Shown: piece by piece, positions 1-38,095 of the stretch
How positions within the stretch are numbered: position 1 is the stretch's first letter
Layout of the letters: every line of letters begins with the position of its first letter
NCBI GenBank assembly: GCA_046734675.1
Contig: JBKPRU010000234.1
Coordinates: forward strand, 1-38,095
Direction: 5' to 3'
DNA: 38,095 bases
Origin: Acidobacteriota bacterium
GTDB lineage: Bacteria > Acidobacteriota > Vicinamibacteria > Vicinamibacterales > 2-12-FULL-66-21
Made by a program: the position numbers and the translations under genes
The notes under the pieces: model-generated
Told to the model about the DNA's origin: nothing
Database searches by the model: none
The model's input: the letters and a program-made list of their open reading frames with translations, nothing else

Positions 1-1
1 C

Positions 2-547
2 TTCGCACCAGACGACCACGGGGCGGCCGCGCTCGCCGATCATGCCGAGCGCGATCGCGAACAGGATGCTGAAGACGACGATCTGCAGCACGTCTCCCTT
101 GGCCATGGCGTCGATGACCGACTCGGGCACGACGTGCAGGAGGATCTGATCCCACGTCTGCGGCGCGGCGAGGATCTCCGATCGGGTCGGCGGCAGGTTG
201 ACCCCGACACCGGGGCGGATGACGTTGACGGCGACGAGGCCGATGACGAGCGCGACCGTGGTGACGACCTCGAAATAGATAATCGCGCGCAGCCCCATCC
301 GCCCAACGACCTTGACGTGCCCCGCCCCGGCAATCCCCGCCACGAGCGTCGCGAAGATGAGCGGGGCGATGACCATCTTGATCAATCGCAGGAACAGCTG
401 GCTGAAGGGGCGGAAGTAGGGGGCCCAGGTCGGGTGATATTCGCTCACCAGCCAGCCAGCGACGATGCCGAGCGCGAGACCAAGGAAGATTTGCTGAGTG
501 AGCGTGAGGCCGGAGCGCCTAGGCGCGGTCGGAGTGGTCTCGGGCAT
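2..547 (-). CDS. Dicarboxylate/amino acid:cation symporter (DAACS, GltP/DctA family), N-terminal part; runs off the window start
   Basis: Absent from the ORF track because it has no stop in the window. Manual minus-strand translation from ATG 547: MPETTPTAPRRSGLTLTQQIFLGLALGIVAG...FLRLIKMVIAPLIFATLVAGIA...GRMGLRAIIYFEVVTTVALVIGL...PESVIDAMAKGDVLQIVVFSILFAIAL, typical DAACS motifs. Confidence 0.9.
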   Translation of the reverse strand, partial: MPETTPTAPRRSGLTLTQQIFLGLALGIVAGWLVSEYHPTWAPYFRPFSQLFLRLIKMVIAPLIFATLVAGIAGAGHVKVVGRMGLRAIIYFEVVTTVALVIGLVAVNVIRPGVGVNLPPTRSEILAAPQTWDQILLHVVPESVIDAMAKGDVLQIVVFSILFAIALGMIGERGRPVVVWCE

Positions 548-618
548 CCCGGGGGATTCTACCCGAAACCCGACAGCAATCCGGGCCGTCCACCTTGTGC
601 GAATGCGCAGCGGAGCGC

Positions 619-644
619 TACACTTAGATATATGGGCTCCCATA
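619..644 (+). promoter_or_regulatory. -10 box TACACT (619-624) and palindromic operator TATGGG-CT-CCCATA (631-644) over the MarR start codon
   Basis: Perfect 6-2-6 inverted repeat seen directly. MarR autoregulation through it is inferred. Confidence 0.6.
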
Positions 645-1138
645 CAAATGGCCACACACGCATCGTGCTCGATTCGGTGCGCCGCATCGTCCAGGCACTG
701 CACGAAACGTCGCGATGGGCGGAACGGAATCTCGGGCTGACCGGCGCGCAACTGTTCGTGCTCCAATCACTGGCCGACTCGCCATGCCTGTCCCTGAACG
801 ATCTCGCGGCCCGCACGCACACGCACCAGAGTTCCGTGTCGACGGTGGTCGCGCGCCTCGTCGATCGCGGGCTGGTGGTGCGCGGGACCGGCGCCGACGA
901 CGGGCGGCGCGTCGAGTTGCGGCTGTCGCCCGAGGGGCGGCGCCTGCTTCGGCGTGCGCCCAACCTCGCGCAGCACCGGTTGATTCAGGGCATCGATCGG
1001 CTCTCGCCGTCACGGCGCCGCACGCTCGCGGCCTCGCTCGATGCGTTGACCAGCGCCATGGCCATCGGAGAGAACGACCCGGTCATGTTCTTCGACGACG
1101 GCAAGCGGCGGACGCGGAGGGCTGCGCGCCGTGCGTAA
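632..1138 (+). CDS. MarR family winged-helix transcriptional regulator
   Basis: C-terminal part of ORF 134..1138: GLTGAQLFVL...LSLNDLAARTHTHQSSVSTVVARLVDRGLVVR...DDGRRVELRLSPEG. The upstream extension is the antisense shadow of the symporter. Confidence 0.88.
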   Translation: MGSHTNGHTRIVLDSVRRIVQALHETSRWAERNLGLTGAQLFVLQSLADSPCLSLNDLAARTHTHQSSVSTVVARLVDRGLVVRGTGADDGRRVELRLSPEGRRLLRRAPNLAQHRLIQGIDRLSPSRRRTLAASLDALTSAMAIGENDPVMFFDDGKRRTRRAARRA

Positions 1139-2987
1139 GGCAACTGTCGACCTTTCGGAGCTCGGTGACTTCACTACGACCGGGCGCGTCGTCGCGATCG
1201 GCGCGCTTGCCGTCGGCATCGGCATCGTCAGCGCGTATGTTGCGGACCTGCTGCTCAAGCTGATTGGCCTCTTCAGCAACCTGTTCTTCTTTCAACGGTG
1301 GAGCACGACGCTCGTCTCGCCGGCCAACCACCATCTCGGACCTTTCGTGATCGTCGTGCCGGTCGTGGGCGCGCTCATCATCGGCCTGATGGCGCGCTTC
1401 GGATCCGAACGGATTCGCGGCCACGGCATCCCCGAAGCCATCGAAGCGATTCTGATTAACGGCAGCCGTGTCGAGCCGCGTGTGGCGCTGCTGAAGCCTG
1501 TCTCCGCGGCCATTTCGATTGGCTCCGGCGGGCCGTTCGGCGCGGAAGGGCCGATCATCATGACGGGCGGTGCCGTCGGATCGCTCATCGCGCAGTTCTT
1601 TCACCTGACGAGCGCCGAGCGTAAGACGCTGCTGGTCGCGGGCGCCGCGGCCGGGATGTCGGCGACCTTCGCGTCTCCGGTCGCGGCGGTGCTGCTTGCG
1701 GTGGAGCTGCTGCTGTTCGAATGGAAGCCGCGCAGCATGATTCCCGTCGCGCTCGCGAGCGCCACGGCCGCGGCGGCGCGGCGCTACATCATCGGCCTTG
1801 GTCCGCTGTTCCCCGTGCAGGTGCACCCGGCGTTCATCGGTCCGCAGGGGCTGGCCGGCTGCGTGATCGCCGGACTTCTCGCCGGCGGCCTCTCGGCCTT
1901 GCTCACGGCGGCGGTGTACGCCGCGGAGGACGCGTTTCAACACCTGCCCATTCACTGGATGTGGTGGCCGGCAATTGGCGGCCTGGTCATCGGGCTCGGG
2001 GGATACGTGTTCCCGCAGGCGCTGGGCGTCGGCTATGACACGATCGGCGCGCTGCTCCAGGGTGACGTCACCGAACGCGTGATCCTCGGCATCCTGATCG
2101 TGAAGTCGATCATCTGGTCGGTCTCGCTTGGCTCGGGGACGTCAGGCGGCGTGCTCGCGCCGCTGCTGATGATGGGCGGGGCCCTCGGCGGTCTCGAAGC
2201 CATGGTGCTGCCCTACGAAGGGGTCGGGTTCTGGCCGCTCGTCAGCATGGGCGCGATCCTCGGCGGCACGATGCGCTCGCCCTTCACCGGCGTCGTGTTC
2301 GCGCTGGAGCTGACGCACGACGTCAACATGCTGCTGCCGCTGCTCGTGGCCGTCACACTCGCCCACGCGTGTACGGTCCTGACACTGCGGCGATCGATCC
2401 TCACCGAGAAGGTCGCGCGACGAGGGTTCCATCTCAGTCGCGAGTACGCGGTGGATCCGCTCGAGATCCTGTTCGCGCGCGAGGTGATGCAGACGAGTAT
2501 GATCGCGCTGCCGCCCCAGGCGCCGCTCGACGTGCTGCTGGCGGCCCTTCACGTCGATCCGGCGCGCGGGCCGCAGCGGCTCTACCCGATCGTCGACGAC
2601 GATCAGCGGCTCCTTGGCGTGGTGACCCGCGTCGATCTGCAGCAGCTCATCGATCGTGGCGCGGGAGCGTCGGCCGGTTTCAACAGCATCGTGCGCGAGC
2701 GCCCGGTCGTCGCCTACCCGGATGAGCCGCTGCGGATGATCGTGCATCGCATGGCCGATACGGGCTTGACGCGATTTCCAGTCGTCGAACGCGGCCCGGT
2801 GACTCGCGTGATCGGCGTCATCGCACTCGACGATCTGTTGAAAGCCCGTGCGTTGAACCTGGAGGCGGAGCGCCGGCGCGAGCGAGTGCTGCGGCCGCGC
2901 TTCGCGTTTCCCTTCGCATTCACCGCAGCGACGACTGGCGCCGCGGTTGGGTCACCACTCGACGGAGACGACGACACGTCGCCGTGA
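1131..2987 (+). CDS. ClC family chloride channel/antiporter with C-terminal CBS pair (paralog 1)
   Basis: Motifs GHGIPE, GGPFGAEGP and GTSGGVLAP, many TM helices, and CBS repeats (REVM...LYPIVDDDQRLLGVVTRVDL; AYPDEPL...RFPVV...VIGVIALDDLL). Confidence 0.93.
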   Translation: MRKATVDLSELGDFTTTGRVVAIGALAVGIGIVSAYVADLLLKLIGLFSNLFFFQRWSTTLVSPANHHLGPFVIVVPVVGALIIGLMARFGSERIRGHGIPEAIEAILINGSRVEPRVALLKPVSAAISIGSGGPFGAEGPIIMTGGAVGSLIAQFFHLTSAERKTLLVAGAAAGMSATFASPVAAVLLAVELLLFEWKPRSMIPVALASATAAAARRYIIGLGPLFPVQVHPAFIGPQGLAGCVIAGLLAGGLSALLTAAVYAAEDAFQHLPIHWMWWPAIGGLVIGLGGYVFPQALGVGYDTIGALLQGDVTERVILGILIVKSIIWSVSLGSGTSGGVLAPLLMMGGALGGLEAMVLPYEGVGFWPLVSMGAILGGTMRSPFTGVVFALELTHDVNMLLPLLVAVTLAHACTVLTLRRSILTEKVARRGFHLSREYAVDPLEILFAREVMQTSMIALPPQAPLDVLLAALHVDPARGPQRLYPIVDDDQRLLGVVTRVDLQQLIDRGAGASAGFNSIVRERPVVAYPDEPLRMIVHRMADTGLTRFPVVERGPVTRVIGVIALDDLLKARALNLEAERRRERVLRPRFAFPFAFTAATTGAAVGSPLDGDDDTSP

Positions 2988-4105
2988 TCGTAAGCACGTC
3001 CGACAGTACTCGCGTTCGATTCGTCCTTGGCTCGCTTGCCGCAGCGATTCTGCCGCTTGCTGTCCTGACCGCGACGGTCACGCGTCTGCATCGGCATCAT
3101 CTCGAAACGCTGGCCGCCGAATGGTCCGCGCGGGCGGATCGGGCGGTGCGTGCCGGTCGGGCGACCGAAGGAGTCGACGATTTCCGAAGCGCACTCCTGT
3201 ACGCGCACGAGGATCGCGCACTGCGGCTGCGCCTCGCGCGGGCGCTAGTCGCAGCGCGACGGCCCGCCGAAGCGCGCGGCTACCTGCTCACGTTGTGGAA
3301 CGACGAGCCCGGAAATGGGTCCGTCAACCTGGAGCTCGGGCGCATCGCCGCGCAGGACGGCGCGTCGGACGAGGCCATCCGCTACTACCACGGCGCGGTT
3401 GAAGGCGCATGGGACACCGACGCCGAGCGCCGGCGTCGCGAGGTGCGGCTGGAACTGATCGATTACCTGATCGCTCACGGACAGGCGGAACGGGCGAGGC
3501 CCGATCTCGTCGCTCTCACGTCGGACTTGCCGAATGATGCCGACGGGAGGAAGGGCCTCGCGCGCCGTCTGGCCGACGCGGGCCTGTACGCGCAGGCGGC
3601 CACCATCTACGAGCACGTCCTCGAGCAGTCGCCGACGGACGCGGATGCGTTGGCGGGCGCGGGCGAGCTTGCGTTCCGCTCGGCGCAGTATGCGGTTGCC
3701 GCACGCTACCTGCAGCGTGCGGTCACAGAGGGCGCCTCTTCCCCCAACGTCCGCCGCGACGCGGAAATCGCCCGCCTCGTGCTCGATCTGGATCCCTTTC
3801 AACGCCGTCTGGCTCTCTCGGCTCGTGCCTCTCGCACCACTCGAGCCTTTGCGCTCGCCAGCCGGCGGTTGGCGGATTGCGTGCGGGCACACCCCGACTC
3901 GGCGCGGCTTGCGGCATTGACTCCCGAGACTGCTCTGTCCTCCCGCGCGGCTACCCGGTCGCTCGTCCGACATCCCGACGACGTCGACGTCGTCATGGAG
4001 GCCGCGTTTGCGATCGAGATCGCGACCGCGGAGGTGTGCGGAGAGGCGGACGGTCCAGACCGGGCTCTGTCGCTGATCGCCGCGGCGCGGAAGGCGGAGC
4101 GGTGA
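2984..4105 (+). CDS. Membrane-anchored tetratricopeptide repeat protein
   Basis: One N-terminal hydrophobic helix followed by Ala-rich helical TPR-like repeats (EAIRYYHGAV; QAATIYEHVLEQSPTDADALAGAGELAF). GTGA overlaps with both flanking ClC genes. Confidence 0.8.
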   Translation: MIVSTSDSTRVRFVLGSLAAAILPLAVLTATVTRLHRHHLETLAAEWSARADRAVRAGRATEGVDDFRSALLYAHEDRALRLRLARALVAARRPAEARGYLLTLWNDEPGNGSVNLELGRIAAQDGASDEAIRYYHGAVEGAWDTDAERRRREVRLELIDYLIAHGQAERARPDLVALTSDLPNDADGRKGLARRLADAGLYAQAATIYEHVLEQSPTDADALAGAGELAFRSAQYAVAARYLQRAVTEGASSPNVRRDAEIARLVLDLDPFQRRLALSARASRTTRAFALASRRLADCVRAHPDSARLAALTPETALSSRAATRSLVRHPDDVDVVMEAAFAIEIATAEVCGEADGPDRALSLIAAARKAER

Positions 4106-5796
4106 GGTCCCGGGGAAGTGCGCGTCCGCTCTTCGCGCTGCGGGAGCCGCAGCTCTTTCTCGTGCTGGCGCTCCTGATTGGCGTGTTCTCCGGACTGCTG
4201 GTCGTGTGCTTTCGCGTGGCGATCGAGTCCACGCGCCTGTGGCTCCTTGGCTCCGGGCTGAAGCCGCCGACCTCGCGTCTGTTCGTCGTTCTGCCGGCCA
4301 TGGGACTGGTCGTCGCGCTCCTGGTGCAACGATTCTTTCCTGCCGCGCGCGGCAGCGGCGTGAATCAGACCAAGGCCGCCGTGTACATCTACGACGGCTA
4401 TATCTCGTTTCGCACGGTCATCGGTAAGTTCGTGACGAGTGCGCTGGCGATCGGCAGCGGTCAATCGCTGGGGCCCGAGGATCCGTCCCTCCAAGTCGGC
4501 GCCGGGATCGCATCCGCGATTGGCCGCCGCGTGGGACTGTCGCGCGATCGCCTGCGACTGATCGCGCCGCTTGGCGCCGCTGCCGGCCTGGCCGCGGCCT
4601 TCAACTCGCCGATCACCGCCGTGCTGTTCGTCATCGAAGAAGTGATCGGGACGTGGAGCGCCGTCGCCCTCGGCGCGATCGTGCTGGCGGCCGTCTCGAG
4701 CGCGCTGGTGCAGCAGTGGTTCCTTGGCGACCAGCCGCTGTTCCGCGTTCCCGTCTATCACTTCACCCACGCAAGCCATCTGATCGTGTATGCGGTTTTG
4801 GGGGCGGTTGGCGGCGTCGCCGCGATCGTGTTCGTGAAGCTCGCGCTGTTCGCGCGTGCGGCGCTGCGGCGCCTGCCTCCCTGGACGCGTTACTTGCAGC
4901 CGGCCATTGCCGGTGCGGCGATCGCCGTGATCGCGATGCGATACCCGCAGGTCACCGGCGCCGGCTACGAATACGTCGACCTGGCAATGCACGACCGTTA
5001 TACGTGGGTGACGCTGGCCGTGCTCGCGGCGCTGAAAATCATCGCGACGGTGGTGTCGTTTTCGAGCGGCACGCCGGGCGGGCTCTTCGCGCCGACGCTC
5101 TTCATCGGCGCGATGGTTGGCGGCGCGGTCTGCGGCGCCACGCGCGTCCTCGTTCCGTCCTTCGACGCGACAACCGGCGCCTTCGCGCTGATTGGAATGG
5201 GGACGCTCTTTGCGGGGATCCTTCGCGCGCCAATCACGTCGGTCTTCATGATCGTCGAGGTCAGCGGGAGCTATTCGATTGCGCTGCCGCTGATGATCTC
5301 CAACACGATTGCGTATCTCGTCTCGCGCCGCTACCAGCGCGACGCAATGTTCGACGTGCTCGCCCACCAGGACGGCGTCCATCTGCCGTCGATGGAACAA
5401 CAGCGGGAGGCCGCGGTGCAGCGTGTCGAGGACGCGATGCGCGGCGTGCCGCCGCTGGTGATGTCCGCCGGCGACACCGTCGAAGATGCATTGACGGCGG
5501 CCGACCGGGCCGGCGAAATTCTGATCGCGTCGCGTCCCGGTGGATGGTCGATGATGCGCCGCGTCGATCTCGAGCATCTCGCGAGCGAGGGGCGGCGGAC
5601 CTCGCGGCTGGAAGGCGTGCTGGCGCTTGCCACGTCTCTCCCGACTGTCTATCCCGATCAGCCGCTGGACGTCGCGCTGCGGTCGATCGGCGACCATCCG
5701 TATGTGCCGGTCGTCCACCGCGCCAATGCGGCGCGCCTGGTCGGCGTCATTGGCCTCGAGGAAATTCTCGACGCCTATCGACGCGCCGGCGCGTAG
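4102..5796 (+). CDS. ClC family chloride channel/antiporter with CBS domains (paralog 2)
   Basis: Motifs GSGVNQ, GQSLGPEDP, AAAFNSPI and GTPGGLFAP, plus a CBS tail. Start set at the GTG overlapping the TPR gene stop. Confidence 0.92.
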   Translation: MRSRGSARPLFALREPQLFLVLALLIGVFSGLLVVCFRVAIESTRLWLLGSGLKPPTSRLFVVLPAMGLVVALLVQRFFPAARGSGVNQTKAAVYIYDGYISFRTVIGKFVTSALAIGSGQSLGPEDPSLQVGAGIASAIGRRVGLSRDRLRLIAPLGAAAGLAAAFNSPITAVLFVIEEVIGTWSAVALGAIVLAAVSSALVQQWFLGDQPLFRVPVYHFTHASHLIVYAVLGAVGGVAAIVFVKLALFARAALRRLPPWTRYLQPAIAGAAIAVIAMRYPQVTGAGYEYVDLAMHDRYTWVTLAVLAALKIIATVVSFSSGTPGGLFAPTLFIGAMVGGAVCGATRVLVPSFDATTGAFALIGMGTLFAGILRAPITSVFMIVEVSGSYSIALPLMISNTIAYLVSRRYQRDAMFDVLAHQDGVHLPSMEQQREAAVQRVEDAMRGVPPLVMSAGDTVEDALTAADRAGEILIASRPGGWSMMRRVDLEHLASEGRRTSRLEGVLALATSLPTVYPDQPLDVALRSIGDHPYVPVVHRANAARLVGVIGLEEILDAYRRAGA

Positions 5797-5799
5797 CGC

Positions 5800-6546
5800 T
5801 TACATCTTCGCGATCGTGCGCGCGGTCAGCTCGCGCGGATCGAGGCCCGCGCCCTTCGCGATGCTGCGGAGCAACGGCGGCAGGGTCGCGGGAAAGCGCC
5901 AATCGTCATCGCGCGCTCCCTCACGGTGGAGCGCGTCGCGCCACTCGTCCCACCAGGCGCTGGTCAGGCGCGCGATTGGCTCGACGATCAGCAGTGCCGC
6001 GCCGGCGCGGACGCGCTGGACGATGCGATCGAGCAGTAACGCGCGTCCGGCGTCCGGCAGCTCGTTTACCGTGTAGGCGAGCAGGATGCCGGTTCGCGCG
6101 TCCGCGCGGATCGACGTTCGCGTCACGTCGCCCGTGGACGCGCGGCCGCGAATCGCGAAGTGCCGGTACGTCCAGTTCGCCTCCTGCACCGCCCAGGAGG
6201 ATCGGTCGATTCCGGTGATCGTCGGCCGCGAGTCGACGGCCGTCGCCCAGGCGGCGCCAGCCGCTCCGGTGCCGCAGCCGAGATCAAGGATCTGCGCAAG
6301 CGGCCGCCCGCGCGCGTCTAACTCCCGAACAATCTCCGCGACGGTGAGGAAGTGCAACGGCGCATAGAACAGCGCAAAGGCGGCGCGCTTGCCGGCGCCC
6401 TCGAGCGCGGCCCCTTGGGCAAGACGCTCACGGCGTTCGACGTAACAGGAGGACAAGGCGCGCAGCGCGCGCGTCAGCTCGGGGCGGGTGAGGTTCGCGA
6501 GGTGTCGCGCTTCGAGCGCGGTCAGCCAGGAGTCGATGTCGGTCAC
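5800..6546 (-). CDS. Class I SAM-dependent methyltransferase (possibly Rsm22-like)
   Basis: SAM motif ILDLGCGTGAAG, ITGIDRS, AYTVNEL and LLIVEP. The subfamily is inferred. Confidence 0.8.
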   Translation of the reverse strand: MTDIDSWLTALEARHLANLTRPELTRALRALSSCYVERRERLAQGAALEGAGKRAAFALFYAPLHFLTVAEIVRELDARGRPLAQILDLGCGTGAAGAAWATAVDSRPTITGIDRSSWAVQEANWTYRHFAIRGRASTGDVTRTSIRADARTGILLAYTVNELPDAGRALLLDRIVQRVRAGAALLIVEPIARLTSAWWDEWRDALHREGARDDDWRFPATLPPLLRSIAKGAGLDPRELTARTIAKM

Positions 6547-6752
6547 GGAAGCGTGTCGTCCCTATCACGTCGAACGATGGCGATTCGAAGCTGGACGACT
6601 GCGATCGCGAACGCCGCACCCGATCCGACTGCCGTCGCAACCAGTGTCAGCACGTCGACCAGCCGCACACGCGGAACCAGCGCGAGCCCGGAGGCAAGCG
6701 CCATGACAAGCCCTACGGTCCCGACTACGAGTGGGACGACGGCGGTTCTCAT
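6543..6752 (-). CDS. Small two-TM membrane protein, hypothetical
   Basis: MRTAVVPLVVGTVGLVMALASG...VLTLVATAVGSGAAFAIAVV. Its stop overlaps the methyltransferase start (GTGA). An alternative start exists at 6797. Confidence 0.55.
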   Translation of the reverse strand: MRTAVVPLVVGTVGLVMALASGLALVPRVRLVDVLTLVATAVGSGAAFAIAVVQLRIAIVRRDRDDTLP

Positions 6753-6780
6753 ACGTCGAACGCGACCCTGAACACGTCCA

Positions 6781-7002
6781 TCATCGCTTCGCGTCATCGG
6801 AGAGATAGAACAACTGCTCCACGGTGGTCTCGAGCGCGAGCGCGAGGCGCAAAGCGAGAATGGTCGACGGCACGAACACGCCGTTCTCGACGGTGTTGAT
6901 GGTCTTGCGCGAAACGCGCACGAGCGCGGCGAGGTTCGCCTGAGAGAGCCCGCGTCGGGCGCGCTCCTCCTTCAAACGGTTGCCGAGCTCGCTGTGACTC
7001 AC
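6781..7002 (-). CDS. XRE/Cro family HTH transcriptional regulator (73 aa)
   Basis: NRLKEERARRGLSQANLAALVRVSRKTINTVENGVFVPSTILALRLALAL. The GTG start overlaps the upstream gene stop. Confidence 0.9.
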   Translation of the reverse strand: MSHSELGNRLKEERARRGLSQANLAALVRVSRKTINTVENGVFVPSTILALRLALALETTVEQLFYLSDDAKR

Positions 7003-7448
7003 CGCTGCTGCCGATTCAGGCGCAGCACCGTGGCAACCGTCACAACGACACCAGCCGACAGGGTCACATGCGCCAGCGCTCGGGCGGAGACGGGGGTGAA
7101 GGCGGCCGCGACATACGCGGCGAGGCTCACGAGCATCAGGACCCAGAAGCCGTGCTGATACGCAAGCCGGCGATTGGCGCGCGCCCGCTCGTCGTTGACG
7201 ATCTCGCGCACGTCTCGGCTCTTGAATGCGCCGCCGCCCGTGGCGAGGAGCATCAGCAGGGCCGCGCCCCAGGCAACGAACCCTGTGCTCGCCACCGCAT
7301 CGACGTTGCGTAACGCGTCGCCTGTCGGTCTGAAGATCAAAAAGTACGCGGCCTGCCAGACAACGAACATGGCTCCGGAAGAGGCCAAGAGCCGTTTCGT
7401 TCTGCTCTCGATGCGTGCGGCGTGATCGAACGAGTCCTCGTGACGCAT
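6999..7448 (-). CDS. Four-TM membrane protein (DUF2178-like DER motif)
   Basis: Four hydrophobic segments and NDERARANRRLAYQHGF. Typical partner of small XRE regulators. Start moved to ATG 7448 because ATG 7457 abuts the -10 box. Confidence 0.75.
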   Translation of the reverse strand: MRHEDSFDHAARIESRTKRLLASSGAMFVVWQAAYFLIFRPTGDALRNVDAVASTGFVAWGAALLMLLATGGGAFKSRDVREIVNDERARANRRLAYQHGFWVLMLVSLAAYVAAAFTPVSARALAHVTLSAGVVVTVATVLRLNRQQR

Positions 7449-7485
7449 GTAACCCATAGGTTACACGAGCCGACGAGGATGTCAA
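7448..7485 (-). promoter_or_regulatory. Sigma70-type promoter TTGACA-N16-TAACCT overlapped by operator TGTAACC-CATA-GGTTACA (7448-7465)
   Basis: Consensus -35 at 7485-7480, -10 at 7463-7458, and a perfect 7-4-7 inverted repeat. Confidence 0.75.
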
Positions 7486-7523
7486 TGATGGACTGCGCGA
7501 ACAGAGAAGGAGGTTCAGGGGGA

Positions 7524-8057
7524 CTAGGGCAGGCGCGCGCGCAGCCAGCGGATCTGGCCGCGATGATTGATCTCGTCCTCGGCAACGTGGAACCACGCCC
7601 AGTGCGCATTCAGAGCCGGCGCAGCTCTGAGCGGCGCGTCGAGCCACGCGTCATCGCGCGTCCGTAGCGCCGCGAGCGTCACCTCGCGCGTCCGCTGAAG
7701 CTCGTCGAGATAGAACTGCAGATCCTGGCCGCGGATCGCCTGACGCCCCTGGTTGCCAAGCTTCAACGCCGCGGACCAGGCGTCGTTTTCAGCGGCCGTG
7801 GGCTCGCGCTCCTCGAACGTGACGAGCTGATAGCCGCGCTCCACCGCAGCGACGTGTGCGAGGAGGGCGCCAATACTGTTGCTTCGATCGTCGTGCAGGT
7901 GATCGAGTTGCTCGCGCGTCAACCCTTTCACCGCGTCGAGGGTCGTCTGGCGGGCGTAAGAAAGCATCCCCACCAGACGACCGATGGTGGGCGTGTAGCC
8001 AGGCAGCGGCAGGATGCGATACGAGGGCAAGGGTCTCTCCTGTGCTGCCAGCGACAC
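7524..8057 (-). CDS. DinB/YfiT family protein
   Basis: RQTTLDAVKGLTREQLD...SNSIGALLAHVAAVE...WAWFHVAEDEINHRGQI (His-ligand pattern). The start is uncertain; the longer ORF-track version runs antisense through the tRNA. Confidence 0.82.
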   Translation of the reverse strand: MSLAAQERPLPSYRILPLPGYTPTIGRLVGMLSYARQTTLDAVKGLTREQLDHLHDDRSNSIGALLAHVAAVERGYQLVTFEEREPTAAENDAWSAALKLGNQGRQAIRGQDLQFYLDELQRTREVTLAALRTRDDAWLDAPLRAAPALNAHWAWFHVAEDEINHRGQIRWLRARLP

Positions 8058-8134
8058 TACATCGGTTCGGGTCGTCTGGTGAATGCCAGACCTGACGGCG
8101 GTTAACCCGCTGAGTATGCGAGAATTGCCCAAGC

Positions 8135-8224
8135 GGAGAGATGGCCGAGTGGTCGATGGCGGTGGTCTTGAAAACCACTGTACCCGGAAGGGTACCGGGG
8201 GTTCGAATCCCTCTCTCTCCGCCA
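8135..8224 (+). tRNA. tRNA-Ser (anticodon TGA), encoded CCA
   Basis: GGAGAGA/TCTCTCC acceptor stem, GTGGT-CT-TGA-AA-ACCAC anticodon arm, long variable arm GTACCC-GGAA-GGGTAC, GGTTCGAATCC T-loop and GCCA end. Confidence 0.97.
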
Positions 8225-8254
8225 GCCTTCGTCGCCTGCGGCGACTTCGGCTGG
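8222..8254 (+). repeat. Hairpin immediately 3' of the tRNA (CCAGCC-TTC-GTCGCC-TGC-GGCGAC-TTC-GGCTGG)
   Basis: Two 6-bp stems with a symmetric TTC/TTC internal loop and no U-tract. Confidence 0.5.
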
Positions 8255-8316
8255 ACGTAGACTGCGCCGCGCTCCGAAGGCGCCGTGCCTCGTGCTTCTC
8301 CTCCGCCGCCCGGATA

Positions 8317-8325
8317 TGGCATAAT
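8317..8325 (+). promoter_or_regulatory. Extended -10 promoter TG-G-CATAAT for the leader peptide
   Basis: The CATAAT box ends 9 nt before ATG 8335 and there is no SD, so the transcript is near-leaderless. Confidence 0.6.
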
Positions 8326-8334
8326 CGCCGGACC

Positions 8335-8406
8335 ATGTTCCGCGGTCTGGTGATTCGCCTCGTCCTTACCAGCGTCGGCATTAACCTGCCGACGCGCACG
8401 GGGTGA
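8335..8406 (+). CDS. Branched-chain amino acid attenuator leader peptide MFRGLVIRLVLTSVGINLPTRTG (23 aa)
   Basis: 9 of 23 residues are Leu/Val/Ile (core LVIRLVL), plus 3 Thr. It uses AT-ending codons (ATT twice, CTT). Its stop codon lies in the antiterminator arm. Confidence 0.8.
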   Translation: MFRGLVIRLVLTSVGINLPTRTG

Positions 8407-8477
8407 TGTAGCCAGACGCAACACGATCAGGTTTTCAAGGGCCATCACCCTCACCGGTGATGGCCCTTTTGTTTTTT
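8345..8477 (+). promoter_or_regulatory. Ribosome-dependent transcription attenuator
   Basis: Mutually exclusive pairings: GTCTGG(8345-50)/CCAGAC(8412-17); antiterminator GGGTGATG(8401-08)/CATCACCC(8443-50); and the terminator at 8437-8477. There is also an internal hairpin GCGTCGGCA/TGCCGACGC (8372-8395). Confidence 0.8.
8437..8477 (+). terminator. Intrinsic terminator of the attenuator
   Basis: 13-bp stem AAGGGCCATCACC / loop CTCACC / GGTGATGGCCCTT, followed by TTGTTTTTT. Confidence 0.9.
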
Positions 8478-8492
8478 CAGGGAGGGACGACC

Positions 8493-8666
8493 ATGAACGT
8501 CAGCCGATTCGATGCGGACGCGGCCGCGGTACCCGCAGACGGTACGACACGGCCCCAATCAGACGGGGACGTCCGTCACGCGATGCGCGCGGCTCCGGAG
8601 TATGGAGACGACGACCAGCAGGCCGAAGAACCGGCGGAGGAGCCCGGCTACGGCCACGGCGTCTAG
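8493..8666 (+). CDS. 57-aa acidic, probably disordered small protein ending in GYGHGV (same C-terminus as LeuA)
   Basis: Strong SD GGAGG at 8481-8485 and GC3-rich codons. Sequence MNVSRFDADAAAVPADGTTRPQSDGDVRHAMRAAPEYGDDDQQAEEPAEEPGYGHGV. Confidence 0.75.
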   Translation: MNVSRFDADAAAVPADGTTRPQSDGDVRHAMRAAPEYGDDDQQAEEPAEEPGYGHGV

Positions 8667-8683
8667 TCGTCGGACGCAGGCGA

Positions 8684-8965
8684 TCACAATCGCGGCGCGA
8701 CGCGAACCTGCGCTTCGGCGGACGTGATCACCGTGTGGACCTCGAAGTCCACGAGGTCGGACCAGTTTGCCATCCACTGATCGAGCAGCGCGCGATCCTC
8801 TGTCTCCATCAACTGGAAGCAGCGCTCCAGTCGCTCGTCCACCCAGCTGTTCACGTACCGCACGCCCTCGGGGGCGAGACGCCCGCGATCGCGGAACCGG
8901 CGATACACGGACGCCGCGTCACCTCCCTTGAACCGCTCGACGATCATGTAAAGCGTCGTCGCCAC
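8684..8965 (-). CDS. DUF3303-like small protein
   Basis: LYMIVERFKGGDAASVYRRFRDRGRLAPEGVRYVNSWV...CFQLME...WMANWSDLVDFEVHTV. TAGAAT lies 6 nt before the GTG. Confidence 0.8.
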   Translation of the reverse strand: MATTLYMIVERFKGGDAASVYRRFRDRGRLAPEGVRYVNSWVDERLERCFQLMETEDRALLDQWMANWSDLVDFEVHTVITSAEAQVRVAPRL

Positions 8966-8988
8966 CCGCCGATTCTACGCAATGCTCA

Positions 8989-10428
8989 TCACAGCGATTT
9001 CATGTACTCGATGACGTCGCGTTTCTCCTGATCGGTCAGTCCGAGGTTGAACACTCGGTTGTAGTGGTTCATCACGTCCATGAGCGTGCGGAAGCGGCCG
9101 TCGTGAAAGAAGCCGGCCTGCTTCACCGGCGCGAGACCGGCCGCATGGCGCGATTCGTTGACGTGCGTCCACAGGCCGGCCAGTGGCGACGTGCGGTAGC
9201 GGTGATCCGGCGCACGGTCCGCCTGGAATGCGTCGACGCCGATTTCTTTCGGCGTGTGCAGGTTCCACCCCGGCTCGGTGAAGAGCGGCTCGACGTGGCA
9301 CATCGCGCACTTTGCCTTCCCGCTGAAGAGCTCGTCCCCGCGCTCGGCCGCCGCCCGATCGAAGCTGCCCGCCGGCGGCTTGGGGGCGGCGATCGCCAGC
9401 TGATAGACGTGCAGCGGCGCCAGCTTGGCCGTGATTCTGTCCGGCTCCACGCGGACGTGCCCGAACCCGTTCGCGGCCGCTATTGGAAACTGCTCGCTGT
9501 CGTCGAGACGCGGATCGAAGAAGGTTCCTGTCCCGTGCATTTCGAGGTTGGCTACCAACGCATTCCAGTGCGTCACGGATCCCCACCCGGTCCATGTGTG
9601 CAGGTTGACGCCGGCGAGCCCAAACGCCGGTGGAATCAGCGTGGCGGCGGATTTACCGTCGGGTCGGAATGCCTTGCCGTCAAGCGCCAGCTCTGCGTCG
9701 AACTTGCCGGGTCCCCAGCTTTTCAGCACCGTTCGCACCGTGCCGCTGCTCACACCGAGGAGATCCTGGAACGGTTGCATCGACGGGGCGAGCGCGACGA
9801 TCGCGCCGACGTTCAGATCGCGGTTGGCCCATCCGTCCAGTCGGCGGCCAATGCCTGGCGCGAACGAATCGTCGACCGTCGAATGGCACAGCGCGCACTG
9901 GATACCGACGGACCGCAGCGTCCCATTGGATCGGAAGAAACCCGTGACACCGAGGACGGCGTTCAGCTTGAGGAGGGCGAGCGTGTTTGCCGGATCGTCC
10001 AGATTGACTTTGCCTTGCTGGAGCGCGGTCACGAGTTCCGGGGGAAGGGCGCGGCTGTCGACTTTCAGGCCAAGCGACAGCGCCGCCCGCGGGGACAGTC
10101 CCGGACCCTGGCCTCCGAACTTCGATCCCTCGATCGCCTGGTGCAGCTTGAGGGCCCCGCCCCAGAACGCTTCGTCGCCGAACGTATCGAATCGGAAGAT
10201 CTGGCGTCCCGTGCGGATGGTCGCCGCAGCGTGATTGATTATGGCGTTGGTCGTGCCCGCGTCGGCGAGCGAGGTGGCGGCGATACTCAACTCGCTTTGG
10301 GCACTCTGTGTTTCCTGTGCGACTGCAGTCTCTTGCGCGGCGACGCCGCGCGAATCACCAATCGCAGTGGCCAGTGTGGCCGCAAACAACCCTGACAGGC
10401 TCAGCGCAACGGCGTTCCTCCATTGCAT
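8989..10428 (-). CDS. Exported di-heme c-type cytochrome (distant CcpA/MauG/RoxA-like), function unknown
   Basis: N-terminal signal peptide, two CxxCH motifs (CALCH, CAMCH), C-terminal FFHDGRFRTLMDVMNHYN...LGLTDQEKRDVIEYMKSL, and SD GGAGA. Confidence 0.8.
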   Translation of the reverse strand: MQWRNAVALSLSGLFAATLATAIGDSRGVAAQETAVAQETQSAQSELSIAATSLADAGTTNAIINHAAATIRTGRQIFRFDTFGDEAFWGGALKLHQAIEGSKFGGQGPGLSPRAALSLGLKVDSRALPPELVTALQQGKVNLDDPANTLALLKLNAVLGVTGFFRSNGTLRSVGIQCALCHSTVDDSFAPGIGRRLDGWANRDLNVGAIVALAPSMQPFQDLLGVSSGTVRTVLKSWGPGKFDAELALDGKAFRPDGKSAATLIPPAFGLAGVNLHTWTGWGSVTHWNALVANLEMHGTGTFFDPRLDDSEQFPIAAANGFGHVRVEPDRITAKLAPLHVYQLAIAAPKPPAGSFDRAAAERGDELFSGKAKCAMCHVEPLFTEPGWNLHTPKEIGVDAFQADRAPDHRYRTSPLAGLWTHVNESRHAAGLAPVKQAGFFHDGRFRTLMDVMNHYNRVFNLGLTDQEKRDVIEYMKSL

Positions 10429-10487
10429 AGGTCTTTCTCCTTCGCCATCCGCTTTCGATCACCGGAACATCGAGGCGGCGCGCATGG

Positions 10488-10503
10488 AGCAAAAGGCACA
10501 CCA
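10488..10503 (-). promoter_or_regulatory. Putative sigma54 -24/-12 promoter TGGTGTGCCTTTTGCT for the di-heme cytochrome gene
   Basis: GG-N10-GC spacing with TTGCT, about 60 nt upstream of the ATG and in the correct orientation. Confidence 0.5.
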
Positions 10504-10615
10504 CGGGCATGCTGCGATTCTTCTAGCCATGTCGTGTTGAGCTGAGCGCGCGAAGAAAATCAGCTATCGGGGATCGGTAACGCGGGGACCTACGATGCGT
10601 AGGCTGGTGGCTAGA

Positions 10616-11164
10616 TTAGACTTTCGTCAACTGGCCACGACGCAGGCGGCGATAGAGTTCCAGCGCGTCGCGGATGATCTGCAGTGCTTCGGCCGGACCC
10701 TGAAGATCCTCGACGACCACCTGCTTGTGCTCGAGCGTCTTGTAATCCTCGAAGAAGCGCCGCACCTCGCGCAGGACGTGCCCGGGCAGCTGGCTCTGGT
10801 CCGTGTAGTCGGCAAACGCGGGATCGTGCACGCTGACCGCGACGATCTTGTCGTCGACGCCCTTCTCGTCGCGCATCCGCATCACCCCAATCGCGCGGGC
10901 CTCGACGATGGTCAGCGGATACACGGGTTCCTGACCCAGAACGAGCGCATCGAGCGGATCGCCGTCGTCACAGAACGTGCGCGGGATGAACCCGTAATCC
11001 GACGGGTAGTAGACGGCGCTGTACAGCACGCGATCCAGGCGGAGCAACCCGGTTTCCTTGTCCAGTTCGTATTTGTTCTTGCTGCCCTTCGGGATCTCGA
11101 TGACGACGGGAAACGCGCTTGCGAGCAGCGCGTCGTCGATGTAGCTGTCGTGCCAGGGATGCAT
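10616..11164 (-). CDS. ppa: Inorganic pyrophosphatase (family I)
   Basis: VIEIPKGSKNKYELDK...LDRVLYSAVYYPSDYGFIPRTFCDDGDPLDALV...DDKIVAV...FFEDYK. Confidence 0.96.
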   Translation of the reverse strand: MHPWHDSYIDDALLASAFPVVIEIPKGSKNKYELDKETGLLRLDRVLYSAVYYPSDYGFIPRTFCDDGDPLDALVLGQEPVYPLTIVEARAIGVMRMRDEKGVDDKIVAVSVHDPAFADYTDQSQLPGHVLREVRRFFEDYKTLEHKQVVVEDLQGPAEALQIIRDALELYRRLRRGQLTKV

Positions 11165-11204
11165 GCGCTTCGAAAAAGCGTATCACGAGCGCGGCAGCAA
11201 CCGG

Positions 11205-13904
11205 TCATTCGCTCCTGACGGCCAGCATTGGATCGATGCGCGTGGCACGCCGCGCCGGCAGATACGTCGCGAGCACGGCGACCGTGAACAGGAGCAGCGC
11301 CGCTCCGGCGATCACGATCGGATCAGCGGGTGTCACCCCATACAATTGCGCGGCAAGGCCGCGCGCCAGCCAGACGGACAGGCCCGTCCCGATCGCAATG
11401 CCCGCGATCGCCAGACGGGCGCCGCCGGCGACGAGCAACGCCACGATTCGCGACGGCTCGGCGCCGAGCGCGAGGCGAATTCCGATCTCGCGCGTGCGCT
11501 GTGCGACGGTGTACGACACGACGCCGTAAATGCCCACGGCGCCGAGCGCGAGCGCGAGTAATGCCAGCGTCGAAATCAATCGCGCGCGCAGCCGATCGAG
11601 ATACAGCGAGCGATCGACGTGCTCGGCCATCGTGCGCACGTTGTAAATCGGCATGGCGGGATCGGCGCGGCGGACCGCCTCACGCATCGCCGCGATCGTC
11701 ACGTCGACGGGCAGGCTGCTTCGCACGACGAGATTGACGCTCGATTCGTGAAACTGCGACAGCGGGAGATACATCGTCATGCGTGGCGCTTCCCGCAGGC
11801 TGCGATACTTCGTATCCCGGGCCACACCGACGACGGTGTAGCTCTCGTCGCCGCCGATCTTGAACATCTCACCCACCGGATCGCGAGACGGCCAGAACCG
11901 AGACGCCATGCGCTCGTTGATGACGATGACGCGCGGTGCTGTGTCTGAATCAGCGGCGCTGAAGTCGCGCCCGTGCAGCAACGGCAGCGCCGTGGCCCGA
12001 AAGAACCCGGGGGAGACCGGGACCATGTCGAACTCGATCGGCGCATCGACCGGCGGAGTCGTACTGCCGGCCCTCAAGTTGGTGCGCATGCCGCCGGCCG
12101 TGACGGGCAGCACGAACGCGAGCGCCGCCGACTCGACGCCCGGCTGCGCAGACATCGTGCCGAGGACCGCGCTGTAAAACTGCCGCGCGCGCGCTTCGTC
12201 GTAGCCGCGCAAGGTCGTATTCAGCGTCGCCGCGATGGTGCGATCGGTCGCCATGGACGGATCGACGGCGCGGATTTTCGACAGGCTGCGCAGGAACAAC
12301 CCGGCGCCGACGACGAGGATCAGCGAGACGGCAATCTGCACGATGGTCAACGCGCCGCGCAGGCGGGCGCGGGTCACGACCACGCGTCCCATGTCTCCGC
12401 CCGCCTTCAATGCCTCGGTGGCGGTGACGCGGCGCAGTCCCAGCGCAGGCGCGACGCCAATCGCCAGGGCGGTGACGAGGCTGACGAGCGCCGTGAAGGC
12501 GACGACCGCCCAGTCCGGGCGAATCGACAGACTCAGCGCCGTGCTGCCGAACGCGCTTCGCACTTCGAACGCGCGCGCGACCCACGTGCCCGCCAGCACT
12601 GCGCCGAGTGCGCCGGCCGTGGCGAGGACCAGGGCCTCGACGATCAGCTGTTGGGCGAGGCGCACGCGCGATGCCCCGAGCGATTGCCGCACCGCCATCT
12701 CGGCCTGCCGGGCGTACGAACGCGCGAGCAGCAGATTCGCAAGATTGGCCGCCATGATCACGAGGATCAGTGCGACGACCCCCATCAGCAGCTGCAGCGG
12801 ACGGTCGAGCCCTTCGACCAGAGACGTGTCGCCGCCCGACGCCGGCGTCGCGCGCATGCGCCACTCCGCGTTGTTCTCGGCAGCGGCCCCGCGCAGGGCT
12901 GACGTGAGCGCCGCCTCGAGCTGGGATGGCGACGCGCCGTCGCGGAGCCGGCCGACGAGCGACATCCAGCTGGTGTTCCGCCGGTCGAGCATGTCGGGCC
13001 GATGGCGCAGCGGGAAAAATTGGTTGAGAGGAACCCACAAATCCGCGCGCTCGCCGCGGACGAAGCCGGTGAATCCCGGCGGTGCGACGCCGACGATCGT
13101 GCACGCCTGTCCGTCCACCGAAAGCGTTCGGCCGACGACGTCCTCGGAACTTGCGAAGGCCGAGCGCCATATGCGATCGCTGATGACCGCAACAAGCGCG
13201 GCGCCCCGCCGCTCGTCCGCGCCGGTAAACCCCGGCCCCGCCTGCATGCGCACGCCCAGCACATCGAAGTAGTTCGACGTCGTGAACTCCGCGACGACGC
13301 GCTCGCGTTGATCCGCGGTGGCGATGCCGACCGCATCCGAGAGGTAGCCGGCAATGCCCGCGAGACCGGAGGCGGCGTCGCGTGCATCCACGTACAGCGG
13401 ATATGAGAAGTCTGTGTGGGCGCCGCTCTGCGGTGTCCAGCTGGCAATCGCAACCAGGCGATCCGGATCAGGGAGCGGCAGCGACGCCAGCAGCGCCGCC
13501 CGCATCATCGAGAACACCGCGACGTTGACGCCGATGCCAAGCGTCAGCGTGAGAATCATCACCGCGGCAAACCCGGGTTGACGCCGGAGCATGCGCACCG
13601 CATACCGCACGTCGCGCTGCAGATTCACGAGCATCGCGCCTCCCCTGCTGGATCGAGTGACGGATTGACCCGGCTGCCACGGCGCCGCGCCGGACGGCAG
13701 ACGCCCGACCGCGGTGGGATCGGCTATCAGCGCCGCATGGTCGGAGAGTGCCGACAACGCGGCCGCGACGGCGTCACGATGCGCGGCCCCCGCGCGCAGC
13801 GCGTCGTCGTACAAGTCGCCGAGATGGTCGGCAATTTCGTGGGCCGTCTCGCGCGTCAGCTGCGGCAGCCGCTTCCGTACGAGTTCGTGAAAGTTCGGGC
13901 GCAC
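11205..13904 (-). CDS. ADOP-type duplicated ABC permease (2x MacB_PCD/FtsX), no ATPase gene nearby
   Basis: DVRYAVRMLRRQPGFAAVMILTLTLGIGVN; ANLANLLLARSYARQAEMAVRQSLGASR; GIYGVVSYTVAQRTREIGIRLALGA; PARRATRIDPMLAVRSE. Confidence 0.93.
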   Translation of the reverse strand: MRPNFHELVRKRLPQLTRETAHEIADHLGDLYDDALRAGAAHRDAVAAALSALSDHAALIADPTAVGRLPSGAAPWQPGQSVTRSSRGGAMLVNLQRDVRYAVRMLRRQPGFAAVMILTLTLGIGVNVAVFSMMRAALLASLPLPDPDRLVAIASWTPQSGAHTDFSYPLYVDARDAASGLAGIAGYLSDAVGIATADQRERVVAEFTTSNYFDVLGVRMQAGPGFTGADERRGAALVAVISDRIWRSAFASSEDVVGRTLSVDGQACTIVGVAPPGFTGFVRGERADLWVPLNQFFPLRHRPDMLDRRNTSWMSLVGRLRDGASPSQLEAALTSALRGAAAENNAEWRMRATPASGGDTSLVEGLDRPLQLLMGVVALILVIMAANLANLLLARSYARQAEMAVRQSLGASRVRLAQQLIVEALVLATAGALGAVLAGTWVARAFEVRSAFGSTALSLSIRPDWAVVAFTALVSLVTALAIGVAPALGLRRVTATEALKAGGDMGRVVVTRARLRGALTIVQIAVSLILVVGAGLFLRSLSKIRAVDPSMATDRTIAATLNTTLRGYDEARARQFYSAVLGTMSAQPGVESAALAFVLPVTAGGMRTNLRAGSTTPPVDAPIEFDMVPVSPGFFRATALPLLHGRDFSAADSDTAPRVIVINERMASRFWPSRDPVGEMFKIGGDESYTVVGVARDTKYRSLREAPRMTMYLPLSQFHESSVNLVVRSSLPVDVTIAAMREAVRRADPAMPIYNVRTMAEHVDRSLYLDRLRARLISTLALLALALGAVGIYGVVSYTVAQRTREIGIRLALGAEPSRIVALLVAGGARLAIAGIAIGTGLSVWLARGLAAQLYGVTPADPIVIAGAALLLFTVAVLATYLPARRATRIDPMLAVRSE

Positions 13905-13911
13905 ATCGGCC

Positions 13912-14247
13912 TCACGCGGATTCGAGACCGGCGGCGCGGGTCAGGGCCGCAATCAAGTCGCGCCACTCTGCGCGCTGTGCCGCCAGCGTGCGCCGCCCCT
14001 CCGGAGTGAGCCGGTAGTACCGGCGACGCCGGTGTCCGGCTCTTTCAACCCAGCGACCCGTAATCCAGCCGCGGCGCTCGAGGCGATACAGCATCGGATA
14101 GAGCGACGCGACGTGAAAGCGGAGGACGCCCGCCGATCGACTGTCGATCTCCCGGGCGATGTCGTAACCGTGCCGGGGCGCGTCTTCGATGGCCGCGAGG
14201 ACCATCAACTCCGCTCCGCCCTTTTTGAGATCGTCCTTCGGCGCCAT
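13912..14247 (-). CDS. PadR family transcriptional regulator (acidobacterial type)
   Basis: LKKGGAELMVLAAIEDAPRHGYDIAREI...SLYPMLYRLERRGWITGRW...RRRRYYRLTPEGR. Confidence 0.92.
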   Translation of the reverse strand: MAPKDDLKKGGAELMVLAAIEDAPRHGYDIAREIDSRSAGVLRFHVASLYPMLYRLERRGWITGRWVERAGHRRRRYYRLTPEGRRTLAAQRAEWRDLIAALTRAAGLESA

Positions 14248-14289
14248 ATGTGGTCGGGCACTATATGCTGAGGGTAGGCAGCCGCGCAA
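14245..14289 (-). promoter_or_regulatory. PadR promoter (TTGCGC-N18-TATAGT) with imperfect palindrome CATAT-N13-ATATG (14245-14267)
   Basis: The inverted repeat covers the -10 box and start codon. Autoregulation is inferred. Confidence 0.5.
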
Positions 14290-14327
14290 GTAGGTACGCC
14301 GGAACCAGGCGCGCGGCGTCGAGCAGC

Positions 14328-15620
14328 TTACGTTCGAGGCGGGCGAATGACGTCGACGCCGTTCATGTACGGACGCAGCGTCTCGGGGATCACCACACTG
14401 CCATCGCGCTCCTGGTAGTTCTCGAGAACGGCGATGAGCGTACGGCCGACCGCAAGGCCGGACCCGTTCAGCGTGTGGACGAAATCCGCCTTGCCCGTGC
14501 CTTGCGGCCGGTAGCGGATGTTGGCGCGCCGCGCCTGGAACGCCTCCGTGTTGCTGCAGGAGGAGATCTCGCGATACGTGTTCTGGCTGGGCAGCCACAC
14601 TTCGATGTCGTAGGTCTTCGCGGACGCGAAGCCCATGTCGCCCGTGCAGAGCAGCACCGTTCGATACGGAAGACCGAGCCGCTTCAGGATTGTTTCGGCG
14701 TTCGCGGTGAGCGATTCCAGCTCGTCGTACGACTGGTCGGGTGTCGTGAACTTCACCAGTTCCACTTTGTCGAACTGGTGCTGGCGGATCAGTCCTCGCA
14801 CGTCCGCCCCGTACGATCCCGCTTCGCTTCTGAAACAGGGCGTGTACGCGGTATAGCGAAGCGGCAGCTGCCGCCCGTCGAGGATCTCGCCGCGGTGGAG
14901 GTTCGTCAGCGGCACTTCCGCGGTCGGAATCAGATACAGATCCCAGTCGCCGCCGATCTTGAAGAGATCCTGCTCGAATTTCGGGAGATTGCCGGTACCG
15001 CGCAGCGCGTCCGCGTTGACGAGAAACGGCGGTTCGATTTCGGTGTAGCCGTGCTCGCGCGTGTGCAGGTCGAGCATGAAGTTGATGAGCGCGCGGGCGA
15101 GCCGTGCGCCTTCGCGCATCAGCACCGAGAAGCGCGCCCCCGACATCTTCGTCGCGCGCTCGAAGTCCAGAATGCCGAGCGCCGGGCCGAGATCCCAGTG
15201 CGGCTTCGGCTCGAAATCGAACCGCCGCGGCTCGCCGTGCCGCCGCACTTCGAGGTTGTCCGCTGCGTCCTTCCCGACCGGAACGGACGCATGCGGCACG
15301 TTCGGAATCGTCATCAGCAGCGCCGCGCGGCTCGTCTCGATCTCATCGAGCTTGATTTCGAGCTGCTTGATCTGCTGCCCGCGCGCCTTGTTCTCTTCGA
15401 ACAGGTGCGAGGCGGCGCGCCCTTCCTTCTTCGCGCGCGCGACCTCCGCGCTTGCGGTGTTCTGATCGCGCTTCAGTCCCTCGACCTGCTGTATCAGTTG
15501 GCGCCGCCGCGCATCGAGGTCGCCGAGCGGCGCGACGATCGGCGACGGATCGCTCCCGCGATGCCGGAGCGCCGCCTCCAGCGCGTCGAGGTGATCGCGA
15601 ACGAACGCGGAATCGAGCAT
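14328..15620 (-). CDS. serS: Serine--tRNA ligase
   Basis: N-terminal coiled coil, [50 protein letters not shown]. Confidence 0.98.
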
Positions 15621-15669
15621 GGGTTAAATCCTATATCGGGAGCCGTGCGCTCTGAGATACCATCCGGCC

Positions 15670-16563
15670 ATGGCGCAGACGGTCCGTAAAGCGGTATTTC
15701 CAGCGGCAGGTCTCGGCACAAGGTTTCTTCCTGCGACGAAGGCGCAGCCCAAGGAGATGCTGCCGCTCGTCGACAAGCCGATCATTCAGTACGGCGTCGA
15801 AGAAGCGCTCGCGGCCGGCGTCGATAACATCATTCTCGTGACTGGCCGCGGCAAGAACGCGATCGAAGATCACTTCGACGTGTCGGTGGAGCTCGAGACG
15901 TTCCTCGAAGCGCGCGGCAAAACCGAGCTGCTCAACGAAATCCGCAAGATCTCGAACCTGATCAACGTCTCGTACGTGCGCCAGGGCGAGCCGCTTGGTC
16001 TCGGCCACGCCGTCCTCGTCACCCGCACGCTCGTCGGCCCCGAACCCTTCGCGGTCATCCTGGGCGACGATGTGATCGATGCGAACCCGCCGGCGCTGCG
16101 CCAGATGATTGACGTGTTCGAAGAGCTCGACGGGCCGGTCCTCGCCATCGAGGAGGTGCCGAGAGAAGACGTGAGCGCCTACGGCATCATCGACGCGGAG
16201 GAAGTCCGCCCCGGCGTCTACCGGATTCGCGATCTCGTCGAGAAGCCGCCCCGCGACGAAGCCCCCTCGAATCTCGCGATCATCGGACGCTACGTGCTGA
16301 CGCCCGACATCTTTGCCGCGCTGGAAGAAACCGCGAAGGATCGAACCGGGGAGATTCAGCTCACGAACGGCCTGCGGCGGCTCTTGAAGGACCGTCCGAT
16401 CTACGGGTGCCGCATCGACGGCGTCCGCCACGACACCGGCAACAAGCTCGGATTCCTGCGGGCCGTCGTCTACTTCGCGCTGCGGCGGCCCGACCTGGCG
16501 GAGCCCTTCCGCGAGTACCTGCGCGGCATCGATCTCGGACAGACCATCGCCGGGCGGCGCTAG
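15670..16563 (+). CDS. galU: UTP--glucose-1-phosphate uridylyltransferase
   Basis: KAVFPAAGLGTRFLPATKAQPKEMLPLVDKP, RQGEPLGLGHAV, LVEKP, GEIQLT. Confidence 0.96.
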   Translation: MAQTVRKAVFPAAGLGTRFLPATKAQPKEMLPLVDKPIIQYGVEEALAAGVDNIILVTGRGKNAIEDHFDVSVELETFLEARGKTELLNEIRKISNLINVSYVRQGEPLGLGHAVLVTRTLVGPEPFAVILGDDVIDANPPALRQMIDVFEELDGPVLAIEEVPREDVSAYGIIDAEEVRPGVYRIRDLVEKPPRDEAPSNLAIIGRYVLTPDIFAALEETAKDRTGEIQLTNGLRRLLKDRPIYGCRIDGVRHDTGNKLGFLRAVVYFALRRPDLAEPFREYLRGIDLGQTIAGRR

Positions 16564-16868
16564 TCCTTCTTCGCGGAGGAGTCTGCGGTCTTGCTACTCG
16601 ACGTCGACGTGTCGCTCGCGGTCGACGACGTCGATGAAGACGACGTGGTGCTCGAGTCCGACGACTTCCCGCCGTCGCCCGAAGACTTGCGCGCGTAGTC
16701 GGTGACGTACCAACCCGATCCCTTGAACTGGATCGCGGGCGACGACAGCAGCTTCCTGACCGGTCCCTTCCCGCAGTGCGGGCACTCCTCGATGGGCGGA
16801 TCCGAGTACTTCTGGATCTTCTCGAAGCGGCGCTGGCACGACTCACACTGGTATTCGTACAGAGGCAT
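16560..16868 (-). CDS. FmdB family zinc-ribbon protein with Ser/Thr-rich tail
   Basis: MPLYEYQCESC...CPHCG...FKGSGWYVTDY. Confidence 0.92.
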   Translation of the reverse strand: MPLYEYQCESCQRRFEKIQKYSDPPIEECPHCGKGPVRKLLSSPAIQFKGSGWYVTDYARKSSGDGGKSSDSSTTSSSSTSSTASDTSTSSSKTADSSAKKD

Positions 16869-16870
16869 AA

Positions 16871-18529
16871 CTACTCAATCATCGCACCATTGTTCGTGCC
16901 GAGCATCAGGTCGCGGTGCAGCCACAGCGGCACGGTGCCGTTCCCGAGCAAGCGGTCGTGAAACTCGCGCAGCGTGAACTTGGCGCCCATCGCCGCCTTG
17001 TAGTCCTCGCGCAGCTTGACGACCATCAGCTTGCCGGCCGAGTAGAGGACGTAGGAGGGATCAAAGGTGCCGCGCTCGGCCTCGCGCCGCGCCGCCGCTT
17101 CCTCGAGGAACGCCTCGTCGCGGAAAAAGCGCACGCCCTGTTCGACCGAGAGATCTTCACAGTGGAGCCGTAGGCCCACGACGAAGCGGCACAAACGGAT
17201 CAGCGCTTCGGCGAGCTGGCCGAGCCGGATGGCCGGATCGTTACGACGGAAGCCCGCCTCGACCATCATCTGCTCGCAGTAGTGCGCCCAGCCTTCGACC
17301 ATCGCGGCAGACGAGAAGAGGATGGACTTGCGCAACGTCGAGGTCACCTGGCGCAGGTGCTGGTAGTGGAGGAAGTGGCCGGGGTAGACCTCGTGAATCG
17401 AGATCGCCCACAGCGCGCCGTAATTGAAGTCTCGGAGGTGCTCTTCCTGCCGTTCCGCGGGCCATGCGGGATCGACGTCCGTGATGTAGTAATACGCGCG
17501 CAGCGGCCGGCTCTCGAACGGCCCCGGCGTCCACATGCTCGCAAACGTCCAGCGATAGAAGCGTGGCGTCGCCGCAACCTGGACGCGCGCCGCGTCGGGC
17601 ATCGCGACGAGATCCTGGCGCTGAATGAACGTGGCGAGCTCGTCGAGCTGCTGTTGCGCGGTGGCGACGACCTGGCCGGCCGCCGGATGTTCCGCCTTCG
17701 CCCGCGTCCAGGCGCCGAGCGGATCCTTGGAGTCGAGTTTCGACGCGGCGCGCCGGAACTCCTCCTGCGTCGCGCTCAATTCACGCAGCGCAATCGCGAG
17801 CAGCCGATCGACGTCGAGCGTGATCCCCTCGTCGAGCGCAAGCTTCTGCTGCAGTCGCTGGCGCCCCAGGCGAAACGATCCCCGCGCTTTCGGCGCCAGC
17901 TCGTTCTCCAGATACGCGATGTAGCCGCTGAGCGCCTGTGACGCTTCCGTCGAGGCGTCCGCCAGGTCGCTGAGCAGGTGCAGGTCATCGAGGCTCGAGA
18001 GGGCCCGCGGCAGATCGTCTTCGATGAAGCGCTGCGTGCCGCGCAGGCTTTCGAGGCCGACTTTGACGAAAATGCCGGGCGCATCCTTGATATTGTCGCG
18101 CGCCGCCTGGATCAATCGCGGCACCTGGTGCAGCTTGGAAACGACGCGGCGGGCGCGCTCGGGGAGCGGCGCGTAATCGAACAGCGCCTGGCCGGCCAGG
18201 CTCGTCGCAATCAGGTCGCCGTAGTGCTGCGGGCTGCGCTCCCAGGTCCTGACCTCCTCGAGCTCGAAGAGGCGGGCGCGGATGCTCGCCTCGAGCGCGG
18301 GGCGCTCGAGCCGTTCGATCGCGGTGAGCCGGGCCGGGTCGATGGCGGCAAGACGGCGGGAAAAACCGCCCAGCGTGCGGATCTGCCCATCAATGGCCGC
18401 GCGGCTCAGGTCCTCCAGCAGATCGTCGTGAAGGTGGACGCCGTCGAACGTTGCATTGGTCGGATGGACCTCGTGGAGCCACGCAAGGTACTCGTCGACG
18501 AAGTGAGGTAACGGTTCGGCGGAATACAT
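16871..18529 (-). CDS. DUF885 family protein (zincin-like), no signal peptide
   Basis: HEVYPGHFLH, VEGWAHYCE and YSAGK motifs. Start set at MYSAEP because the longer ORF overlaps rsmI. Confidence 0.88.
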   Translation of the reverse strand: MYSAEPLPHFVDEYLAWLHEVHPTNATFDGVHLHDDLLEDLSRAAIDGQIRTLGGFSRRLAAIDPARLTAIERLERPALEASIRARLFELEEVRTWERSPQHYGDLIATSLAGQALFDYAPLPERARRVVSKLHQVPRLIQAARDNIKDAPGIFVKVGLESLRGTQRFIEDDLPRALSSLDDLHLLSDLADASTEASQALSGYIAYLENELAPKARGSFRLGRQRLQQKLALDEGITLDVDRLLAIALRELSATQEEFRRAASKLDSKDPLGAWTRAKAEHPAAGQVVATAQQQLDELATFIQRQDLVAMPDAARVQVAATPRFYRWTFASMWTPGPFESRPLRAYYYITDVDPAWPAERQEEHLRDFNYGALWAISIHEVYPGHFLHYQHLRQVTSTLRKSILFSSAAMVEGWAHYCEQMMVEAGFRRNDPAIRLGQLAEALIRLCRFVVGLRLHCEDLSVEQGVRFFRDEAFLEEAAARREAERGTFDPSYVLYSAGKLMVVKLREDYKAAMGAKFTLREFHDRLLGNGTVPLWLHRDLMLGTNNGAMIE

Positions 18530-18553
18530 TCTGGTACAATCTTCGCCCCGCGC

Positions 18554-19396
18554 ATGCCCGGCATCCTGTACGTGGTCGCCACTCCCATCGGCAACCTCGA
18601 AGATGTCACCTTGCGGGCCCTCCGGATCCTGCGCGACGTCTCCCTCATCGCTGCCGAGGACACCCGCCGGACCGGCCGGCTTCTTCAACACTACTCGATC
18701 TCAACCCGCACGACGAGCCTGCACGAGCACAACGAACGCGAGAAAGGACCGCGGCTCGTGCAGCGCCTGCTCGATGGCGATTCGATCGCGCTCGTGTCCG
18801 ATGCGGGCACTCCGCTCATCTCGGATCCCGGCGGAGCGCTCGTCGCCGCAGCGCGGGCAGCCGGCGTGCGTATCGAAAGCATTCCGGGAGCGAGCGCGGT
18901 CATGACGGCGCTCGCGGCGTCGGGTTTCGACACGTCCGAGTTCACGTTTCTTGGGTTTCCCCCGACTAGGTCGAAAGACCGTAAGGCGTGGCTGGCCGGC
19001 GTTGTCTGCGAGCCGCGCCTTGTAGTCTTCTTCGAAGCGCCGCACCGGATCGGCTCCACGTTGGAGGAGTTGCTGCGGGTCGGCGGTGATAGAACGGTAG
19101 GCATCGGGCGCGAACTGACCAAAGCTCACGGGGAATTGGTTATTTGCCAGATTTCTGAGGCGCTGCGCCGCTTTTCGGAGCCTCGCGGGGAGTTTACTGT
19201 GCTGCTCCCGCCAGCCCCCCCGGTCGCTGCGGACGTAGCCGCAGCTCCCAGCGCGGAGCAACTGTCGGCTGAATTAGGTGAATTGACCTCCACCGGTGTC
19301 GGCTCCAAGCGCCAGGCGCTGAAGCTGCTGGCCGATCGACACCGCCTGACCGTCAACGCGCTCTACCGAATCCTGCAGCAAGAAGCGCCTGACTAG
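18554..19396 (+). CDS. rsmI: 16S rRNA (cytidine1402-2'-O)-methyltransferase
   Basis: LYVVATPIGNLEDVTLRA, AAEDTR, LVSDAGTPLISDPG, FFEAPHR, RELTK. Confidence 0.96.
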   Translation: MPGILYVVATPIGNLEDVTLRALRILRDVSLIAAEDTRRTGRLLQHYSISTRTTSLHEHNEREKGPRLVQRLLDGDSIALVSDAGTPLISDPGGALVAAARAAGVRIESIPGASAVMTALAASGFDTSEFTFLGFPPTRSKDRKAWLAGVVCEPRLVVFFEAPHRIGSTLEELLRVGGDRTVGIGRELTKAHGELVICQISEALRRFSEPRGEFTVLLPPAPPVAADVAAAPSAEQLSAELGELTSTGVGSKRQALKLLADRHRLTVNALYRILQQEAPD

Positions 19397-19433
19397 GTCG
19401 AACAACATAAGGCGCTAGTGCTTTTTCACGATC

Positions 19434-19462
19434 TTGACCGGTGGCAGGCGATTTGTTACTGT
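19434..19462 (+). promoter_or_regulatory. Sigma70-type promoter TTGACC-N17-TACTGT upstream of the TPR gene
   Basis: 17-nt spacing with a TG extension, about 27 nt before the ATG. Confidence 0.5.
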
Positions 19463-19489
19463 CCCCGGCTGGCCCCACGGGGTGCCCAC

Positions 19490-20239
19490 ATGCCGATGGC
19501 GAAATCGCGCCGAGCCACCTCCGCTCGGACACCCGCTCGTAAAGCCGCCCGTAAGGGCAGCGACCTCAGGAAGCGCCGCCCGCTCAAGCGCGCCAAGCGG
19601 GAGACCCGCTCGACCGCGGGTGCGCGTACCGGTGGAAATCGGGCAATCGCCACCGCCAACGAGACGGCCCCCGCCCCGCCGCCGCCGAAGCCGACCTACC
19701 ACGACGCCGTGGCCATGTACGAGCGGGGTCTTCAGGCCCTCCAGCGGCGGGACTTCGCCGCGTCGGCCGCTGCGCTTCGCAATGTGATCGAACGCTATCC
19801 GGATGAACGCGAGCTGCTCGAGCGGGCGCGCCTCTATCTGAAGGTCTGCGAGCGCGAGATGGAGCCGAAGGAGCCGCCTGCGCCAAAGACCGCGGACGAA
19901 TGGGTTTACGCCGCCACCGTGTCGCTCAATGCGGATGACGAAGCCGCGGCGGTCGACCATCTCCGGCGCGCGCTGGACACCGATCCGCGCCACGCCAATG
20001 CGCATTACATGATGGCGGTCGCCAGCATGCGCCGCAGCGATTCCGCGACCGCGCTCGAGCACCTGCAGCAGGCAATCGCCCTTAATCCGGACAACCGGTC
20101 ACTCGCCCGGCAGGACCCGGACTTCGATGCGCTGCGCGAGCAGCCCGGTTTCCGCGCCGCGCTGGACGCCGCGGCCGCCGCCGACGCCGAATCCGCCGGC
20201 AAGATCGTCGCGATCCGACCGCACAAGCCGCGTCACTGA
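19490..20239 (+). CDS. TPR protein with basic, histone-like N-terminal extension
   Basis: Arg/Lys/Ala-rich N-terminus, a Pro linker, then TPR helices and a C-terminal LQQAIALNPDNRSLARQDPDFDALR. An alternative ATG is at 19496. Confidence 0.8.
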   Translation: MPMAKSRRATSARTPARKAARKGSDLRKRRPLKRAKRETRSTAGARTGGNRAIATANETAPAPPPPKPTYHDAVAMYERGLQALQRRDFAASAAALRNVIERYPDERELLERARLYLKVCEREMEPKEPPAPKTADEWVYAATVSLNADDEAAAVDHLRRALDTDPRHANAHYMMAVASMRRSDSATALEHLQQAIALNPDNRSLARQDPDFDALREQPGFRAALDAAAAADAESAGKIVAIRPHKPRH

Positions 20240-20309
20240 CGCGCCTGGGTCTCCTCTTCTTCCCTGACTGGGCCGTTCCGGCCCGCGCTGTGCAGTCACT
20301 CAGACCGAC

Positions 20310-21689
20310 ATGTCCGACGTCCACGTCGTGATCCTCGCGGCCGGCAAAGGCACGCGCATGAAATCCTCGCAGCCGAAGGTGCTGCACCGCGCGGCCGGTT
20401 TGCCACTTATCGAGCATGTATTGCGCGTCGCTGACACGGTTTCTCCCCACACCACCGTGGTGGTCGTCGGCCACATGGCGGATTTGGTGAAGGATGCGTT
20501 GCGGAAACGGCTGGGCCTGCGCTTTGCATTGCAGGCGCCGCAGCTCGGCACGGGGCACGCACTCCTGCAAACGGAGTCGGCGCTCGCTGGCGCGCGCGGC
20601 ACGGTGGTCATGTTGTCCGGCGACGTGCCGCTTCTACGTCCCGAGACGCTGCGCGCGCTCGTTACCGCGCACGATGAGCGGCGCGCGGCAGCGACAGTGC
20701 TGACGGCGCGCGTCGATCGCCCGCATGGCTACGGACGCATCGTCCGCAAGGACGGCGCGATCGCCGCCATCGTCGAAGAGAAGGATGCGACGCCGGCAGA
20801 GCGCGCGATTGACGAAATCAACAGCGGGATCTACGCGTTCGATCTCGCGCCGCTCTTCGACGCGCTGCGGACGATCGGATCCGCGAACGCGCAGGGCGAG
20901 TACTACCTGCCGGATCTCGTGCGCATCTACCGCGCGCGCGGCCTGGCCGTCGAAACCGTCTCCCTCGACGACCCGCGGGAGATTCTCGGTGTGAACAGCC
21001 GGAAGGAGCTCGCGGACGTGACCGCCATCCTGAACACCAACCGCACCACCGAACTGATGGCCGCGGGCGTCACGATCGTCGATCCCGCAAGCGCGTGGAT
21101 CGGCCCCGACGTCGAAGTCGGCCCGGACACGATCCTGCATCCCAACGTTTACCTCGAAGGGCGCACGCGCATCGGCGCGCACTGCGAGATTCACTCCGGC
21201 GTGCGCATCGTCGACTCCACCGTCGAAGACGGGGTCGTCATCAACAACTTCTGCGTGATTCTGGAGTCGGCGGTGCGCACGGGCGCGAAGGTCGGTCCGT
21301 TCGCGCACATCCGCCCGCAGTCGGAGGTCGGCGAAGAGGCGCACATCGGCAACTTCGTCGAACTGAAGAAGACGAACTTCGGCCGGGGATCGAAGGCGAG
21401 CCATCTCTCGTATCTCGGCGACGCCACGATCGGCGAGAAGGTGAACATCGGCGCCGGCACGATCACGTGCAACTACGACGGCACGCATAAGCACCCCACC
21501 ACGATCGAGGACGGCGCGTTCATCGGCAGCGACTCACAGCTGGTCGCCCCCGTCCGCGTTGGCAAGGGCGCTTACGTGGCGGCCGGATCCTCCATCGTCG
21601 AGGACGTGCCCGCCGGCGCCCTTGGGATCGCACGCGGCCGCCAGGTGAACAAAGAGGGCTGGGTCGAGAAGAACAAGAAGAAGGCGTAA
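20310..21689 (+). CDS. glmU: Bifunctional UDP-GlcNAc diphosphorylase/glucosamine-1-phosphate N-acetyltransferase
   Basis: VILAAGKGTRMKS, QLGTGHA, GEYYLPD, hexapeptide repeats, GAGTITCNYDG. Confidence 0.97.
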   Translation: MSDVHVVILAAGKGTRMKSSQPKVLHRAAGLPLIEHVLRVADTVSPHTTVVVVGHMADLVKDALRKRLGLRFALQAPQLGTGHALLQTESALAGARGTVVMLSGDVPLLRPETLRALVTAHDERRAAATVLTARVDRPHGYGRIVRKDGAIAAIVEEKDATPAERAIDEINSGIYAFDLAPLFDALRTIGSANAQGEYYLPDLVRIYRARGLAVETVSLDDPREILGVNSRKELADVTAILNTNRTTELMAAGVTIVDPASAWIGPDVEVGPDTILHPNVYLEGRTRIGAHCEIHSGVRIVDSTVEDGVVINNFCVILESAVRTGAKVGPFAHIRPQSEVGEEAHIGNFVELKKTNFGRGSKASHLSYLGDATIGEKVNIGAGTITCNYDGTHKHPTTIEDGAFIGSDSQLVAPVRVGKGAYVAAGSSIVEDVPAGALGIARGRQVNKEGWVEKNKKKA

Positions 21690-21701
21690 GCGGGGGGCGA
21701 C

Positions 21702-23546
21702 ATGTGCGGCATCATCGGCTACATCGGCGGTAAACAGGTTCTCCCGATCCTCATCGACGGACTGCGCCGCCTCGAGTACCGCGGCTACGACTCCGCCGGC
21801 GTCGCGGTCGTTCGCGACGGGACGATCGAGCTGCGGCGCAGCGCCGGCAAGCTCGCCCGCCTCGAGGAAGCGATCGCCGTCAGCCCGCTCGACGGCGAGT
21901 ACGGCATCGGCCATACCCGCTGGGCGACGCACGGGCGTCCCACAGAGGAGAACGCGCATCCGCACCGCGACTGCAGCGGGCGCGTCGTCGTCGTCCACAA
22001 CGGCATCATCGAGAACTATCTCGATCTGAAGCACCAGCTCCAGAGCGAAGGCCACGCCTTCATCACCGAGACAGACACCGAGATCGTCGCGCATCTCGTC
22101 GAGCGCGAGATGAGAGACGACGGACTCGAGAACGCGGTGCGCCGCGCGCTCCTTTACATGCGCGGGCTGTTCGCGCTGGTGCTGATCTCGGCCGACGATC
22201 CAAACAAGATCGTCACCGTCCGCAATGGTCCGCCGATCGTCGTGGGGCTTGGCGAGAGCGAGTTCTTCGTCGCCTCGGACATTCCGGCGATCCTCGCGCA
22301 CACCCGCGACGTCGTGTTCCTCGGCGACGAGGAGATGGCGGTCATCACGCCGCACGGCGTCGAGTTCACGGACTACTCAGGACGCGCCGTGTCGAAGAAG
22401 AGCACCCGGGTGTCGTGGGATCCGGTCATGGCGGAGAAGGCCGGATACAAGCACTTCATGCTCAAGGAGATCTTCGAGCAGCCGATGGCCGTGAAGGAAA
22501 CGGTCCTCGGGCGCGCGTCGGTCGAGTCCGGGCGTGTCTTCCTGCACGAGATCCAGATTCCGGACGAGACGCTGCGCGCGGTCGAGCGCGTCGTCATCCT
22601 CGCCTGCGGCACGTCGTGGCACTCCGGGCTGGTGGCCAAGTTCCTGTTCGAAACGCTCGCGCGCGTGCCGGTCGATGTCGACTACGGATCGGAGTATCGC
22701 TACCGCGATCCCATCGTCTCGAAGAACACGCTGACGGTCGTCATCACGCAGTCGGGGGAAACGGCGGACACGCTCGCGGCCCTGCGCGAAGCGAAGAAGA
22801 AGGGATCGCACAGCATTGCGATCTGCAACGTCGTCGGCAGCATGGCGACGCGGGAAACCGACGGCACGGTCTACACGCACGCGGGTCCAGAGATAGGCGT
22901 CGCCTCCACGAAGGCGTTCACGTCACAGCTCGTCGCGCTCCACCTGCTGGCGATGTATCTCGGACAGATTCGCGGCACGCTCAGCCCCGATCAGGCGCGT
23001 CCGCACCTGGAGTCGCTCACGCAGCTGCCCTTCCTTCTCGAGCAGACGCTCAAGTGCGAGCCGCTCACGGAGGAGATCGCGCGCCGGTTCTACCAGCGCA
23101 GCGACTTCCTGTATCTCGGCCGCGGGATCAACTATCCGATCGCGCTCGAAGGCGCATTGAAGCTGAAGGAGATCTCGTACATTCACGCCGAAGGCTATCC
23201 CGCCGGCGAGATGAAGCACGGCCCGATCGCGCTGATCGACGAGCGCATGCCCGTCGTCACCATCGCGCCGCACGATCACGTGTTCGAGAAGATGGTCGGC
23301 AACATCCAGGAAGCCAAGGCTCGCGGCGGGTCTGTCGTCGCATTGACGACTGAGGGGAACGGATCGATTCAGCGGCTGCTCGATCCGTCCCAGGATTTCC
23401 TGATCACCGTTCCCGAGTCACATCCGCTGCTGACGCCGGTCCTGATGGTGGTGCCGCTGCAGTTGCTTGCGTATCACATCGCGATTCGCCGCGGCTGCGA
23501 CGTCGATCAACCGCGCAACCTCGCCAAGAGCGTCACCGTTGAATAG
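21702..23546 (+). CDS. glmS: Glutamine--fructose-6-phosphate transaminase
   Basis: [47 protein letters not shown]. Confidence 0.98.
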
Positions 23547-23547
23547 T

Positions 23548-23646
23548 CCAGCGGCTTCGCCCCGCCGGACCCCTACACGCTCGCTCGCGGGGGCCCTGGC
23601 CCCTCTCCGCTCGCGTGGCTCACTCGCTGCGCTCGTTCGCTGTGCG
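23548..23646. repeat. About 100-bp GC-rich intergenic REP-like element between convergent genes
   Basis: GCTTCGCCCC...(GCTC)n runs with a central GGGGCC-CT-GGCCCC hairpin. Single copy in the window, so its repeat status is inferred. Confidence 0.45.
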
Positions 23647-24330
23647 TTAGAACTTCCAGCGCACGCGCCCTTCGACGCGCGCGTGATCGAGCGCGTCGCC
23701 GCTCGTGAAGACGTGCTGATAGCGCACGCGGCCGCCGAGCGCAAGGTGTTCGGCCAACGCGTACTCGAATCCGCCTCCGGCGCCGAGCACGAGCGCCGTG
23801 TCTGACGACGACACGTTACGCTCGATTTCGGTGAAGGTGATCTCGAAGGGCGCCCCAGTCAGCAGATTCGAAAAGGACGGGAACTCCGGCGTGAGCGTCT
23901 TGATGTGCGCATCGCGGTGTACGTCCGCGACGCCGCCGCCGGCTTCCACGATCGCGCTCAGGCGCGAGCCGCGCGCGCCGAGCACACCCACGACATTCGT
24001 CTGCAGCGTCAGCAACCGCGACTTCAGGGTGATCTCGGGCGTGGGAAAGACCGTGATGCCGGTGGGACCGGTGATCGACGGGAGGTCCGCGATCTGCAGG
24101 TCAGGTGGTTGAAGGACCGCCGGTGACCAGGCAAGCTCGACCTCGAAGCCTAAGCTGCGAGGCGTCATGTAGCCGAAGCCAAGGCTCACCGACGCCGTGG
24201 CTTGCTCGCCAAAGAGACCGCCGCCCGCCCCCGCGATGTACGGACCCTCAGATGACGACTGCGCGAAGGCGGAACCGCGGGCGATTACGAGGACGAGGCA
24301 ACAGAGCAGGACGAGGGTTCGTTTGCGCAT
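23647..24330 (-). CDS. Outer membrane beta-barrel protein (OmpA/porin-like, small barrel)
   Basis: Signal peptide ending in SAFA, alternating aromatic/Gly beta-strands, C-terminal RVEGRVRWKF (terminal Phe) and SD GAGGTG. Confidence 0.8.
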   Translation of the reverse strand: MRKRTLVLLCCLVLVIARGSAFAQSSSEGPYIAGAGGGLFGEQATASVSLGFGYMTPRSLGFEVELAWSPAVLQPPDLQIADLPSITGPTGITVFPTPEITLKSRLLTLQTNVVGVLGARGSRLSAIVEAGGGVADVHRDAHIKTLTPEFPSFSNLLTGAPFEITFTEIERNVSSSDTALVLGAGGGFEYALAEHLALGGRVRYQHVFTSGDALDHARVEGRVRWKF

Positions 24331-24384
24331 CGCGCACCTCTGCACACAGCGTTCGAGCGCCAATGATACCTCTACCGTTCGGAC

Positions 24385-24413
24385 TTGACGTTGTACTATT
24401 GTAGTAGTACATT
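24385..24413 (+). promoter_or_regulatory. Promoter TTGACG-N17-TACATT with YtrA-type operator TGTACTA-N6-TAGTACA (24392-24411)
   Basis: A perfect 7-6-7 inverted repeat spans the spacer and -10 box. The GTG start is 7 nt after the -10 box. Confidence 0.8.
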
Positions 24414-24420
24414 AGGCGTC

Positions 24421-24807
24421 GTGACGCTGGTGTTGAGCCTGGACTCGGCGGATCGAACGCCCATCCACGCGCAGGTCGAACGCGGCATCCGCGCCGCCAT
24501 CGCGTCGGGGCGGCTGCCCGTCGGGGATCAGCTGCCAACGGTGCGGCAGCTCGCGGTCGACCTTCGGGTGAACGCGAACACCATCGCCAAGGTCTACGCG
24601 CACCTCGAGCGCGAGGGTGTGCTCGAAACGCGGCGCGGCATCGGCACGTTCGTCGCCGCCCGCACGCCGGCCGGGCGCGATCAGGCGCTCCGGCGGACGG
24701 AGCTGCACCGCATCGTGGATCGGTTTCTCGCCGAGCTCTCGTCGCACGGCTTCCGCGTCGAAGACGCGCTGCCGGAGATCGAGGCGCGGCGCCAACAAGG
24801 AGCGTGA
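24421..24807 (+). CDS. GntR family regulator, YtrA subfamily
   Basis: PIHAQVERGIRAAIASGRLPVGDQLPTVRQLAVDLRVNANTIAKVYAHLEREGVLETRRGIGTFV, with a short C-terminal domain. Confidence 0.92.
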   Translation: MTLVLSLDSADRTPIHAQVERGIRAAIASGRLPVGDQLPTVRQLAVDLRVNANTIAKVYAHLEREGVLETRRGIGTFVAARTPAGRDQALRRTELHRIVDRFLAELSSHGFRVEDALPEIEARRQQGA

Positions 24808-24810
24808 GCC

Positions 24811-25761
24811 GTGGGCGTTGTGATGCTGCCGTTGAATCGGAAACGCGGGGAGGAAGACGTCTCGGGCGGCGGGCCGCGCGTCAACGTCGTGGCGGCGGTC
24901 ATGCTGCTGCTGCCCCTCGTCCTTGGCATCGCCGCGTCGGTGGCGGTGGGAAATCCCCTGCCGGCGATTGCCGGCGTCGCGATCGGGCTCGTGCTGATGC
25001 AAGCGCCGCGGGTGGCGAAGCAGTGGGAACGCGGCATCGTGCTGCGGCTCGGACGCTACGTCGGACTGCGCGGCCCGGGACTCTTCTGGGTCGTACCGCT
25101 CGTCGACTCGGTCGCGCGCTGGATTGATCAACGCGTCATCACGACGAGCTTCGCCGCGGAGCAGACGCTGACGTCGGACACGGTGCCAGTGAACGTCGAC
25201 GCCGTCCTGTTCTGGCTCGTGTACGATCCGGAGAAAGCCGCGCTCGAAGTGCAGGAGTACCAGCAGGCGGTGAGCTGGGCCGCGCAGACGGCGCTCCGCG
25301 ACATCATCGGCCGCACGTCACTCGTCGATCTGCTCAAGGGGCGCGAGCGGATTGAAGAGGAGCTCCAGCGGCTGATCGATCAGCGATCGAACCCGTGGGG
25401 CGTCACCGTGCAGTCGGTCGAGATGCGCGACGTGGTCATCCCCGAGTCGCTGCAGGACGCGATGTCACGCGAGGCGCAGGCGGCGCGCGAAAAGCAGGCG
25501 CGCATCATCCTCGGGCAGGCGGAAGTCGAGATCGCGCACTTGTTCGACAAGGCCGCCCAGTCGTACCGCGACAACCCGACCGCGCTGCACCTGCGCGCGA
25601 TGAACATGCTCTACGAAGGACTGAAGGAGAAAGGCGCGTTGATGCTCGTCCCGAGCACCGCGGTCGAATCGATGGGGATGGGAGGACTGCTCGGCGCGGC
25701 GGCAATGCGCCAGCAAGCACTCGCGGACTCGTCCACGCAGCCGGGGCAGCCGAAGGGCTGA
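24811..25761 (+). CDS. SPFH/stomatin-like (slipin) membrane protein
   Basis: TM hairpin, QWERGIVLRLGRY...GPGLF, AQTALRDIIG, WGVTVQSVEMRDV, AMSREAQAAREKQAR, PTALHLR. Confidence 0.92.
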   Translation: MGVVMLPLNRKRGEEDVSGGGPRVNVVAAVMLLLPLVLGIAASVAVGNPLPAIAGVAIGLVLMQAPRVAKQWERGIVLRLGRYVGLRGPGLFWVVPLVDSVARWIDQRVITTSFAAEQTLTSDTVPVNVDAVLFWLVYDPEKAALEVQEYQQAVSWAAQTALRDIIGRTSLVDLLKGRERIEEELQRLIDQRSNPWGVTVQSVEMRDVVIPESLQDAMSREAQAAREKQARIILGQAEVEIAHLFDKAAQSYRDNPTALHLRAMNMLYEGLKEKGALMLVPSTAVESMGMGGLLGAAAMRQQALADSSTQPGQPKG

Positions 25762-25767
25762 CGCCGG

Positions 25768-26823
25768 TTACCGTTCGATCCGCGACACGATCGCGCGTGC
25801 GAGCGCGCTGCAGGACGCGGGGCCACCCAGGTCCCGCGTCAACTCTCCGCCGGCGGTCACCTCCGCGACCGCCGATTCAATCAGCGACGCCTCCTGTTCC
25901 AGCTTCAACGCATGCCGCAGCAGCATCGCGGCTGAAAGCACCGCGCCGATCGGATTGGCGATATCGCGTCCTGCGATGTCGGGAGCGGAACCATGCACTG
26001 GCTCGAACAAGCCTGGTCCGTCGCCGAGACTCGCCGAGGGCAGCAGCCCCAGCGATCCAACGACCGCGCCCGCTTCGTCCGACAGGATGTCGCCGAACAT
26101 GTTTTCGGTCACGATGACATCGAACGACGCGGGGGCAAGCGTGATGCGCATCGCGCACGAATCGACGAGCATGTGTTCGAGCTTGACGTCCGGAAACTCC
26201 GACGCGACTTCACCAACCACGGTGCGCCACAGGCGTGACGTCTCGAGCACGTTCATCTTGTCGACGGAGGTTACGCGTTTGTGACGCCCGCGCGCAGCGG
26301 TAAACGCGACGCGCGTGATGCGTGCGATCTCTTCGCGCGAGTAGCGCATCGTGTTCCACGCGGACGCGCCGTCCGGCGCGATGCCCCGCGGTTCGCCGTA
26401 GTACAAGCCGCCGGTCAGCTCACGGACGACCAGCATGTCGGTGCGCCCGAGCACTTCCGGTTTCAGCGGACCGGCGCCTTCGAGGCCCGGCCACACCCGC
26501 GCCGGACGCAGGTTCGCATAGAGCCCTAGCTGCTGCCGCAGTTGCAGCAGCGCGGATTCAGGCCGTTGTCCGGGAGGACGGTTGTCGAACTCCGGGGCGC
26601 CGACGGCGCCAAGCAGGATTGCGTCCGCGGCCTTGCACGCGGCCAGCGTCTGGGGAGGAAGCGGCGGCAGGTCCTGGCGGATCGCCGCGCCGCCAATCGC
26701 GAACGTCTCGAAATCGAAATGGTGATCGAAGCGGTGGGCGGCCGCAGCGAGCGCGGCCTGCGCTGCCGCGGTGACTTCAGGCCCGATGCCGTCACCTGGC
26801 AGCAGAACGATACGACTGTGCAC
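25768..26823 (-). CDS. leuB: 3-isopropylmalate dehydrogenase
   Basis: LPGDGIGPEV, LYANLRP, VRELTGGLYYG, NMFGDILSDEA, EPVHGSAPDIAG. Confidence 0.96.
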   Translation of the reverse strand: MHSRIVLLPGDGIGPEVTAAAQAALAAAAHRFDHHFDFETFAIGGAAIRQDLPPLPPQTLAACKAADAILLGAVGAPEFDNRPPGQRPESALLQLRQQLGLYANLRPARVWPGLEGAGPLKPEVLGRTDMLVVRELTGGLYYGEPRGIAPDGASAWNTMRYSREEIARITRVAFTAARGRHKRVTSVDKMNVLETSRLWRTVVGEVASEFPDVKLEHMLVDSCAMRITLAPASFDVIVTENMFGDILSDEAGAVVGSLGLLPSASLGDGPGLFEPVHGSAPDIAGRDIANPIGAVLSAAMLLRHALKLEQEASLIESAVAEVTAGGELTRDLGGPASCSALARAIVSRIER

Positions 26824-26838
26824 CGGTGATCAGTCTAC

Positions 26839-28098
26839 TTACACGCCGTGCCCGTAGCCAAATTCCGCCGGCGTCGTCCCGAGTTCCTGAATCGCCGCTC
26901 CTGCGTTCTGCGACGGCGCCGGCGCGGTGGCGGGCGGCGCGGTCCCGAGCGTCTGCGACACGATGTAGGCGAGGTCGCGATCGCTCACGACTTTCTCGCG
27001 GTCCGCGTGCTCGATCACGGCGCGATACACGCGATCGAGATCCCGGCGTTCGAGCGTCAACCCGATCTGCTCGCAGCGGCTCTGCACGGCGTGACGTCCG
27101 GAATGCTTGCCGAGCACGAGCGTCGCCTGCGGCACGCCGACTTCCTCCGGTCGCATGATCTCGTAGGTGCGGCGATCCTTCAGCATGCCGTCCTGGTGAA
27201 TGCCTGCTTCGTGCGCGAACGCATTGCGGCCGACGATGGCCTTGTTCGCCTGCACGCCTTCGCCGGTGAGCGCGGTGAGCAGCTGGCTCGAGGCGTAAAT
27301 CTCGCGCGGGTTGATGTTGGTCGTGAACGGCAGGCGATCCGCGCGCACGCGCGTCGCCATCACGAGCTCTTCGAGCGAGGCGTTCCCCGCACGCTCGCCG
27401 ATGCCATTGATCGTGCACTCCACCTGGCGCACGCCGGCGCAGACCGCCGAGAGCGAGTTCGCCACCGCGAGGCCGAGGTCATCGTGGCAGTGCGTGCTGA
27501 ACGTCACCTGGTCGGAGCTCGGGACGCGATTGATCATTCCGTGGAAGAAGTCTTTGATTTCATCCGGCGTCGAGTAGCCGACGGTATCGGGAAGGTTGAT
27601 CGTCTTCGCGCCCGACTGAATCACCGCCTCGATCACGCGCCAGAGGAAATCCGGATCGCTGCGCGTCGCATCCTCTGCCGAGAACTGCACGTCGTCTGTG
27701 TACTGACGGGCCAGGCGAACCGCGTCCATGGCCGTACGGAGACACTCTTCACGGGTCATCCGCAGCTTGCGCTCGAGATGCAGGTCGGAGGTGGCGAGGA
27801 ACACGTGAATGCGACGGCGCGGCGCGGGCGTCAGCGCCCAGGCGGCACGCTCGATGTCCTTGGCGTGGCAGCGCGCGAGCGCGGCAATCACCGGTCCGCG
27901 GATGTGCGTCGCCACCATGCGGACGGCCTCGGCGTCCGCGTCGGACGCGATCGGGAAGCCGGCCTCGATGATATCCACCCCCAGGGCCGTCAGCTGATGG
28001 GCGAGCTTCAACTTCTCGTCGATGCGCAACGAAAAGCCCGGCGCCTGCTCGCCGTCGCGCAAAGTCGTGTCGAATATCGTCAACCGGTCAGCGGACAT
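26839..28098 (-). CDS. leuA: 2-isopropylmalate synthase, short form without the C-terminal regulatory domain, ending in a low-complexity tail and GYGHGV
   Basis: [56 protein letters not shown]. 419 aa; SD GGAGG. Confidence 0.93.
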
Positions 28099-28140
28099 GG
28101 ACCCTCCTGGATCGGTTGTACCCGCCGGCCACCCCCTAAG

Positions 28141-28161
28141 TCCAATTTATATTTATTTGGA
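28141..28161. promoter_or_regulatory. AT-rich inverted repeat TCCAA-N11-TTGGA in the leuA/LysR divergent region; candidate LysR site
   Basis: Seen directly, in a strikingly AT-rich intergenic stretch. Confidence 0.5.
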
Positions 28162-28178
28162 TTAAATTAGATGCGTTT

Positions 28179-29051
28179 ATGCAGCTCCCGGATCTTGCTG
28201 CTTTTCTGGCCGTCGCCTCCGAACGGAGCTTTTCAGCCGCCGCCCGGCGGCTGCACCGCACCCAGCCCGCGATCAGCCAGGCGGTCCGCCGCATCGAGGA
28301 AGAGCTCGGCGAACGCCTCTTCGACCGATCGTCTCGAGATGGAACACTGACGGAAGCCGGGCGCTTGCTGCAGGACTACGCGCAGCGGCTGCTCGGGCTC
28401 GCCGCAGAAGCCCAGGTCGCCGTCCGCGAGCTCCAGGAAGTCCGCAAAGGGCGCGTCATCATCGGCGCCAACGAAGCGGCGGTCCACACCCTGCTGCCGC
28501 ACATCGAGAAGTTCTCGAGCTCACACCCCGGGGTCGCCATCGATGTGCGGCGCATCTCGTCGCGCCAGATGTCCGCGGCGGTGCTCGATCGCTCCATCGA
28601 CTTCGGCGTCATGACCTTTCAGCCGTCCGACCGCGGCATCCAGGCGCTGTCGCTCGGCACGGACGAAATCGTCCTCCTCACCGCGCCGATGCATGGGCTC
28701 GCAAGCCGCAAGCGCGCAACGCTCGAAGAAGTCGGACGGGAGGCCGTCATCGCGCATAACGATCCGTCGCCGACGCGCGACCGGGTCCTGCGCGCCTATG
28801 AACGAAAGCGGACCGCCATCAACATCCAGATTTCGCTGCCCAGCCTCGACGGCATCAAGCGCGCGGTGGAGATGGGGATCGGCGTCGCGCTGCTGCCGCG
28901 GCGTTGCGCGCTGACCGAGATTGCGCGCGGCAGCCTGGTTGCGGTGAAGGTGCCGGAGCTCGGCGCCACGCGCCAGGTGCGGCTCGTCTACCGAAAGACC
29001 GGCGAGCGCAGCCGCGCTGCGGAGGCCTTTCTCGAAGTGATCAGAGGATAG
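28179..29051 (+). CDS. LysR family transcriptional regulator, divergent from leuA
   Basis: FLAVASERSFSAAARRLHRTQPAISQAVRRIEEELGERLFDR...LTEAG, plus a substrate-binding domain. Confidence 0.95.
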   Translation: MQLPDLAAFLAVASERSFSAAARRLHRTQPAISQAVRRIEEELGERLFDRSSRDGTLTEAGRLLQDYAQRLLGLAAEAQVAVRELQEVRKGRVIIGANEAAVHTLLPHIEKFSSSHPGVAIDVRRISSRQMSAAVLDRSIDFGVMTFQPSDRGIQALSLGTDEIVLLTAPMHGLASRKRATLEEVGREAVIAHNDPSPTRDRVLRAYERKRTAINIQISLPSLDGIKRAVEMGIGVALLPRRCALTEIARGSLVAVKVPELGATRQVRLVYRKTGERSRAAEAFLEVIRG

Positions 29052-29060
29052 TCGACGCGA

Positions 29061-29672
29061 TCACCACGTGTTGGTGACGTAGGGCAGCCGCTTCGCGACG
29101 CCGCGCACCTCGTCGAAATTCTCGAGCAGGAGACCGGTCGCGTCCCAGCTGCCATCGAGAAAAGACTCGCGCGTTGCCGACGGAAGCGCAATCTCGTACT
29201 CCTTCCCCGCCGCCTTGACGCGCATCGACCGGAAATCGATCGTCACCTCAGTCGAGGGGTTCGCTTCCACCGCATCCATCAACGCATCGAGCGTGGCGCG
29301 CGACGCGGTCGGGCACGGCATGCCGAGGGCGACGGAGTTGCCGAAGAAGATCTCCGAGAAGGACTGCCCGAGGACGGCGCGGATGCCGCGCCGGCGAATG
29401 GCCTGGGGCGCGTGCTCGCGCGACGATCCGCACCCGAAATTCGAGTGCACGAGCATGATTGACGCGCCCGCGTACTTCGGGTTCGAGACCGGATGCGGCA
29501 TGCCGCCGCGCGCGTCCGCTTCATGCCGGTCGTCCTCGAAGAGATGATCCTCGAGTCCTTCGAAGGAAACCGACTTCAGGAAGCGGGCCGGGATGATGCG
29601 ATCGGTGTCGATGTCGTCGCCGCGCATCGGCAGCGCGGTGCCGCGGATGTCGGTGAGGCGCTCAACGGCCAA
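29061..29672 (-). CDS. leuD: 3-isopropylmalate dehydratase small subunit
   Basis: [37 protein letters not shown]. Confidence 0.95.
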
Positions 29673-31059
29673 TGGTGGCCTCCGCTGCCGCGAACTCCCG
29701 CACGTCCACGACCTCTCCCGCTACGGCCGCGGCCGCGACCATTGCGGGACTCATGAGCAGCGTGCGCCCGGTCGGACTTCCCTGGCGTCCCTTGAAGTTG
29801 CGGTTCGACGATGACGCGCAGACCTCGCGTCCTTCGAGACGATCCGGATTCATCGCGAGGCACATCGAACAGCCGGCGCCGCGCCACTCGAACCCGGCTT
29901 CGGTGAACACGCGATCGAGGCCCTCGCGCTCGGCCGCAGCCCGCACGCTCTGCGATCCGGGGACGACGAGCGCCTTTACGTGCGGCGCGACGTGGTGGCC
30001 GCGCAGGATCCGCGCGGCCTCGCGCAAATCCGACAGGCGTCCGTTCGTGCACGAGCCCACGAACGCGACGTCGATCTTCGTGCCTTTCAACGGCTGCCCG
30101 GGACGGAAGCCCATGAACTCGAGGGCCTCCTGATCGCCGGTCGACGGGATCCGCTCGTCCACCGCGAGGGACTGCCCGGGATTGATCCCCCACGTCACCG
30201 TCGGCTGAATCGCCGCCGCATCCAGCGTCATTTCGTCGTCGTACGACGCGTTCGCGTCCGACGCCATCGACGACCACCACCGGCACGCGCGCTCGAAGTC
30301 GTCGCCGACGGGTGCGAACGGGCGTCCGCGCAGATAGGTGAACGTCGTCTCGTCGGGATTGACGTAGCCGACTCGCGCGCCGCCTTCGATGGACATGTTG
30401 CAGATCGTCATCCGCTCGTCCATCGACATGCGTTGGATGGTGTCGCCGGCGTATTCGTAGGCGTAGCCGACGCCTCCCTTCACGCCGAGGCGGCGAATGA
30501 TCTCGAGGATGACGTCCTTCGCGTAGACGCCGGGCTGCAGCCGTCCCTTCACGGTGATGCGCCGCACCTTCAGCGGATCCATCGCCAGGCACTGCGACGC
30601 GAGCACGTCGCGCACCTGTGAGGTGCCGATGCCGAACGCAATCGCGCCGAACGCCCCGTGCGTCGACGTGTGGCTGTCGCCGCACGCGATCGTCATGGCC
30701 GGCTGCGTCAACCCGAGCTCGGGGCCAATCACGTGCACGATGCCCTGCTGCCCGCTCGAGAGATCGAGCAGCCGGATCCGATGCTCGTGCGTGTTGCGCT
30801 CGAGCGACGAGAGCATTTCCTCGGCCATGAGGTCGATGAAGGGCCGCCGCTGATCGCGCGTCGGCACGATGTGGTCGACCGTCGCGATGGTGCGCTCGGG
30901 GAAGGCCACCGCCGCGCCGCGCGCGCGCAACATGTCGAACGCCTGCGGGCTGGTCACTTCATGAATGAGATGGAGGCCGATGAAGAGCTGCGTCTGCCCG
31001 TTCGGCAGGCGGCGGACGGTATGCGCGTCCCAGACCTTGCGGAGAAGCGTCGTGCCCAT
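29662..31059 (-). CDS. leuC: 3-isopropylmalate dehydratase large subunit
   Basis: [51 protein letters not shown]. Start at [13 protein letters not shown]. Confidence 0.96.
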
Positions 31060-31087
31060 GGTGAAGCGCCGATCGTAGCACGAGGGG

Positions 31088-31154
31088 GCGAGAGGCGATG
31101 GGCGAGGTGCGGGGCGCGGGGAGCGACGGCGCGAGGGCGACGGCGACGGCGACC
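31088..31154 (+). repeat. Degenerate tandem repeat: six GCGNNNN heptamers then four GCGANN hexamers
   Basis: gcgagag gcgatgg gcgaggt gcggggc gcgggga gcgacgg c gcgagg gcgacg gcgacg gcgacc. Confidence 0.7.
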
Positions 31155-31307
31155 GGTCGGACGGCTTCGACGTCCCCGCTAACTCGCCGCCGCACACGTC
31201 CCGACCTCGGCCGGCAATTTGCCTTCATTGCGCCTCGCATCCGTGCACCGCGGTTTTTCCCAGAAAAAAACGGCTGGTGGCAAGAACCTCGTACTCAGGA
31301 GGATTTC

Positions 31308-31605
31308 ATGAGTGCAATTACCAGACTTTCGCGATCTTCAAGCGTGGCAGGTCGGCATGGAGGTCGTCGAGCTCACTTACCGGCTGACGGCTGACTTTTC
31401 ATCGCGCGAATTGAAAACGCAGCTCGAGATCGCGCTGCGACTGCGATTCATACGTCCGGCAGCACCCGATGCGCACGGCGCAAGCCGTACAGAAGCTTCT
31501 GCGGACGATCGAGTCCGCTGCGGAGATCGCGTGCGAATGCGATTAGGGCTTTCGCTGTCGGGATGGGTGCTCAGTCCGGCGTTTCTGCTTCGCCTGCTCG
31601 CGTAG
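31308..31605 (+). pseudogene. Four-helix-bundle (23S rRNA IVP/bAvd-like) gene remnant
   Basis: SD GGAGG and ATG 31308 (MSAIT) are out of frame with DFRDLQAWQVGMEVVELTYRLTADF, which joins directly to ELKTQLEIALRLRF. The family's central QMRRAAVSIPSNIAEG-type segment is absent. The 3' limit is approximate. Confidence 0.75.
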
Positions 31606-31722
31606 CTGATGCTCTTTCATCGCCGCGCGTTCTTTGTTCTGCTCGTGCAGTGTCCCGTCGCCAGGATGCTCGCGGCCCGCGACTTTGTATTGTCCAGGGT
31701 TGACGTTGATGTGTTTGCTCAT
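31543..31722 (-). CDS. Small basic hydrophilic protein (59 aa), hypothetical
   Basis: MSKHINVNPGQYKVAGREHPGDGTLHEQNKERAAMKEHQLREQAKQKRR...; plausible codon usage. Confidence 0.6.
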   Translation of the reverse strand: MSKHINVNPGQYKVAGREHPGDGTLHEQNKERAAMKEHQLREQAKQKRRTEHPSRQRKP

Positions 31723-31784
31723 GATGAAACGGTACTCAAATCGATTGCCACGTCGGACGCGCGCCGACATGGCTCTCAGCCGCT

Positions 31785-31847
31785 CTCTCGCTTTTCGCTC
31801 TTCGCTTTTCGCTCTTCGCCCGTCGCCCGTCGCCCGTCGCCCCTCGC
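31785..31847 (-). repeat. Nine tandem heptamers NNNTCGC (GCGANNN on the minus strand)
   Basis: ctctcgc ttttcgc tcttcgc ttttcgc tcttcgc ccgtcgc ccgtcgc ccgtcgc ccctcgc. Confidence 0.85.
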
Positions 31848-31875
31848 GTCTCCCACGTCGGCGCGCACACACCGC

Positions 31876-31884
31876 TGCTATAAT
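31876..31884 (+). promoter_or_regulatory. Extended -10 promoter TG-C-TATAAT for pcrA
   Basis: Consensus TATAAT at 31879-31884, 14 nt before the ATG. Confidence 0.65.
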
Positions 31885-31898
31885 TTGAGGGTCCCTCC

Positions 31899-34178
31899 AT
31901 GCACTTCCTCGAGAAACTGAATCCCGAGCAGCGTGAAGCTGTACTGCAGATCGATGGGCCGCTTCTCATTCTCGCGGGAGCGGGATCGGGTAAGACGCGC
32001 GTCATCACCTACCGCATCGCATACCTCATCGGCGACGCTCATGCTGAGCCCGGTGAAGTGCTGGCGGTGACCTTCACGAACAAGGCTGCGGGTGAGATGC
32101 GGGAGCGCGTCACGTCCGTGCTCGGCGAGGACTGCAACGGCGTCTGGCTGTCCACATTCCACGCACTCTGCGCGCGGCTGTTGAGGCGTGAGGCCCCGGC
32201 GATCGGACTCACGCGCGACTTCGTGATTTACGACTCGTCCGATCAGGTCGCGGTGGTGAAGCAGGCGCAGCGCGAGCTTGGCATCGACGACAAGCTCGTG
32301 CCGCCGCGCGCGGCGCTCTCGCGCATCAGCCATTGCAAGAACCGCATGGAAGGACCCGATGCGCTGCGCGGCGCGTGGAACCTGCGCGACGAGCAGATCG
32401 CGAAAATCTACGAGCGGTATCTGCGGGCGCTCGCCGACAGCAACGCGCTCGACTTCGACGACCTGCTGCTGAAGACCGTCGAGCTGTTCGAGACGCAGCC
32501 GCACGTCCGCGAGAAGTACGGCCGCAAGTTCAAATACGTCATGGTCGACGAGTACCAGGACACGAACCGGCCGCAGTACATGCTGATCAAGCGGCTCTCG
32601 GAGATCCACCGCAACCTGGCGGTGGTCGGCGACCCCGACCAGTCGATCTACAAGTGGCGCGGCGCTGACCTCCGGAACATCCTCGACTTCGAAAACGACT
32701 TCTCCGATGCGAAGATCGTCCGCCTCGAGCAGAACTACCGCTCGACGCAGGTGATCCTCGACGGGGCGACGGCCGTCATTCAGCAGAACCGCAATCGCAA
32801 GGACAAGCGGCTGTGGACCGACCGCAAGGGCGGACGCAAGATCGTCTACTTCCGCGGCGGTGACGAGCTCGAAGAGGCGGACTTCATCACGCGCACCATC
32901 AAGCAGGCGCGCGCCGAGAACGTCGACACGATGATGGCGGTTCTCTATCGCGTCAACTCGCAGTCGCGCGCGATTGAAGACTCGTTGATGCGCGAGAGCA
33001 TCCCCTACAAGATCATCGGCGGCGTGCGCTTCTACGAGCGCAAGGAAATCAAGGACGCGCTCGCCTACCTGAAACTGATCATCAACCCGCATGACGACGT
33101 GAGCCTGCGCCGCGTGATCAACGTCCCGGCGCGCGGCATCGGCAAAGGCGTCATGGATGCGCTGCATGCCATCGACCCCGAGGCGGTCGTTGCCGACGCG
33201 CCGCCGCTGCTTGCCGCGGGACTCGCCGACGTCAGCTCGGCGCGATCGCTCTGGGCAAAGCTGGTCTACGCCGTCGACGAGAGCAAGCTCCCGAACCGCG
33301 CGGTCACGTCGCTTCGCGCCTTCCGCGATCTCATCGTCGGCCTCGCCGAGGCCGCGCGGACCGAGTCGGTCTACACCACCATCGGCAAGATGCTCGATCG
33401 CAGCGGCTATTTGAACGACCTGCGCGACGAGAACAGCGAAGAGGCGAACGAGCGGATCGAGAACTTGATGGAGCTCGCGTCGGCCGCGAAGGAATACGAG
33501 TCGCGCGAAGCGGAGGCCTCGCTCGGCGGATTCGTCGATCGCCTGTCGCTGCTCTCTGAAGCCGACGAGGAGTCGGGCACGCGCGAAGCCCGGGTCTGGC
33601 TGATGACGATGCACGCGGCGAAAGGGCTGGAGTTCCCAATCGTGGTCATCGCCGGCATGGAGGATGGCCTGTTCCCGCACTCGCGGTCGAACGAAGACCA
33701 GGAGGAGCTCGAGGAAGAGCGCCGCCTCTGCTACGTCGGCATGACGCGCGCGGAGTCGCGCTTGATTCTCACCGGCGCAGCGCGGCGCCGCGTCTTCGGC
33801 GAGTATCAGTCGACCACGCCGTCGCGCTTCCTCGACGAGATTCCCGGCGAGCTGATCGAGCGCGTGATGCCGGCCTACTCGTCAGCGCCGCAGGGCAGCT
33901 TCCAGCACGCGCACTACGAGTTCAGGACGAATCCGTACGGGCGCAAGGGAAAGGGCGCGCGGTTTCAGGAGGACTCGCCGGCTTATTCGTACGAGGACGA
34001 AGACCAGACCCCCGGCGGCGGTCTCCGCCCCGGGATGCGCGTGCGCCACGCGCAGTTCGGGGTAGGCACGGTGCTGTCGGTCGAGGAGCACACGGACGAT
34101 CTGAAGATCACCGTGCGCTTCAATTCGGTCGGACCGAAGAAGTTGCTCGCGAAGTTCGCGAAGCTCACGCCGGCATAA
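31899..34178 (+). CDS. pcrA: ATP-dependent DNA helicase PcrA/UvrD
   Basis: LAGAGSGKT, TFTNKAA, VDEYQDTN, VGDPDQSIY, LEQNYRST, TMHAAKGLEF, EERRLCYVGMTRA, and a C-terminal Tudor-like VRHAQFGVG. Confidence 0.95.
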   Translation: MHFLEKLNPEQREAVLQIDGPLLILAGAGSGKTRVITYRIAYLIGDAHAEPGEVLAVTFTNKAAGEMRERVTSVLGEDCNGVWLSTFHALCARLLRREAPAIGLTRDFVIYDSSDQVAVVKQAQRELGIDDKLVPPRAALSRISHCKNRMEGPDALRGAWNLRDEQIAKIYERYLRALADSNALDFDDLLLKTVELFETQPHVREKYGRKFKYVMVDEYQDTNRPQYMLIKRLSEIHRNLAVVGDPDQSIYKWRGADLRNILDFENDFSDAKIVRLEQNYRSTQVILDGATAVIQQNRNRKDKRLWTDRKGGRKIVYFRGGDELEEADFITRTIKQARAENVDTMMAVLYRVNSQSRAIEDSLMRESIPYKIIGGVRFYERKEIKDALAYLKLIINPHDDVSLRRVINVPARGIGKGVMDALHAIDPEAVVADAPPLLAAGLADVSSARSLWAKLVYAVDESKLPNRAVTSLRAFRDLIVGLAEAARTESVYTTIGKMLDRSGYLNDLRDENSEEANERIENLMELASAAKEYESREAEASLGGFVDRLSLLSEADEESGTREARVWLMTMHAAKGLEFPIVVIAGMEDGLFPHSRSNEDQEELEEERRLCYVGMTRAESRLILTGAARRRVFGEYQSTTPSRFLDEIPGELIERVMPAYSSAPQGSFQHAHYEFRTNPYGRKGKGARFQEDSPAYSYEDEDQTPGGGLRPGMRVRHAQFGVGTVLSVEEHTDDLKITVRFNSVGPKKLLAKFAKLTPA

Positions 34179-34179
34179 C

Positions 34180-34204
34180 CGCCCGACCTGAAGGTCGGGC
34201 CTAC
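34180..34204 (-). repeat. GTAG-type REP (GTAGGCCCGACCTTCAGGTCGGGCG), copy 1, overlapping the gyrA stop
   Basis: GTAG followed by the palindrome GCCCGACCT/AGGTCGGGC. Identical to the copy at 36705. Confidence 0.85.
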
Positions 34205-36693
34205 TCGGGGATCTCCGCCGAGGAGTCGGGTTCTCCGTTCTCCTCGTCCTTCTCGGCCAGTTTCGCCACGGACACCACCGCATCGCCGTCTTCCATCTCA
34301 ATCAGGCGCACGCCCTGCGTGGCGCGGCCGATCGTCCGGATGTCCCCCGCCTTCATGCGCAGAATCATCCCCTGCTGGCTGATGAGCAACACCTCGTCGT
34401 CATCGTGCACGTAAGCGATGCCGATGACCTTGCCGTTGCGGTCGGTCGTCTGGATGTTGATGATGCCGACGCCGCCGCGTGACTGCAGGCGATATTCCTC
34501 GAGCTCGGTCCGCTTGCCGTAGCCGTTCTGTGCGACGGAGAGCAGCGTGCCCCCTTCGCGCACGACCTCCATTGCAACCACTTCATCGTCGTCGCGCAGG
34601 GTGATGCCGCGCACGCCGTAGGCGCTCCGGCCCATCGGCCGCACGTCGGTTTCGTCGAAGCGGATGGCCATTCCGTCGCGCGTGCCAAGGAAGATCTGCT
34701 CTTTGCCGTCCGACACTTCGACGGCAATCACCGCATCCCCCTCCTCGATACCCATCGCGATGATGCCGCTCGGACGCGGGTTGCTGAAGGCGGTCAGGTC
34801 CGTCTTCTTGATCGTGCCCTTGCGCGTGCCCATCACGACGTACTGCTGGTCGTCCTGCTCGGGGAACTCCTTCACCGCCAGCAGCGCCGCGATCTTCTCG
34901 GCCTCCTGGAACTGCACCAGGTTCGCGATCGCCTTGCCCTTGCCGCCGGGCCCGACGTCGGGGATTTCGTGGACGCGCAGCCAGTAGGCGCGGCCGCGGT
35001 CCGTGAAGATCATGATGTAGGCGTGCGTCGACGCGATGAAGAGATGGCTGACGTAATCCTCTTCGCGCGTCCGCATGCCGATGCGCCCCTTGCCGCCGCG
35101 GCGCTGCGCGCGATACGTCGAGATCGGCGTCCGCTTGATGTACCCCGTGTTCGTGACCGTGATCGCCATGTCCTCGTCGGCAATCAGGTCCTCGATGCGG
35201 AACTCCCCGCTCTCGTCGATGATCTCGGTCCGGCGATCGTCACCGAACCGTTCGCGCACGTCCTTCAGCTCGTTGAGCACGACCTGCGTCAGCAGCTGAT
35301 CGCTCGAGAGGATCGCGCGCAGACGCTCGATGGTCTTCATCAGCTCGACGAGCTCGTCGAGGATCTTCTGGCGCTCCAGCCCGGTGAGCCGCTGCAGCTG
35401 CATGTCGAGGATGGCCTGTGCCTGGATCTGCGTCAGGCTGAACTGCGTGATCAACCCGTCGCGCGCTTCGGCCGGGCTCTTCGAGCCGCGAATCAGCTTG
35501 ATCACTTCGTCGAGGTGATCGAGCGCGATCTTCAGGCCTTCGAGGATGTGGGCGCGTGCTTCCGCCTTGCGCAGCTCGAACTCGGTCCGGCGCCGCACCA
35601 CCTCCCGGCGGAACTCGATGAAGTTCTCGATGACGTCGACGAGCGGCAGCACGCGCGGCCGCCCGCCGGCAATCGCCAGCATGATGATCCCGAACGTCGT
35701 CTGCAGCTGGGTGTGCTTGTAGAGGTTGTTGAGGACGACCTCCGGCACTTCGCCGCGCTTCAATTCGATGACGATCCGCATGCCGTCGCGATCCGATTCG
35801 TCGCGCAGGTCGGCAATGCCTTCGATCGTCTTCTCGCGATAGAGCTCCGCGATGTTCTCGATCAGCCGCTTCTTGTTGACCTGGTAGGGAATCTCGGTGA
35901 CGACGAGCGACGTCTTGTCACCCTTCTTCGATTCCTCCGTGGTCACGCGCGCGCGGACGGTGATCGCGCCGCGGCCGGTCGTGTATGCCTGGAAAATGCC
36001 GGCGCGTCCGACGATGAAGCCGCCGGTTGGAAAGTCGGGGCCGGGAATCGCACGCAGTACCGCCTTCAATCGCGTCTCGCGCGATTGCCCGCGCTGCTCG
36101 ATGCCGGCGATCACGCCGTCGATCACCTCGCGCATGTTGTGCGGCGGGATGTTCGTGGCCATGCCGACGGCGATGCCTGCCGAACCGTTCACCAACAGGT
36201 TCGGGAACGTCGTCGGAAGAACGGTCGGTTCTTCGGTGGTCTCGTCGTAGTTGGGGACGAAGTCGACGGTCTCCTTGTCGAGATCCGCCATCATCGCTTC
36301 GGCGAGCGCCTCCGGACGGGACTCCGTGTAGCGCATGGCCGCCGGGGGGTCGCCGTCGATCGAGCCGAAGTTCCCCTGGCCGTCGACCAAGGGATAGCGC
36401 ATGTTGAATTCCTGCGCGAGGCGGACGAGCGTGTCGTAGATCGACGCGTCGCCATGAGGATGGAAGTTCCCCATGACCTCGCCGACGATCTTCGCGCACT
36501 TGCGATAGGCGCGGTTGGACGCGAGCCCCATCGTCCGCATGCCGTAGAGGACGCGGCGATGGGCGGGCTTCAATCCGTCTCTGACGTCAGGCAGCGCTCG
36601 CCCGATGATTACGCTCATCGCGTAATCCATGTACGAGCGCTTCATCTCGTCTTCGATGTTTACAGGGACTTTGTTGGCGGCGATCTCGGTCAT
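34201..36693 (-). CDS. gyrA: DNA gyrase subunit A
   Basis: [36 protein letters not shown], GyrA-box QRRGGKG and C-terminal pinwheel repeats. Confidence 0.98.
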
Positions 36694-36704
36694 GCGAAGG
36701 TCCT

Positions 36705-36787
36705 GTAGGCCCGACCTTCAGGTCGGGCGTGCTCGAATCAGCTCGAGGGTGGTTAGCAACACGCCCGACCTGAAAGGTCGGGCCTAC
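36705..36787. repeat. Inverted REP doublet (REPIN-like) between gyrB and gyrA
   Basis: GTAGGCCCGACCTTCAGGTCGGGCGTG (36705-36731, +) and CACGCCCGACCTGAAAGGTCGGGCCTAC (36760-36787, -). Confidence 0.85.
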
Positions 36788-36799
36788 TGGTAGATAGGG

Positions 36800-38095
36800 T
36801 CAGATGTCCAGGTTCTTCACGTCGAGCGCGTTGTCTTCGATGAACTTGCGGCGCGGTTCGACCTGGTCGCCCATCAGGGTCGTGAACATCAGGTCCGCTT
36901 CGGTGTGGTCTTCGGCCTTCACCTGCAGCAGCGTCCGCTTCGCCGGATCCATCGTGGTTTCCCACAAGGTGTCCGGGTTCATCTCGCCAAGGCCCTTGTA
37001 GCGGTTGATCGCGACGCCCTTCTTGCCGGCGGCGGTGAAGAACTCGACGAGATCATCGAGAGACTCCACACGCACTTCGGATTCCTTGCCTTTCGCCGCG
37101 GCCTTGATGGCAGCGGGAAGCGAGCTAGCGTCCGGGACCTTCGGTTCCGCGGCAAGCTTCGTCGCGGCGTCGAGGGGCGCGCCGCCGATCGCCGTGTCGT
37201 TCGCCGTTGCCTGCGCCGTCTCGTCGGAGGACGCGTCCTCCGGTTCCGTCGAGCCGACCGTCTTCACGATCATCGGACCGCGCACGTCCTTGACTTCGTG
37301 GTAGCTCTGCGAGAGCGTGCGGAACTCGCTGGTCGACACGAAATCCGTATCGATTCGATGGTGCCGCGGGTAGCCGCTGCTCCGGTCTTCGATGACGATG
37401 CTGAAGGCCTGGTGCTCTTCGTCGGGATGGATGCTGGCCGACCGCGTCGGGCCGTTCAACATATCCGCGAATGCCTGGAGCTGCTCGCGATCGGTGAAGA
37501 AGCTCTTGTCGACGCGCGGCACGCCGCGATCGAGCAGTGCCGTAATGACGTCGCGGGTCGGGCCGCGGCGCTCGACGACCTGCAGGTACTTGTGGAACTG
37601 ACCGAGCCGCTCGAGCGTGCGTTCCAGCTCGGCGCCCGAGATCTCGCGTCCGTCCGGCAGAACCACCACTCGTGATTCGACGGCGCGACGAATCAGCCAG
37701 CTCTCCATCTCGCGCTCGTCGCGGATGAAGTGCTCGCTCCGTCCCCTCTTGGCGCGGAAGAGCGGCGGCTGCGCGATGTAGACGTAGCCGGAGTCGACGA
37801 GCGCTCGCATCTGCCGATAGAAGAACGTCAGCAGCAGCGTGCGGATGTGCGAACCGTCGACGTCCGCGTCGGTCATGATGATGATGCGGTGGTAGCGGAG
37901 CTTCCCGGGATCGAAGTCCTCGATGCCGATGCCGGTGCCGAGCGCTGCGATCATGGTCTTGATCTCGTCGCTGCTGAGCATCTTGTCGAAACGCGCCTTC
38001 TCGACGTTGAGGATCTTGCCTTTGATTGGCAGAATCGCCTGGAAGCGCCGGTCGCGGCCCTGCTTGGCCGAGCCGCCGGCGGACTCTCCCTCGAC
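36800..38095 (-). CDS. gyrB: DNA gyrase subunit B, C-terminal part (5' end outside the window)
   Basis: [64 protein letters not shown]...[17 protein letters not shown]. Confidence 0.97.

Follow-up and report, generated by a model that had tools for sequence, protein, structure and literature searches.

Within the 38,095-nucleotide stretch of an Acidobacteriota genome that we analyzed (hereafter "the window"), a short element most likely constitutes a leu/ilv-type transcription attenuator governed by a ribosome translating a leader peptide, and places the 57-amino-acid (57-aa) open reading frame (ORF) behind it within leucine and branched-chain amino-acid control (Table 1). In this arrangement, a shortage of leucine, valine, or isoleucine probably switches on a small protein ending in GYGHGV. 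The element belongs to a family of leader-peptide attenuators of Vicinamibacterales-like Acidobacteriota, in which a nearly invariant antiterminator/terminator platform is preceded by short leader ORFs that vary.

Table 1 Features of the attenuator element and of associated genes in the window
Feature	Position	Strand	Sequence or description	Basis
Extended -10 promoter	8317..8325	+	TGGCATAAT	Read from sequence
Leader ORF	8335..8406	+	MFRGLVIRLVLTSVGINLPTRTG; start ATG 8335; 23 codons + TGA (8404-8406)	Sequence, matches ORF list
Putative control codons	8347..8367	+	Leu5 Val6 Ile7 Arg8 Leu9 Val10 Leu11 (CTG GTG ATT CGC CTC GTC CTT)	
Segment 1	8355..8363	+	UCGCCUCGU; pairs with 8398-8406 (ACGGGGUGA)	Ribosome-free minimum-energy fold
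Inner hairpin	8372..8395	+	GCGUCGGCA-loop-UGCCGACGC, spanning codons 13-20	Predicted folds
Segment 2 (antiterminator 5′ arm)	8400..8413	+	GGGGUGAUG-ua-GCC; 9+3 pairs with 8440-8451	
Intrinsic terminator	8437..8468	+	13 pairs (8 G-C), 6-nt loop, tail TTTTGTTTTTT; U-tract reaches 8477	
Segment 3 (terminator 5′ arm)	8437-8449		AAGGGCCAUCACC	
Terminator loop	8450-8455			
Segment 4 (terminator 3′ arm)	8456-8468			
Shine-Dalgarno sequence of 57-aa ORF	8480-8486	+	GGGAGGG	
57-aa ORF	8493-8663, stop 8664-8666	+	Acidic; C-terminus EEPGYGHGV	Sequence
DUF3303 gene	End at 8684		Convergent, 17 bp from 57-aa ORF	
2-isopropylmalate synthase (LeuA)	26839..28098	-	Short form, 419 aa	NF002086

The element lies 110 nt downstream of the end of a tRNA-Ser gene. 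A preliminary description of this DNA had listed an extended -10 promoter, a 23-aa leader, and a 13-bp terminator with a U-tract, followed by the 57-aa ORF and a convergent gene 17 bp further on; all of these are present, although the coordinates given were in places off by about 1 nt. No good -35 was seen, and a consensus scan yielded no -35/-10 pair. The motif TG-n-CATAAT likewise occurs 7-9 nt 5′ of the leader ATG in four close relatives (L002, L003, L054, and L126), and TCGATAAT is found 11 nt 5′ of the leader ATG in another (L118). Because the leader ORF lacks a Shine-Dalgarno sequence and its ATG follows the -10 by only 9 nt, its mRNA probably has little or no untranslated 5′ sequence; the case for leaderless translation comes solely from the spacing of 7-12 nt to -10-like motifs. 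Two relatives from the same genus keep the leader ORF (G003, MFCGLVIRLVLTGVGIRVPTRTG; G001, MFRDLLLTLGLISVGIHLPACTG), together with the promoter, the terminator, and the small ORF, despite differing flanks. In the window, leucine, isoleucine, and valine occupy six of the seven codons of the leader core (P about 0.02 after 17 windows) and 9 of all 23 codons, compared to a 24% background (P about 0.08); CTT, the last of the putative control codons, represents 6% of the leucine codons in 14 window genes. Since this bias is only marginal, the weight of the evidence lies in the relatives, and not in the window alone.

A hydrophobic core conserved in the genus could also indicate that the 23-aa peptide is itself the product, functioning for instance as a micro-protein of the membrane or as a toxin-like peptide, with the hairpin merely ending its own transcript or that of the tRNA-Ser gene 110 nt away. 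We regard this as very improbable, given that Arg8 breaks the hydrophobic core, that one platform accommodates family leaders as different as Thr-rich and Arg/His-rich ones, and that the stop codon is retained inside the antiterminator arm. Separately, the interpretation of the terminator as the mere end of the tRNA-Ser transcript was rejected because the element of G003 has no tRNA gene within 300 nt upstream.

The RNA of the element is predicted to fold with high stability (-73.1 kcal/mol for 8330-8478, vs. -45.6 ± 3.9 kcal/mol in 200 shuffles; z -7.0, with no shuffle reaching an equal value), and its terminator is the sole terminator-like site of the + strand between 7500 and 9500 (3 sites when both strands are counted, against a mean of 1.0 in shuffles). 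On the minus strand, such sites were detected between 25500 and 32500 only inside leuA and leuD, and none between the start of leuC at 31197 and the end of the scan at 32500. Two pairings proposed at the outset were recovered as well. The antiterminator arm, leader stop codon included (GGGTGATG, 8401-8408), is complementary to the terminator 5′ arm (CATCACCC, 8443-8450). In the fold of lowest energy, GGUCUGGU, which lies over the Gly4-Leu5-Val6 codons, pairs beside the antiterminator arm with GCCAGAC (8411-8417). Segment 2 comprises the leader stop UGA plus an overlapping AUG, followed by UAG.

In the ribosome-free fold, segment 1 is predicted to act as an anti-antiterminator through a 9-bp helix with segment 2. 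This 1:2 pairing is not kept in register among relatives and was no better than that obtained with shuffled upstream sequence (6 or more of the 9 bases paired in 58 of 72 real elements; shuffled means 5-8). It was also not recovered by RNAalifold across 15 Leu-type relatives, for which the output was limited to the inner hairpin and the terminator plus a stem of 3 bp. The inner hairpin, which may represent a polymerase pause hairpin, has a nearly invariant stem and a variable loop in these same 15 relatives.

Folding with a masking ribosome indicated that the antiterminator is accessible when the ribosome is positioned early in the leader. With the A site at codons 5, 6, 7, 9, 10, 11, or 14, RNA extending to 8455 formed the 2:3 helix in seven of seven cases, and no 2:3 helix appeared in the nascent RNA with the ribosome at codons 16, 18, or the stop. 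Once the RNA was full length, each of the 10 masking scenarios had the terminator as its fold of lowest energy, so that read-through would depend on presumed kinetic control. In the mechanism that we infer, which combines leader translation, kinetic competition between folds, an amino-acid response, and activity of the small protein, transcription would begin a few bases 5′ of the leader AUG and a ribosome would load immediately. Given an ample supply of charged Leu, Val, and Ile tRNAs, this ribosome would reach the UGA within segment 2 and mask this segment, which segment 1 could capture once the ribosome is released, and pairing of segments 3 and 4 would form the 13-bp terminator and stop transcription at about 8470-8477. 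A ribosome stalled on Leu5-Leu11 would cover segment 1 and leave segment 2 free to pair with segment 3 before segment 4 exists, and the polymerase would continue into the 57-aa ORF.

Across the order, a model built on the 3′ part of the element (R1) matches 73 of 151 genomes; in a phylum-wide sample of 151 genomes, a single match fell outside the order. A search of genome contigs with a pattern in which GGTGATGTAGC was held fixed returned 123 matches, 53 of which include the full terminator. Counts of platform, tail, and downstream-ORF features were based on 74 distinct elements, which are relatives rather than independent samples, and in 51 of which the antiterminator core was imposed by the search pattern. 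A T-rich tail occurs in all 74, the start of a same-strand ORF lies ≤120 nt downstream in 67 (median 23), and an ORF of 14-45 codons can be called in 71, with its stop located between -32 and +12 nt relative to the first base of segment 2. Among 50 distinct sequences, terminator pairs are retained in 96.6% of cells, and 44 sequences retain the pair that flanks the antiterminator core, with four pair types. In addition, 10 of 29 model-found loci carry A for G in segment 2, of which eight show the corresponding C-to-T substitution within segment 3, joined in five by a G-to-A change in segment 4; at the 19 loci with G in segment 2, segment 3 is C in all but one (18/19). This coordinated substitution across the three segments supports the alternative pairing.

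The platform is found in 1-4 copies per genome, and a relaxed search of the genome from which the window derives (83% complete assembly) returned no copy other than this one. We rejected the idea that the platform derives from a transposon or repeat, given its low copy number per genome and the same-strand gene start found ≤120 nt downstream in 67 of 74 elements. Only the tRNA reached the Rfam gathering threshold in the window, with nothing relevant at E up to 10, and the best hit within 8226-8500 was DapZ (17.5 bits vs. a gathering threshold of 56, E 0.97). A literature search outside of subscription journals found no description of either the attenuator family or the tail. Six public RNA runs each contained about 4% of the sampled words. 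Contigs from four of these runs are pieces of relatives, 85-95% alike, that cover 8317-8421, and one contig covers 8364-8476 and goes on into the downstream ORF; being assemblies, they carry no information on transcript ends, strand, or abundance, and may reflect DNA carry-over.

A transcript of about 145 nt with these properties might instead be a stand-alone small RNA, combining a constant 3′ terminator with a variable 5′ targeting part, in which case the leader ORF would be untranslated and the 57-aa gene would have its own promoter. The very stable fold (z -7.0), the thermodynamic preference for the terminator in every scenario, the combination of a constant 3′ module and a variable 5′ part, and the lack of a Shine-Dalgarno sequence in the leader would all be consistent with such an RNA. 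However, a same-strand ORF follows most elements within 120 nt (67/74, as above), the amino-acid content of the leader tracks the downstream gene, the concerted change of segments 2 and 3 (8/10) would be superfluous for a plain terminator, and Rfam provides no match. The leader ORF callable in 71 of 74 elements points in the same direction, but is weak evidence alone because open frames are common in GC-rich DNA. Overall, we consider a stand-alone small RNA improbable.

The attenuator interpretation is further informed by the composition of the leaders, which varies with the downstream gene. The mean leucine content is 20% in leaders located before small ORFs (n = 26) vs. 5% before ABC exporters (n = 22), and the mean threonine content reaches 18% in leaders found directly before hom, encoding homoserine dehydrogenase (n = 6). 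Two leaders of IleS hold the two highest isoleucine fractions of all (15% and 22%), valine reaches 32% and 23% in IlvD leaders, and both leaders of branched-chain aminotransferases are Leu-rich. Leaders of ABC exporters, MFS and HAD proteins, and one PheA are associated with the same platform with no obvious cognate amino-acid bias; use of the platform is thus not confined to the sensing of amino acids.

This breadth raises the question of whether the attenuator senses another cue, such as nascent-peptide arrest via the conserved ..SVGI..LPT.TG end of the leader, a general stress on translation, or a drug. In that case, the hydrophobic codons would be incidental. Such a cue could account for platforms preceding ABC exporter, MFS, and HAD genes, for leaders like MTLTRTWKFSIAS.. 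or MKFTHVSEYQVHP.. that have no single-amino-acid bias, and for the C-terminal half of Leu-type leaders being better conserved than the Leu run. Yet these conserved codons at the C-terminal end lie over the inner hairpin, in which the stem is invariant and the loop codons change, so that conservation at the RNA level explains them. Moreover, a ribosome at or after codon 16 leaves segment 2 unfreed in the predicted folds, and biases toward leucine, isoleucine, valine, and threonine follow the downstream enzyme. Sensing of another cue is on balance unlikely, although less so than the two alternatives above, and we retain ribosome-mediated attenuation in response to branched-chain amino acids as the preferred interpretation.

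We next consider the gene that this switch would control. Neither the 57-aa ORF nor the leader matched a Pfam or NCBIfam family, eight homologues of the 57-aa ORF are unnamed, and its best protein Atlas hit (score 0.81) is also without a name. The product is a disordered acidic peptide with a GYGHGV tail. Across 25 aligned homologues, only M1, E50, G52, Y53, G54, G56, and V57 are invariant, and third codon positions vary freely within the tail, in which residues are constant. Among true small tail ORFs at listed positions in the 151-genome sample, 11 of 13 are located directly behind a platform match, and the leaders examined before these ORFs are Leu-rich. A tail-bearing ORF of 296 aa in L223 fell into no recognizable class. 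A full-text literature search for GYGHGV retrieved no paper.

The only other ORF sharing this C-terminus in the genome (83% complete assembly) encodes the 2-isopropylmalate synthase LeuA. This protein scores 601 bits against the NCBIfam equivalog NF002086 (cut-off 532), which it covers from model position 4 to 386 of 516, and ends with a low-complexity variable linker followed by EFGYGHGV, GYGHGV being the invariant C-terminus of the short LeuA in this lineage. In the long form of 2-isopropylmalate synthase, a C-terminal LeuA_dimer domain (PF08502) serves leucine feedback. The LeuA of the window covers the catalytic part, and carries the linker and GYGHGV where the regulatory domain would be. 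LeuA_dimer had no match in this genome (G000, 83% complete) or in five near-complete relatives, and was matched in 14 of 14 controls. Since the 57-aa ORF bears the invariant tail of the short LeuA, the switch is best placed within leucine and branched-chain control and is not an orphan. The preliminary description had proposed both an ilv/leu attenuator layout and an orphan status with no biosynthetic link. Conservation in the genus, recurrence of the platform, matched leaders, and concerted segments strengthened the former; the latter was not borne out, in view of the tail shared with LeuA, of relatives in which the small ORF is followed by a gene for homoserine dehydrogenase or 2-hydroxyacid dehydrogenase, and of a tail fused to a branched-chain aminotransferase, itself located behind a Leu-rich leader.

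A tentative and rather doubtful extension of this scheme is that the 57-aa protein is a free, trans-acting copy of the LeuA tail, made only upon shortage of charged Leu-tRNA, with the tail acting as a control handle on LeuA and, in some genomes, on branched-chain aminotransferase and an aspartate-kinase-like enzyme. If true, the tail could exert control via a partner, a protease, or docking back on the enzyme, and the mini-protein could either activate tailed enzymes or act as a decoy for the site. A peptide, and not an allosteric domain, would then link tRNA charging to the activity or the stability of the enzymes, and the fused/split pattern, i.e., tailed LeuA without a small ORF or a tailed small ORF with a tail-less LeuA, would represent its evolutionary trace. 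LeuA is tail-less in the four split genomes examined, in which the tail is found on a small ORF. An AlphaFold2 model of LeuA (48-sequence alignment) had a mean pLDDT of 82, with the tail (393-419) under 50, and thus says nothing on tail docking. A complex prediction that combined two copies of LeuA 1-385 with the 26-57 segment of the 57-aa protein (scores 0.40, 0.03, and 0.02, for a mark of 0.32) supports neither side. A possible parallel is provided by the LysW-type carriers of the Thermus/Sulfolobus lysine pathway, which are small and acidic with a conserved C-terminal motif, and whose pathway has a LeuA homologue as its first enzyme. The 57-aa protein is likewise small, acidic, linked to LeuA, and equipped with a C-terminal motif, a resemblance only; it differs in having no zinc-finger cysteines and in ending with Gly-Val instead of an acidic residue.

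Classical attenuation is a textbook mechanism, but detailed knowledge of it is limited to few phyla. In the enterobacterial leu (leuL), ilvGMEDA, ilvBN, and thr leaders (Rfam Leu_leader, Thr_leader), a stalled ribosome selects the antiterminator. The elements described here share with these a short leader with clustered leucine, valine, and isoleucine codons, mutually exclusive antiterminator and terminator, and a leader that differs by amino-acid gene, but have no likeness to them in sequence or covariance model. They also differ in a probably leaderless leader, in a stop codon located inside the antiterminator arm, in the use of one near-identical platform for many unrelated leaders and genes, both within a genome and across the order, and, in the window, in a first regulated gene that encodes a 57-aa tail protein and not an enzyme. 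In Staphylococcus aureus, a Leu-rich attenuator peptide reportedly governs the ilv-leu biosynthetic operon itself (PMC5794164); both systems associate a Leu-rich leader with branched-chain amino-acid genes in a non-proteobacterium, with the biosynthetic operon as the target in S. aureus. For Actinobacteria, Seliverstov et al. (2005, PMC1262725) describe candidate leader-peptide attenuators at ilvB, and at trpS and leuS in Streptomyces, and report T-boxes rather than leader peptides for ileS. Both systems represent candidate cases of classical attenuation outside of Proteobacteria that include aminoacyl-tRNA synthetase genes, with Ile-rich IleS leaders in our case, and they belong to different phyla with no common sequence.

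Taken together, these elements form a large and internally consistent attenuator family in an abundant, little-studied soil lineage. Their association of one expression platform with swappable sensor peptides, spanning leucine, isoleucine, valine, and threonine genes as well as exporters, offers a test bed for module-swapping evolution. Finally, GYGHGV represents an undescribed C-terminal module, found both on a LeuA without a feedback domain and as a separately regulated mini-protein, and its distribution across sequences points to what may be a further layer of control on branched-chain amino-acid synthesis.

Every part that the preliminary description had read as a branched-chain amino acid attenuator at 8317-8477, namely the -10, leader, terminator, antiterminator arm, upstream pairing, 57-aa ORF and 17-bp gap, was present as noted, the gap being the distance from the stop codon of the 57-aa ORF (hereafter the small ORF) to the point where a convergent DUF3303 gene ends. 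Features of the element and of the window's leucine genes are tabulated here.

Features of the attenuator element and of other loci in the window
Feature	Position	Strand	Remark
CLC gene 1	1131-2984	+	voltage-gated chloride channel with CBS domains, near CLC gene 2
CLC gene 2	3877-5793	+	voltage-gated chloride channel with CBS domains
tRNA-Ser(UGA) gene	8135-8224	+	ends 110 nt upstream of leader ATG
-10-type motif TGGCATAAT	8317-8325	+	from sequence
Leader ORF, 23 codons, MFRGLVIRLVLTSVGINLPTRTG	ATG 8335, TGA 8404-8406	+	from sequence and ORF list
Terminator, 13-bp hairpin, then TTTTGTTTTTT	8437-8468	+	terminator scan
GGGAGGG, Shine-Dalgarno position	8480-8486	+	behind hairpin
Small ORF, 57 aa	8493-8663	+	behind hairpin and GGGAGGG
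leuB	25771-26823	-	adjoins LeuA gene
LeuA gene (2-isopropylmalate synthase)	26839-28098	-	
LysR	28179-29048	+	divergent from LeuA gene
leuD	29064-29672	-	near LeuA gene
leuC	29665-31197	-	near LeuA gene

We designate as segment 1 the pairing stretch over the leader codons, as segment 2 the antiterminator 5' arm, and as segments 3 and 4 the terminator arms. The RNA 8330-8478 folds at -73.1 kcal/mol, compared with -45.6 ± 3.9 for shuffles (z = -7.0). In this minimum-energy fold, a helix between UCGCCUCGU (8355-8363, codons 7-10) and ACGGGGUGA (8398-8406) encloses a hairpin at 8372-8395, a second helix joins GGUCUGGU to GCCAGAC, and the terminator stands free of the rest. The pairing of segments 1 and 2 found no support outside the window, either in a shuffle test or with RNAalifold on relatives; since segment 2 contains the leader stop codon, a ribosome that terminates there can mask this segment unaided by segment 1. 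When a 28-nt ribosome footprint was blocked and the RNA folded only up to 8455, i.e. before segment 4 exists, the alternative structure anticipated in the preliminary description formed in all seven stalls tested with the A site at codon 5, 6, 7, 9, 10, 11 or 14. This antiterminator pairs GGGGUGAUG-ua-GCC (8400-8413) with GGC-CAUCACCCU (8440-8451), a helix that was absent with the A site at codon 16, 18 or the stop codon. At full length the terminator was the best fold in 10 of 10 masking scenarios, so that any read-through must be decided kinetically, as is the case in classical attenuators.

The near-constant antiterminator and terminator part 3' of the leader (the platform) recurs widely. 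An exact pattern of segments 2 and 3, run over genome contigs, returned at least 119 stretches, and a complete terminator accompanied at least 53 of at least 123 pattern matches (at least 51 after duplicate removal). Among the listed matches L013-L092, all but two are labelled Vicinamibacterales, Vicinamibacteria or Acidobacteriota, the exceptions being one Solibacteraceae bin and one bin labelled Bifidobacterium. R1, a covariance model built on the platform, had hits in 73 of 151 genomes from the order (1-4 per genome), at a very uneven rate by family (2/11 in the window's own; 11/12, 12/12 and 11/11 in three others), and in 6 of 151 genomes in a phylum sample: the window's own, where the platform is single-copy (assembly 83% complete), four further members of the order and one genome from elsewhere in the phylum. 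A locus from another class of the phylum (L239, genome G306) carries the platform variant GGATGATG / CATCATCC / GGATGATGG behind a leader containing ..HLLLVRVLLLVG... Six of the 29 loci found with R1 repeated earlier ones, and the final set comprised 74 distinct elements. All 74 have a T-rich tail, and in 67 a same-strand ORF starts within 120 nt downstream (median 23), the other seven being cut loci, frameshifted assemblies or longer gaps. The literature searched, with subscription journals and supplements outside its scope, held no description of this family or of the GYGHGV tail discussed below. The best reading is that the attenuator belongs to a family, hitherto undescribed and largely confined to the order, whose members share one platform.

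Because the search pattern prescribed the core, the set it returned is informative only in the flanks. In that set, the pair adjoining the antiterminator core was kept in 44 of 50 distinct sequences (GC 22, GU 12, AU 8, CG 2) and the next outer pair in 24 of 49 (CG, GC, UA and GU), with the observed covariation score reached by 0 of 500 shuffles. In the R1-derived set (29 loci), where the core was free to vary, ten loci have A for G in segment 2 (GGAUGAUG), eight of them with the matching U in segment 3 (CAUCAUCC); segment 4 has likewise changed to A in five of these eight, and a terminator G-U pair is left in the other three. With G in segment 2, segment 3 has C at 18 of 19 loci. These concerted changes indicate that segment 3 co-varies with both of its alternative partners, as an attenuator requires.

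Across the family there is hardly any variation in the 12 bases GGUGAUGUAGCC, in the terminator arms or in the U-tract, and the ~70 nt upstream of the platform are wholly different between classes. An ORF of 14-45 codons whose end falls at segment 2, or a few bases upstream of it, is callable in 71 of 74 elements, but GC-rich DNA of this kind has many open frames and these calls alone are thus little proof. The usual leader stop is UGA, sometimes UAG five bases on in another frame, and start codons lie 7-12 nt past motifs of type TGGCATAAT or TGTGGTCTCCT, a spacing that suggests leaderless or nearly leaderless leader mRNAs. The antiterminator arm GGTGATGTAGCC (8402-8413) contains stop codons in two frames, UGA and UAG, and an AUG that overlaps the first of them. 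This conserved arm thereby reads UGAUG followed by an AUG-UAG start-stop pair, leaders of either frame end there, and the pair might keep a terminating ribosome positioned over segment 2.

Downstream ORFs were clustered and representatives named by Pfam and NCBIfam. The first ORF is a small ORF ending GYG[HY]G[VI] in 28 elements (29 tail-bearing ORFs were flagged, one being a fused aminotransferase, L150). Genes downstream further include ABC exporters or ATPases (22 elements), homoserine dehydrogenase (15), 2-hydroxyacid dehydrogenase (6), HAD hydrolase (4), dihydroxy-acid dehydratase (IlvD, 3), prephenate dehydratase (1), and, in two elements each, class IV (branched-chain) aminotransferase, LysR regulator, MFS transporter and class I tRNA synthetase, the latter presumably IleS from their DGPPYANG and DGPPFAT motifs. 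Leaders were called automatically, with three elements lacking a callable leader and a few visibly wrong-frame calls retained. Across the callable leaders, Ile, Thr, Val and Leu bias matches amino-acid genes. Leu averages 20% in leaders before small ORFs (n = 26) and 5% in those before ABC genes (n = 22; Mann-Whitney P ~8e-8, relatives not being independent), and Thr averages 18% in the six leaders immediately before hom, the median elsewhere being 8%. The whole set's two top Ile fractions belong to the two IleS leaders (..RISLISIISAGI.. and ..ISIIGIG..), Val reaches 32%, 23% and 3% in the IlvD leaders (the last mis-called), and both aminotransferases follow a Leu-rich leader. The best argument for reading of the leader ORFs, and for amino-acid supply as the signal they would sense, is this correspondence; exporter, MFS, HAD and PheA leaders are exceptions to it.

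The platform stands before ABC exporters (~610-aa fused permease-ATPases, or separate ATPases) and MFS transporters at, for example, L004, L013, L014, L016, L018, L072, L078 and L142. Their leaders of 24-31 codons (MTLTRTWKFSIAS.., MFVHISLRAHDT.., MKFTHVSEYQVHP.., MKTFT..) are rich in Arg, His and Thr, and no cognate amino acid suggests itself. The two LysR genes (L145, L147) follow Val- or Phe/Leu/Val-rich leaders. In relatives, the gene behind the small tail ORF is homoserine dehydrogenase at L037, L051, L067, L091, L096, L098, L102, L129, L144 and L146, with overlapping stop and start (GTGTGATG) at L096 and L102, and D-isomer 2-hydroxyacid dehydrogenase at L049, L054, L059, L074, L077 and L126.

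Closer to the window, part of 8226-8680 was matched in 12 of 41 related genomes, the leader region in only two, both of the same genus (77% identity), and the terminator part alone in several more distant genomes. The match runs from the leader through the small ORF in G003 (leader MFCGLVIRLVLTGVGIRVPTRTG) and stops at the terminator in G001 (leader MFRDLLLTLGLISVGIHLPACTG), where the small ORF was found by eye and, likewise by eye, a convergent gene follows it as in the window. The -10, the hairpins and a small ORF with the C-terminus EEPGYGHGV are conserved in both genomes. The sequence read upstream of the G003 element contains no tRNA gene, and the window's tRNA-Ser(UGA) gene is unlinked to the element there.

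The small ORF matched no Pfam or NCBIfam family and gave no lead in the Atlas; its eight homologues are all unnamed. An alignment of 25 homologues shows full conservation solely at the start and in the tail E-x-G-Y-G-x-G-V, the remainder being variable and rich in Pro, Asp and Glu. The attenuator had been called orphan for want of a biosynthetic enzyme downstream, a label that this tail makes misleading: the small ORF carries the same GYGHGV C-terminus as the window's 2-isopropylmalate synthase (LeuA), and a six-frame scan of the genome found exactly these two ORFs with it. This LeuA (NF002086, 601 bits, cut-off 532) matches model positions 4-386 of 516 only; the match ends near residue 385, and the last ~34 residues include a low-complexity linker and close with EFGYGHGV. 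The LeuA_dimer domain was not found in this genome or five near-complete relatives and was present in 14 of 14 controls.

When 151 genomes of the order were searched with a degenerate DNA pattern spelling the tail and a stop codon, 68 had hits (73 matches, all ending on a true stop and none on TGG; ~13 for the reversed control pattern). The 69 tail ORFs examined comprised 49 short LeuA, 16 small ORFs (three resembling LeuA fragments), two branched-chain aminotransferases, one amino-acid-kinase (aspartokinase-like) protein and one unclassified 296-aa ORF. GYGHGV is invariant across 48 aligned LeuA sequences; GYGHG[VI] also ends the kinase, the two aminotransferases and the 296-aa ORF (L174 in G062, L184 in G039, L185 in G035 and L223 in G129). 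Outside the order, the pattern occurred in 3 of ~276 sampled phylum genomes, all of one other family (f64; L240-L242), ending LeuA encoded right after an ilvC-like gene in two; the third, in a garbled frame, ends alike.

Among the 151 genomes, no small-tail-ORF genome besides the window's had a second tail match. LeuA lacks the tail in the four such genomes read (G131, G153, G109 and G162) and was not matched in a fifth (G164) at the threshold used. From listed positions, a platform match directly precedes 11 of 13 true small tail ORFs in this sample, and the leaders read before them are Leu-rich. In G039 a Leu-rich leader is followed by the aminotransferase itself ending GYGHGV, and the small ORFs of G162 and G107 start like an aminotransferase N-terminus. 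The conserved unit thus seems to be a Leu-type attenuator followed by a tail-bearing protein, and the window's genome stands out by encoding a tailed LeuA as well as the mini-protein. Structure predictions for LeuA and for a LeuA/small-protein complex gave nothing usable on the tail.

Overall, the element is probably a genuine leader-peptide attenuator of the leucine or branched-chain type. How its mini-protein acts is a matter for speculation, whether as a trans-acting subunit, as a decoy that a protease or another tail-binding partner would take up, or otherwise; that it is a trans-acting copy of the LeuA tail, made only at Leu-tRNA shortage and serving as enzyme activator or decoy, is a tentative and rather unlikely proposal. 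On the best reading of these sequences, the attenuator's product would be a mini-protein copying the C-terminal tail of a LeuA that lacks the canonical regulatory domain, which would tie the switch to leucine biosynthesis.

Follow-up and report, generated by a model that had tools for sequence, protein, structure and literature searches.

Transcription attenuation in its classical form relies on a short open reading frame (ORF) with regulatory codons, on alternative 1:2, 2:3 and 3:4 pairings of the transcript and on an intrinsic terminator. C-terminal degradation tags are known together with competitors or anti-adaptors, as in the ssrA/SspB system and with the anti-adaptors of RssB. The hub-binding tails of SSB and FtsZ and encapsulin cargo-loading peptides are conserved terminal peptides placed behind a variable, disordered linker. 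LysW-type carriers have a zinc ribbon and end in EDWGE, Pup-like modifiers end in GGQ or GGE, and an ATP-grasp or ligase gene lies nearby. For the CP12/GapB system, one report describes a GapB extension, homologous to the C-terminus of CP12, whose last residues come to lie in the active site (PMC4436894). Lineages with the small protein alone, or with both the small protein and a tailed enzyme, are reported as well (PMC4436894, PMC13491260). Attenuator peptides of ilv-leu operons are reported from Staphylococcus and Corynebacterium (PMC5794164, PMC10272879).

Here we describe a locus in a 38,095-nucleotide stretch of Acidobacteriota DNA, the whole of which is referred to as the window. Its predicted attenuator resembles those of ilv, leu, thr and trp operons in its regulatory-codon ORF, in the predicted alternative 1:2, 2:3 and 3:4 pairings, and in having an intrinsic terminator and a leader stop codon that falls within region 2. 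It differs from them in driving a microprotein and not a biosynthetic operon, and in being one nearly invariant platform reused ahead of many operons of an Acidobacteriota order. The likeness to CP12/GapB consists of a small disordered protein and an enzyme with homologous C-terminal peptides, and of lineages holding the small protein alone or both. However, CP12/GapB belongs to the Calvin cycle and the present locus to branched-chain amino acids, where three unrelated enzymes are tailed, the small protein stands under a transcription attenuator and binding between tail and enzyme is only postulated. As in SSB, FtsZ and encapsulin cargo, a conserved terminal peptide common to unrelated proteins lies behind a variable disordered linker. 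As with ssrA/SspB and RssB, a short C-terminal peptide past a flexible segment could mark a protein for a protease, a route that a small protein induced by stress could obstruct. The enzyme concerned, LeuA, shares with long-form 2-isopropylmalate synthases the catalytic TIM barrel, the accessory domain and the leuCD and leuA-leuB cluster, but has no Leu-binding regulatory domain; a disordered linker and the tail follow the accessory domain.

A tail shared by a microprotein and LeuA

The small ORF (8493..8666, forward strand) runs from an ATG at 8493 to a TAG ending at 8666 and encodes an acidic protein of 57 amino acids, predicted to be disordered, with the C-terminus EEPAEEPGYGHGV. The codons of the conserved C-terminal motif occupy 8646..8663 and the stop 8664..8666. 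A Shine-Dalgarno site, GGAGG, lies 7 nt 5' of the ATG (8481..8485, forward), and similar purine-rich sites were seen by eye ahead of the small ORFs of genomes G003, G001, G193, G376 and G195. The ORF is monocistronic in the window, the next gene being convergent. A tRNA-Ser(TGA) gene (8135..8224, forward) is its upstream neighbour in its own genome only and is given as context, outside the unit; in G003 the same leader and ORF are preceded by a PadR-like gene instead.

The second bearer is leuA (26839..28098, reverse strand), which encodes a short-form 2-isopropylmalate synthase of 419 amino acids. Its barrel and accessory domain, its score of 601 bits against NCBIfam NF002086 (2-isopropylmalate synthase; cut-off 532) and its leuB, leuC and leuD neighbours place it by sequence in the catalytic family of this enzyme. 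The leuB gene (3-isopropylmalate dehydrogenase; 25768..26823, reverse) is directly downstream. A LysR-type regulator gene (28179..29051, forward) is divergent from leuA and lies between it and leuD (29061..29672), which is followed by leuC (29662..31197; together 29061..31197, reverse). The NF002086 match covers profile positions 4–386 of 516 only. HMGL-like and HCS_D2 domains are present in LeuA, and a LeuA_dimer domain was found neither there nor elsewhere in the 83%-complete genome, which bears out the initial annotation in its claim that this LeuA lacks the leucine-feedback domain. In this order, whose members are abundant in soil, LeuA is as a rule short and devoid of a feedback domain. 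The linker plus tail spans about 26842..26946 (reverse), with the tail codons and stop at 26839..26859. A disordered stretch had been proposed ahead of both motifs, and the models agree: LeuA residues 393–419 have pLDDT below 50, and the microprotein is modelled with zero secondary structure.

A six-frame scan of the whole genome (4,575,468 bases) found GYGHGV followed by a stop, relaxed forms included, in two places only, the small ORF and leuA, against a chance expectation of 0.0008 from residue frequencies. The shared tail, which had been noticed from the sequence alone, is thus confined to the sole two such frames in 4.6 Mb and is non-random. The codons are GGC TAC GGC CAC GGC GTC TAG in the small ORF and GGC TAC GGG CAC GGC GTG TAA in leuA, exactly as first recorded. 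These differences had been taken to indicate selection on the peptide and not a recent DNA copy, and comparison with relatives supports this. In all ten close homologues EP[AP]EEPGYGHGV is unchanged, the rest of the protein being 46–89% identical to that of the window, and the tail is also present in distant small ORFs that are otherwise unrelated. Synonymous codons differ between G000, the own genome, and G003, and synonymous variation is also free among the tail matches across the order.

The small protein matched no family in Pfam, NCBIfam or PADLOC, and the same held for the forms from G117 and G181. A profile search of the PDB with 74 tails gave no match at E up to 10, and the ESM Atlas returned only unnamed clusters (0.81 and 0.76, under the useful range). 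Longer homologous proteins were sought in protein collections, where none of 58 candidates scored. Scanning genome contigs with the peptide pattern matched 45 stretches, one of which, the contig of G003, was confirmed. The literature search did not find "GYGHGV" in paper text, with supplementary peptide lists outside its reach, and returned nothing pertinent on tail-mimic or decoy small proteins. No family, structure or paper thus matched in these searches; the initial annotation had likewise known of no described system of this kind.

Two classes of known C-terminal peptide were set aside. The tail is unlike the ends of the tmRNA tags of relatives, LALAA or LAFAA (ANSQLALAA in G047, ADTQLAFAA in G011, ADTQLALAA in G001), and an ssrA-like tag was rejected on this basis; aragorn found no tmRNA in the own, incomplete genome. 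A family 1 encapsulin cargo peptide was rejected as well, a PF04454 shell gene being found neither in the own genome (0/1) nor in any of five near-complete tail-bearing relatives.

The attenuator upstream of the small ORF

A candidate extended -10 box, TG-n-CATAAT (8317..8325, forward), is conserved in G000, G003, G001 and G241; the consensus promoter scan gave no full -35/-10 site. Because the box ends 9 nt ahead of the leader ATG, the leader mRNA may be leaderless or nearly so. The leader ORF, MFRGLVIRLVLTSVGINLPTRTG (8335..8406, forward), has 23 codons, nine of them for Leu, Val or Ile, and by our own count the leaders of other small ORFs have 7–11 such codons among 19–29. The peptide core L-x-L-[IT]-S-V-G-I-x-x-P-T is present in 11 of 13 aligned small-ORF leaders; the G173 leader retains it with the stop four codons earlier. 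In the window the TGA stop (8404..8406) falls within the antiterminator strand.

The leader folds with a predicted energy of -70.5 kcal/mol (z -6.96; none of 200 shuffles as good), and alternative 1:2, 2:3 and 3:4 pairings are predicted. Region 1 (8355..8363, forward) comprises Ile-Arg-Leu-Val codons and pairs with region 2 in the minimum-energy fold, as an anti-antiterminator would. Predictions give comparable sequestration of region 2 for the window and for the majority of 12 further leaders, with a partner segment that shifts and no covariation at the alignment level. Region 2, the 5' strand of the antiterminator (8398..8413, forward), is a near copy of the 3' arm of the terminator, with a 2-nt bulge. 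Its ten pairs with region 3 (-19.2 kcal/mol) are formed in 99.3% of 140 cells, compared with 15.7–55.7% in slid controls; one pair is GC in ten leaders, AU in three and GU in one, the GC-to-AU change in the three leaders being compensatory. Regions 3 and 4 form the intrinsic terminator (8437..8478, forward), a 13-bp stem (8437..8468) with a T tract behind it, at -25.3 kcal/mol (z -7.1). Across 14 leaders its 11 pairs are formed in 100% of 154 cells, and two of them are changed on both sides. A 9-bp hairpin inside the leader ORF, P1 (8372..8395, forward), is paired in 81.7% of cells over 14 leaders, with covariation not above that of shuffles, and is possibly an RNA polymerase pause hairpin.

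Leader ORF, terminator and a mutually exclusive antiterminator on the 5' arm of the terminator were thus all found, and the attenuator that had been read from the window proved real. Judged from its sequence and predicted folds, the element belongs to the classical three-stem leader-peptide attenuators, with many Leu, Val and Ile codons, and the microprotein is probably switched on under shortage of leucine, valine or isoleucine. The element had no Rfam match, and the literature search returned nothing pertinent on attenuators in Acidobacteria.

None of the sequencing runs searched contained half of the sequence words of 8250..8750, and RNA runs contained 0.04 of them. Metatranscriptome contigs from four libraries of four studies covered only 8327..8477, with possible DNA carry-over; at a likeness of only 85–95% they come from relatives. 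One such contig, subject to the same possible carry-over, runs beyond the terminator into a Shine-Dalgarno site and the start of a similar ORF.

Tail and attenuator across the order

The exact tail-plus-stop pattern was found in 166 of 401 genomes, in one order of Acidobacteriota, compared with about 19 matches (counted from the table) for the reversed control pattern. Unique tail-bearing ORF ends that were inspected comprise about 86 LeuA, 43 small ORFs (42 genomes), two IlvE and one aspartate kinase. Enzyme identities come from NCBIfam matching, the classes were partly corrected by eye (six LeuA fragments and one GYGHGI small ORF were moved), and the small-ORF count is a lower bound of at least 43 in 42 genomes. 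The small ORFs share the consensus [DE]-E-x-G-Y-G-[HY]-G-[VI]-COOH and nothing else: E occupies position -8 in 32 of 35 and P position -7 in 18 of 35, and beyond the tail the proteins are Pro- or acid-rich and unalignable between the four families represented. The last tail residue is always Val or Ile. Most families of the order have short-form LeuA proteins that end in the motif behind a disordered linker. Families f11, f8 and f13 gave neither an exact tail nor a GYGYGV-form match.

Three states are seen across genomes: microprotein only, enzyme tail only, and both. No small ORF is seen in most genomes whose LeuA is tailed, and a second exact tail, in addition to that of LeuA, occurs in only four of the 50 genomes in the family of the window. 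The small ORF is the sole tail bearer in some genomes (G195, G141, G162), and LeuA is tail-less in six of the 19 small-ORF genomes whose LeuA end was read. In G371 and G348, LeuA ends in GYGHGV and the small ORF in GYGYGV. In sister families, short LeuA orthologues that are 68–72% identical stop directly behind the last helix and have no tail.

The initial annotation had read the microprotein as a mimic of the LeuA tail. This reading is supported only in part. The shared tail holds, and exclusive pairing with LeuA does not: the six tail-less LeuA and the four of 50 family genomes with a second tail contradict an obligate pair, IlvE and aspartate kinase bear the tail in other genomes, and the proposed check for co-variation found none of a strict kind, as G371 and G348 illustrate. 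The observation is much broader than first noted; across the order the tail occurs on small ORFs and on three kinds of enzyme. Nor did the tail replace the feedback domain, as had been suggested, because tail-less short LeuA orthologues exist.

A covariance model of the attenuator, R1, gave matches in 78 of 151 genomes of the order. The best 30 R1 loci precede ilvD (12), small tail ORFs (6), an ABC exporter (4), ilvE (2), hom (2), pheA (2) and LysR (2), and the leader peptides fit the pathway, being Val/Ile-rich ahead of ilvD and Thr-rich ahead of hom. Of 30 small-ORF loci, 27 have R1 upstream; among the 17 that had no part in building the model, the figure is 14. R1 also precedes both tailed ilvE genes, but the tailed aspartate kinase gene in zero of one case and leuA in none of 41 loci.

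Several neighbours were recorded alongside. In G028 and G045, LysR genes that resemble the leuA-side LysR at the N-terminus (by eye) lie directly behind the same attenuator. A LysR gene begins a few bases past the small-ORF stop in G010 and G012; the one in G012 has an orthologue in G000 (57% identity), located on a different contig and not accompanied by a small ORF, and is only 24% identical to the leuA-side LysR. Five of seven inspected loci of family f5 have a 2-hydroxyacid dehydrogenase gene no more than about 1.5 kb from the small ORF, and in three of them it follows directly downstream; this gene has no close orthologue in G000 (34% identity).

Possible roles of the tail

We tentatively favour the reading that the tail is a portable C-terminal docking motif for one putative partner, of which the microprotein is the starvation-induced free form. 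Where Leu-, Val- or Ile-tRNA is scarce, the ribosome would stall on region 1; regions 2 and 3 would then form the antiterminator, the terminator would not form, and the microprotein would be made. The tail [DE]-E-x-G-Y-G-[HY]-G-[VI], with its free carboxylate, would dock on a common partner, which might be a protease or protease adaptor, a scaffold, or a sensor or regulatory protein, for instance one of the locus-linked LysR-type regulators. As a free ligand the microprotein would occupy this partner and compete with tail-bearing enzymes where these are present. Within the same tentative reading, the 57-aa ORF would be a real gene for an intrinsically disordered microprotein whose conserved, functional part is the C-terminal short linear motif only. 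We infer the binding itself, the identity of the partner and the direction of the effect. One shared reader fits better than an enzyme-specific role because the tail is found on three unrelated enzymes and on stand-alone peptides. Competition cannot explain every case, given the tail-less LeuA of six of 19 small-ORF genomes; the low number of family genomes with a second exact tail (four of 50) and the differing tails of G371 and G348 also speak against it, as does, weakly, the undocked tail in the LeuA monomer model. Among possible partners, PDZ_2 domains have 22 matches in about 16 frames of the own genome, so that none of them stands out. It counts against the docking reading that the small ORF of several genomes is a first cistron, with a LysR or 2-hydroxyacid dehydrogenase gene next, so part of its conservation could serve expression of the downstream gene.

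The tail could instead bind the enzymes themselves, with no third partner: LeuA first, and IlvE or aspartate kinase where these are tailed. Binding would be at or near the active site or dimer interface, the microprotein would act in trans on tail-less enzymes, and fusion of the tail would make regulation autonomous. We consider this joint reading unlikely, although it has points in its favour. The three distribution states recall CP12 with GapA and CP12 with GapB, and the invariable Val or Ile at the tail end can be tied to LeuA and IlvE, of which the keto-acid or amino-acid forms of Val and Ile are substrates or products. Homocitrate synthase, which has no regulatory domain and is the closest such relative, is reported to undergo feedback inhibition at the active site (PMC9860122). 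Against direct action, one short motif would have to suit three unrelated folds, and an inhibitor of LeuA or IlvE made during shortage of Leu, Val or Ile is hard to rationalise. An activating role is not known to have a precedent. The small protein and the LeuA tail have no Cys, unlike CP12 with its redox Cys pair, and the tail has no other switch. The LeuA monomer model leaves the tail undocked, which is weak evidence. A control-free co-fold prediction of two LeuA chains (residues 1–392) with the microprotein gave a score of 0.25 (mark 0.32) and weighs neither for nor against binding.

Two further explanations deny the small ORF a docking role, and we regard both as improbable. It might have no function in trans and be either what a deletion left of a tailed ilvE or leuA paralogue behind the attenuator, or an upstream ORF retained solely because its translation aids downstream expression. 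The 89-aa small ORF of G117 fits such an origin, as it has the tail at its end and an IlvE-like N-terminus (11 of 23 residues identical in the tailed G051 IlvE; pairwise E 8e-5); tailed ilvE genes do lie behind the same attenuator, the LysR genes of G010 and G012 start just downstream of small ORFs, and the f5 dehydrogenase gene is close to them. However, a remnant or a translation-only upstream ORF would not keep six C-terminal residues and the stop position, and in 43 small ORFs of four families the tail residues are invariant despite free synonymous change, while the remainder has diverged past alignment. The window ORF, moreover, is monocistronic with a convergent next gene. The relic alternative offered at the outset thus fails as a decaying relic, the ORF being kept in at least 42 genomes of four families, and may hold as origin by deletion, in view of the G117 N-terminus. 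Slightly less probable again is a tail that serves as handle or substrate of a modifying or ligating enzyme, with the small protein as carrier or precursor (LysW, Pup-like, RiPP or peptide-cofactor). Small, acidic and disordered, with an invariant C-terminus, the protein does by analogy resemble LysW, Pup and precursors of the PqqA/MftA type. Yet it has no Cys and hence no zinc ribbon, and its C-terminus matches neither EDWGE nor GGQ/GGE. In the 13 loci inspected, ATP-grasp, radical-SAM or ligase genes are not recurrent neighbours of the small ORFs, and the same tail on full-length housekeeping enzymes is ill-suited to a consumed precursor.

Extending the docking reading, ExGYG[HY]G[VI]-COOH may be a peptide code for a dedicated putative receptor, through which the charging of Leu, Val and Ile tRNAs would become a post-translational signal setting the activity, stability or assembly of LeuA, IlvE and aspartate kinase; we put this forward as possible, with some doubt. 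The attenuator family defined here was previously unannotated and marks an amino-acid starvation regulon (ilvD, ilvE, hom, pheA, LysR) in genomes without genetics. The six-residue tail offers a concrete handle, being present on the committed enzyme of the leucine pathway, on IlvE and aspartate kinase elsewhere, and on a microprotein wired to tRNA charging. If a reader of the tail exists, bacterial enzymes would here be controlled through a short linear motif that they have in common with a competing microprotein, a type of control so far documented mainly for CP12/GapB. If true, it would add a control layer for branched-chain amino-acid synthesis without a described bacterial counterpart.

Distribution of the shared C-terminal tail

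The small ORF (ATG at 8493 to TAG at 8666, forward strand) encodes 57 residues with the C-terminus EEPAEEPGYGHGV, and LeuA (2-isopropylmalate synthase; 26839..28098, minus strand, 419 aa) ends in the same tail. In a six-frame scan of all 344 contigs of the genome (4.58 Mb), GYGHGV-stop or relaxed forms turned up at these two places only; the chance expectation for GYGHGV-stop from residue frequencies was 0.0008. The initial annotation had claimed a synonymous codon difference between the tails, and two synonymous positions among the six codons, together with differing stop codons, were indeed present. It was also right that this LeuA is without the leucine-feedback domain. No LeuA_dimer domain was found across the 83%-complete genome, and the match to NCBIfam NF002086 (601 bits versus a cut-off of 532) spans only profile positions 4–386 of 516, with HMGL-like and HCS_D2 domains present. 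The leu cluster runs leuC, leuD, a divergent LysR gene, leuA, leuB. Two more HMGL-like genes elsewhere in the genome (contigs C73 and C232, loci L074 and L073; open frames 423 aa and 303 aa long) are both tail-less. An AlphaFold model with 43 orthologues as input gave pLDDT <50 for LeuA residues 393–419, and that of the small protein contained no secondary structure (pTM 0.14). A DUF3303 protein gene (8684..8965, minus strand) is convergent with the small ORF; in other genomes it is not a recurrent neighbour of the small ORF.

Pattern scans show the tail to be an order-wide feature. Of 401 genomes sampled in the window's order, 166 matched a degenerate GYGHGV-plus-stop pattern; its reversed control gave about 19 matches (hand count). 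By family, the tail was found in 46/49 genomes of f1 (the window's family), 19/19 of f9, 22/29 of f19, 6/7 of f10, 28/50 of f5, 21/50 of f2 and 12/22 of f3. Families poor in it were f11 (0/49), f8 (0/22), f13 (0/12), f7 (1/27) and f6 (3/50). These tallies take in two unpublished genomes (G318 and G306) with one match each, neither of which matches in the GYGYGV scan. Outside the order, 4 of about 364 genomes in a phylum-wide sample matched: two short LeuA ending GYGHGV, both in one genus of another family (L212 in G503, L213 in G640), one 7-codon chance frame and one ending in TGG instead of a stop. Tailed LeuA outside the order may stem either from old ancestry or from gene transfer.

With bearer classes from script output corrected by eye, the unique tail-bearing ends included about 86 short LeuA and 43 small ORFs, the latter from 42 genomes of f1, f2, f5 and f7. 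Other bearers were IlvE (branched-chain aminotransferase; G047 and G051) and an aspartate kinase (G072). The motif reaches upstream, with Glu at position -8 in 32/35 small entries and 55/79 LeuA entries, and Pro at -7 in 18/35 small entries. The GYGYGV variant occurred in 14/401 genomes, every one on a small ORF and 12 in f5, and GYGHGI in G117; the last residue was always Val or Ile. Near a contig end in G101 (C12, about 474.4–476.6 kb; L076), two inverted, near-identical tailed leuA 3' ends lie 2.2 kb apart with both frames broken, a duplication or an assembly artefact.

The attenuator and its regulon

An attenuator had been proposed upstream of the small ORF, and comparative analysis upheld it. 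The leader ORF (8335..8406, forward strand) has 23 codons, nine of them Leu, Val or Ile, and the minimum-energy fold of 8335..8480 reached -70.5 kcal/mol (z -6.96). On the same strand, region 1 (8355..8363; Ile-Arg-Leu-Val codons) is predicted to pair with region 2 (8398..8406, part paired with region 1) around a 9-bp hairpin. Region 2 could also form a 2:3 antiterminator hairpin (-19.2 kcal/mol), and regions 3 and 4 form the terminator (-25.3 kcal/mol). Region 2 contains the leader's TGA stop. Across 14 leaders, terminator pairs were 100% kept, with two pairs altered on both sides, and antiterminator pairs 99.3% kept versus 15.7–55.7% in slid controls, with one compensatory pair (GC 10, AU 3, GU 1). 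Region 1:2 pairing was seen in most single-sequence folds, without alignment-level covariation because its positions shift between leaders. Covariation of the inner hairpin was no higher than in shuffles, and no Rfam family matched the leader. A TG-n-CATAAT element (8317..8337 region), conserved in G003, G001 and G241, ends 9 nt upstream of the leader ATG, so that the leader mRNA is possibly leaderless.

A covariance model of the leader matched 78/151 genomes of the order, frequently several times per genome, with a single copy in the window's own. Tail-less or tail-poor families carry it too (f11 12/12, f13 11/11, f7 12/12). The genes after the best 30 leader loci were ilvD (12), small tail ORFs (6), ABC exporters (4), and ilvE, homoserine dehydrogenase, prephenate dehydratase and LysR regulators (2 each), representative identities being confirmed by Pfam. 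Leader peptides of ilvD are rich in Val/Ile, e.g. MITRWERLVVVIVRVAGAIAPAATG, and one hom leader is Thr-rich. This platform marks an amino-acid regulon. The model lay upstream of 27/30 small-ORF loci (14/17 among loci left out of model building), 2/2 tailed ilvE, 0/1 tailed aspartate kinase and 0/41 leuA loci, which places the small ORF in the starvation-induced set and leuA outside it.

Several further arrangements were observed. In four genomes (G087, G154, G143 and G039; L123, L129, L135 and L136) the gene behind the antiterminator/terminator platform encodes a fused ABC exporter (ABC_membrane plus ABC_tran). The candidate leader frame has no single-amino-acid run, and 3/4 loci have a segment like GSI[QR]PY[FL]HG; this leader could be peptide-sensing rather than starvation-sensing. 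A LysR-type gene stands straight after the Leu/Val/Ile-type attenuator in G028 (L133) and G045 (L138) and right after the small ORF in G012 (L039) and G010 (L052), an arrangement suggesting that tRNA charging acts on target genes in a cascade, by way of the LysR regulator. At 5/7 inspected loci of f5 (L059, L060, L063, L067, L069), the small ORF has a gene for a D-2-hydroxyacid dehydrogenase no more than about 1.5 kb away, directly downstream in three of the five. NCBIfam places the enzyme closest to the D-2-hydroxyacid dehydrogenase family, with a score under the cut-off, and the window's genome holds no close orthologue (34% identity). A speculative role is salvage: in times of shortage the enzyme may turn hydroxy-acid analogues into keto acids.

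Conservation, pairing and origin of the small ORF

Among 60 relatives, a small-ORF homologue at E <1e-3 was found in one genome only, G003 of the same genus (56% identity), which retains leader, terminator and ORF behind a PadR-like gene versus tRNA-Ser in the window. Eight metagenome protein clusters (55–66 aa) are also homologous. In an alignment of ten sequences, overall identity to the window's small protein was 46–89% and the last 12 residues were invariant bar one Ala/Pro position. The small ORF is conserved as a gene, though in its product the tail alone is kept. G376 carries leader and small ORF twice, nearly identical, on two contigs (L065, L066), with two residue differences between the open frames (54 aa) behind the tail. 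In G193 (L063) and G083 (L116) the small ORF is bordered by short tandem repeats with 7-mer and 6-mer units, which lie downstream of it in the former and between terminator and ORF in the latter.

The small ORF and tailed leuA are no obligate pair. In 19 small-ORF genomes inspected, LeuA was tailed in 13 and tail-less in six (G195, G141, G162, G083, G117 and G128); in G173, which carries the small ORF, no LeuA was found. A second exact tail was present in just 4/50 f1 genomes. The sole bearer is IlvE in G051 and the small ORF in G195, G141 and G162, and in G371 and G348 LeuA ends GYGHGV versus GYGYGV on the small ORF. Nor does the tail stand in for the missing feedback domain: LeuA orthologues of tail-less families, 68–72% identical, are likewise short-form and end after the last helix.

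The small ORF of G117 (89 aa) combines an IlvE-like N-terminus (11/23 identical, pairwise E 8e-5) with the tail at its end, and tailed ilvE genes stand behind the same attenuator as the small ORF. It is plausible that at least some microproteins arose by internal deletion of an attenuated, tailed ilvE-type gene. The earlier idea of a deletion relic would then fit the history of the gene and not its present state.

Candidate roles of the tail

In sequence terms, the tail is a short linear motif at the C-terminus, under strong selection at the peptide level and preceded by disordered sequence. Its bearers are three biosynthetic enzymes unrelated to one another and free-standing peptides whose genes lie behind a Leu/Val/Ile attenuator. 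We tentatively favour, at somewhat below even chances, a docking motif for a shared partner with the microprotein as inducible free ligand. The tail would dock to one common putative partner, which the microprotein would occupy, competing with tailed enzymes wherever such enzymes exist. LysR regulators are one candidate partner, because their genes recur: after the small ORF in G010 and G012, straight after the attenuator in G028 and G045, and, in the window, next to leuA.

The tail might instead act directly on the enzymes themselves, as CP12 does; the distribution states resemble those of CP12 with GapA or GapB (PMC4436894), and the invariable terminal Val or Ile also fits, yet we consider this unlikely. 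That the small ORF has no function in trans appears quite improbable, and slightly less probable still is a tail that some modifying enzyme uses as its handle. The tail is unlike the local ssrA tag, and an encapsulin cargo peptide was rejected, with no family-1 encapsulin shell gene found in six genomes searched.

No matching entry was found in Pfam, NCBIfam, PADLOC, PDB or Rfam, and none of the papers searched contained the tail motif. CP12/GapB provides a precedent for a microprotein and an enzyme with a common tail, and the attenuator, though of textbook class, is new. If the docking reading holds, the microprotein would be an inducible competitor for the putative partner of the tailed enzymes. 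New, too, are the components and the pathway, as is the coupling of a shared tail with an attenuator.

Follow-up and report, generated by a model that had tools for sequence, protein, structure and literature searches.

A C-terminal GYGHGV tag shared by a short 2-isopropylmalate synthase and small free peptides in Acidobacteriota, with a possible role in the control of branched-chain amino acid synthesis

The leu locus and its short LeuA

The window discussed here is a stretch of 38,095 nucleotides (contig JBKPRU010000234.1) from an acidobacterial genome that we call G000 (83% complete; other genomes, loci and families are also given by our own G, L and f handles), and it carries a leucine locus in which leuA (26839-28098, minus strand) is followed after 15 bp by leuB (25768-26823, minus, with a GTG start at 26823) and is divergent from the gene of a LysR-type regulator, LysR1 (28179-29051, plus), whose position is conserved. 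Next to LysR1 lie leuD (29061-29672, minus; matched by Pfam and NCBIfam) and leuC (29662-31197, minus, given as its longest open reading frame), and since the family match of the latter begins only at residue 47, its true start is probably near 31059. The divergent LysR gene is a steady companion of short acidobacterial leuA genes, whether or not these carry the tag described below, and it also flanks some long leuA forms; routine control of leuA is likely transcriptional and exerted through this regulator. Canonical leuB was found in none of the 34 searched genomes of families f5, f2 and f7, most of which have leuA, and another decarboxylating dehydrogenase may have taken over its role there; in family f5 a rhomboid gene comes after leuA. 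We also considered valine auxotrophy as the context, as G000 has no ilvC or ilvN matches, yet KARI is present in 96 of 121 genomes of the order and incompleteness of the assembly is the likelier cause.

The leuA product is a short form of 419 residues with a TIM barrel and accessory subdomains and without the regulatory (R) domain, and the segment at 26839-26970 (minus) encodes its last 43 residues together with the stop codon. Pfam places HMGL-like PF00682 at residues 6-273 (E 2e-91) and HCS_D2 PF22617 at 288-369, with no match anywhere in the 419 residues to LeuA_dimer PF08502, the C-terminal leucine-binding domain, and the NCBIfam model of 2-isopropylmalate synthase, NF002086, scores 601 against a cut-off of 532 and stops matching at residue 385. 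Together with the translation, these matches bear out the initial annotation, which had described a LeuA without its regulatory domain and with a Pro/Ala tail that ends in GYGHGV. The closest solved structure is 3rmj (E 4e-120), and R14, D15, L74, H98, S140, E142, N168, T172, H203, H205, H296 and Y312 are all present and invariant across 97 aligned relatives; their roles (catalytic, metal, ketoisovalerate pocket) are assigned by analogy with the enzyme of M. tuberculosis. The PF22617 match and model helices 335-344, 351-368 and 373-384 represent accessory subdomains I and II; the last of these helices closes the fold in the AlphaFold model, and residues 396-419, with pLDDT below 50, are disordered as modelled.

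A search of all six frames of G000 that read through stop codons found no PF08502, and thus no frameshifted R domain (only 15 bp lie between the leuA stop and leuB) and no second full-length leuA, both of which were looked for. Nor was the domain found in 36 further family genomes, of which many are nearly complete, and with none in 37 genomes the short form is, on gene content, the main LeuA of the family and one without a leucine sensor; that it is the primary leucine enzyme, as had been proposed from its place at the leuB/C/D locus, can therefore stand. PF08502 is present in 4 of 61 relatives. A Leptospira-type LeuA2 identity was rejected (NF042434 at 216 bits against a cut-off of 500, and no full-length LeuA domain in the 37 family genomes). 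Two other DRE-TIM genes, named by inspection, are found in G000, one for an HMG-CoA-lyase-like protein and one for a distant protein of 410 residues (L003:1432-2664, contig C73) that has no R domain, is about 30% identical to LeuA and has similar matches in five relatives.

A conserved end behind a variable linker

The LeuA tail comprises 39 Pro/Ala-rich residues with GYGHGV at the end, and it is divided between a variable Pro/Ala/Thr-rich linker (residues 381-413; 26860-26958, minus), whose closing TPAE (26863-26874) shows conservation inside the family but not beyond it, and the invariant C-terminal tag with its stop codon (26839-26859, minus). The 26 best-scoring family orthologues, chosen by homology and not by motif and including the window's own LeuA, all have GYGHGV as their last six residues, with TPAE ahead of it in 25 and with D and F at 14 and 13 positions from the end in 22 and 20, respectively, while linker columns agree in at most 12 of the 26 and tail length ranges from 35 to 43 residues; the expectation of a conserved terminal motif behind a variable linker was thus correct. 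One more family LeuA is frameshifted, and the motif was found in its other frame.

Furthermore, GYGHGV occurs exactly twice in the six frames of the 4.58 Mb G000 sequence, each time directly before a stop codon, where 0.0007 such occurrences would be expected by chance. When the codon pattern of the tag with TRR behind it was searched for, 40 of 61 relatives gave a match, against 2 for the reversed control, and so did 150 of 351 genomes at the level of the order, against 17 genomes for the control by our own count. Among 230 carriers, which were selected by the motif, every synonymous codon and all three stop codons are in use, so the constraint acts on the peptide; the freely varying codons rule out a signal at the RNA or DNA level, and the tag is, judged from these sequences, under selection at the protein level. 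Variants that we have seen include GYGFGV, GYDHGV and GYGQFV.

Free peptides and other carriers of the tag

The link that had been drawn from the LeuA tail to an open reading frame at 8493-8666 is real, the identical tag ending both proteins. This second gene (8493-8666, plus strand) encodes a free peptide of 57 residues, acidic and of low complexity, that ends in GYGHGV; ahead of it are a leader peptide of 23 codons rich in Leu, Val, Ile and Thr (8335-8406, plus) and a terminator-like hairpin with a U tract (8439-8478, plus), a predicted attenuator, and the next gene is convergent. A tRNA-Ser (TGA) gene at 8135-8224 lies just upstream of this cassette. The stretch 8335-8478 fits a classical leader-peptide attenuator, in which a short reading frame rich in control codons precedes a terminator hairpin with its U tract, and the leaders of tag-peptide cassettes are generally rich in Leu, Ile and Val; from this layout we infer that the leader-terminator units function as attenuators. 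The same unit stands ahead of ilvD-ilvB-ilvN-ilvC in L304 and ahead of ilvE in L149, and it is also present before a second LysR1-type gene in G045 (L287:3265). The single RNA run looked at, with 6% of the words, amounts to no evidence on transcription.

We collected 39 cassettes, 9 of which have too little flank, leaving 30 that were scored (one of them an IlvE cassette): a co-directional gene follows within 300 nt in 16 and farther away in 3, and a convergent gene follows in 11. The co-directional neighbours within 300 nt include hom, a second LysR gene, 2-hydroxyacid dehydrogenases and unrelated genes, and the exact tag recurs across the cassettes on linkers that vary. In family f2 the free peptides (L219-L224, L211, L226, L150) have in common a short Val-rich stretch before the tag, which may form a beta strand.

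GYGHGV is carried by LeuA, IlvE, an aspartokinase and dozens of free peptides of 50-70 residues. The 80 loci that we fetched by choice from multi-hit genomes and other families, a non-random sample, hold 81 tag matches, comprising 54 LeuA ends (3 frameshifted), 26 short low-complexity reading frames and the aspartokinase, and in two further genomes the tag ends an IlvE that heads an ilvE-hom-thrB-thrC operon. Similarly, 120 metagenome matches include 63 LeuA, 2 IlvE and about 27 free peptides (counted by eye; a hairpin was detected in 16), with the remainder being fragments or chance. Genome G201 (98% complete) has a free tag peptide, and no LeuA, LysR1 or IlvN was found in it; their absence may reflect recent loss. 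The exact tag is also unevenly distributed, being found in 0 of 46 genomes of f11, 0 of 9 of f13, 0 of 14 of f8 and 1 of 18 of f7, families whose short LeuAs are tagless. Altogether 34 short LeuAs without the tag were collected, one of which is a frameshift artefact, about 10 changes of state are needed to place tag presence on the tree, and no column of the LeuA or LysR1 alignments follows tag presence cleanly.

A sister tag and the regulatory domain

A related end, Y[LF]WGV, is found in other lineages. Short LeuAs of Terriglobia end in DYLWGV (11 sequences), and four Gemmatimonadota LeuAs have an intact PF08502 that is followed by Y[LF]WGV (three) or AMWGV (one). Across the phylum, 20 of 401 scanned genomes have a Y[LF]WGV match, on 4 LeuA, 2 LeuC, 7 reading frames of about 45 residues located 2 nt before leuB, 3 cupin-like proteins and 1 different peptide, with 3 matches due to chance. 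The seven small reading frames belong to one acidobacterial genus, and at both of their loci that were mapped the separate tag gene lies between leuB and a LeuA of 520 residues whose R domain is intact. Cupin or cupin-like proteins ending in YLWGV were noted at L540, L541 and L542, two of them within ilv/leu operons between ilvE and ilvC, and the full-length Terriglobia LeuAs L078 and L096 have a different common end, L[YF]PGGY, behind an Ala-rich spacer. Because the Y-x-[HWF]-G-V pattern, the carrier and the position agree, GYGHGV and Y[LF]WGV would appear to be one element.

This has consequences for the proposal that the tail is a short linear motif which substitutes for allosteric control. 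The motif itself has held up, but the substitution has not, given that Y[LF]WGV stands on or behind LeuAs with an intact R domain, that the short LeuAs collected above include 34 without the tag and that the tag also ends proteins unrelated to LeuA; replacement of the R domain is therefore unsupported. In a first quick tree the tagged full-length Gemmatimonadota LeuAs were sister to the Vicinamibacterales forms (SH-aLRT 98), a grouping that a second tree of 39 rows did not recover, and as the two disagree we make no claim that the tag predates loss of the R domain.

Other enzymes of the pathway have similar ends. In Vicinamibacterales, an acidic spacer of IlvN leads to a conserved x-S-V end, mostly [YHF]SV, at 13 of 14 loci, and the IlvN of family f48 has AMSV there (loci L293-L306, L563-L565 and L571); this x-S-V end may represent the tag in a second form. 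LeuB ends in [YL]HAV at 11 loci where LeuA is tagless (L050, L063, L079, L092, L097, L098, L103, L153, L361, L518, L519), and in the one AlphaFold LeuB model this end prolongs the last helix with a pLDDT of about 87, so it may be structural and unrelated to the tag. Acidobacterial IlvB (L293-L306) has a conserved end of its own, IRRP..I.ET[GA]AD, an end that ilvB genes from other phyla among our loci do not show.

What might read the tag

The explanation that we tentatively prefer, with somewhat less than even confidence, is that the tag is a C-terminal handle for a negative regulator, be it a protease, an adaptor or an inhibitor, and that the free peptides are decoys induced by starvation. 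The AlphaFold model and the alignment support a terminal recognition motif, in that a disordered spacer of 35-43 residues leads to a fixed end, and the combination of this fixed end and disordered spacer with the use of any carrier and with retention where no gene follows points to action in trans. The tag would be read through its free terminal Val, and its reader would be a negative regulator that limits the enzyme, most likely a protease or its adaptor. In the classical attenuation scheme the leader-controlled product rises when the tRNAs of the control amino acids are uncharged, so that peptides behind Leu/Ile/Val-rich leaders should rise in starvation and should favour synthesis. A shortage of Leu, Ile or Val would thus leave tRNAs uncharged and open the predicted attenuator, the free tag peptide would increase, and this peptide would titrate the negative regulator off the tagged enzymes and so favour synthesis. 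We favour a decoy for a negative regulator because the sign is then right for both forms of the tag and no pathway-specific partner is needed. Against it, the tmRNA (SsrA) tags of five relatives end in LALAA, LPLAA or MAYAA, unlike GYGHGV, and identity with them was rejected; whole families are without the exact tag; and G201 keeps its peptide, which leaves the decoy without a known client there. Also, a purely trans-acting element is not the only reading that suits the 16 cassettes with a near co-directional gene and the many enzyme tags that directly precede another pathway gene, as these fit a model in cis too.

The strongest of the alternatives, which we nevertheless consider unlikely, is that the tag is a peptide ligand of LysR1, with its terminal Val mimicking ketoisovalerate or isopropylmalate inside the effector pocket, and that the free peptide switches on leuAB in starvation. 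Where the flank is long enough, almost all short acidobacterial leuA genes have LysR1 as their divergent neighbour, all 5 Acidobacteriota with Y[LF]WGV that were tested have an orthologue (E 5e-93 to 3e-121), and two cassettes end 5-6 nt ahead of the second LysR gene. However, five genomes of Gemmatimonadota, of unknown completeness and including four whose LeuA is tagged, gave no LysR1 orthologue (the best match had E 1e-21), and none was found in G201 or G174, both of which keep the free peptide; in addition, LysR1 is retained in tagless lineages without residue changes linked to the tag, and a tag on LeuA itself would create a positive feedback loop. The second regulator, LysR2, was rejected as a receptor, since its distribution (0 of 15 in tag-bearing f3, 14 of 14 in tag-poor f7) is the reverse of that of the tag.

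Next in order, and doubtful, is action on the catalytic dimer of LeuA, in cis or in trans, with the tag behaving in the manner of CP12/GapB either as an activator that steadies the accessory domain or as a pseudo-substrate; of the readings considered, this one comes closest to the original proposal. LeuA is indeed the commonest carrier (more than half of the metagenome matches), several genomes with an untagged LeuA (G051, G185, G183, G292, G340, G358) keep the tag on a free peptide or on IlvE, and position 54 is Asp in 23 of 34 tagless forms and Ala in 85% of tagged ones, although this last association is weak and confounded by kinship. Yet the attached tail is disordered in the AlphaFold monomer, some LeuAs with an intact R domain also bear the sister tag, a peptide that inhibits LeuA would have the wrong sign if made in leucine starvation, and G201 keeps the peptide with no LeuA found. 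Complex predictions that paired two copies of LeuA residues 1-387 with the final 30 residues scored 0.12 and 0.01 against a mark of 0.32 and weigh neither for nor against this reading.

Slightly harder still to sustain is the idea of a nascent arrest peptide of the TnaC kind, which would stall at its own stop codon in an amino-acid-dependent manner and in this way govern how the carrier is released and the next gene expressed. It would explain why the tag is always at a stop codon and why carriers are interchangeable, the ribosome being present in every lineage, and it agrees with a family-level motif that covers 15 residues and with tags that are often 0-30 nt before leuB, leuD or hom; but a convergent gene is next in 11 of the 30 scored cassettes, the tagged leuA of f5 precedes the rhomboid gene, the spacing to the next gene varies between -4 and 190 nt, and the stop codon may be any of the three. 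Finally, it is improbable that the tag serves as a scaffold by which pathway enzymes dock on one another (LeuA on LeuB, for instance) or that it is a functionless relic. Some LeuB positions, such as P119 (100% vs 22%) and M225 (100% vs 33%), do track the tag on the adjacent LeuA, and gene deletions could have left the free peptides behind; but searches of 21 genomes of f5 and 8 of f2, many of which keep the exact tag, gave no canonical LeuB, the apparent covariation traces to the f11 and f13 lineages, and an exact tag on fully diverged linkers requires selection.

LeuB was accordingly rejected as the receptor, as was IlvC (KARI), which was not found in the tag carriers G086, G100 and G059. Since each pathway-specific candidate parts from the tag in at least one lineage, these gene distributions favour a housekeeping reader, as a handle for a negative regulator would allow. 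The G000 proteome has 7 ends of the form [HYWF][GAS]V where 4.7 are expected, and with no enrichment the tag is not a widely used degron; PDZ domains give 22 matches in the same genome.

Relation to known systems

The enzyme is a further member of the short LeuA kind, and its tag system is a variant of regulation by tail mimicry. The short form LeuA2 of Leptospira is reported not to be inhibited by leucine (PMC12345160). LeuA2 (matched as PDB 4ov4/4ov9) likewise has catalytic and accessory domains without the C-terminal leucine-binding domain, but it is a second paralogue beside a full LeuA1, whereas here the short form is the sole LeuA found in the family, is closer to canonical LeuA (NF002086 above its cut-off) and has a conserved terminal tag. 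Homocitrate synthase, in which feedback is reported to operate by competition at the active site (PMC9860122), has a similar two-domain layout without an R domain. In contrast to that enzyme, the gene context here is leuBCD and the family score is that of LeuA.

CP12 and the C-terminal extension of GapB provide the example of a terminal peptide that is both fused to an enzyme and found as a small, free, disordered protein. The tag of Acidobacteriota is likewise both fused and free, but it has no cysteine pair or redox switch, it is under apparent attenuator control and it has several unrelated carriers. CysE, CymR and CdiA have C-terminal docking tails that bind CysK, and these resemble the tag in having a short end that contains Gly and Tyr, with a terminal branched aliphatic residue, common to unrelated proteins; the pathway differs, the terminal residue is Val here and Ile there, and there is no sign of a PLP-enzyme receptor. 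Closest to the handle-and-decoy explanation are C-terminal degrons with their decoys or anti-adaptors, and anti-TRAP, a small protein induced by uncharged tRNA that opposes a negative regulator. Here too there is a disordered spacer with a terminal signal, and the architecture alone fits a C-terminal degron, but the opposing protein would be a bare copy of the signal, and no tmRNA tag is matched.

We found no description of GYGHGV or Y[LF]WGV tails in the literature searched, the scope of which did not extend to subscription journals and supplements, and the tag system, which is real and conserved, appears to be undescribed. The control of LeuAs that lack the leucine-binding domain is poorly known, and here such an enzyme is the sole LeuA found in a Vicinamibacterales family. 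Attenuators normally govern enzymes or transporters, so a product that is only a peptide signal would, if the reading is true, be a new link from tRNA sensing to protein control, and the tag, should it prove to be a degron, would add a new C-terminal degradation signal to those of bacteria; the tag is also short and can be synthesized. For the Acidobacteriota, and through the sister tag the Gemmatimonadota, this would mean a post-translational control of branched-chain amino acid synthesis, which we put forward tentatively, in which a single tag would mark enzymes of the pathway for one common regulator and an attenuator may turn tRNA starvation into a free tag that releases the enzymes.
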